Virus record (IMG/VR): IMGVR_UViG_3300017648_000011
Location: 1-30,939 of that record
DNA length: 30,939 nucleotides
Direction: 5' to 3' (one strand)
Source: a virus
Taxonomy: Duplodnaviria > Caudoviricetes
Program-made: the position numbers and the translations under genes
Part shown: positions 1 through 30,939 of the stretch, in pieces
Layout: each line of letters starts with the position of its first letter
How positions within the stretch are numbered: position 1 is the stretch's first letter
The notes under the pieces: generated by a model
What the model was told of the DNA's origin: nothing
What the model saw: the letters and a program-made list of their open reading frames with translations, nothing else
Databases searched by the model: none

Positions 1-1
1 C

Positions 2-151
2 AAACACGACGTGCGGCCGGAGAACCTTGCGGCACTCTGCCAACGGTGCCACCTGATCGAGGACATGGCCGATCACATCCGCAACCGCGCCGATAACCGA
101 CGTCAGCGGCAGATCGAGGCCGGGCAGTCGGCGCTACCGGGGGTGCTGTGA
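2..151 (+). CDS. 3' end of an HNH-family endonuclease-like protein (truncated by the window edge)
   Basis: Frame from base 2 reads KHDVRPENLAALCQRCHLIEDMADH...PGVL*. NLxxLCxxCH is the C-terminal HNH motif. The TGA stop overlaps the next ATG. Confidence 0.7.
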   Translation, partial: KHDVRPENLAALCQRCHLIEDMADHIRNRADNRRQRQIEAGQSALPGVL

Positions 152-651
152 TGACTCGCTACGCTGAGGGAACCACCGTCTCGATCGAATCGTCGCAGGC
201 TGAGATCGCACGGCTCATCATCCGCTACGGCGCTCGGAAATATGCCAGCGGTTTCGATGAGGACGCACGACTCGCGGTGATCCAGTTCGAGGCGCACGAC
301 CGGCGGGTGCAGTTCCGGCTGCACATGCCAAGCCCGTCCAGCCGGGAGTTCACCCACAACGCACGCGGCCAGAAGCGCACTGATACGCAGGTTGACAACG
401 CTTACCAGGCTGAGTGCCGGCGACTCTGGCGCTCGCTCGTCATGGTCATCAAGGCGAAGCTGGAGAGTGTCGAGAGCGGTATCGAAACGTTCGAGCAGGC
501 GTTTATGGCCAACGTGGTGCTGCCCGGCGGCATGACCGTTGGCGAGTACATGTCGCCACGGATCGCTGAGTCCTATCGCACCGGGCAGATGCCGCCGATG
601 TTGCCGGGCGTGGCCCCGTCGGTGCTGGCGCTGGGGCGGGGGCAGGCATGA
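151..651 (+). CDS. Phage hypothetical protein
   Basis: ATG overlaps the upstream stop (TGATG) and the 3' end overlaps the next gene (ATGA); globular composition. Confidence 0.8.
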   Translation: MTRYAEGTTVSIESSQAEIARLIIRYGARKYASGFDEDARLAVIQFEAHDRRVQFRLHMPSPSSREFTHNARGQKRTDTQVDNAYQAECRRLWRSLVMVIKAKLESVESGIETFEQAFMANVVLPGGMTVGEYMSPRIAESYRTGQMPPMLPGVAPSVLALGRGQA

Positions 652-1553
652 GCAACGAGACCCGCCGACCGTGGACAGCCGCCGACGATGCCCTGCTGCG
701 CGCACTGTGGCGCACTGACGCGCCACGGAGCGAGATTGCCGCTCGGCTGGGCCGGACGCAAGCCGCGACGAAAAACCGTGCATCGAAGATCGGCGCAACG
801 AACCCCAAACCGCCGCGCTGGACTGCACGGGATCTGTTTCGGCTCGACATGCTGCTCGATCAGGGGCTTTCAGACGCCGCAATTGCACGACGCCTGAAGC
901 GAACGCCTGAGGCGATCAATCTCGCTCGGAAGCGGCACGGTCTGAAATCACGATCCAGCCGATTGATGAGCGCGCGTATGGTTGCTGACCTCATGGGCGT
1001 TGGCTGTGCGAAGTCTGTCATTGCATGGATAGAGCACGGCTACCTGGCGGGCAAGCGTGGGCCACGACGAGGGCCACACGAGCAGTGGCAGGTCGACGAG
1101 GAGGCGCTGTGGCGGTTCATCGAAAACCGCTACCACTGGCACCGCTGGGAACCTGAACGCATCACCGATCCGGCGCTGCGCGAATGGGCGATGGAGTTGC
1201 GCGAAGGCGTGCGCTTCCTCACTCCGGGCGAGGTTGCGTGGCGCTGTTGTGTCGACGCCAGTGCAGTCAACGTCTGGATACATAACGGGCTGTTACCAGC
1301 AGTGCGGAACGGCAACTGGCTGGTCCGTGAATCCGATCTAGAGGGATTCGTCCCACCTCACCAGCGGTCAAAGGCTGGCATGACACAGACCCGATTCACA
1401 CCAGACGAGGACGCACGGCTGCTGGCACTGCGCGACAGTGGCGCGACGTGGACAGCAATCGCCGATGCGCTGGGGCGGAACATCAGCTCAGTTGCGGGGC
1501 GCTATCAGCGGTTGACCGAACGCGCAGAACGAGCAGAACGAGAGGCCGCATGA
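648..1553 (+). CDS. Multi-domain DNA-binding protein (Myb/SANT-like repeats plus excisionase-like HTH domains)
   Basis: Three W/F-T-x-x-D/E units (PWTAADDALLRAL..IAARLGRT; RWTARD..IARRLKRT; RFTPDEDARLL..IADALGRN) and two HTH_17-like units (MSARMVADLMGV..WIEHGYL; LTPGEVAWRCCV..WIHNGLLPA..WLVRESDL). Confidence 0.75.
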   Translation: MSNETRRPWTAADDALLRALWRTDAPRSEIAARLGRTQAATKNRASKIGATNPKPPRWTARDLFRLDMLLDQGLSDAAIARRLKRTPEAINLARKRHGLKSRSSRLMSARMVADLMGVGCAKSVIAWIEHGYLAGKRGPRRGPHEQWQVDEEALWRFIENRYHWHRWEPERITDPALREWAMELREGVRFLTPGEVAWRCCVDASAVNVWIHNGLLPAVRNGNWLVRESDLEGFVPPHQRSKAGMTQTRFTPDEDARLLALRDSGATWTAIADALGRNISSVAGRYQRLTERAERAEREAA

Positions 1554-1735
1554 GCATCCCGTACCGCGTCCTGCGCGAACAACTGCGGCGCTATGTCCTG
1601 CAGTGCGCGACGGACGTGGCACGGGCACAGGCAGCACTCGCCGAGGCCAGACGGCAATACCAGCAGGCACTTGATGACGAACGTGAGGACGCGATGCAAC
1701 GCGCGCAGGAGATCCTCAATCGGAGACAGCAATGA
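1550..1735 (+). CDS. Small coiled-coil hypothetical protein
   Basis: MSIPYRVLREQ...NRRQQ, with ATGA overlaps at both ends. Confidence 0.7.
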   Translation: MSIPYRVLREQLRRYVLQCATDVARAQAALAEARRQYQQALDDEREDAMQRAQEILNRRQQ

Positions 1736-2076
1736 CGACGGCACCTGACACGCTGATCGCTGCAAACATGACTGAACGTGAGCTGCAAAACAACGTGGTT
1801 GCGATGGCGCGTGCACTCGGCTGGATGCCGTACCACCCGTTCGATTCGCGCCGATCCGAACCGGGCTATCCCGACCTGACAATGATCCACCCTGACACTG
1901 GCCGGCTGATTTTCGCCGAGCTGAAAACATCGAAGGGCCGATTACGTCCGGCGCAGATCGAATGGCTCGGGGCGCTGCGTGAGGTGGCGCGAGACCGGGG
2001 GCTGGAAGTTTATGAGTGGAGGCCCGCTGACTGGATTGACGGGACGATTGAGCAGATTCTGCGAGGTGGCCGATGA
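1732..2076 (+). CDS. VRR-NUC / PD-(D/E)XK nuclease (probable Holliday junction resolvase)
   Basis: TERELQ...GYPDL...IFAELKTSKGRLRPAQIEW matches the VRR-NUC signature. Confidence 0.9.
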   Translation: MTTAPDTLIAANMTERELQNNVVAMARALGWMPYHPFDSRRSEPGYPDLTMIHPDTGRLIFAELKTSKGRLRPAQIEWLGALREVARDRGLEVYEWRPADWIDGTIEQILRGGR

Positions 2077-2945
2077 CCGGTGTGCGGCTCTTTGTCGGTG
2101 GCCACGCCGGCACTCTCCAGGGCGAGCGTAACAACCTCGGGGGAGACCGGTGCTTCACTGCGGTGCACCCAGCGCCAGCACACACAGACGCGAATGATCT
2201 CCACTATCTGCTGGACAGCGGGGCGTTCTCCGATCCACCGGAGCGCCGATTGACACCGGATGCTGCACTCGACCGGCAGCTCGTGTGGGAGTCACGGTCG
2301 TCGGACGCATGGGGCCGGGCCGTCGCGGCTGAGGCCATCGTGTCCTATGACCTGCTGATCGATGAGGTCTGGACGGACGGCATTCGAGAGAAACGGCGCT
2401 GGTCTATCTCAGAGGCTGATAGCGCGGTGAGAGAGACCGTCGACGCAGCCGCTTATCTCGCATCGTGCCGGCACGGTCTGTATCCCCGTCGGCTGGTGTT
2501 GTCATGCCAGGGGGTCGACGCCGTGCAGTACGCCGAGTGTGTCGATGCGGTGCTGCACCATGCCAAGCCGATCGACTGGGTTGGTTACGGTGGCTGGTGC
2601 ATCATCGGGCGCTGGCAATCGTGGCTCCCGGAGTTCCGCCGAACACTGACACTCACAATCCCGCGAATTGCACGCGCTGGCGTTCAACACGTGCATCTGT
2701 TCGGCGTGCTATGGGAACCGGCGCTCGCGGCGATGCTGTGGATCGCAGACCAGCACGACATCACGGTGTCGACCGATTCGACCGCGCCACTGCTGGCCGC
2801 AACCCGTGGCAATCACCGCAAGGCCGGTGCGCGGGATTCGTACTGGCGTAACAACGTGGAGTGGTGGCGCCAGCATCTCGCAAATCTACGGCAGAGCCGG
2901 TACTACGGCGCTTTTTCGGATGCCCGACAGGCGGCATTGCTATGA
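2073..2945 (+). CDS. TGT-fold protein, DpdA-like (putative 7-deazaguanine DNA transglycosylase)
   Basis: Motifs LLDSGAFS, HVHLFGV and VSTDST occur in the order expected for the TGT/DpdA barrel (two catalytic Asp). No CxCxxC zinc motif of tRNA TGTs. Confidence 0.65.
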   Translation: MTGVRLFVGGHAGTLQGERNNLGGDRCFTAVHPAPAHTDANDLHYLLDSGAFSDPPERRLTPDAALDRQLVWESRSSDAWGRAVAAEAIVSYDLLIDEVWTDGIREKRRWSISEADSAVRETVDAAAYLASCRHGLYPRRLVLSCQGVDAVQYAECVDAVLHHAKPIDWVGYGGWCIIGRWQSWLPEFRRTLTLTIPRIARAGVQHVHLFGVLWEPALAAMLWIADQHDITVSTDSTAPLLAATRGNHRKAGARDSYWRNNVEWWRQHLANLRQSRYYGAFSDARQAALL

Positions 2946-3097
2946 CCCGCACTCCCTACTCAGCACCACCGCGCCGCGTTGACTACTGGACGATGGCATT
3001 CGGGATCATCGGCGCACTCGGGCTGGTCGTGGGACTGGCCGCTGGAACGTTCCTGGGCTGGTGCTTGAAGGAAGCAGCGATTGAGAAGGGCTGGTAG
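2942..3097 (+). CDS. Small single-pass membrane protein
   Basis: ATGA overlap with the upstream gene; hydrophobic stretch MAFGIIGALGLVVGLAAGTFLGWCL. Confidence 0.7.
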   Translation: MTRTPYSAPPRRVDYWTMAFGIIGALGLVVGLAAGTFLGWCLKEAAIEKGW

Positions 3098-3101
3098 ACG
3101 C

Positions 3102-3437
3102 ATGAGTGGCTCAACGATGACGCTGCGGAAAATTATTCTCGTGCCTGAGCATTGCGTTGTGACCGCCTCTGGCCGGATGACTGCGCCGCATCCTCGGTAC
3201 GTACTCGATAGTCCTCGCAAGGCCAGAAACTCAATCAAGCGTCATGAGCAATGGCTCGTCGATGAAGTGCAAGCCGAGATCGAAGCTACTGGCGCGCGCT
3301 GGATCCTTCCTGAAGCCACGCAGGCTGTTCCGGGGCGATTGACCACAGCCGAACACCTGAGTTTCTACATGACGCTGTTCGGCAAGGATGCGGACGTTTG
3401 GATCCAGCATGGCGGACAGAAGGGCGGTGACACATGA
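3102..3437 (+). CDS. Hypothetical protein
   Basis: Fills the operon gap and overlaps the next gene (ATGA). Start could be 3102 or 3117. Confidence 0.65.
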   Translation: MSGSTMTLRKIILVPEHCVVTASGRMTAPHPRYVLDSPRKARNSIKRHEQWLVDEVQAEIEATGARWILPEATQAVPGRLTTAEHLSFYMTLFGKDADVWIQHGGQKGGDT

Positions 3438-3799
3438 GTGAGCGTGACGTGTGGGTTGTGACTGCACTCCGCGACGACTACGAGGAATGCCCCTGGGTCA
3501 TCGGGGTTGCGGCGTCATTCGATGGAGCGGTTGCGCTGCGCGACCAACACATCGCTGAGTGCCGCCGCACGCTAATGAAAGTCGGCAGCGGTGCTCCAGC
3601 GACACTCAGCTCGTGGGAGTACGAGGTTGGGTATGACGGGATACCAGGGCTCGGGATGCGGCCGGGATGCGTAGCCACGTACAACCTGGGGTTTGCGGGG
3701 GGATACCACGACCCCGATGACGGCGATAACGAGGATTACGGGCCGTGGATCAGTTACGCGGCTGAACACTGGCTGATGAGTGAGGTGCCGCATGGCTGA
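3434..3799 (+). CDS. Acidic hypothetical protein
   Basis: Overlapping start and stop with its neighbours. Confidence 0.7.
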   Translation: MSERDVWVVTALRDDYEECPWVIGVAASFDGAVALRDQHIAECRRTLMKVGSGAPATLSSWEYEVGYDGIPGLGMRPGCVATYNLGFAGGYHDPDDGDNEDYGPWISYAAEHWLMSEVPHG

Positions 3800-4052
3800 C
3801 ATTGACGTCGATGTCGCGGTCGCCACGGTGCAGCAGATCGTGATGCTGTCACAGGTGGCGCTCACGATCCCGGACGATCACCTGCGCATGGCCATCAGCC
3901 AGGCATCGCGAGAGTCCACACTCATGCCGCTGTTCGATCCGACGATGGCACAGCGGCATGGCCAGAGCCTCGATGACACCGAGCGGATGCTGGAGGCGTT
4001 CAGGGCGTTCCGCTCGGAGATCGCTGACATCAGTCAGGCGGCGCGCCGATGA
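3792..4052 (+). CDS. Helical hypothetical protein
   Basis: GAGGTG RBS before ATG 3792; ATGA overlap downstream. Confidence 0.7.
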   Translation: MADIDVDVAVATVQQIVMLSQVALTIPDDHLRMAISQASRESTLMPLFDPTMAQRHGQSLDDTERMLEAFRAFRSEIADISQAARR

Positions 4053-4273
4053 GCAGGACGACAAATCTGCTGATTATCAGCGTTGTCTTCTGCTCTCTGC
4101 TCGGGTCGGCACTCATACCGAGCTCGTGGGCAGCGTTGCCGCTGATGATCGCCGGCGTGTCGTGGTTGCTCCTGCTGATCTCGTCTCTGAAGGGCGTGGC
4201 CAGGCGGAGGAGCAGCTGGCCAGCGATGGCCTCTGAGATTGATCCGGCCGAACGAGAGGTGACCAATGACTGA
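4049..4273 (+). CDS. Small two-TM membrane protein
   Basis: Two hydrophobic segments (LLIISVVFCSLLGSALI; ALPLMIAGVSWLLLLISSL) followed by a basic tail. Confidence 0.7.
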   Translation: MSRTTNLLIISVVFCSLLGSALIPSSWAALPLMIAGVSWLLLLISSLKGVARRRSSWPAMASEIDPAEREVTND

Positions 4274-4556
4274 CAATGTGGCCGCCCTGCGGCAGATGTA
4301 CGAGGACTCAACAACGGACAGTGACCGCTCGTGGGTTCACCGTGGCTGTGTGCTGTTTTCCGGTCGGCGATGTATTGAGGTCGGAACCATATTCACGCAA
4401 GAGGATGCCGACCTGATCGTCGCGATGCACGAGGCGCTACCGGCGCTGCTGGATGCGGTGGAGGCTGCGCGACGGGTCGCAAACCCTGACAGCACGTTGA
4501 GCGACCTGTACATGTTGCGGGACAAACTCGCGGCGCTGAAACAGGACGGTGCCTAA
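4266..4556 (+). CDS. Hypothetical protein, weakly Ead/Ea22-like
   Basis: GAGGTG RBS. DADLIVAMHEALPALLDAVE resembles the Ea22-type helix motif (recalled, not searched). Confidence 0.6.
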   Translation: MTDNVAALRQMYEDSTTDSDRSWVHRGCVLFSGRRCIEVGTIFTQEDADLIVAMHEALPALLDAVEAARRVANPDSTLSDLYMLRDKLAALKQDGA

Positions 4557-5065
4557 TGCCACTGATCACCATCTGCGACGGCTGCGGCGAGGAGATCGAG
4601 GGCGGCGTCACCCAGGGGCGCTACGAGCTGGAGATACCGACCGGCGATGAGTGGTGGGCCTCGGAGCGCCTGACGTTCCACGGGCGCGGCTGTCTGGCTC
4701 TGTGGGTGGATCGCACCGACCCGGACGGCACGTTCTGCCCACAGTGCGCGCCGGATGCGCTACCACCTGGCGCAGACTCACCGACGCCGGTCAGCGATGG
4801 CCACCACGCGCTGCGATTCGCCACTCATGATCAGCGGATGCAATACATCGACAGCCTGTTCGATAAATGCCCGCGTCCCGCGCATTTCCAACCGATCATC
4901 GACGGCCACAAGGTCCCGGCCGATGTGCGGATCATTGAGGTGATGTGTGGAGAGGATGGCTGGGCGATTGCAGAAATGCGGGACGAATTCTGCGATGTAC
5001 ACCACGTGAACCTGCTGCGGGTGAACCGCGGCAACGTGAGCGTCGAGATGATCGAGCCGTCATGA
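4556..5065 (+). CDS. Hypothetical protein with possible zinc ligands
   Basis: TAATG coupling to the upstream gene; CDGC, HxxxC and CPQC motifs. Confidence 0.7.
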   Translation: MPLITICDGCGEEIEGGVTQGRYELEIPTGDEWWASERLTFHGRGCLALWVDRTDPDGTFCPQCAPDALPPGADSPTPVSDGHHALRFATHDQRMQYIDSLFDKCPRPAHFQPIIDGHKVPADVRIIEVMCGEDGWAIAEMRDEFCDVHHVNLLRVNRGNVSVEMIEPS

Positions 5066-5154
5066 GACATCCGCTCAGTGACCGTGGACCGCCGTCTGGT
5101 ACCTCGGAATTCTGGATCCCGGAAGCCGTGAATCATTACCTGACAGGAGTACCG

Positions 5155-5493
5155 ATGAAGCGCTTTCTGACCGCCCTGATCGTCGCCGTCATGCTGGCCG
5201 GAGTTGTCGCCGTCCCGGCGATGGCTGCGCCGACGGATCCCGAGCCGTGCGTTGCCGGCGTCGAGATCCACGAGTTCACCGATAGTGTGACCGGCAACAG
5301 GATCGAGGTCACCACGACCACGACGTGCCTGGACGCCACCACGATCGACAACATCACCTACGAGTACCGGACTGTCGCGGTGTGGAGAAGCTCGAACCGT
5401 GGTGGGCATCTCGTGCCAGTCGAGGATATTCAGCCAGCCGGACCGTGGCAGCGTCCGTGTGGACCTGCGCGCGCTGCGGACGTGTGCCGCTAA
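5155..5493 (+). CDS. Small secreted protein
   Basis: AGGAG RBS; signal peptide MKRFLTALIVAVMLAGVVAVPAMA-A; four Cys in the mature part. Confidence 0.8.
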   Translation: MKRFLTALIVAVMLAGVVAVPAMAAPTDPEPCVAGVEIHEFTDSVTGNRIEVTTTTTCLDATTIDNITYEYRTVAVWRSSNRGGHLVPVEDIQPAGPWQRPCGPARAADVCR

Positions 5494-5514
5494 CGAGTTG
5501 ACCGACTGAGGCCA

Positions 5515-5543
5515 GAGAGCGGCGCAGGGGATACGCCGCTCTC
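5515..5543 (+). terminator. 10-bp GC-rich hairpin without a U tract (terminator or RNA-stabilising element)
   Basis: GAGAGCGGCG-9 nt-CGCCGCTCTC in an intergenic gap. Confidence 0.5.
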
Positions 5544-5562
5544 ACGATCGCGAGGAGCACAG

Positions 5563-5772
5563 ATGGCAGACGCCGACAGCACTGAGCGCGAGACGGTGAC
5601 GAGCACAGCGGCCATGCACTCGCCGGCGACGCGGCCGGAGTTCACTGAGTGGCGCTGCTACCGCTGCCGGCGTCTGCTGGCACTGATCGCGATTGACGGT
5701 GGGACGATCGAGCAGAAGTGCCGTGGGTGCGGAACCGTCAATGTCATAACCGTTGTTGAACGATCACGGTAG
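5563..5772 (+). CDS. Mu Com-family zinc-finger protein
   Basis: GAGGAG RBS; EWRCYRCRRLLA...IEQKCRGCGTVN matches the Com pattern RCxxCxxLL...IExKCxxCGxxN. Confidence 0.8.
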   Translation: MADADSTERETVTSTAAMHSPATRPEFTEWRCYRCRRLLALIAIDGGTIEQKCRGCGTVNVITVVERSR

Positions 5773-5798
5773 ACGTAAGCCGCTAGACCCGCTACACT
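5770..5798 (+). promoter_or_regulatory. Putative sigma70-type late promoter
   Basis: TAGACG (5770-5775), 17-bp spacer, TACACT (5793-5798), directly upstream of the packaging operon. Confidence 0.6.
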
Positions 5799-5824
5799 AC
5801 TCATAACGAAATAGACAGGGCTTC

Positions 5825-5868
5825 AAGCCCGGCAGTCGTGACAGACGTCACGGCGGCCGGGCTTTTTG
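5825..5868 (+). terminator. Intrinsic terminator in the late-operon leader
   Basis: AAGCCCGGC-a-GTCGTGAC-agac-GTCACGGC-g-GCCGGGCTT followed by TTTG: a long stem with a T run at 5863-5867. Confidence 0.8.
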
Positions 5869-5884
5869 TATTGCCGAGGAGATC

Positions 5885-6307
5885 ATGCCCACTCGACCGC
5901 CCCGTCCGTGCCGACACCCTGGCTGCCCGCGCCTGACATCGGGCGGCTACTGCATGGAGCACGCACAGGGATCGGCACGGACAGGGCGGTCGAGTGCACA
6001 TCAACGCGGCTACACGTCCGAGTGGCGACGCATCCGGCGTCAGGTGCTCGACACATTCCCGCTCTGCCGCCTGTGTGGCGCTCGCGCGACTGAGGTCGAT
6101 CACATCACACCGCTGCGACTCGGCGGAACACACGATCTGGCGAACCTGCAGCCGCTGTGCGCCTCGTGTCACCGCAAGAAGACAAGTCGACAGATGGATT
6201 TGCGAATTTTTTTTCGCGAGGGCGGGTCAAAAGTCTGCGAAAAACAGGCCCCCGGAGACCCGCGGCCACCCATTTTTTCGCGTCCGCGAAATGGCAGTGA
6301 TTTTTAG
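5885..6307 (+). CDS. Terminase-associated HNH endonuclease (HK97 gp74-like)
   Basis: GAGGAG RBS; PCRHPGC..YCMEH, RGY..W, CRLC..EVDHI.P...GG....NLQPLCASCHRKKT; lies directly before TerS. Confidence 0.92.
   Translation: MPTRPPRPCRHPGCPRLTSGGYCMEHAQGSARTGRSSAHQRGYTSEWRRIRRQVLDTFPLCRLCGARATEVDHITPLRLGGTHDLANLQPLCASCHRKKTSRQMDLRIFFREGGSKVCEKQAPGDPRPPIFSRPRNGSDF
6200..6305. other. Probable cos/packaging initiation region
   Basis: A/T runs unusual for this genome, GAGGGCGGGTCAAAAGTCTG, and repeated TTTCGC/GCGAAA motifs between the HNH core and terS, the usual cos position in HK97-like phages. Confidence 0.6.
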
Positions 6308-6337
6308 GCCACGTTACAGAGCGATACGGAACGACTG

Positions 6338-6823
6338 ATGGCAGGACGACCGCCCACACCGATAGCGATCAAGCAGCTGACGGGAAACCCCGGCAAACGG
6401 GCGATTCCTGCTGATGTGCCGACGCCGGCGGCCGGTCTGGGGAAGCCGCCGACGTGGCTGTCGAAGGATGCGAAGCGGCACTGGCGGCAGATCGAGCCGT
6501 TGCTGTCGTCGTTGGGGGTGCTGGCGGTGCCGGACACGCTCGCGTTCGCGCTGCTGTGCGATGCGCTGGCGGAGTACACGGCGGCGCGGCAGGTGATCGC
6601 GGAGAACGGCGCGACCTACATGACCGTCAACACGATGTCCGGGATCGTGATGCACCGGACGCGGCCGGAGGTGGGTGTCGCGGCTGATGCCTGGCGGCGG
6701 ATCAACTCGATGCTCGGGCAGTTCGGGATGACGCCGAGCGCGCGGGTGAAGCTGGCCGGAGCCGTGGCAGACGTTGAGGACGATCCGATGGAGGAGCTGC
6801 TCCGTGGTCGCCAGCGCGCCTGA
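6338..6823 (+). CDS. terS: Terminase small subunit, P27 family
   Basis: GRPPTP.AIK.L.GNPGKR...PPTWLS..AK..W...FGMTPSARVKL. Confidence 0.93.
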   Translation: MAGRPPTPIAIKQLTGNPGKRAIPADVPTPAAGLGKPPTWLSKDAKRHWRQIEPLLSSLGVLAVPDTLAFALLCDALAEYTAARQVIAENGATYMTVNTMSGIVMHRTRPEVGVAADAWRRINSMLGQFGMTPSARVKLAGAVADVEDDPMEELLRGRQRA

Positions 6824-8537
6824 GGCGACGGGCGTGCTCGCCCGGATGACGCAGTACGCCGAGGGCGTGGTGTCTGGCGAGATTGTCGCCGGGCAGCTGG
6901 TGCGTCTGGCGTGCGAGCGGCATCTGCGCGATCTGGAGCTGGGCAGCCTGCGCGGCCTGCGGTTCGACGAGGACGCGGCGGCTCATGCGATCGCGTTCAT
7001 TGAGCTGCTGAAGCACTCGAAGGGCCGGTGGGCCGGGGCGAATCTCGTGCTGGCCGACTGGCAGGTGTTCATCGTCGGCTCGGTGTTCGGCTGGATGCGC
7101 GCCGATGGGACGCGACGATTCCGCGAGGCATACACCGAGGTCGCGCGGAAAAACGGCAAGACGACGCTCCTGGCCGCGATCGGGCTCTATCTGGCGTTCG
7201 CCGATGGGGAGCCGGGCGCAGAGGTCTACAGCGCGGCGACGAAACGCGACCAGGCGAAACTCTGCTGGAGCGAGGCCGACCGGATGGTGCAGAGCACGCC
7301 GGCGCTGGCGCGGCTGATTCAGCGCAAACCGTCGGTGTCCAACCTCTCCAACCTGCAGACGTTCTCGAAATTCGAGCCGCTGGGCCGGGATAGCGATACC
7401 GCCGATGGCCTGAATCCGCACGCCGCGATCATCGACGAGCTGCACGCGCATCCCAACCGCGGGATGGTCGATGTGTTGCGCACCGCGTTGGGCGCGCGGC
7501 TACAGCCGATCCTGTGGGCGATCACGACGGCCGGGAGCGATCAGGAATCCGTCTGGTGGCAGATGCGCACCTACGCGGTCAACGTGCTGATGGGCACGTC
7601 TGATGACGATGCCCTGTTCGCCTACGTGGCGACGCCGGACCAGGGTGACGATTGGCGCGACGAGACGATCTGGGCGAAGGGCAACCCGAACCTGGGCGTG
7701 TCGGTAAGGATCGAAGAGCTGCGCGAGCAGGCACGCCGCGCCGAGGCGATGCCGAGCGAGCAGAACGCGTTCCGCCGGCTGCGGCTCAATGAACCGACCG
7801 AGCAGTCCGAGCGCTGGATCGACATGGCCACGTGGGACCGTAACGCCGACGCGCCACAGGTTGAGCCGGGCATGCAGGTCTTCGCGGCGCTCGACCTGTC
7901 CTCGACGATCGATATCACCGCCTGCGTGGCGGTTGTGCCGCGCGATGGTGGCTATGACGTGTTGCCGCGGTTCTGGCGACCGGGAGACACGATCGTCGAG
8001 GCCGAGCAGCGCGACGGTGTGCCGTACCGCCAGTGGGCCGACGCGGGCTACCTGACCCTGACCGACGGCACCGCGATCGATCCGGTGCAGATCGCCGATG
8101 ACATCGCCGACTGGCTCGCGCCGTATACGGTGCCGGAACTCGCGTTCGATGCCTGGAATGCCGCTGGCGCAGCCGCGCGGCTGGAATCGCTGGGCGTGAC
8201 CGTCGTGTCGATGGCCCAGGGATTCTCGACCTACTCCGAGCCGTGTCACGCGCTGGAGGGCCTGCTGCTGGAGGGCGCGATCCGGCACGGTGGCCATCCG
8301 ATTCTGCGCTGGATGGCCAGTCAGGTGATGGTCAAGTTCGGGCCGAACAACGCGATCCGACCCTACAAACCACATGGCTCCGGGATCCGGGACGACGGGA
8401 TTGTCGCGCTCCTCATGGCGCTGTCGCGTGCGCGGGTGCATCAGCAGGCCGCGCCGGTCAGTGAGCCGTCGATCGTCGTAATCGACCTGGACGATGAGCC
8501 GATCTATGTGCGGCGGAACGTGGTGGATATCCCATGA
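6804..8537 (+). CDS. terL: Terminase large subunit
   Basis: Walker A VARKNGKT, Walker B AIIDELH, ITTAG coupling motif, nuclease ALDLSS..DIT; GTG start after GGAGGAG. Confidence 0.97.
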   Translation: MVASAPEATGVLARMTQYAEGVVSGEIVAGQLVRLACERHLRDLELGSLRGLRFDEDAAAHAIAFIELLKHSKGRWAGANLVLADWQVFIVGSVFGWMRADGTRRFREAYTEVARKNGKTTLLAAIGLYLAFADGEPGAEVYSAATKRDQAKLCWSEADRMVQSTPALARLIQRKPSVSNLSNLQTFSKFEPLGRDSDTADGLNPHAAIIDELHAHPNRGMVDVLRTALGARLQPILWAITTAGSDQESVWWQMRTYAVNVLMGTSDDDALFAYVATPDQGDDWRDETIWAKGNPNLGVSVRIEELREQARRAEAMPSEQNAFRRLRLNEPTEQSERWIDMATWDRNADAPQVEPGMQVFAALDLSSTIDITACVAVVPRDGGYDVLPRFWRPGDTIVEAEQRDGVPYRQWADAGYLTLTDGTAIDPVQIADDIADWLAPYTVPELAFDAWNAAGAAARLESLGVTVVSMAQGFSTYSEPCHALEGLLLEGAIRHGGHPILRWMASQVMVKFGPNNAIRPYKPHGSGIRDDGIVALLMALSRARVHQQAAPVSEPSIVVIDLDDEPIYVRRNVVDIP

Positions 8538-8692
8538 TGACACGCGGTGAGGTGATGCAGACGATCGGGGTCGCGCTCGTGGTGATGGGCGTGGCGGTGG
8601 CCGTAGGGCAGTGGTCATGGGCGCTGGCGCTGGCACTGGCACTGGCGCTGACCGGCGCGGCGCTAGTCGTGCTCGCGCAGGGGGTGGACTGA
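8534..8692 (+). CDS. Small two-TM protein between TerL and portal (absent from the ORF track)
   Basis: MMTRGEVMQTIGVALVVMGVAVAVGQWSWALALALALALTGAALVVLAQGVD*; ATGA overlap upstream and TGATG overlap with the portal. Confidence 0.75.
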   Translation: MMTRGEVMQTIGVALVVMGVAVAVGQWSWALALALALALTGAALVVLAQGVD

Positions 8693-9954
8693 TGCCGCTG
8701 TTTGTCGATGCCATCGCCAGCATGCGCAAGCGCGCGGTGCCGAAGCCGGTCAACGACTGGCCAGCGTACGTGTCCCGGCTGGGTGGCTCGATCGAGATGG
8801 TCGACGGATCCTACGCCAGCTATCGGGACATCTATCGATCGCAGCCGTGGGTGTGGTCGGCTGTGCTGGCTATCTCGCGCGGCATGATGCGGATGCCGAT
8901 CAAGGTGTATGAGGGCGACGGTGACGAGCGCGCGCGCGTCACGACGGGCGACCTGGTGCGCCTGACGGAACGCACGCCTGCCGCTGGCTGGTCGCCGTCG
9001 CGACATCGTGAGGCGATCGCCAAGACGGTCGCGATTTATGGCAACGCGATCGTCGTCAAGCTGGGCATGGATAGCGAGGGTGACACCCCGTCGGAGCGCA
9101 TGGTCGCGCCGCCGGTGGGATGGTCGGTCGCGGCCGACGACACCTACATCTGGACCAATCCAAAGGACGGCCAGCGCTACCCATTCCCGCGCTGGCAGAT
9201 CGAGCACTATCGATTCTGGGACGTCGACACCAACGGCTTCGGTATCTCGCCACTGGAGCCGCTGCGCCGGACGCTGGCCGACGACGACGGTGCACGCCGC
9301 TATTCCAACGCCGCGTTCCGTAATGGGTCGCGGCCACTCAATGTCCTCAAGACCGATCAGGAGATGACCACCGAGGGCGTTGCGAAGCTCAAGGCGGAAT
9401 GGCAGGCGATTCACGGAGGCGTCGATAACGCGTTCAAGCTGGCCGTGCTGCAGAAGGGCCTGGACTACGCGGTCGTGTCCTACGACCTCGAAAAGGCCGC
9501 GGTGGTGCCACATCGCGAGTTGACGCCGGTCGAGGTGGCGGCGGTCTACGGGCTACAGCCGGCGATGCTCGGCTGGGCCAAAGAAGCTAACTTCGCGTCG
9601 ATCGAGATGTTCCACACGATGCACTATCAGGACTCGCTGGGCGCGTGGGCAGTCATGTTCGAGGACACGCTGCAGACCGACCTGGTCCTGCCGACGACCG
9701 CCTTCGATGGCCAGACAGTCGAGATCGACATGAACGCGGTCATGCGGGGCGACCTGCCCACGCGAGTCCGCGCGTATGCAACGCAGATCACGACGGGCCA
9801 GAAATCACCGAACGAAATCCGACGGCTTGAGAACGACCCTCCGAGCAAGCAGGAGGGTGCCGACATGCTGCTGTTCCCGCTCAACCTGGCGGGCGCGGTG
9901 GGCGCGCAGACAGCCGAGGACACTGGACAGGAGGACCGCACCGATGCCTCATAA
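8692..9954 (+). CDS. Portal protein, HK97 family
   Basis: VWSAV..IS, YGNAI, FGISPLE, FRNGSRP..VL, AAVYGL.PAMLG, SPNEIRRLEN.PP; position after terL. Confidence 0.95.
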   Translation: MPLFVDAIASMRKRAVPKPVNDWPAYVSRLGGSIEMVDGSYASYRDIYRSQPWVWSAVLAISRGMMRMPIKVYEGDGDERARVTTGDLVRLTERTPAAGWSPSRHREAIAKTVAIYGNAIVVKLGMDSEGDTPSERMVAPPVGWSVAADDTYIWTNPKDGQRYPFPRWQIEHYRFWDVDTNGFGISPLEPLRRTLADDDGARRYSNAAFRNGSRPLNVLKTDQEMTTEGVAKLKAEWQAIHGGVDNAFKLAVLQKGLDYAVVSYDLEKAAVVPHRELTPVEVAAVYGLQPAMLGWAKEANFASIEMFHTMHYQDSLGAWAVMFEDTLQTDLVLPTTAFDGQTVEIDMNAVMRGDLPTRVRAYATQITTGQKSPNEIRRLENDPPSKQEGADMLLFPLNLAGAVGAQTAEDTGQEDRTDAS

Positions 9955-11122
9955 GCTCCACTACCCCCACATCGTTCGATTCGTTGCCGGGCGCGAGTGG
10001 GCCATCCTGCCGGAGAAGATGGCCGAGATCTGGGACTTTCTGGCGATCAAGGCCAGCGGCGGCGACGTCGATCCCGATGAGATCACGGCACGCTTCGGCG
10101 CGGCGAAGGCCGACCGGCGCGGCCAGTCTGCCGGTGAAGTCGCGGTTCTGCCGATCATGGGCACAATCTCGCACCGCATGAACATGATGAGTGAGTTCAG
10201 CGGCGGCACGAGTGTCGAGGGGCTGACCGCGGCGTTCCGCGACCTGGTGCGTGATCCGCAGGTCGGCGCGATCGTGCTGGACGTGGACTCGCCGGGCGGA
10301 TCCGTCGACGGCATCGATGAGCTGGCGGCAGAGATCTATCGGGCGCGCGGCTCCAAGCCGATCGTGGCCGTCGCGAACTCCCTGATGGCCAGCGCGGCCT
10401 ACTGGCTGGCCGTCTCGGCTGACGAGATCGTGGCCAGTCCCAGCGCCGAGATCGGCAGCATCGGAGTGATCGGTGGCCATGAGGACCAGAGCGCGTTCTA
10501 CGACAAGATGGGCGTGAAGGTCTCGCTGATCACTGCCGGCAAATACAAAGCTGAAAATAACCCCTTCGAGCCGATGACCGACGAGGGCCGCGCCGCGATC
10601 CAGAGGCGGGTCGATGAGGCGTATGGCCGGTTCGTCCGCGCGGTATCGCGTGGGCGCGGTGTCGGCGTTGACGCTGTGCGCAACGGGTTCGGTGAGGGCC
10701 GCGTCGTGAGTGCGCGTGAGGCGGTCAGCCTGGGCATGGCTGATCGGATCGCGACGATCGACGAGGTGATTGCCGGGCTGGCGCGCAGTACCCGGCAGGC
10801 ATCACGCGAGAGCGCGAGTGCTGACGCGACGGCGGGACTGGTAGCGGTCCCGTATGAGGCACACGGGCAGCGGGTAGCAGCTGACCTGGCCGCGTTCGCC
10901 GAGGCTACGCGCGATCGGATCGAGTACCGGCAGGCCGAACCTGGCCGGGCACTCCTCAGCGCGGTGCAGCGCGATCGACTGGCGTCGCTCCGTGACGAGC
11001 TCACGGATCTGCTGACGGCCGTTGATGGCGCAGGAAACCCCGTAGTCATTCCAGAAGCCGAGCTGCTCAGCATGCAACTGCGCATGCGAGTCGCTGACGT
11101 TGTGCTCGCAGACGCGAGCTAG
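9944..11122 (+). CDS. S49 (SppA/ClpP-like) prohead maturation protease with C-terminal extension
   Basis: GGAGG RBS; LDVDSPGG, MASAAYWLA, GSIGV, AGKYKAE, GMADRIAT. Confidence 0.93.
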   Translation: MPHKLHYPHIVRFVAGREWAILPEKMAEIWDFLAIKASGGDVDPDEITARFGAAKADRRGQSAGEVAVLPIMGTISHRMNMMSEFSGGTSVEGLTAAFRDLVRDPQVGAIVLDVDSPGGSVDGIDELAAEIYRARGSKPIVAVANSLMASAAYWLAVSADEIVASPSAEIGSIGVIGGHEDQSAFYDKMGVKVSLITAGKYKAENNPFEPMTDEGRAAIQRRVDEAYGRFVRAVSRGRGVGVDAVRNGFGEGRVVSAREAVSLGMADRIATIDEVIAGLARSTRQASRESASADATAGLVAVPYEAHGQRVAADLAAFAEATRDRIEYRQAEPGRALLSAVQRDRLASLRDELTDLLTAVDGAGNPVVIPEAELLSMQLRMRVADVVLADAS

Positions 11123-11131
11123 GAGGCACAG

Positions 11132-12409
11132 ATGAAGAACTCACTGCAGATCAAGGCCGAGATCAAGGAGATCCGGCAGAAGTACGAGGCAATCACATCG
11201 CGCGATCAGCTGACCGAAGGGGACGCTGAGGAACTGCGCGCGATGGACGTGCAGCTCACCGATCTGCTCGCCGAGTATTCGGCGCGCGCGCAGGATGAGC
11301 AGCGCGCGAAGGACAACCGCGCGGCGATGAACCAGATCTTCGGATCCGGCGACGCGCAGCCGAAGCCGACCGACGATGGCGAACGCACGCCGGAGCGGGT
11401 CGTGTCGGGCAGCATGGGCGCGCGGTTCGTCCACGATCCGCGGTTCGCGGCCTGGCACGCCGAGATGACGCCGGGCGGGCAGGACATCTCGAACAACGTC
11501 CCGGTGCGTTCGCCGATGCTGTCGTTCCAGGAGTCGCCGCTGTCGGCGGCGCTGGTGACTGGCGCGTCGGACACGTCGGCCGGTGCGCTGGTGCAGGCAA
11601 CACGCCTGCCGGGTATCACGCCGTTCGAGCGCGATGAGATCAACGTGCTCGATCTGCTGACCCGAATCCCGATCGATTCCGACTCGTACGAGTACGTCCG
11701 GGTGACCGGCGAGACCAACAACGCTGCGCCGGTGGCAGAAGCGACCTCGACGAGCACGGGCGGCAAGCCGGAATCGGCGGTCGCGCTGGTGGTCAAGACG
11801 GGCGTTGTCGAGAACATCGCGCACTGGATCCCGATCACGCGACGGGCTGCCTCGGATGCGCGGCAGATCATGACCTACATCGACGAGTTCCTGCGTTGGG
11901 GCTTGCTCGATGAGCTGGCCAGCCAGGTGATCAGCGGTAACGGTACTCCGCCAGCGCTGAAGGGCATCGCGTCCGACTCGGACATCCAGTCGCAGGCGTT
12001 CGTCACCGACATCCTGACCACCACACGCAAGGCCCGGACGCTAGTGCGAACGGTCGGCAAGGGCACGCCGTCGGCGTATCTGCTATCGCCGTCCGACTGG
12101 GAGACGATCGATCTCCTGACCGACAACGAAAACCGCTACTACTTCGGCGGTCCGACCCGTCTGGGTATGCCGGTCCTGTGGGGCCTGCCGGTCGTCGAGG
12201 AAGAGCGCCTGACCGACGGCACCGGCTACGTGGCTGACTGGCGCGAGGGCCTGCTGTTCGACCGCGAGCAGATCAACGTCTACATGACCGATTCTCACGA
12301 CGATTTCTTCATTCGCAACATCCTCGTGCTGCTGGCCGAGATGCGCGCCGGGTTCGGCATCCGCCGTCCGAAGACATTTGTCGAAATCGATCTGACCTCC
12401 GGGGCGTAA
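11132..12409 (+). CDS. Major capsid protein, HK97 fold with N-terminal delta-like helical region
   Basis: AGGAGG RBS; VAEA...KPES, IAHWIPITR, VISGNG....LKGI, LWGLPVV, FIRN..VLLAEMR.GF.IRRP..F. Confidence 0.96.
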   Translation: MKNSLQIKAEIKEIRQKYEAITSRDQLTEGDAEELRAMDVQLTDLLAEYSARAQDEQRAKDNRAAMNQIFGSGDAQPKPTDDGERTPERVVSGSMGARFVHDPRFAAWHAEMTPGGQDISNNVPVRSPMLSFQESPLSAALVTGASDTSAGALVQATRLPGITPFERDEINVLDLLTRIPIDSDSYEYVRVTGETNNAAPVAEATSTSTGGKPESAVALVVKTGVVENIAHWIPITRRAASDARQIMTYIDEFLRWGLLDELASQVISGNGTPPALKGIASDSDIQSQAFVTDILTTTRKARTLVRTVGKGTPSAYLLSPSDWETIDLLTDNENRYYFGGPTRLGMPVLWGLPVVEEERLTDGTGYVADWREGLLFDREQINVYMTDSHDDFFIRNILVLLAEMRAGFGIRRPKTFVEIDLTSGA

Positions 12410-12440
12410 TCCCCGGCTGCGACTGCCTGAGCAGTTGCGG
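12399..12440 (+). other. Two adjacent hairpins at and after the capsid stop codon
   Basis: CCGGGG-cgtaat-CCCCGG (12399-12416) and CTGCGACTGC-ctga-GCAGTTGCGG (12417-12440); no U tract. Confidence 0.45.
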
Positions 12441-12455
12441 GAAGGAGCGTGACTG

Positions 12456-12926
12456 ATGCCTTATCTGGATCCGACGGCGGGCCTGCTGCGTGAGGCGGGT
12501 GGCGTCGTCGCAGTGTCGGGGCTGATCGTCGAGCAGGGCGCAGGCGACTACCAGATGGATGTCGCGGTCCCGGCCGGTGCGACGCTGATCGACATCATCG
12601 TCGATGGCATCGCGCTCTGGGGTGCCGGGACGTCCGCGACCCTGATCGTTGGCGACACCGACGACGACGGCTTCTATACCGCTGTCAACCTGAAGGCGAC
12701 TGATCTGCTCGCGGGCGAGTCGCTGGCGTTCGCGTTGGCCGGCGGGAAGGCTGGAGCCTACATCGCCAACAGCCAGGTGAGTAAGCGCTACAGCGCTGCG
12801 GCCCGGACCGTGAGCGCAAAGGTCGCGGCGGCTGGCACCGACGCGGCGACCGGCAGGACACGCGTGACCGTGCTCTACACGGTCGGAAACGACCTGCCGG
12901 TCGCATTCACCGAAGCGACTCCGTAG
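12456..12926 (+). CDS. Virion structural protein (probable capsid decoration or spike base)
   Basis: AAGGAG RBS; follows the capsid gene; beta-rich and Ala/Gly/Thr-rich (VPAGATLIDIIV..GTSATLIVG). Confidence 0.65.
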   Translation: MPYLDPTAGLLREAGGVVAVSGLIVEQGAGDYQMDVAVPAGATLIDIIVDGIALWGAGTSATLIVGDTDDDGFYTAVNLKATDLLAGESLAFALAGGKAGAYIANSQVSKRYSAAARTVSAKVAAAGTDAATGRTRVTVLYTVGNDLPVAFTEATP

Positions 12927-13826
12927 ATGAGCGTTGAGATCGAGCCGACGGTTCAGCAGGTGGTGCGCGGGACAACGCCGACGTTGTCGGTGGAGTTCTA
13001 CGTCGATGGCGTGCTCGCGGATCCGGGTGTGACGACCGTCTCGGTCGTCGGGCTGGACGGCAGCGCGATCGTGACCGATGCCGCGACGAGCGGCACCGGC
13101 GCGGTGGCGCGCACCTACACGCTGGCCGGACCGTTGGCCGATCTCGGTGTTCTGACCGTGACGTGGCAGAGCGCGACCTACGGGACGCTGACGCAGACGG
13201 TCGAGGTTGTGGGCGACCTCCTGTTCTCGCTGCGCGAGGCGCGGCGCTATGACGGTGGCGCGATGGCGAACACGTCGTCGTACCCGGCAGCCATGCTGGA
13301 GCAGGCGCGGGTCCGGATCGCTGAGGACTTCGAGCGCATCTGCGGTGTGGCGTTCATGCCTCGGGTGCGGCAGGTGGACGTCGGTGTCTATGTCTCGCGC
13401 CAACTGCTGCTGCCGGACCTGCGGGTGCTGGCGGTGCGGTCGATCGAGACACGGGCGGCGCACGAGACGGCGTGGACCGCGATCGACAGCGGCGATCTCG
13501 CGGCCGTGCGGATCCTGCCGGGCGGCGTGCTCGGGCTGTCGAGTGCGGTCCCGTATGGCCACGCCAGCGCCAGGGTGACGTACGAGCATGGCTGGGAGCG
13601 CGTGCCGGAGGAGATCCGCCGTGCGGCGCTGATGGTGCTGCGCCATACGACGGTGCCAGACGACATCGGGCCACGGGTCACCTCGTTCACCGGCGAGATG
13701 GGCACGACCGCATATTCCACTGCCGGCCGGGTGACGAATCCGTGGTCGGCATTCACCTACTACGGCATTCCGCCGGTCGATGCGACCCTCGCGCGCTACA
13801 CCGAGCGCGTTCCGGCGGTGGGCTGA
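12927..13826 (+). CDS. Head-tail adaptor (gp6-like) with an extra N-terminal beta-sandwich domain
   Basis: C-terminal part LFSLREARRY..FERICG..F.PR..VTYEHGW..VPEEIRRAAL; about 95 aa of beta-rich N-terminus. Confidence 0.75.
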   Translation: MSVEIEPTVQQVVRGTTPTLSVEFYVDGVLADPGVTTVSVVGLDGSAIVTDAATSGTGAVARTYTLAGPLADLGVLTVTWQSATYGTLTQTVEVVGDLLFSLREARRYDGGAMANTSSYPAAMLEQARVRIAEDFERICGVAFMPRVRQVDVGVYVSRQLLLPDLRVLAVRSIETRAAHETAWTAIDSGDLAAVRILPGGVLGLSSAVPYGHASARVTYEHGWERVPEEIRRAALMVLRHTTVPDDIGPRVTSFTGEMGTTAYSTAGRVTNPWSAFTYYGIPPVDATLARYTERVPAVG

Positions 13827-14281
13827 TGGCGACGACGACGAGCGCGGTGCAGACGGTGTTGGTGACGCTGCGCGATCAGCTGCGGCTACGGCCGGGGCTG
13901 GATCGTGTGACGGTCCTGGCACTGCCGGGCAAACCAGAGGATCTGGGCCGAGAGCATCTGGTGCTGGCGACAGAGATTCCGAGCGAGCAGTCATACCCGT
14001 TCACGAGCAACAACACGAAACACGAGGCGTTCAACCTGAACGGCGCGATCGGCGTCGTGATGCCCGGTGCACGCGAGGACGCAGCGCTGGACACGATGGC
14101 GCGCGCAATGGCGATTCTGGGCGAGCTTGAGGCGTGTTTGCGAGAGGACCCACGGATCGGCGGGACGGCGCTGGTGTCGGAGCTGACCGAGTTCACCCAC
14201 ACGCCGGGCGTGACGGACGTTGGGCGTTACCACGAGATCACCTTCACAGTCCGCGTGCAGGCGCGGCTGGTGAGCAGTTAG
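13826..14281 (+). CDS. Probable tail terminator / neck protein
   Basis: TGATG coupling; about 150 aa; LEACLREDPRIGG...ITFTVRV; located before the tail tube gene. Confidence 0.65.
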   Translation: MATTTSAVQTVLVTLRDQLRLRPGLDRVTVLALPGKPEDLGREHLVLATEIPSEQSYPFTSNNTKHEAFNLNGAIGVVMPGAREDAALDTMARAMAILGELEACLREDPRIGGTALVSELTEFTHTPGVTDVGRYHEITFTVRVQARLVSS

Positions 14282-14289
14282 GAGACGAC

Positions 14290-14505
14290 ATGGAGACAGT
14301 GCGGGTGCGGAATAGCTCCGGCCGTGATCTGGACGTCCGGATGCCAGGCGGCGTGTTTCGGACGGTGCGGGCGGGCGAGCATCTGGAAACGATCGAGGAA
14401 CACGCGGCCAGCCTGGCGGAACAGACGGACGTCTGGCAGCCGGTTCGTCCGCGTGCTGAGAAGGCAAAGTCGGCTGATGCGCCGAGCGAGGAAGGTGCTG
14501 CATGA
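14290..14505 (+). CDS. Small hypothetical virion-region protein
   Basis: AGGAG RBS; ATGA overlap with the tube gene. Confidence 0.7.
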   Translation: METVRVRNSSGRDLDVRMPGGVFRTVRAGEHLETIEEHAASLAEQTDVWQPVRPRAEKAKSADAPSEEGAA

Positions 14506-15479
14506 GCACAGGAACCGGCCTGGGCGCACAGCTCGGGATGAAGAGCGAGAGTGTCTGGGGAACGCCGGTCACGGTTGACCGCTTCCTGGACTTCATCTCG
14601 GAGTCGATCGAGACGGAGGTCGAGACGCTCGGGGAGACGTTCCTCGGGCAGCAGAACCTGACCGTCGGGGCCGCGCGGACGACCCAGAAGGGCGCGTCGG
14701 GCGATCTCGAATTGCCGTTCATGACCAAGGGCATGGGGTTGCTGCTCAAGCACGCGCTCGGCTCGGTCGCAACTGCGCAGGTGGCCTCGACGGCTGAATA
14801 CGTCCATACGTTCACGCAGGACGCGGCCGGGCATCGCGGTCTGGGCGCGACGGTTCAGGTCGGCCGGCCGATGGTGAATGGGACGGTTCAGCCGTTCACG
14901 TTCGCGGGCGGGAAGGTGACCGGCTGGGAGTTGTCGCTTGAGGCGAACGGCGCCCTGACGCTGACGCTCAGCTGGGCATTCAAGGCCGTCGCGACCGGCA
15001 CGGCGCTGGCGTCGCCGTCCTATATCAGTGGCCGCACGCAGTTTGTCGCCGGTGACGCGACGCTGTCGTGGGGCGGTACCGACATCTGCGTGAATCAGTT
15101 CACAATCACCAGTGATCGCGACGTTGATCTGGAGCGCTACTGCACCAGCTCGACCGAGCGCAAGGAGCCATTGCTAACGGGGCCGATCTACTACCAGGTT
15201 GATGCCGAGGGCGAGTTCTCCAGCCTCGATCAGTACACCGACTTCACGGCGGGAACGGTTCGCGAGCTGGTCATCGAGATCGTCGGCCCGACGATCCCGG
15301 AGGAAACCAACCCGTACAAGCTCGTGATCACGTTTGCGGCGGCGCGCCTCATCGACGGGGCGTCCCCGACGGTTAAGGGGCCGGAGATCGTGCCGCAGCC
15401 GCTGACGTTCGAGGCGCTGTCGAACGGGACTGACCCGGTCATCGAGGTCGCGTACCACACGGACGACGTGACTCCATGA
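14502..15479 (+). CDS. Major tail tube protein
   Basis: GLGAQLG.K.ES.WGT.VT.DRF, SGDLEL, GMGLLLKHALG, Y.HTFT, GPEIV...LTFEAL; 325 aa, beta-rich. Confidence 0.85.
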   Translation: MSTGTGLGAQLGMKSESVWGTPVTVDRFLDFISESIETEVETLGETFLGQQNLTVGAARTTQKGASGDLELPFMTKGMGLLLKHALGSVATAQVASTAEYVHTFTQDAAGHRGLGATVQVGRPMVNGTVQPFTFAGGKVTGWELSLEANGALTLTLSWAFKAVATGTALASPSYISGRTQFVAGDATLSWGGTDICVNQFTITSDRDVDLERYCTSSTERKEPLLTGPIYYQVDAEGEFSSLDQYTDFTAGTVRELVIEIVGPTIPEETNPYKLVITFAAARLIDGASPTVKGPEIVPQPLTFEALSNGTDPVIEVAYHTDDVTP

Positions 15480-15916
15480 GCGCTGGCCGGGTGCGTGTCG
15501 AGGGCCTGAAGGAGTTGCGCAAGGCGTGCCGCACGCTCGCGCAGGACGACTCCTGGAAGGGCGACCTGCGCGAGGCCGGGAAGGCTGCGGCCGAGGTGGT
15601 GGCCGTCGAGTCCCGCCGTACCGCGAGCCAGGGTCTCTCGACACTCTCCGGCAAACCGGCGTCGATGGGTGGCGCAGCGGTGGCCACGATCCGCGCACTG
15701 GCAGGCCAGACACGGGCGACGGTCGCTGGCGGGAAGGCCAGTGTCCCGTACTTCGGCGGCTGGGAGTTCGGCAGTAGCGGTGCCTATCGGCAGTTCCCGG
15801 CAAAGGCGAAAACGAGCCACAACATCTACCCGGCGATCGAGAAGAAGAGCAGTGAGATCGTCCAGATCTACGGCGATCACATCGATGTCCTGACGAAGAA
15901 GCATTTTCCTGAGTAG
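15476..15916 (+). CDS. HK97 gp10-like tail completion protein
   Basis: VRVEGLKELRKA.. and VPYFG.WEFG motifs. Confidence 0.75.
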   Translation: MSAGRVRVEGLKELRKACRTLAQDDSWKGDLREAGKAAAEVVAVESRRTASQGLSTLSGKPASMGGAAVATIRALAGQTRATVAGGKASVPYFGGWEFGSSGAYRQFPAKAKTSHNIYPAIEKKSSEIVQIYGDHIDVLTKKHFPE

Positions 15917-15925
15917 GAGAGGTGC

Positions 15926-16258
15926 ATGACAACAGCACGGAAGGCCGCAGGGCCAGTCACGATCCAGGTCGATCTATCGGAACTGGCCAGTTTGACCGGG
16001 CGGGAAATCCGGGATTTCGAGCGGGTGCAGCCGGTCAAACTATCGAACCTCGGCAAAGTTTCGGAGTCCGGTGAGATTCCGGTCGACACGATCTACGGGC
16101 TCGCGTGGGTGTTCCACCGCCGCGAGAACCCCGGCGTGTCATTCGATGACGTGCTCGACATCCCGTTCCGCAACATCGAACTGGTCGGCGCGGAGGTCGT
16201 GGAGAGTGACGACGTCCCTACCGCAGAGCCGGACGGCGCGACGCCGACTGGCTCCTGA
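15926..16258 (+). CDS. Tail assembly chaperone (gpG-like)
   Basis: AGGAGAGG RBS; acidic 110 aa; lies between the tube and tape measure genes. Confidence 0.8.
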   Translation: MTTARKAAGPVTIQVDLSELASLTGREIRDFERVQPVKLSNLGKVSESGEIPVDTIYGLAWVFHRRENPGVSFDDVLDIPFRNIELVGAEVVESDDVPTAEPDGATPTGS

Positions 16259-16419
16259 GTGAGATGCCAGCGCTGGTCAAGTTCTACGGGCTGTCCCCGA
16301 TTGAGATTCGCGACCTGCGCTACGACGAACTACAGGTGCTGATCCAGTTCCGTGACGCGGTTCACAAAGAAGAGCAGAAGCGCGCGCGAAAACAGCGCAC
16401 AGGGCCACGGAGGCGCTAA
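16210..16419 (+). CDS. Tail assembly chaperone extension (gpT-like), probably reached by -1 frameshift; absent from the ORF track
   Basis: The -1 frame is open 16210-16419: ..PYRRAGRRDADWLLSEMPALVKFYGLSPIEIRDLRYDELQVL..RRR*. An internal ATG is present at 16264. Confidence 0.75.
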   Translation, partial: RRPYRRAGRRDADWLLSEMPALVKFYGLSPIEIRDLRYDELQVLIQFRDAVHKEEQKRARKQRTGPRRR

Positions 16420-16422
16420 CCG

Positions 16423-16441
16423 ATGGCAGGCGGACGAACGG
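16423..16441 (+). pseudogene. Orphaned original 5' end of the tape measure gene (MAGGRT)
   Basis: GGAGG RBS at 16409-16413, then ATG GCA GGC GGA CGA ACG G, encoding the same peptide as 17085-17102. Confidence 0.75.
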
Positions 16442-17084
16442 GACAACTGAAATCATGCGATGGCTTTTCGCCTACGCCGTTTTGCTCGAGCGTAGCAGTT
16501 CGTGCAGAGGCCCTTGCCTTTGTGCCGCTGTTCCGTCGTCCCGCATTCCGTGCATCGTTCGTAGTCCAGCGACCAATCGTAGTACGGGCGCTCGGGCATT
16601 TTTTCAGATCGATGCTTTGCGCGGTTATAGCAGGAATTGCAGAGGCCAAACGCGGCGTGCCTCCGATCAGACCGCCCGCACTCTTTGCATGCATCAAAGT
16701 CGCGAGACCATCGCTCGATAGCGAGTGCGGGCGGTCCGTCTCCACCAGAGTTCCGGTTGAAGAGATCAGCTCCGAGCGACTCGTAACGTCTGATCCACCA
16801 CGATTCGCGCTCTCCCCAATCAACGCTGACGGGGACGCTCTCCAGGATGCACATGATGGGCCGCTGCCCGGAGTTGACAAGCGATGCGACCCATTCCTTC
16901 AGCCCGTGATGAGCGCGCGCTTTCGGAGCGCAATGGACGCTCAATCTCCGCATCGGGTTGACGGTCGCGCCGACGTAACGAACTGCACCTGTGCGCGGAT
17001 CTGCCAAAGAGTAGATGTGCCGTTGTTTTTCCATTGTCGTACTCCTTATTCGGAGATTATATCTCCTAGAATCTGGATCGCGTA
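16442..17084 (-). mobile_element. Free-standing homing endonuclease-like cassette inserted in the tape measure 5' end
   Basis: Only antisense gene inside the structural operon; flanked by duplicated MAGGRT coding sequence; visibly more AT-rich than its neighbours. Confidence 0.7.
16453..17034 (-). CDS. GIY-YIG endonuclease with two C-terminal C4 zinc-finger repeats
   Basis: AAGGAG RBS; HIYSL.DPR...RYVG.T....RR...H, E..WI, N...GGDG; then two copies of WS.D...CxxCG.....H...GLCxxCY.RAK. Confidence 0.9.
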   Translation of the reverse strand: MEKQRHIYSLADPRTGAVRYVGATVNPMRRLSVHCAPKARAHHGLKEWVASLVNSGQRPIMCILESVPVSVDWGERESWWIRRYESLGADLFNRNSGGDGPPALAIERWSRDFDACKECGRSDRRHAAFGLCNSCYNRAKHRSEKMPERPYYDWSLDYERCTECGTTEQRHKGKGLCTNCYARAKRRRRKAIA

Positions 17085-17085
17085 A
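17052..17085 (-). promoter_or_regulatory. Putative promoter/operator of the GIY-YIG gene
   Basis: Perfect TATAAT on the - strand (17061-17056) inside the palindrome GGAGAT-tat-ATCTCC (17052-17066); -35 is weak; the spacer matches tape measure 17109-17126. Confidence 0.6.
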
Positions 17086-20000
17086 TGGCCGGTGGGCGTA
17101 CAGTTCGTATCCAGATTCTCGGAGATGCCAAAGGCGCGCAGGGCGCGTTTGGGCAGGTCGAGTCTGCGGCCGGATCGTTCGCGTCCAAAATCGGGACGGT
17201 CGCGAAGGGCGTCGCCATCGGCATCGGCGCGATCGGCGTCGCCGCAGGCGCGATGGCCGTCACCGGCATCAAGGCGGCCTCGGACTATGAGGAGTCGTGG
17301 AACAAGGTCGGCGAGGTTTTTGGTCAGAACGCTGGCCAGATTCAGGACTGGTCCAAAAATGCGGCGCAGTCGTTCGGCCTGAGCCAGAGCGAGGCGCTGG
17401 CGGCGACCGGGACGTTCGGCAACCTGTTTACCGCGATGGGGATCGGGAGCGGCGCTGCGGCCGACATGTCGACCGACATCGTCGGGCTGGCTGCTGACCT
17501 CGGATCATTCAACAACATCGGCACCGATGAGGCGTTGGAGAAAATCCGCGCAGGACTGGTTGGCGAGACGGAGCCGCTGCGCTCGCTGGGTGTCAATCTC
17601 GACGCCGCCTCGATCGCCGCGAAGGCGATGTCGATGGGCCTGGCCGACGCGAGCGGGGAGCTGACGCCAGCCGCGAAGGCGCAGGCAGCGTACGCGCTGA
17701 TTCTGGAGCAGACGACGACTGCGCAGGGCGATTTTGCGCGGACCAAGAGCGGCATGGCGAACTCGCTGAAGATCATCGGGGCGAGCTTCGACGATCTCAA
17801 GGTCAACATCGGGCAGAGATTGCTCCCGGCGATCGCGCCGCTGATCTCGTCGTTCGCGTCGGCGATGCCGCGGGCGCTGGACATGGCGAGCAGTGGGCTC
17901 GACTGGCTGACAGCGCGGCTCCGTGGGCCGATTATCTCGGCCTTCCATCTGATTCGCGATGGCGTGCTGACGTTCATTCAGGCGCTCTCGGGCAACTGGG
18001 CCGATAACGAGAACATCCGCGGCTTCCATCGCGTGATCGGCAATGTCGCACTGGTTATTCGCGAGCAGGTCATTCCCGCGGTACAGCAGATGGTCGCATT
18101 TTTCAGCGGTACCGTGATTCCCGCAATCCAGACGGTTATCGGCATCGTCGGGCAGGTGTCGGCGGCGTTCGGCGAGGGTGGGTTCGCCGGCGTGCTGGCG
18201 ATGCTGGCCGAACGGCTGGGGCCGATCGGTGCGCAGCTGGCGACGTGGGCCGGTCAGGTGTTGACCACGCTGGTCAATCAGATCGGGCAATGGGCCGGGG
18301 CGTTCCTGGACTGGATCGCTCCGATGATCCCGCCGCTGCTGGTCGAGTTGGGCAAAATCGCGTTGGCGCTCGGGACGTGGATGTATGGCACGGCGCTCCC
18401 GGCGATCCTCGCGCAACTCGCGACGTGGGGGCAGGCGCTGGTCGACTGGATCGGGCCGCGCATCGCGCCGATGCTGACGGCGCTCGGGGGGCTGTTATCG
18501 CAGCTGGGCGCATGGCTGCTGAACACCGCATTGCCCGCGATTGTCGAGAAGGTCGGCGAGTGGGGCAGCGCGTTCATCGCGTGGATCGGGCCTCGCATCG
18601 GCCCGATGCTGGCTGAGTTGGGCGGTTTGCTGTCGCAACTCGGCGGCTGGCTGATTGACACGGCTCTGCCGGAGATCGCGGCGAAAGTTTCCGAGTGGGG
18701 CGCAGCGTTCATTGCGTGGGTGGGGCCACAGATCCCGCCGCTCCTGAGCGCGCTGGGCGGGCTGCTCGGCGATCTCGGCAACTGGATCGTCAGTACCGCA
18801 TTGCCGGAGATCACGAGCAAGTTGGCCGAATGGGGCAGCGCTTTCCTCAACTGGGTTGCGACAGATGTGTTGCCGCAGTTGCCTGGCAAGCTGGCCGAGA
18901 TCGGGACGGCCGTCACCGGCTTCATCCTGACGAAGGCCGGCGAATTGGGGACGGCGCTGCTGGGTTGGGCAACCAAGTTCCTGGTCTGGATTGCCAACGA
19001 TGTGTTGCCGCAGTTGCCGGGCAAGCTGGCCGAGATCCTGACGTCCATCGCGGGATGGGTCACCGACTCGCTCGGGTCACTGGCGAGTGAGGGCGGTCGC
19101 ATTGGCCTGTCCATCCTGGAGGGCATCGCGTCCGGCATCCGCGATAGTGCGGCCAGCATCGTCGGCTCGGCGATCGATTTCGTAACCGGGCTGCTGCCGG
19201 AGTGGGTCAAGAAGGGCTTGAAAATCGGCTCACCGTCGAAGGTCATGCACGACGAGGTCGGTATCCCCATCTCGCAGGGCATCGCGACCGGCATGATGGC
19301 TGGCGCTGGATCGATCAAGCTCGCATGGGACTGGCTGTTCGGCGGCATCATGGCTGACGCAAAGGACTACGCCAAACAGGTCGGCTCGGCATTCGAGGGT
19401 CTGTTCGGCTCGATCAGCGATCTCGCGTCCGGCACCTCGATCAAAAACGCGCAGGCGGAGCTGGACCGGCTGCTGACCATCCGGCAGATCGCGATCGACA
19501 CCGGCGCGGGTGAGGCGGCGGTGGCGGGCATTGATGCGCAGATCGCTGAGCAGCAGAACCGCGTCCAGGCGATCGGTGCTGCGATGGGAACCGACATCGT
19601 GCGCGGCATCACCGATCAGATGCAGTCCGCCGATCTGGCCGCGTCGCTGGCGGAGTCGGTATCGGCTGCATGGTCAGCGTCGCTGGGCAACCTCGACAGC
19701 ATCCTGTCCGGCGAACGGATCGGTGCGCTACAGGACACGCTACGTGGGCTGGAACAGCAGCTCGCGCTGGCGCTGGTGGGCGGCGCTCCTGAGGATGTTG
19801 TCAAGGGCATCCGGGAGAACATCGCGGCGGTGCAGCGCGAACTGGGCGCGTCGCAGCAGATCTACGACGACGCGATGAATGCCGGGCTGATCGACACGTC
19901 GGTGTTCCAGATGCCGCTCGACAAGATCGCCGAATTACTGCCGCAGATGCAGGACGGCGGGCTGTCGATGATCGACGAGCTGGTCAGGGGCGTCGCGGAC

Positions 20001-20483
20001 GGCTCCGCTTCCCTCGGCGGCGCGATGGCGACGATTCAGGGCATCGTGGCCGCCGGTTCCGACAAATTGCCGGAGACGATCGGTGCCTCTGTATTCGAGG
20101 TGATCGACGTCCTCAAAGACCTCGATAAGTCGCTGACGGTCGATCTGGCACAGGCGTTCGCGACTGGTGATGAGGCGGCGGAAGGCATTCAGCAAAACCT
20201 GGCGATCGTCGCGTCCCTGCTGGGCGATCTGCAGGCGCAGGCCGACGCGACCGCGAAGAGCATCAAGGGCGTGAACGCGGTTACGGGGCAGAAAATCGTG
20301 CGGCCGGACGGTCGCAGTGCCGACAGCGGCGGGAGCGGGTTCGAGTCAGCGGGCGGATCCGGCGGCGGTGGGACGCGAATCGGCGGGCAAACCGTGCTGA
20401 TGATGCCGGACGCGACGCCGCTGCTGACCTGGTATGCGTACGAATCCACGCAGTCCGAGGCGCTCTGGCCGGTGACTGGATGA
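17085..20483 (+). CDS. Tape measure protein
   Basis: 1132 aa, Ala/Gly/Leu-rich and helical; ASDYEES..KV..VFG, AADLGSFNN, GETEPLRSLG, LKIGSPSKV; Trp-periodic repeats. Confidence 0.96.
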   Translation: MAGGRTVRIQILGDAKGAQGAFGQVESAAGSFASKIGTVAKGVAIGIGAIGVAAGAMAVTGIKAASDYEESWNKVGEVFGQNAGQIQDWSKNAAQSFGLSQSEALAATGTFGNLFTAMGIGSGAAADMSTDIVGLAADLGSFNNIGTDEALEKIRAGLVGETEPLRSLGVNLDAASIAAKAMSMGLADASGELTPAAKAQAAYALILEQTTTAQGDFARTKSGMANSLKIIGASFDDLKVNIGQRLLPAIAPLISSFASAMPRALDMASSGLDWLTARLRGPIISAFHLIRDGVLTFIQALSGNWADNENIRGFHRVIGNVALVIREQVIPAVQQMVAFFSGTVIPAIQTVIGIVGQVSAAFGEGGFAGVLAMLAERLGPIGAQLATWAGQVLTTLVNQIGQWAGAFLDWIAPMIPPLLVELGKIALALGTWMYGTALPAILAQLATWGQALVDWIGPRIAPMLTALGGLLSQLGAWLLNTALPAIVEKVGEWGSAFIAWIGPRIGPMLAELGGLLSQLGGWLIDTALPEIAAKVSEWGAAFIAWVGPQIPPLLSALGGLLGDLGNWIVSTALPEITSKLAEWGSAFLNWVATDVLPQLPGKLAEIGTAVTGFILTKAGELGTALLGWATKFLVWIANDVLPQLPGKLAEILTSIAGWVTDSLGSLASEGGRIGLSILEGIASGIRDSAASIVGSAIDFVTGLLPEWVKKGLKIGSPSKVMHDEVGIPISQGIATGMMAGAGSIKLAWDWLFGGIMADAKDYAKQVGSAFEGLFGSISDLASGTSIKNAQAELDRLLTIRQIAIDTGAGEAAVAGIDAQIAEQQNRVQAIGAAMGTDIVRGITDQMQSADLAASLAESVSAAWSASLGNLDSILSGERIGALQDTLRGLEQQLALALVGGAPEDVVKGIRENIAAVQRELGASQQIYDDAMNAGLIDTSVFQMPLDKIAELLPQMQDGGLSMIDELVRGVADGSASLGGAMATIQGIVAAGSDKLPETIGASVFEVIDVLKDLDKSLTVDLAQAFATGDEAAEGIQQNLAIVASLLGDLQAQADATAKSIKGVNAVTGQKIVRPDGRSADSGGSGFESAGGSGGGGTRIGGQTVLMMPDATPLLTWYAYESTQSEALWPVTG
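18291..19100 (+). repeat. About six tandem 135-bp (45-aa) repeats in the tape measure gene
   Basis: Trp codons start units at 18291, 18426, 18561, 18696 and 18831; near-identical DVLPQLPGKLAEI coding at 18864 and 18999. Confidence 0.9.
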
Positions 20484-20499
20484 TCGGGAGGATAGGCTA

Positions 20500-23400
20500 A
20501 TGGAGGTGCGACTCGGGACACCAACCGATTATCTGGTTCTGTCTGAGTACCCATACCTCATCCGGTTCGACTCACCAACACCGGCCGACGGCGCGACCGT
20601 GCGGGTGGTTGCGTCGGAATTGCAGATCGTTGGCTCGACACCGGACGACCTGTGGGACGCGCGGCAGGCCGTTCAGGCGATGCTGAATCGGGCGGCGGAC
20701 GCCATCCGGCGGAACCGACCGATGGCTGAACGCGTCTCATTCCAGGTGCGGCTCGATACGACCGAGTGGGTGTATGTCGATGTGCGCTCTGGCGAGCTGT
20801 CCGAGTACGACATCCACGCGACCGGCATCTCGGCCTACTGCACCATGACACTGGCCTGCCTCCCGCTGCTGCGCGGCGACGCGCTACAGGCGCAGAACCT
20901 GTTGGCTGCGCCGTGCGACCCTGAGGACGCTGTCTGGACGCTGACCAACGTCACGGCCACGAGCAACAACGCCACCGCGCCGGACGGCTCCCAGACGGCA
21001 GCACGGCTGCGCGAGACGAGCGCGACCGGCATGCACGAGCTGGTACAGGGCATCGCGAAACCGGCTGAGAGTGCGCCGTACACGCTGTCGGCCTACGTCA
21101 AGAGCGACGGGCGCTCTGCCGTGTCGCTCTATCTGGCCGATGGCAGCGGCACGAACGGGGCCTACGTCGGGTTTGACGTCGTCGCGGGGTACCGGCTCTA
21201 CCCGGCCAATGTGACCGGCACGGGATTCAGCGCGCCGGATGCGTCGATTGAGAACGCGAATGATGGCTGGTACCGCGTCAGCCTGACAGCCACGGTCAAC
21301 ACTGATACGGAACTGCGGGCCTATATCCAGCTGCACAACGGCGCCGGCACATCCTACGCAGGCAATGCCAGCCTCGGGCTGCTGGTCTGGGGTGCGCAGC
21401 TCGAGGAGGGTGACCGTGCCGGGCTGCTGCTCGTGCCGCAGATGCTGCCGGACACGGTCACGTCGGCGTACACGATCCCGGCATACCTGATTGAGGCGAC
21501 GTCGGATGTGATCGTGGTTGACGCGGACAACGTCCTCGGCTCCGGCGACATCTACGATGTCTGGCAGGGCTCAGAGGCACCGGAGAATAAACCAGGCGGC
21601 GGTTCCGGGGCGCGACGCGCAACCGATAACTCCAACAACACTCCGCACTATCTGTATCTCCTCGGCGGCAGTGTCGGGACGCTGCCCGCTGGAACCAACA
21701 CCCTCGGGATCTACCTGAAACCGTACGGCAGCGCAACGCATTCTCGCGTGCTGTTCTCCGGTGGGACCAATTCCGAGGGCTATCAGGTGACGGTCGATCA
21801 TACGGCCGGAACCATCACCGGGCCAACGCTCCGCGGTGGCACCGGCTATAGCAACCCGTCGGCCGAAATCATCGTTCTGAGTGGTGGCTGGGTCTGGGTC
21901 GGCATTACCCAGACCATGAGCGCGACATCAGCGGCGAATGTCTACGTCACCTATGGCGACTGGAACGCCACGCAGTCCTATGCCGGCGGTGGGCGCGGCG
22001 TCATCGTCTATGCGGCACAGATGGTCACGGGAGCGACCATCGACAAGCCGACGGCAGGATTGCCGGAGCAGTTCGTTCCAGAGCAGTTTGTACCGGCCGT
22101 GCTGGAATCCACCGGCCTGTTCGGCGGGGCGTACGTCTATGGCGTGCCGGGTGACGCGCCCGCGATCTATCGTGCTGAGCTGGACGACGAATCCGCGAGT
22201 GCCGCGGTCAATCGCCTGCACCTCGGGGCGTGGTCGGGTCGGGATGTGCGGCTCGGGCAACCGGGGCCGCTCCTCATGGCTGAGGCAGGCGATGGGGCCA
22301 GCACTGCGTCCGGCATCGCCGGGCAGGTCGGGGAGCTGATCGCAACGCTCCCGGCGGTGCCGGAGTGGGGCACCGTTGCGACCGTGCCGCTGACCGATCT
22401 GGTCGGGCGGCGGGGGCTGGCCAGCATCGTGGCGCGGGTGCAGGATGGCGCGCTGGCACTCTCGCAGCCGCAGTCCGCGAGAGTCGAGGTGCAGGGGGGC
22501 GCGTATCTGCGCCGTGTGACACGGGTCGGCAGTGAGAGTGACACAACGGATCGCACGTCGCTGGATGTTGGGATGCCGGTCATCACGCCGGGACGGACAC
22601 TCATCCTCCTGACGCAGGGATTCCGCTGGCGGACATCGCCATCCGATACCGGCACGTCAACGGCGACGATCACGTCGACCGGTGGCCAGACGTGGACGCT
22701 CATTCACAGTGGCGCACATCGCGGCGCGTTTGCGGTCTGGGTCGCGTCCAACGTCGTCGAGTGGACCGGGACACTGACCGTTGGGTTTGCGCCAGCGGTC
22801 AAATACGCCACGGCCACGCTGCTGGAGATGGTTGGGGCGGCGAGCAGCGGCGTTGTCGAATCGACGCGGACCGATGCCATCGTCAGTAGCCGGTTGCAGG
22901 ATCCGGAGCTGGAGGTGACGGTCGGGCCGCTGACCAATGTGCAGCATCACGTGGTCTATCTGTCGGTCGGGCTCGGGCTCAACACGATCGGCGGATGGCG
23001 GGCCGTCCTGACAACTCCGCGCGAATCCGGCTGGACCGTGGTGTCATCGCTCTCGACTGGCGCAGTCGCCTACCAGACGTTCAGTAGCAGCGCAGCGCGC
23101 AGCGTGACATGGTGGCGGGCCGTTGACGGCTCGATCCCTGAGGACTGGTTCGCGACGCTGGCAGTGTTGAAAGCGGCCAGCACCGAGGGTTCGAGCCTGA
23201 CACCCGGCCAGTGGTCGCTCTGCGTGACGGCCGTCGATGCGCTGGGTAATGAGTCGCTCCCGACCGGCACGGTATCGGCCAACGTCCCGGCAGCCAGCAG
23301 CAGCGTGGCGTTGGAGTGGACGCCACCAGCGCAGGGCACGCCGGCGAAATATCGCGTCTATCGCAACCGTGGCTCCGGCTGGGGCTACGTCGAGGTCACT

Positions 23401-24009
23401 GCGCCGGCGACCTCATACCTGTGGACCAGCGAGGCGGGCATCACCAACGCGGACCCGCCGAGCGTGGCACCGCCGGTCACCGCGTGGCGTGCATCGGTGG
23501 CACTGCCGAGCGGCACAACGATCTGGCGTGGTCTGCCGAGCGTGGCCAGCCGGATCGCCAACGGGACGTGGGAGGACATCGCCCTGGGGGATGTGCCGCT
23601 GCCACCGATTCCGGCTGGTGAGAGCGAGACGCCGGACGGGGCGCGGCTCGTCATTGAGGCGGCGCACCTGACCGGTGCGGTCGTGATGGTCAACGGCGTC
23701 TGGATGATGGATCGCTCCAGCGGCCAGGTGCTGACGTGGCGTGAGCGACTGGCCAGCACCGATCCGATCAACTGGGTTGTCGAAACGAACCGCGACGAAA
23801 TCAGCGCGGCGTGGCTGCGTGACGATGCTGGCAATGAGGCCGGGCAGGCCGATATCCAGCCGGGTGTCATGACGCTAGCACCGGGGAACGCGCTGGTGGT
23901 CATCCGGCCAGAGATCGCCGGGGGCGTATCGGCGCTCACGCAGTCCGATCTGCGGCTGCGTCGTCTGCTCGTGACACCACGCTACACATGGCTGAGGGGA
24001 CGGCGCTGA
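20500..24009 (+). CDS. Large multi-domain tail tip protein (probable distal tail protein with inserted carbohydrate-binding and FN3-like modules)
   Basis: Directly follows the tape measure gene; two related jelly-roll-like modules (APDGSQTA..YTLSAYVK..GWYRV..VWGAQLE; ..NTLGIYLK..GWVWV..VYAAQMV); VTAVDALGNESLP..VALEWTPP..KYRVYR. Confidence 0.75.
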   Translation: MEVRLGTPTDYLVLSEYPYLIRFDSPTPADGATVRVVASELQIVGSTPDDLWDARQAVQAMLNRAADAIRRNRPMAERVSFQVRLDTTEWVYVDVRSGELSEYDIHATGISAYCTMTLACLPLLRGDALQAQNLLAAPCDPEDAVWTLTNVTATSNNATAPDGSQTAARLRETSATGMHELVQGIAKPAESAPYTLSAYVKSDGRSAVSLYLADGSGTNGAYVGFDVVAGYRLYPANVTGTGFSAPDASIENANDGWYRVSLTATVNTDTELRAYIQLHNGAGTSYAGNASLGLLVWGAQLEEGDRAGLLLVPQMLPDTVTSAYTIPAYLIEATSDVIVVDADNVLGSGDIYDVWQGSEAPENKPGGGSGARRATDNSNNTPHYLYLLGGSVGTLPAGTNTLGIYLKPYGSATHSRVLFSGGTNSEGYQVTVDHTAGTITGPTLRGGTGYSNPSAEIIVLSGGWVWVGITQTMSATSAANVYVTYGDWNATQSYAGGGRGVIVYAAQMVTGATIDKPTAGLPEQFVPEQFVPAVLESTGLFGGAYVYGVPGDAPAIYRAELDDESASAAVNRLHLGAWSGRDVRLGQPGPLLMAEAGDGASTASGIAGQVGELIATLPAVPEWGTVATVPLTDLVGRRGLASIVARVQDGALALSQPQSARVEVQGGAYLRRVTRVGSESDTTDRTSLDVGMPVITPGRTLILLTQGFRWRTSPSDTGTSTATITSTGGQTWTLIHSGAHRGAFAVWVASNVVEWTGTLTVGFAPAVKYATATLLEMVGAASSGVVESTRTDAIVSSRLQDPELEVTVGPLTNVQHHVVYLSVGLGLNTIGGWRAVLTTPRESGWTVVSSLSTGAVAYQTFSSSAARSVTWWRAVDGSIPEDWFATLAVLKAASTEGSSLTPGQWSLCVTAVDALGNESLPTGTVSANVPAASSSVALEWTPPAQGTPAKYRVYRNRGSGWGYVEVTAPATSYLWTSEAGITNADPPSVAPPVTAWRASVALPSGTTIWRGLPSVASRIANGTWEDIALGDVPLPPIPAGESETPDGARLVIEAAHLTGAVVMVNGVWMMDRSSGQVLTWRERLASTDPINWVVETNRDEISAAWLRDDAGNEAGQADIQPGVMTLAPGNALVVIRPEIAGGVSALTQSDLRLRRLLVTPRYTWLRGRR

Positions 24010-25160
24010 TGGAGTTCGAGCTGCGCATCGGGAGTCCGGTGATGGCGGGGGCTGCGACACGTCCGCTGCTGTCGATGGGCATGCCGATCACATCGCTGCG
24101 CTGGTCGTGGGATCAGGCGGGGCCAGCCGGGGCGTCAGTGTCGTTCCAGCCACGCCGGGCCGCGCCAGTGGTCGGGTCGTTGCCCGATCCGATCGACGTA
24201 CCGCTGCGTGGCCACGTCGAGATCATGAGCGGCGGGCGCGTTATCTGGGACGGGTTCGTCCGGACGCGCGAGCGCGGGCCGGGCGGTGCGGTGACGGCGA
24301 TCACGGCCGTTGGCTACGCGCAATCGCTGGGTGATGCCTGGTGGACACGATCGGATGAGGCGTTGCTGACAGGCCGCACGTCCGGCGATGTGCTGGCCAT
24401 CGCGATCCGCGCGCTAACGCCGTGGCTCTCGCCGGGAGTTATCGGCGACCAGTGGATCGATCCATACGTCACGCACACCGGCGGCATGAACGATTTTACC
24501 CGCATGACCGTCTCGCAGATCGCTGACCAGATCAGGCAGGCAGGCGACGCGCGCGGTCGCGAGGTCTGGGTGATGTGCATGCCGGGCCGGCAGGTCTGGC
24601 TCCTGCCGCGGGTCGCGCCGTCCGAGCCGGACTACCGCATTGCATTCGACCACCGGATCCAGCGCTGGACGGAATCAGACGAGGGCATGGCCGCGAGCGT
24701 GGCGGTCGAGCGCGGGACGGCCGGCAGCGCGACCCTCGGGCCGACCGCGACCAACGCGACGTTTCTCAGCGATCGCGGGTTCGCGCCGTCGGTGATCGTC
24801 AATGCCGGCGATATCACCGCGACGGCGGCGCTCGCGCTGCGCAACGCCGAGCTGCAGAAGCGGTCGATGCCGAAACTGAGCGTGGCGATTGCGGCGACGA
24901 GGGATCCGTCGACGTGGCTCTCGAATCGCTACGGATTGCCAGTGCCGTACTGGATGCCGCGGACAGGCGAGTGGGTCGGGGTGGCAGGCGAGCCGCTGCT
25001 GCCGATCGTCGCGGTATCGATCGACGGGGTTGCCGAGACGGCCACGTACGAGCTGGGCGAGATGGATAGGTACCAGCCGGGGCGACAAACGCTGGTGGCG
25101 CGTGAGACGGCCGCAAACCAGCGCCAGATGCGTGCGCCTGCAGGAGGGCGGTTACGGTGA
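24009..25160 (+). CDS. Minor tail protein (hub/Tal-like)
   Basis: TGATG coupling; about 380 aa; RVIWDGFV..R......ITAVGY pattern; position after the Dit-like gene. Confidence 0.7.
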   Translation: MEFELRIGSPVMAGAATRPLLSMGMPITSLRWSWDQAGPAGASVSFQPRRAAPVVGSLPDPIDVPLRGHVEIMSGGRVIWDGFVRTRERGPGGAVTAITAVGYAQSLGDAWWTRSDEALLTGRTSGDVLAIAIRALTPWLSPGVIGDQWIDPYVTHTGGMNDFTRMTVSQIADQIRQAGDARGREVWVMCMPGRQVWLLPRVAPSEPDYRIAFDHRIQRWTESDEGMAASVAVERGTAGSATLGPTATNATFLSDRGFAPSVIVNAGDITATAALALRNAELQKRSMPKLSVAIAATRDPSTWLSNRYGLPVPYWMPRTGEWVGVAGEPLLPIVAVSIDGVAETATYELGEMDRYQPGRQTLVARETAANQRQMRAPAGGRLR

Positions 25161-25402
25161 ACGATGGGGGCAGCAATGGCTGGGCCGATATCGCCAATCA
25201 GGGGCCGCTCGTCGCGCTGCTGTTGCTGTTTCTGGGCGGGTTTGTCCGTGGCTGGTGGGTGCTGGGCCGCGAGTATCTGGCGATGCGTGATGACCGGGAC
25301 TTTTGGAGACAGGCAGCGGATCGGGCAGCCGGAATGGCAGAGACCGCCATTGACACACCGAGCGCCCGACCTCAGCGGGGGGCGACACATGAGCGCTCGT
25401 GA
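25157..25402 (+). CDS. Single-TM protein, holin-like
   Basis: GTGA overlap; GPLVALLLLFLGGFVRGWWV followed by a charged tail; starts the lysis cassette. Confidence 0.65.
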   Translation: MNDGGSNGWADIANQGPLVALLLLFLGGFVRGWWVLGREYLAMRDDRDFWRQAADRAAGMAETAIDTPSARPQRGATHERS

Positions 25403-25586
25403 GCGATTCCGCGACCGTATCCGCCGCCTGTTTCGGCGGCATGAACGACAGGAGATTGACTACGACGCCCGGCTCGATTTTGAGCGGCGAGTAAACGACA
25501 TCGCCGCACGGCTGGAGCGACTACGCCTCATCACGGATGTGGCGGTTGACCGACATCGTCCGAATGCAGACAGGATGCACCGATGA
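25389..25586 (+). CDS. Small Arg-rich helical protein
   Basis: MSARERFRDRIRRLFRR..; overlaps both neighbours. Confidence 0.65.
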   Translation: MSARERFRDRIRRLFRRHERQEIDYDARLDFERRVNDIAARLERLRLITDVAVDRHRPNADRMHR

Positions 25587-26020
25587 CCATCGGCAACGCA
25601 ACGTGGCTCGAGATTGTTTGGACGCTCACTGGCGTGATTGGCCTGCTGGTCAATCTCTGGGCGCTCAATGACTCGCTGGCTGACATGCGCTGGCAGGAGG
25701 CCGCGCCAATGCCTGACCGCACTGTCCCCAACGGTGAGGCATTGCTGCGAGAACGGCAGGCACGCGAACGCATTGCACGCGGGAACGCGCGCGACGAGAC
25801 GTTGCGATCAGTGATCCAGCTGGTGATCGTCATGATCGGCATCGTCGCGATGGCGACCGCGCCAGTCAATCCGGGTCGCGCTGTCTCGCCGCTGTCGTGG
25901 GTTTTCGCCGTCGGACTCGTCACAGTCCAGATGCTCCTCGTGGCGAAGGCGCTGCTGGCGCGGCGCGACCGGCACTGGATTATCGACACACTGACCCGTC
26001 GTGAATGGAAGGGCGACTGA
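25583..26020 (+). CDS. Three-TM membrane protein in the lysis cassette
   Basis: Three hydrophobic segments; coupled to the endolysin by TGATG. Confidence 0.75.
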   Translation: MTIGNATWLEIVWTLTGVIGLLVNLWALNDSLADMRWQEAAPMPDRTVPNGEALLRERQARERIARGNARDETLRSVIQLVIVMIGIVAMATAPVNPGRAVSPLSWVFAVGLVTVQMLLVAKALLARRDRHWIIDTLTRREWKGD

Positions 26021-27393
26021 TGGCTACACCGCTATTCGGCACATCAACGGTCAGTCTCGCAGCCGCTCAGGCGTGGGCGCGGTCGCGTGGCGCGCACCAG
26101 CGCTACATCGATGTCGCGCCGCTCTACTGGGCGATCGCGCCACGCTACGGCGTGCCACCAGAGGGGCCATACGGGCAGGCCGCGAAGGAAACCAACTACG
26201 GCCACTACACCGGCGTCCTCGGGCCGGAGCGCCACAACTGGTGCGGTTTGAAGAAACCCGAGGGCGGGGACAACTACGACCCGGACGCACACGCGGTGTT
26301 CCGGAACGACTACGACGGCGTGCTCGCGCACATCCAGCACTGGGCACGCTACGGCGGAGCCACGGCACCGGCTCCGGGCGACGCGCTGCTCGATACCCGC
26401 TGGCTGGCCGTCAAGTGGGTGATCACGACGGTCGAGGAGATGGGCGGTCGGTGGGCACCGAGCCTCACCTACGGGACCGAAACCGCAGCCGTGATCGACA
26501 GCGTCCGGGCGTTCGCTCGGGCACATCCAGAATTGGAGGATCCACAGCAGATGGCTACTCAGTACGACAACATCTTCCGCAGTGTGTCGCTGGTCGATGT
26601 TCGGGCACAGCTGGAACAGCGTGCGCCGGGTGCAGGCGGCGTCGAGCGCGGCCCGTACGAGACGATCCCGCTCAATGAGAAGCGCGGCATCGTGATTCAC
26701 TACCGCGGCGTCGTGACCGACGTGAATGCCGGGCTCGCCAGCTACAAAGCCGACGCGATCTATCACGTGGGCAAGAACTGGGCGCGCAATGGCGAGACGC
26801 CAGTGTTCGGCTCTGGGATCATGTACCACATCGGCGTCGATGGACAGGGCACCGTCTACCTGATGCGTGACCTCGACCGTGTCCTCTGGCACTGCGGCGC
26901 GTGGCCACAGAACGCCAACACGCTCGCGATCCAGCTGCCGCTCGGCGGCTCGCAGCGCGCCACACAGGCGCAGCTGGCCGCGCTCGACCGCGTCTGCGAT
27001 GACTGGCTGGCGTTCACCGGCGCGGATCCGAAATCTGAGGTGTGGGGGCATCAGGAGCTGTCGCCGACCGACTGCCCAGGCACGTTGATGGCCGACTTCG
27101 TCCGGCCGTATCGCGCCGGCGGCGGGCCGCAACCAGCGCCGAAGCCGCCTTCCCTGGAGACGGTGCCGGATCCGTGGCGATCGCCGCACGGTTCGTTCTG
27201 GATCCCGAAACCGTTTGTCGATCACATCAACGGTCGCCCGTGGATCGATACCGGCTACGCGCTGGGTGGCGCGATCGAAGAGGGCGGCCTGATTGTCCAG
27301 TACTTCGAGCGTGCGCGGCTGGAGCTTCAGCCGGATGGAACGGTCACACGCGGGCTGATCGGCGCTGAGCTGCTCGCAGAGCGGGCTGCATAG
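26020..27393 (+). CDS. Endolysin: glucosaminidase(GH73)-like domain, Amidase_2 domain and C-terminal binding module
   Basis: QAAKETNYG..HNWCGLK..F.....GV.AHIQH..WAP...YG; IVIHY..YHIGV..G.VY..LWHCG..N..WGHQEL..TDCPG; VQYFERARLE. Confidence 0.92.
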   Translation: MATPLFGTSTVSLAAAQAWARSRGAHQRYIDVAPLYWAIAPRYGVPPEGPYGQAAKETNYGHYTGVLGPERHNWCGLKKPEGGDNYDPDAHAVFRNDYDGVLAHIQHWARYGGATAPAPGDALLDTRWLAVKWVITTVEEMGGRWAPSLTYGTETAAVIDSVRAFARAHPELEDPQQMATQYDNIFRSVSLVDVRAQLEQRAPGAGGVERGPYETIPLNEKRGIVIHYRGVVTDVNAGLASYKADAIYHVGKNWARNGETPVFGSGIMYHIGVDGQGTVYLMRDLDRVLWHCGAWPQNANTLAIQLPLGGSQRATQAQLAALDRVCDDWLAFTGADPKSEVWGHQELSPTDCPGTLMADFVRPYRAGGGPQPAPKPPSLETVPDPWRSPHGSFWIPKPFVDHINGRPWIDTGYALGGAIEEGGLIVQYFERARLELQPDGTVTRGLIGAELLAERAA

Positions 27394-27401
27394 GAGGGCA
27401 C

Positions 27402-27647
27402 ATGGACACAACAACAATCGCAGCGCTCACGGCGGGCGTCATGGCGCTGGTCGAGGCGATCAAGCGCGCCGGGTTGCCGTCGCGCTGGGCACCGCTGGCC
27501 GCACTCGGCGCGGGCATCGTCGTCGGGCTGGGCTACTGGCTCGCGTTCGGCGGAGATGCCGGGGAGCTGATCTGGTCAGGCATTCTCGCCGCGATCGGCG
27601 CGGCGGGACTGTATAGCGGCGGCAAGTCGCTCGTGCAGGGCAGTTAG
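27402..27647 (+). CDS. Holin
   Basis: AGGAGG RBS; ALVEAIKRAGLPSRWAPLAAL..GI..G..AAGLYSGGK; two or three TM segments. Confidence 0.85.
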   Translation: MDTTTIAALTAGVMALVEAIKRAGLPSRWAPLAALGAGIVVGLGYWLAFGGDAGELIWSGILAAIGAAGLYSGGKSLVQGS

Positions 27648-27655
27648 GAGGCACC

Positions 27656-28159
27656 GTGGCAATCCTGAACACTGACATCAAAACGTATCTCTCCGGCGGC
27701 GCAGGAAACAGCAACCCGAACGCCTCGCTGGGTGGCGCGAAATCGACAACGCTCTGGACGGGCGGCACGCTCCACGACCTGTTCGACGTGGTGACGGGCG
27801 ACGAGAACGCCGCATCGGACGTGGAGTATCGCTGCGTCTACATCCAGAACGGCCACGCCACGCTCGCGACGAGCGCCGGGAAACTGTGGATCCAGTCGCA
27901 GGTATCGGGCGGCGCGGCGCTGGCAATCGGCCTCGATCCGGCGGGCAAAAACGCGACGGCCGCGACCTCGGCAAATGAGAACACGGCTCCGGCTGGCGTG
28001 TCGTTCTCGGCACCGACCGATAAGGCCAGCGGCCTGACCATGCCGGACCTGTCGGCCGGGGACTACATCGGGGTCTGGTTCCGGCGCACGGCGGCCAACT
28101 CGGCGGCGCTGGATGCCGACGGTGCGACCGTCCGGTTCGCGTTCGATAGCCCGGCGTAG
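27656..28159 (+). CDS. Probable virion structural protein
   Basis: AGGAGG RBS with GTG start; Ala/Gly/Thr/Ser-rich beta protein (LSGGA.NS.PNASLGG..LFD.V...E......EYRC.YI.N). Confidence 0.7.
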   Translation: MAILNTDIKTYLSGGAGNSNPNASLGGAKSTTLWTGGTLHDLFDVVTGDENAASDVEYRCVYIQNGHATLATSAGKLWIQSQVSGGAALAIGLDPAGKNATAATSANENTAPAGVSFSAPTDKASGLTMPDLSAGDYIGVWFRRTAANSAALDADGATVRFAFDSPA

Positions 28160-28170
28160 GGACGTAGCAG

Positions 28171-29355
28171 ATGGCATCGGTCACGCTGTCACCAACGGGC
28201 GCGTCGGGTTCTGGGTGGTCCAACCCGAGTAGGGTCACGGCCAGTGATAACTCTCGGGCCAGCATAACGGTCGCGGGCGGAGGCACATCAGGCCAATTAT
28301 CCGTCTCGTTTCCCAGCGCTGGACTGAATGCTGGCGATATCATCGATGGCATCCTCGTTGAGGTCGAGGGCCGCGCAAGCGGTTCAGGGATCAGCCTTTC
28401 GGGTGGATCGGCTGGCGTCACACTACCACAGGGCAGTACAAAGACCGACGCGACGGGGTGGTTTACGGGCATCAATGACTCAATATACTCGCTCGGTGGC
28501 TCATCTGATCTCTGGGGTGGAACGTGGTCAGCCTCTGATTTCAACTCCGGCTGGTCTCTCTCCATACGAGTATCGAACTCTTCTGGCCCATCCCGAGATG
28601 CCCTCATTGATTATGTGTCGGTCACGATCTACTACCACGCTGGCGCCGTCGAGGTAAACGCCGACCGCAGCCTGTCATGGTCTGTCCGCACTCCGGCCAC
28701 CGCCGACCGCTCGCTCTCGTGGGCGGTGCGCACAGGCGTGACGGCTGACCGCAACCTGTCATGGTCAGTCAGGAGCGCCATCACGGCGGATCGGGCGCTG
28801 TCGTGGGCCGTCCGTCAGGCGATCACCGCCGACCGTGCGCTCGCGTGGAGCGTCCGGCAGGCCATCGCGACGGATCGCGATCTCGCATGGGCAGTGCGCG
28901 AACTGGTCGACGCCGATCGTGTGCTGCTGTGGGACGTGGAACCAGCGGTCGGCGTGGTTGTTGTCGACCGTGGCCTGTCGTGGGACATCCGCGCCATCGT
29001 CAACGCCGACCGGGCCGTCTCGTGGGATGTACGCACGCTGACAGCGGCTGATTCCGTCCTGCTGTGGGACGTGCGCGAACTGGCCGAATCCGACCGCGAT
29101 CTCGCGTGGGCAGTGCGGGAGATCGTCGAAGCCGATCGTGAGCTCGTCTGGCGCGTCCGAACGAACGCCATCATCCGACAGATCACGGTCCACGGCTCCG
29201 CACGCGCGGCACAGGTTGTCAGTGGAGCGCCGCATGTGCTGGCCGTCAGCGGCAGTCTGCACGTCATGCCGGCCGTCTCGGGCTCGCTACGTGAGGGCAT
29301 CAGCGCGACCGGATCGGCGCGGCAACCGGTCATTGTGAAAGGTTCCCCAGCATGA
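28171..29355 (+). CDS. Putative fibre/appendage protein: N-terminal Ser/Gly-rich beta domain plus tandem-repeat stalk
   Basis: About 155-aa globular N-terminus (WSNP..GGSSDLWGGTW..IDYVSVTIYY) followed by repeats. Confidence 0.7.
   Translation: MASVTLSPTGASGSGWSNPSRVTASDNSRASITVAGGGTSGQLSVSFPSAGLNAGDIIDGILVEVEGRASGSGISLSGGSAGVTLPQGSTKTDATGWFTGINDSIYSLGGSSDLWGGTWSASDFNSGWSLSIRVSNSSGPSRDALIDYVSVTIYYHAGAVEVNADRSLSWSVRTPATADRSLSWAVRTGVTADRNLSWSVRSAITADRALSWAVRQAITADRALAWSVRQAIATDRDLAWAVRELVDADRVLLWDVEPAVGVVVVDRGLSWDIRAIVNADRAVSWDVRTLTAADSVLLWDVRELAESDRDLAWAVREIVEADRELVWRVRTNAIIRQITVHGSARAAQVVSGAPHVLAVSGSLHVMPAVSGSLREGISATGSARQPVIVKGSPA
28654..29166 (+). repeat. Twelve tandem 14-aa (42-bp) repeats, consensus xxADRxLxWxVRxx
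   Basis: VNADRSLSWSVRTP, ATADRSLSWAVRTG ... VEADRELVWRVRTN; one unit has a 3-aa insertion. Confidence 0.92.
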
Positions 29356-29678
29356 CCAACGAACAGAATATCGTGATCTATCAGGGCGAGGACATCGACA
29401 TCACCGTGACGTTGACCGGCGTGACACTGACCGAGGCCGAGACGATCAAGGCCACGTTTCGCGACCGTGGACAGAAGAACCGGGTCATGTACATCGTGAC
29501 GGCCACAATCATCGCCCCGTCAACCCTGACGATCTCGCTCGACAGCGCCACGACGGCCGCGATGCGCGCGACCGAGGACGGGCCGCTGCACGACTGGGCA
29601 GTCTGGCGTGAGGACGAGGGATCGCGCACGCCCTACCTGACCGGCACCGTGACCGTTGTGGATACGGCGCGACCGTAG
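29352..29678 (+). CDS. Small beta-sandwich virion protein, BppU N-terminal-like
   Basis: IVIYQGED.DITVT..LTISLDSATTA......W......YL.GTVTV. Confidence 0.6.
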   Translation: MTNEQNIVIYQGEDIDITVTLTGVTLTEAETIKATFRDRGQKNRVMYIVTATIIAPSTLTISLDSATTAAMRATEDGPLHDWAVWREDEGSRTPYLTGTVTVVDTARP

Positions 29679-29759
29679 CGCCGCGCCCGATGGTTGCTGG
29701 CAGGCTCTGCCACTGACCAGCGCGTGAGCGTCAACGGGCATGACCACCTCTCTGCTCTG

Positions 29760-29787
29760 GCGACTCCCCTGGTACCAGGGGAGTCGC
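29760..29787. terminator. Perfect 28-bp palindrome between convergent genes; probable bidirectional terminator
   Basis: GCGACTCCCCTGGTACCAGGGGAGTCGC is its own reverse complement. Confidence 0.7.
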
Positions 29788-29817
29788 TGTGTGTATCTGA
29801 GCATAGGGTGAACGTGT

Positions 29818-30153
29818 TCAGTACTTCAGAAGCTCGCCACTATTATTGAGATTGTCGAGTCGCTTAGCTGCCTGGCGATAGAAGTTTTGATGAGGGCCCA
29901 CAATAAAGATGATGCAGACGACATCTACGTCGTCGATCATATACGCGGCTCTGAACTGCCCACTCCCTCGAACGGTGAACGCCAGAGAACGAACACCCTT
30001 GAGATTGCCGTCTAGCGAGTGTCCTCGCATTGGGTCAATCTCAAGGGTGCCGAGTGCTTCAAGTGCAGCTGTTTGCTGATGCCCCTTGAGCTTCTTGAGG
30101 TCGCGTTCCGCCGAGTTCGTCAACTCGACCCTGTATGTCTTATCGGTCGCCAT
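29818..30153 (-). CDS. RelE/ParE-family type II toxin
   Basis: YRVELTNSAERDLKKL..L..DP..G.SL.GNLKG.RSL..FRAAY.I..IFIVGPHQNFY. Confidence 0.88.
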   Translation of the reverse strand: MATDKTYRVELTNSAERDLKKLKGHQQTAALEALGTLEIDPMRGHSLDGNLKGVRSLAFTVRGSGQFRAAYMIDDVDVVCIIFIVGPHQNFYRQAAKRLDNLNNSGELLKY

Positions 30154-30391
30154 CGAAAGGGATGTTGTTCTCCTCAGCGAATTGGCGAAGGCTCTTTGTC
30201 CGCCCAGCTCGATACTCTGCTTGAGCATGGCGGGCTAGATCCTCAAATGGGTTCTCCCGTTCTGTACGGCGGCGGAACAACTTGCCGCTGTACTTCGAAC
30301 AGACTGTTGCATAGCCCCAGCGCTTCGGTCCCACTTGGGTGATAGAACGACGTCGAGGCGATGCTGCACCCACGTTCCGCGCGTTAGCCAT
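30140..30391 (-). CDS. Cognate antitoxin (putative)
   Basis: AAGGAG RBS; 83 aa; overlaps the toxin start by 14 nt; C-terminal A.AEYRAGRTKSL..F motif typical of RelE-neutralising tails. Confidence 0.75.
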   Translation of the reverse strand: MANARNVGAASPRRRSITQVGPKRWGYATVCSKYSGKLFRRRTERENPFEDLARHAQAEYRAGRTKSLRQFAEENNIPFDGDR

Positions 30392-30524
30392 GATTTGGTT
30401 CTCCTTACCCCACTGCGATAGACCTGGTTTCGTCAGCACGTCCTAACTGTTGATCCACGTAGATTCTCTGCTTACTCTGGGCCGCTCAGATCAACACCCG
30501 TTTCCTGTGGTGGAAAACGTAGCC

Positions 30525-30575
30525 CTGAGTAACTCTGAGCAACCTCAGTGTCACTAATAGGAAGCCAGTTGTCAA
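30525..30575 (-). promoter_or_regulatory. Putative toxin-antitoxin promoter with operator-like repeats
   Basis: On the - strand TTGACA (30575-30570), 17-bp spacer, GACACT (30552-30547); CTGAG-caac-CTCAG inverted repeat at 30535-30548 and a further CTGAG at 30525. Confidence 0.5.
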
Positions 30576-30740
30576 CATCTCTGTTACGGCCTATGGGGCC
30601 CGTCGATTCCCCGGGAACTGCGGCGGGAATCGTTCTTCAGTCATGTCAGGCACTACCACAGAGCCCTCTGCTGGTGTCACCATCCATGTCACAACCGGTG
30701 CCGCAGCTGGCGATTGTGTGACATCAAGCACCGTGGCCGA

Positions 30741-30778
30741 CAATGACAAAACCGCGTCTACATGCGGTTTTGTCATTG
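30741..30778. repeat. Perfect 15-bp inverted repeat (terminator or operator)
   Basis: CAATGACAAAACCGC-8 nt-GCGGTTTTGTCATTG. Confidence 0.75.
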
Positions 30779-30809
30779 ATAGGCATTTACAGACCCTCCC
30801 TGAAACCCG

Positions 30810-30818
30810 TGCTATCAT
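30810..30818 (+). promoter_or_regulatory. Possible extended -10 promoter for the downstream gene
   Basis: TGcTATCAT about 60 nt upstream of ATG 30881. Confidence 0.4.
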
Positions 30819-30880
30819 GCTCGCGCCAAATGACGGTTCGATGACCCCGTCAAGTCGATTCTGAAGGAGGAGTCAGGCGT

Positions 30881-30939
30881 ATGGAAGAGCTCGTACAACG
30901 ACTGAACGCGATCTGCGACGATCAGCCGTACTGGACCGG
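30881..30939 (+). CDS. 5' end of a probable host gene (truncated by the window edge; product not determinable)
   Basis: Strong AAGGAGGAG RBS followed by MEELVQRLNAICDDQPYWT. Confidence 0.65.
   Translation, partial: MEELVQRLNAICDDQPYWT

Follow-up and report, generated by a model that had tools for sequence, protein, structure and literature searches.

How can a homing endonuclease gene settle inside the tape measure gene of a phage, an essential gene in a polycistronic operon, when neither an intron nor an intein would restore the product? One locus in the window, as the whole 30,939-nt stretch of phage DNA analysed here is called, raises this question. From its sequence it is probably, with considerable room for doubt, a mobile antisense homing-endonuclease cassette that captured tape measure codons 1–6 and whose stub frame hands ribosomes to the new start. 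By swapping the cut-off start and keeping the ribosomes running, the selfish gene would likely be harmless without splicing, because ribosomes could run through and restart at the new start.

The tape measure protein gene (17085–20483, + strand, 1132 aa, assigned by PHROGs) is intact. The sequence MAGGRT is encoded twice, from ATG 16423 and from ATG 17085, and in a search of all six frames no other copy was present in the window. The initial annotation had stated that all five wobble bases differ between these copies, and the sequence bears this out: the third base of codons 2–6 differs in five out of five cases while the amino acids are the same. The copies agree through the first base of codon 7, with 14 of 19 nt identical. 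The first copy, a stub of codons 1–6 plus that base (16423–16441, +), follows the original ribosome-binding site GGAGG (16409–16413, +), which has a duplex energy of −9.5 kcal/mol versus −3.1 kcal/mol at the new start, where a ribosome-binding site is nearly absent. This GGAGG lies within the last codons of the likely second part of the tail assembly chaperone (16264–16419, +, 51 aa, stop at 16417–16419). The likely first part (15926–16258, +, 110 aa) is located between the neck and tape measure genes, the same place as in the distant relative L026; its product has no family match in Pfam or PHROGs.

The chance of such an upstream match was estimated at 1.2×10−4 per kb of upstream sequence, and among 23 gene starts tested this was the only one with a six-residue match, the next best having four. 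The six-codon stub scored 27, whereas cross-pairing controls reached null maxima of 26 (n = 600) and 28 (n = 1489); by score alone it is at the edge of noise. It was accepted as real because of its position, its ribosome-binding site and the relatives. Two distant relatives lacking the insert, L026 (36% identity in the tube and 32% in the neck protein) and L160, have the tape measure start directly 3′ of the chaperone stop, and in L026 the chaperone end likewise carries GGAGG ahead of that start. Because the stub occupies the position of the tape measure start in both, copy 1 is, on this comparison, the original start, in agreement with the insertion after codon 6 proposed initially. Tape measure relatives begin MAG-x-RT-V/L-K-IEILG. 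A search of 301 genomes gave four distant tape measure matches, of which L160 alone was useful. The exact start pattern had two matches, both due to chance, and the tape measure relatives L001–L004 were set aside, their starts being unrelated.

By the spacing of the two copies, the inserted cassette measures 662 nt (16442–17103, or equally 16423–17084, with edges uncertain by 3 nt) and carries the replacement codons 1–6 (17085–17103, +). It contains a gene of 193 aa (16453–17034, − strand) encoding a GIY-YIG catalytic domain (residues 1–100) and two W-x6-CxxC-x6-H-x3-G-x-CxxC modules. Pfam family PF01541 was matched by this ORF (17034–16453) with 24 bits, against a cut-off of 22.6. The motif reads HIY...YVG and conforms to the pattern GIY-x10-11-YIG, and residues Y8, Y20, G22, R30, H34, E77 and N93 are invariant in all nine nuclease relatives. 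The profile match was the I-TevI catalytic domain, with R30 and E77 aligning with the positions mutated in I-TevI structures; the catalytic Tyr, His and Asn are likewise present. The structural model (pLDDT 80.7) resembles I-TevI in fold, with a TM-score of 0.67 on target and E 0.03; I-TevI and UvrC domains were among the top rows of the fold search, in which no row reached E≤0.001. I-TevI of the T4 td intron shares the catalytic domain in sequence and fold and also has a modular DNA-binding tail, but it is intron-encoded and its DNA-binding modules are different. The gene likely encodes an intact GIY-YIG nuclease, with homing activity predicted. The nuclease family is uncharacterised, and its Cys/His module is widespread and unannotated.

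With 11 nt to the left and 50 nt to the right of the nuclease gene, only 61 non-coding nt are found within the 662, which confirms that the antisense gene fills the gap. Likely expression signals, read from the sequence at 17042–17061 (−), are TATAAT (17061–17056) and AAGGAG (17047–17042). The promoter scan did not return this TATAAT, there being no −35 box at threshold. An inverted repeat, GGAGAT-TAT-ATCTCC (17052–17066), covers the −10 box and is a candidate operator or hairpin. The sequence gave no assignable cleavage motif of the CNNNG type.

The nuclease might instead be a non-homing accessory enzyme for defence or competition, brought in by a single illegitimate recombination together with a piece of a neighbouring gene and inherited since. 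The highest-ranking fold match, at a low TM-score, is to a 5hmC-specific restriction enzyme, and an empty allele was not seen among the close relatives. This origin is nevertheless very improbable given the modular nuclease with repeated Cys/His modules, which are swapped among GIY-YIG and HNH proteins, the near-invariance of the cassette in close relatives whose flanks vary more (chaperone 92–99%, tape measure protein 95%), and the seven parallel cases described below.

Removal of the insert from the RNA, or a hop of the ribosome over it, can be given next to no weight. No group I or II intron core was found: Rfam gave no match at E≤1, the folding z-score was −1.65, and the few non-coding nucleotides leave little beside the nuclease gene. 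An intein does not fit either: the nuclease is antisense, and the frame opened by the stub terminates and is not that of the tape measure gene. The absence of both intron and intein asserted initially thus stands. In bypassing of the T4 gene 60 type, a stop codon directly follows the take-off codon and the gap is short; here no stop occurs for 220 codons, the gap is 662 nt and the two starts lie in different frames. Spliced endonuclease introns are described as frequent in tape measure genes in the relevant part of PMC10448857. The ICP1 tape measure gene treated there belongs to the same target gene class but is restored by splicing, with no duplicated codons in that account; under splicing, the duplicated start would serve no purpose.

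The initial annotation overlooked an open frame that leads from the stub to the new start. This bridge frame (16423–17085, +) runs for 220 codons from the stub ATG in register antisense to the nuclease gene, and its stop codon, TAA 17083–17085, overlaps ATG 17085 as TAATG. The 220-aa product has no family match in Pfam or PHROGs. It recurs in four variants on seven contigs, with three of the 220 residues variable, each reachable via a substitution that is synonymous for the nuclease. In the proposed mechanism, ribosomes would load at the old GGAGG and ATG, translate the antisense frame, stop at TAATG and then restart on the tape measure gene. Such ribosome coverage of the late mRNA would also limit polarity on the downstream tail and lysis genes. 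Translational bridging, if true, would be a further way for an insert to stay silent, next to the splicing of RNA or protein and to ribosomal bypass. It is the interesting part of the cassette, the start-replacing principle being kin to known gene-end replacement.

A minor but real chance remains for a cassette of the same kind and origin whose stub is a functionless relic. The open frame would then be the usual antisense by-product of a GC-rich gene, and initiation at the new start would rely on the weak site there. At this GC content a stop-free in-register antisense frame in this window alone has a chance of 0.06–0.26, and such a frame is open in 2 of 19 relatives at GC 0.55–0.65; the co-oriented GC-rich relatives L183, L253 and L150 likewise have one. 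Weak sites are also predicted at other starts of the window, 7 of 19 being weaker than −5, coupled and uncoupled genes included. The position of the stop speaks against a dead stub: a stop within −10 to +4 of the new ATG has a chance of 0.47% in a random register or 1.4% given the register. The placement is repeated in L025, an unrelated antisense HNH cassette, where the stub frame of 202 codons terminates 1 nt ahead of the new ATG (chance 0.9% or 2.7%, respectively). Stop avoidance is strong in the related antisense GIY-YIG genes of L190, L252 and L009 (39–46% mutual identity), which have no antisense stops versus 15.9, 11.0 and 10.0 expected. Their antisense frames end on TAATG in L190 and L009, and 14 nt into the gene in L252. 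It counts against the bridge that initiation in L190 and L252 does not need it: no codon stub is kept there, and a good ribosome-binding site precedes the downstream gene itself (−10.2 and −9.3). For homing-endonuclease genes lying antisense in late operons of phages in general, we put at about even the chance that their reverse strand is selected to be stop-free, allowing read-through from the old start and restart at the replacement start.

Duplicated N-termini around other endonuclease genes, expected from the initial annotation, were indeed found, mostly with amino-acid changes. Endonuclease cassettes duplicate gene starts in L023, L022/L025, L150, L195 and L197 and gene ends in L198 and L182, seven parallel cases in all, with other nucleases and other genes. 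L022 and L025 have 796 nt in common with three differences, and their upstream DNA is unrelated. The strict start-anchored scan passed over L195 and L197, both recovered by a looser scan. The loci compared leave out the flanks of the eight closest nuclease relatives. The 5′-duplicate design is a minority, being present in 2 of 73 other GIY-YIG loci, with two more carrying 3′ duplicates. Among 86 ORFs with the Cys/His module and both flanks, a credible stub was found in L022/L025 and the window only; the 121 genome loci with the module mostly encode other proteins (HTH and, by eye, LAGLIDADG-like).

These cases bear on the source of the second copy, for which capture from a diverged allele is more likely than recoding in place. 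Capture is favoured because the other cases differ in amino acids (at 1 of 14 codons in L023, at 3 of 10 in L025 and at many in L150, L195 and L197) and because the duplicated stretch can reach about 66 codons, as in L198. Duplication of the first codons in place, followed by recoding to escape the enzyme or to prevent direct-repeat excision, is clearly unlikely, even though it would account for a change at every wobble position with no amino-acid change. It would also fit Gly4, common to both copies and absent from all seven of the nearest diverged relatives, and the rare codons of copy 2. Atypical codon use may reach about codon 16: tape measure codons 2–16 score below every one of the 74 blocks of 15 codons further along the gene, though 3 of 16 other genes begin at a similar level. 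The stub codons, however, score low too (0.38 versus 0.34 for the new codons), the parallel cases differ as above, and a mitochondrial analogue has a foreign origin documented in the part of PMC3630166 that deals with it. Under capture, Gly4 in both copies implies a donor whose protein was closely similar although its wobble positions had become saturated with changes; no such donor was found. Six codons are too few to decide between the two. Of the initial proposal, the replacement start carried on the insert stands; that the element recoded these codons itself is not supported, given the amino-acid changes elsewhere.

The capture reading suggests an origin in which a nuclease gene ahead of a diverged tape measure allele cut the allele of this lineage near codons 6–7. 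Homologous repair towards the gene would have introduced the first codons of the donor, and non-homologous repair at the opposite end would have left the stub behind. The cassette could then home into empty alleles with homology on both sides. Neither junction would rebuild the original site; at the right junction the wobble differences would prevent it. The stub places the probable cut region within a few bases, and the predicted target site is directly testable.

Integrating elements such as SXT in prfC and phage 21 or e14 in icd rebuild the disrupted gene end with a differently spelled replacement, as here; unlike this cassette they are integrase-mediated, excisable and tens of kb in size. 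Closer are the fungal mitochondrial mORFs, described in PMC3630166 as forming gene hybrids in Allomyces macrogynus atp6 and Glomus atp6, atp9, cox2 and nad3. As presented there, a free-standing endonuclease also lies within a gene without splicing, and the gene stays complete through a diverged, foreign copy of one of its ends, the native end being displaced. The mORFs of that account replace C-termini and are co-oriented with the gene, whereas the present cassette replaces the N-terminus of a phage protein, carries its nuclease gene antisense and must serve a new translation start. It shares their hallmark, a duplicated gene terminus flanking an endonuclease ORF; the C-terminal form is absent here and present in L198 and L182. 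GIY genes duplicated with the atp9 N-terminus receive a mention without detail in a section of PMC7487136.

The T4 seg and mob genes, as outlined in the pertinent sections of PMC2988022, include GIY-YIG enzymes with intronless homing, displace host expression signals and provide substitutes, and show translational coupling at overlapping stops and starts; segD is antisense among structural genes. In those sections their insertion is intergenic, with cleavage sites hundreds of bases off, whereas the present cassette lies inside ancestral coding sequence, and a stub or duplicated start is not among the features described. The same sections have mobE in Aeh1 nrdA and mobA in gene 60/39 splitting the protein rather than replacing its start. 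That the arrangement is undescribed, which the initial annotation could not confirm, holds for the 5′ form in phages, which was absent from the literature searched (few subscription journals, no supplements), but not for the 3′ form, published in the mORF account (PMC3630166).

No close nuclease relative with its genomic context emerged from viral contigs, whether these were scanned with single proteins or with the first alignments. No nuclease-linked stub was found in six annotated phage regions around HNH matches or in two around L023 matches. Among candidate stubs, L011 (score 29, GC 76%) and L035 (26) were rejected as low-complexity or internal matches, and L177 (60) as tandem HTH paralogues. 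In the protein collection, gene callers favoured the 220-aa bridge frame over the nuclease (seven contigs versus one); annotators should be cautious, the bridge frame being chosen on most contigs of this phage group.

The window, a piece of a tailed-phage genome, carries on its plus strand the genes for terminase, portal, protease, capsid, tail tube, neck, tape measure and endolysin. Re-reading confirmed the sequence given in the initial annotation at 16423 and 17085: MAGGRT is encoded at both positions, with all third bases of codons 2–6 different between copy 1 (16423) and copy 2 (17085), and a six-frame search located it only there. The chance of an upstream MAGGRT duplicate was estimated at ~1.2e-4 per kb, and a comparable upstream match was found for one of 23 gene starts tested. 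In the 662-nt insert between the copies, the ORF at 17034–16453 (minus strand) encodes a GIY-YIG protein, as proposed earlier. The insert also appears to be intron-less: an Rfam search returned no matches at E≤1, the folding z was −1.65 and only 11 and 50 nt of non-coding DNA flank the nuclease gene. Further upstream, at 16230–16270, two chaperone ORFs are separated by a 5-nt gap with no obvious slippery heptamer.

An uninterrupted allele had been predicted in relatives. In L026, a distant relative (36% identity for the tube, 32% for the neck) sharing the tube-neck-chaperone order of the window, the chaperone gene holds a GGAGG in its final codons and gives way directly to the tape measure start; a second locus, L160, has a similar layout. 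As this is the layout of copy 1, copy 1 represents the original start, left as a six-codon stub. Both loci are too distant to place the breakpoint at the nucleotide level. Diverged tape measure relatives start with MAG-x-RT-V/L-K-IEILG, which identifies MAGGRT as the conserved N-terminus of this protein.

Reading from the stub ATG gives 220 open codons, in register with the nuclease gene on the other strand, up to a stop that shares a base with the new ATG (TAATG). The remaining two frames across the insert hold 10 and 8 stops. The ribosome-binding site is strong at the old start (−9.5 kcal/mol) and near-absent at the new one (−3.1). By itself, such an open frame has a chance of 0.06–0.26 at this GC and is hence not rare, but a stop within −10 to +4 of the new ATG was obtained in only 0.47% (random register) or 1.4% (register given) of 20,000 simulations. 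The 220-aa bridge product occurs in the protein collection as four variants on seven contigs with three variable residues, each reachable by a nuclease-silent change and two by no other single-base route. The chaperone, in contrast, has 10 variants (92–99% identical) and a tape measure variant is 95% identical, compared as sets. The near-invariant bridge product therefore suggests a conserved and recently spread nuclease.

Twelve metagenome loci carry the Cys/His module of this nuclease, the window itself among them, and duplicated gene termini were indeed found beside other endonuclease genes. L023 carries a stub of 14 methyltransferase codons ahead of a sense HNH gene, whose stop overlaps the new start; the duplicate differs from the stub by seven synonymous changes and one amino-acid change. 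Its stub frame ends 12 nt before the HNH start (559–630, minus strand), and translation would be continuous in this sense-oriented locus too. In L022 and L025, an antisense HNH gene follows a 10-codon stub, whose frame runs for 202 codons and stops a single nucleotide short of the new ATG (chance 0.9% or 2.7%). A stretch of 796 nt with three differences is common to both loci, but their upstream DNA is unrelated. On the opposite strand, replacement codons 4–6 of both (L025 2500–2560) read TTGTCA; a TA-x3-T hexamer lies 17 nt away, and ~7 nt beyond it the HNH gene probably starts at a GTG, so the replacement start may include a promoter for the nuclease itself. In L150, the stub continues in frame into a sense GIY-YIG gene, whose end overlaps the new start as ATGA.

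A survey of the best 80 of 217 viral loci, 10 genome loci and five earlier loci yielded 75 distinct GIY-YIG ORFs with a flank of at least 200 nt; six loci had no usable ORF. A strict scan returned no case beyond the window and L150, both of which the set included by design, and a looser one gave scores of at least 50 in 6/150 tests versus 0/299 controls; these scans would miss most six-codon stubs like that of the window. By inspection, gene starts are duplicated in L197 (no Pfam match; presumably kinase-like) and L195 (helicase, score 49), in which stub and nuclease are fused, and gene ends in L198 (SNF2 helicase, ~66 codons) and L182, together four of 73 other GIY-YIG loci. L198 and L182 are phage GIY-YIG genes with the C-terminus of the upstream gene duplicated, a geometry identical to that of fungal mitochondrial mobile endonuclease ORFs (mORFs).

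No in-register antisense stop was present in five of 74 other ORFs, three of them GC-rich, co-oriented with their neighbours and looking like shadows. L190 (GC 0.45), L252 (GC 0.43) and L009, the last added although dropped by the flank filter, are antisense GIY-YIG genes in a structural operon. They contain no TTA, CTA or TCA codons, versus 15.9, 11.0 and 10.0 expected from GC-matched peers (P 5e-9 to 6e-6, codons treated as independent), at a mutual identity of only 39–46%. The stop-free stretches (L190, antisense view, 1245–2417; L252, 1425–2528) measure 266–346 codons over the three loci and end in TAATG in L190 and L009 and 14 nt into the next gene in L252; in L190 and L252 the start codon is a GTG equipped with a ribosome-binding site, immediately ahead of the nuclease stop. 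The three form one locus family, counting as one event kept through divergence, and offer the strongest evidence for bridging. As the genes downstream already possess good ribosome-binding sites, the open frames of this family may be less important for initiation than for keeping ribosomes on the transcript, which would counter polarity. The bridge peptide may have a function of its own.

The initial annotation had the element recode the first codons in situ. This was not upheld, since nearly all parallel duplicates also change amino acids, which points to captured alleles. Most likely, the nuclease gene once stood in front of a diverged tape measure allele, cut the present allele near codons 6–7 and was copied in along with the first codons of the donor, so that the old start remained as the stub; insertions preserving continuous translation would be those that survived. 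Against such capture stands Gly4, present in both copies and absent from the seven nearest diverged relatives. We infer homing, immunity and translational coupling for the cassette.

The window cassette is real and a variant of an already known type of element. Fungal mitochondrial mORFs, of documented foreign origin and mobility, act at C-termini (PMC3630166; PMC7487136), the mirror image of the N-terminus replaced here; T4 free-standing endonucleases are intergenic or protein-splitting (PMC2988022), whereas the window cassette replaces a gene start; and in ICP1, splicing restores the tape measure gene (PMC10448857). PMC7902536 held nothing decisive. No published description of phage start replacement or a bridging frame was found in the literature searched (coverage incomplete), but the C-terminal form has been published (PMC3630166).

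Nine full-length relatives of the nuclease (40–62% identity), each with two to five W-x6-CxxC-x6-H-x3-G-x-CxxC modules, have the catalytic residues in common; profile and fold searches matched the I-TevI catalytic domain with weak E-values. At 17040–17072, TATAAT and AAGGAG match perfectly as probable signals for nuclease expression, and an inverted repeat with 6-bp arms lies over them. An RNA started further upstream could pair with this ribosome-binding site, as has been described for T4 endonucleases. The Cys/His module, putatively DNA-binding, also occurs on HNH domains and many non-nuclease proteins. It has no Pfam family of its own (window 16480–16720, minus strand, and L010–L149) and was seen in one to five copies on GIY-YIG, HNH, HTH and other proteins, with ~120 stretches in the genome collection. 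One compared genome, G004 (L080/L081, L151, L155, L157), holds nine module matches, several in near-identical ~305-aa ORFs, possibly a mobile element.

Follow-up and report, generated by a model that had tools for sequence, protein, structure and literature searches.

A backwards nuclease cassette in a phage tape measure gene and a stop-free reverse frame that may bridge ribosomes to a recoded start

How can a phage keep making its tape measure protein when a nuclease gene has been placed backwards behind the sixth codon of the tape measure gene? This question is raised by the window analysed here, a stretch of 30,939 nucleotides of phage DNA (IMG/VR record IMGVR_UViG_3300017648_000011). The terminase of this phage reaches about 41% to its best matches. 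The parts of the locus that concern the tape measure gene and its two starts are the following.

16264..16419, plus strand: small ORF, from its position between the tail tube and tape measure genes likely the second part of the tail assembly chaperone region
16409..16413, plus strand: Shine-Dalgarno (SD) GGAGG of the original tape measure start, -9.5 kcal/mol (anti-SD duplex)
16423..16441, plus strand: original tape measure start, codons 1-6 and one base, host-derived according to the empty alleles in runs X7 and X16
16423..17085, plus strand: bridge ORF of 220 codons, codon-aligned antisense to the nuclease gene, no internal stop
16442..17108: mobile cassette, 667 nt by the joint in run X7, right end 17102-17108
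17083..17087, plus strand: TAATG stop/start overlap, bridge TAA 17083-17085 and tape measure ATG 17085-17087
17085..17108, plus strand: recoded start from the cassette, 8 codons, by comparison with 16423-16441 and the X7 allele
17085..20483, plus strand: tape measure protein gene, 1132 aa (PHROG 1535, E 2.7e-28; PHROG 5493; PHROG 58)

The small ORF, which had no match in Pfam and PHROG searches, stops 3 nt ahead of the old tape measure start, whose ATG lies 9 nt from GGAGG. A sequence-only reading of this DNA had taken position 16423 for the original start, and the empty alleles bear this out, since in both of them it is continuous in frame with the tape measure body. The recoded start differs from the old copy at the third base of each of codons 2-6, and its SD score is -3.1 as compared to -9.5 at the old start (anti-SD duplex), in line with the earlier description of a strong ribosome-binding site at the old ATG and no convincing one at the new. 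Among 29 hand-listed starts of this phage, every one of the ten whose distance to the preceding stop is 8 nt or more has an SD at least as strong as -6.1, and the 11 other weak-SD starts all overlap an upstream ORF or lie at most 5 nt from one. A terminator scan of 16200-17400 found none.

The evidence for mobility comes from public sequencing runs in the form of assembled contigs. Empty sites are joined at 16441>17109 in the DNA run X7, where the empty form thus exists as DNA, and at 16440>17103 in the RNA library X16; the right end of the cassette is uncertain (17102-17108) because the duplicated codons blur the boundary. In run X11 there is 1 difference in the 667-nt cassette against 15 in 331 flank bases (P 6e-7), and in run X6 a single contig spans the cassette with one of its eight differences inside it. 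Near-identical cassettes in diverged flanks point to homing. With a cognate empty allele (X7, X16) and the same cassette in diverged backgrounds (X11, X6), as for a GIY-YIG homing endonuclease, the nuclease cassette is likely a selfish, self-spreading homing element. The gene that it carries and its predicted control region lie on the minus strand.

16453..17034, minus strand: GIY-YIG endonuclease gene, 193 aa (Pfam PF01541, E 5e-5, above the cut-off)
17042..17047, minus strand: SD AAGGAG of the nuclease gene, -8.8 kcal/mol, 7 nt from its ATG
17056..17061, minus strand: perfect TATAAT read from the sequence, predicted -10 box of the nuclease promoter
17080..17085, minus strand: weak -35-like hexamer, 18 nt before TATAAT, overlapping the bridge stop

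The nuclease has eight close relatives, and across 30 relatives Y8, Y20, G22, R30, E77 and N93 are invariant; the conserved Tyr, Arg, Glu and Asn of the GIY-YIG domain are what we take to be its catalytic residues. The match to the I-TevI catalytic domain 1mk0 is weak (E 0.049), and two Cys-rich repeats at the C-terminus are predicted DNA-binding zinc modules. A consensus promoter scan did not report the TATAAT, because the -35 hexamer is weak, and reported no plus-strand promoter either. Four other antisense nucleases described below (L130, L134, L135, L137) have TAAAAT at a comparable place; the -35-like hexamer recurs identically in L134 and as a one-base variant in L130, there 17 nt before TAAAAT. 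The bridge TAA is part of this hexamer on the other strand, which gives a second reason for a TAA at that position. In the RNA run X15 (one study, contigs) an identical contig covers 16423-17039 and ends near the predicted nuclease transcript start; it was given no weight as evidence.

The sequence-only reading had claimed that the frame of the old ATG stays open through the whole antisense gene and ends on a TAA overlapping the new ATG. Recomputation gave the same frame, 220 aa without an internal stop, whereas the other two plus frames across the region contain 10 and 8 stops. The arrangement is that of a coupled pair, an upstream ORF with its own initiation site and a stop overlapping the tape measure start. 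Gene callers already annotate the bridge as a 220-aa hypothetical protein. A functional bridge protein was rejected, there being no Pfam, PHROG or Atlas support (best 0.82, recognition 971) and no homolog outside its own cluster. Three amino-acid variants within this cluster all fall at third positions of nuclease codons, as expected with an unconstrained bridge peptide, and the peptide indeed appears to be unconstrained.

Taken alone, the open frame at this locus is weak evidence (P about 0.01-0.28); the caveat attached to it earlier was that such aligned antisense frames are often open by chance in GC-rich DNA. The chance of an open frame across the nuclease gene is 0.23-0.28 under phage codon use, 0.01-0.03 when codon use is shifted towards the A-rich third positions of the nuclease, and 0.05-0.08 against 116 other endonuclease genes with overdispersion allowed; among windows of 194 codons taken from the genes of this phage, 28% have an open aligned antisense frame. 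GTA, CCA and ATA are likewise absent from the nuclease gene. Given an open frame, the exact -1 overlap has a P of 0.067 (100,000 leader shuffles), and a stop falls within 20 nt of the start in 27% of shuffles. This cassette's frame is only moderately unlikely by chance, because no close homologous cassette DNA was found: viral, genome and metagenome contigs, scanned with single proteins and with profiles, returned the window's own contig (L064) and otherwise distant zinc-module or GIY-YIG proteins, and these scans may have missed loci with the zinc module. GenBank phages gave five distant matches, and none of the 57 tape measure loci examined contained a GIY-YIG gene.

The sequence-only reading had proposed to look for avoidance of TTA, CTA and TCA, the codons that read as stops on the reverse strand. 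We counted them in endonuclease genes lying antisense within operons of viral contigs and in 116 other endonuclease genes, and avoidance was found in four of six other antisense cases, these being distant relatives or other families, not homologous cassettes. After removal of duplicates 75 of 80 HNH loci and 43 of 54 GIY-YIG loci were distinct, and a heuristic gave a clear sense call for 40 of the 75 HNH loci. Zero-stop loci judged sense from their neighbours (L079, L081, L109, L113, L115, L189, L206, L207) were kept as controls, as was zero-stop L121 of ambiguous orientation; L102, L108, L125 and L127 lie at divergent boundaries, L154 and L181 at convergent ones. The orientation call was not blind, L088/L130 and L137 having been noticed with stop counts visible.

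The four positive genes, one GIY-YIG and three HNH-AP2, contain none of the three codons, with 4-14 expected in each: 0 of 43 opportunities in L130 (14.1 expected at GC3 0.41 over 364 codons), 0 of 18 in L134 (4.6 expected), 0 of 16 in L135 (5.4) and 0 of 15 in L137 (4.3), the last three at GC3 0.40-0.47. The product of their P values is between 1e-12 (GC3 model) and 5e-7 (most lenient model), for loci that are not fully independent, since the same site and cassette ends occur in L130 and L134, which also belong, with L135, to a single phage group. The HNH proteins are 43-46% identical to each other. Controls were open in 9 of 116 cases overall and in 1 of 77 at GC3 below 0.56 with at least 100 codons (Fisher, 4/4 vs 9/116, P 9e-5; 4/6 with the two failures counted, P 0.001). 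These failures are L175, antisense behind a portal gene, with 3 stops and its start lost at the contig end, and L200, an antisense nuclease with a small repressor gene, with 7 stops. Together with the present one there are five bridges. Each has an SD (-6.5 to -9.5) ahead of its start, which lies 3-18 nt past the preceding stop; relative to the start of the following gene they stop at -1, -1, -1, +1 and +14 nt, the last being L137, which falls 14 nt short. Start, nuclease frame and stop are in register in all five.

The new tape measure start, itself predicted to be largely base-paired, is flanked by an inverted repeat.

17061..17078, minus strand: inverted copy of 17109-17126 (17/18), filling the -35/-10 spacer; predicted operator and 5' arm of the mRNA stem
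17109..17126, plus strand: codons 9-14 of the host tape measure gene, 3' arm of the stem and putative binding half of the homing site

The repeat with its 30 nt between the arms had been described earlier as an 18-bp stem; it is there, with 17 of 18 positions paired. The fold is very stable (z = -3.9; none of 200 shuffles equally stable), and when the 2-kb region was triplet-shuffled 300 times, a comparable inverted repeat arose once. The 5' arm is a copy of the 18 host bases that begin exactly at the X7 junction, on its right side, and this look-alike of the homing site adjoins the predicted promoter's TATAAT at 17056-17061. An I-TevI-type operator, a near-copy of the homing site over a GIY-YIG promoter, has the same layout (15/20 there, 17/18 here; PMC2988022). 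I-TevI is intron-encoded, whereas the present nuclease is free-standing and its copy inverted, because the nuclease gene is antisense, so that in the mRNA the copy additionally gives rise to a stem covering the host start. The four distant cassettes, which carry other binding domains, all lack such a target copy. By this analogy we lean towards the 5' arm being a DNA operator through which the nuclease would repress its own antisense promoter, the RNA stem being a by-product.

Nearly as much weight goes to the arm having some other origin, as an RNA switch or an inversion scar. A switch making tape measure translation dependent on the bridge would suit the stability of the fold and the established RNA-unfolding model of coupling (PMC12548453), and is possible though on the doubtful side. 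That the arm is a scar left when an inversion created the cassette is doubtful; such an origin would likewise account for the fold, and for the single mismatch, which reads as a synonymous Leu codon, as expected of a fragment from another tape measure allele. Against both stand the exact start of the copy at the junction and its fit to the promoter spacer, as in the I-TevI operator, and the lack of a stem of this kind in all four other bridges. In addition, the cassette-bearing runs X4, X5, X6 and X11 have 17117 T>C, which disrupts one pair of the stem (-55.3 to -50.8 kcal/mol) and is not compensated elsewhere. The arm, which had been read as part of an RNA device, is more simply read as a DNA operator.

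Our best explanation for the locus as a whole, with a probability of roughly 0.7, is that a backwards nuclease cassette brings a recoded start and that its stop-free frame is kept by selection, allowing ribosomes to cross and restart. Stop avoidance and endpoint placement in the other antisense nucleases suggest that the bridge was probably selected for being translated, through coupling as well as anti-polarity. Ribosomes would enter at the old SD and read through 220 codons, the peptide sequence being immaterial; this would cover 660 nt of late mRNA and prevent polarity on the downstream tail and lysis genes, and termination at TAATG would open the stem and let tape measure synthesis reinitiate. 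Coupling requires overlaps or very short gaps (PMC10666635), and reinitiation would matter here because the 18-nt target copy occupies the place at which related cassettes have an SD. Recoding would render the occupied allele uncuttable and reduce deletions between the two start copies. The earlier proposal that the bridge delivers ribosomes by melting the stem thus gains support beyond this window for the bridge, but stem melting is not the general reason, because none of the four other bridges has a stem and three (L130, L134, L135) precede genes with a strong SD (-10.2 to -10.3; -5.3 in L137), which have no need of reinitiation. Keeping the mRNA translated may be as important as ribosome delivery.

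It is unlikely that anti-polarity or mRNA stability alone selects the bridge, the new start being served independently, either through weak de novo initiation or through a transcript with a short leader driven by TAGAAT (17067-17072). Polarity from untranslated RNA is established (PMC12548453), and this explanation fits the strong downstream SDs, the short bridge of L137 and the mismatch of the inverted copy, which creates the TAGAAT on the plus strand. However, it has to rely on a start without SD that is predicted to be largely base-paired, and the promoter scan found nothing on the plus strand. Between this hexamer and the ATG there are 12 nt, more than a leaderless start would allow. Moreover, stops at -1 or +1 in four of five bridges are tighter than it needs (27% vs 6.7% of shuffles).

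Quite unlikely, too, is an open frame due to the chance of GC-rich genes, with the TAA placed as part of the nuclease -35 hexamer. The share of open windows in this phage, the 3 of 18 control GIY-YIG genes open at GC3 0.55-0.75, the recurrence of the hexamer at the L130 and L134 junctions, and the lack of a bridge in L175 and L200 all agree with it, but it leaves unexplained L130 with its 14 expected stops, L134, L135 and L137 at a GC3 where 1 of 77 controls is open, and the register in five of five. Removal or skipping at the RNA level restoring the old frame, by a self-splicing intron or a T4 gene 60-type bypass, is very improbable: nuclease-bearing introns are known in tape measure genes (PMC10448857) and the X16 joint skips 662 nt in frame in an RNA library, but X16 is, judging by its lack of cassette coverage, its own flank variants and the equally empty DNA run X7, from a cassette-free strain, Rfam gave no intron core (two chance-level matches only), an intron would make the second start superfluous, the insert is filled by an antisense gene, and a bypass, which involves a short coding gap, is countered by the lack of a stop following a take-off codon, by the frame open for 220 codons and by the gap of 662 nt.

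The preferred reading, a translated bridge to a recoded start, has partial counterparts in known systems. The free-standing GIY-YIG seg genes of T4 are likewise intronless nuclease genes in essential late operons, and segD is also antisense, between genes 23 and 24 (PMC2988022); here, in contrast, the insert interrupts the first codons of a gene and brings a new start with it. T4 also has the nrdA/mobE stop/start overlap and host promoters embedded in nuclease genes, but its coupling serves the nuclease itself, and the accessible text of that source does not mention a frame across an antisense nuclease for a host gene (PMC2988022). WHO elements in yeast FBA1 (10.64898/2026.08.13.744650) and mORF gene hybrids of fungal mitochondria (PMC3630166) carry a divergent copy of one gene end and restore the invaded gene without splicing, and a divergent copy of the displaced end is found here as well (17085-17108). 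However, those are eukaryotic or organellar elements that replace the 3' end and need no new initiation site, whereas here 8 codons are replaced at the 5' end of a phage gene, with an antisense insert and a bridge frame; the cassette works like these replacement-end elements but is not one of them. In the T4 gene 60 bypass/MobA cassette a mobile nuclease element also carries a translational device sparing the host gene (10.1101/2022.08.31.505936), but in that case a stop or hungry codon precedes a stretch of 50 nt that ribosomes skip, while here they would read 660 nt and reinitiate. Termination-reinitiation at -1/-4 overlaps (PMC10666635, PMC12548453) shares the -1 overlap, the weak SD and the structure over the start, and differs in that the upstream ORF here is the reverse strand of another gene with an apparently unconstrained product. 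Our literature search, with subscription journals mostly outside its scope, found neither antisense bridge frames nor recoded restarts in phages described.

For phages more widely, we regard it as reasonably probable that unrelated homing endonuclease families (GIY-YIG, HNH-AP2) repeatedly evolved backwards insertion free of TTA, CTA and TCA, with the reverse strand serving as a ribosome bridge. The bridge would then be an antisense ORF with complete overlap, selected for nothing but its translation, leading from a captured start to a supplied restart, and would constitute another harmless way into essential operons, beside introns, inteins, bypassing and split genes. If true, this would explain how antisense nucleases persist in phage late operons without polar damage, and it predicts a codon signature (no TTA, CTA, TCA) that could be surveyed across all phage genomes. 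The call of a bridge as a 220-aa hypothetical protein is a warning for annotation. Such bridges would be natural long antisense overlapping ORFs under measurable selection without a protein function, and may offer a route to de novo overlapping genes.

Our analysis confirmed that an antisense open frame, the bridge, connects the old and new starts of the tape measure gene. The phage contig (30.9 kb, GC about 65%) carries terminase, portal, protease, capsid, tail tube, tape measure and endolysin genes on its plus strand, and the bridge and the nuclease cassette sit between two small ORFs and the tape measure body:

15926-16258, plus strand, small ORF upstream of the tape measure gene
16264-16419, plus strand, second small ORF upstream of the tape measure gene
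17085-20483, plus strand, tape measure gene body (PHROG 1535, E 2.7e-28)

The second small ORF uses the -1 frame, which is also open ahead of the ORF's ATG, a start with a weak Shine-Dalgarno site (SD); we take the pair to resemble a tail-chaperone frameshift pair. A ParE/RelE-like toxin gene lies near the contig end (29818-30228, minus strand).

As the sequence-only reading had claimed, 220 codons are open from the ATG at 16423 to a TAA (17083-17085) overlapping the ATG at 17085, and the frame is the codon-aligned reverse of the 193-aa nuclease gene (16453-17034). GGAGG precedes the old start by 9 nt (anti-SD duplex -9.5 kcal/mol). The new start has no SD (its score is -3.1) and is mostly base-paired in the predicted fold. 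Among 29 starts of this phage, listed by hand so that some first-start choices may be wrong, all ten lying at least 8 nt from an upstream stop have SDs no weaker than -6.1, and the other weak-SD starts (11 of 11) touch or overlap an upstream ORF; minus the bridge, 17085 would be the sole SD-less start distant from a stop. Three variants change the bridge peptide, each at the third base of a nuclease codon (107, 12 and 2). The one at codon 107 was observed as DNA and leaves the nuclease protein unchanged; the one at codon 12 can only be synonymous there, and for codon 2 that is the simplest reading. A functional bridge protein was rejected, as was splicing or bypassing across the insert.

Comparison of the window with 8 of 24 listed public sequencing runs identified the cassette as an insertion. 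In X7 (DNA) 16441 is followed by five other letters and then 17109, and in X16, an RNA library with its own flank variants that leaves the cassette uncovered, 16440 is joined to 17103; across both joints the old ATG reads in frame into the tape measure body. The cassette occurs in other flanks in X4, X5, X6 and X11. Differences were counted in X11 and X6, with X4 and X5 left out: X11 has one in the cassette (9 bases uncovered) versus 15 in 331 flank bases (P 6e-7), and in X6, where a single contig spans the cassette, one of eight falls inside. X15 yielded an identical cassette piece, and X3 another together with a diverged contig ending at 16441, which suggests that this sample holds both alleles. 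It follows from these comparisons that 16423 is the original start and that the eight codons 17085-17108 arrived with the element; all third bases of codons 2-6 of this stretch are changed. The cassette probably spreads by homing, judging from sequence.

The cassette works like the free-standing nucleases of T4, of which segD is also antisense (PMC2988022), and like replacement-end elements of yeasts (10.64898/2026.08.13.744650) and fungal mitochondria (PMC3630166), of which it is not a member. The MobA bypass cassette (10.1101/2022.08.31.505936) is closest in spirit, and in the tape measure gene of ICP1 introns are the solution already known (PMC10448857). No account of an antisense bridge frame under selection turned up in search listings; the bridge is what is new, not the cassette or the operator.

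The nuclease combines a GIY-YIG domain with two Cys-rich repeats, a build shared by 8 close relatives. HNH proteins and others carry this repeat too (loci L060, L061, L068-L075); it has no Pfam match and is a mobile, apparently unnamed module that probably binds DNA.

At this locus alone the open frame exceeds chance only moderately. Its probability is 0.23-0.28 from the phage's own genes and 0.01-0.03 when shifted to the nuclease's A-rich third positions; GTA, CCA and ATA are likewise missing from the nuclease gene. Given an open frame, the exact stop/start overlap arises in 6.7% of shuffles.

Since no close homologous cassette DNA was found among the contigs searched, distant relatives were collected, namely 54 GIY-YIG loci (43 distinct) and the best 80 of 482 HNH-AP2 loci (75 distinct). 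L130 (= L088) carries a 364-codon GIY-YIG gene of third-position GC (GC3) 0.41, antisense within an operon and without TTA, CTA or TCA; in reverse, the frame is open over 390 codons, starting at a GTG with an SD before it and ending in a TAATG on the next gene. A query with that downstream gene returned seven loci, L130 included, of which L131, L132, L135 and L136 have no insert before it. L134 has a different antisense nuclease (HNH-AP2) there, with a 202-codon bridge to TAATG, and in L133 a sense LAGLIDADG-like gene overlaps the gene's start. One gene further on, at a site empty in the other six loci, L135 holds another antisense HNH-AP2 gene, whose 186-codon bridge stops 1 nt before the next ATG; L137 is the fourth other case. 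The avoidance of TTA, CTA and TCA that the sequence-only reading proposed to look for in homologous endonuclease genes was seen in distant relatives: L130, L134, L135 and L137 have zero antisense stops, versus 14.1, 4.6, 5.4 and 4.3 expected from a model fitted on 116 controls, with a joint P of 1e-12 to 5e-7, by model. Control orientation was assigned by a heuristic, with PHROG checks of doubtful loci; 9 of 116 controls have an open antisense frame, and 1 of 77 at GC3 < 0.56. Three of the four (L130, L134, L135) belong to one phage group; L130 and L137 were noticed with stop counts visible, L134 and L135 through the neighbour-gene search, which was blind to stops. Two antisense nucleases have no bridge: that of L175, which follows a portal gene and is truncated at the contig end, has 3 stops, and that of L200, part of a two-gene island, has 7; counted as failures, they leave 4 of 6 against the controls (P 0.001). 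All five bridges, the window's included, have an SD before their start and share register with the nuclease, and they end -1, -1, -1, +1 and +14 nt relative to the next start.

Several side observations concern these loci. One gene start (about 2501, L130-L136) has received three inserts, antisense GIY-YIG-AP2 (L130), antisense HNH-AP2 (L134) and sense LAGLIDADG-like (L133); cassette ends common to L130 and L134 suggest that nuclease domains were swapped within one cassette frame. Upstream of this gene, in L130 (1064-1319) and L131-L136, are runs of tiny, very basic Lys/Arg/His-rich ORFs, possibly DNA-condensing core proteins. In L135, about 7 nt separate TAAAAT from the nuclease ATG (4284-4305), so that the nuclease may be translated from leaderless mRNA; the same operon region holds what we take from its motifs to be a TnpB-like gene (5016-6065), and the homolog of a 427-aa gene cannot be read through in one frame. 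The portal gene of L175 overlaps the 3' end of the antisense HNH gene by about 100 nt (480-580).

The 18-bp stem claimed around the new start (17061-17078/17109-17126) stood as an inverted repeat, with 17 of 18 positions pairing (fold z -3.9; found in 1 of 300 shuffles). Its 5' arm overlaps a predicted nuclease promoter:

17085-17080, minus strand, weak -35-like hexamer in the nuclease leader
17061-17056, minus strand, perfect TATAAT, predicted -10 box, 18 nt after the hexamer

A consensus promoter scan did not call this promoter; the nuclease SD is 7 nt upstream of its ATG. In L130 and L134 an identical or almost identical hexamer precedes TAAAAT by 17 nt, with the restart's SD in the spacer. 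The window's spacer is a 17/18 copy of host bases starting at the X7 junction. A 15/20 copy of its homing site, lying over its promoter, lets I-TevI repress its own expression (PMC2988022), and a DNA operator of this kind is, by a modest preference, our reading of the inverted copy. Because the nuclease gene is antisense, such a target copy necessarily forms an inverted repeat and an mRNA stem. An RNA switch would use the stem itself, which folds well; it is absent from the four other bridges, and the variant 17117 T>C, present in four runs that carry the cassette, disrupts one of its pairs without compensation, and we consider a switch unlikely. A scar of the inversion that gave rise to the cassette is slightly less probable still. 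The lone mismatch creates a TAG stop 18 nt ahead of the new ATG, in frame with the tape measure gene, and also a plus-strand TAGAAT hexamer (17067-17072). A second, 8-nt direct copy of the target-arm end and a small GGAGAT/ATCTCC palindrome with the predicted -10 box at its centre (both 17050-17066) are a possible second operator half-site.

We put the probability that the bridge functions as a translated frame at roughly 0.7. One review covers polarity on RNA that is not translated as well as both models of coupling (PMC12548453), and coupling declines within about 20 nt (PMC10666635). Since the downstream genes in L130, L134 and L135 have strong SDs, what bridges offer in general is likely unbroken translation through the insert, and coupling would come in addition. 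In this phage, with its new start SD-less and mostly paired, the tape measure protein most likely arises by reinitiation at TAATG: ribosomes finishing the bridge would restart at 17085 and make it.
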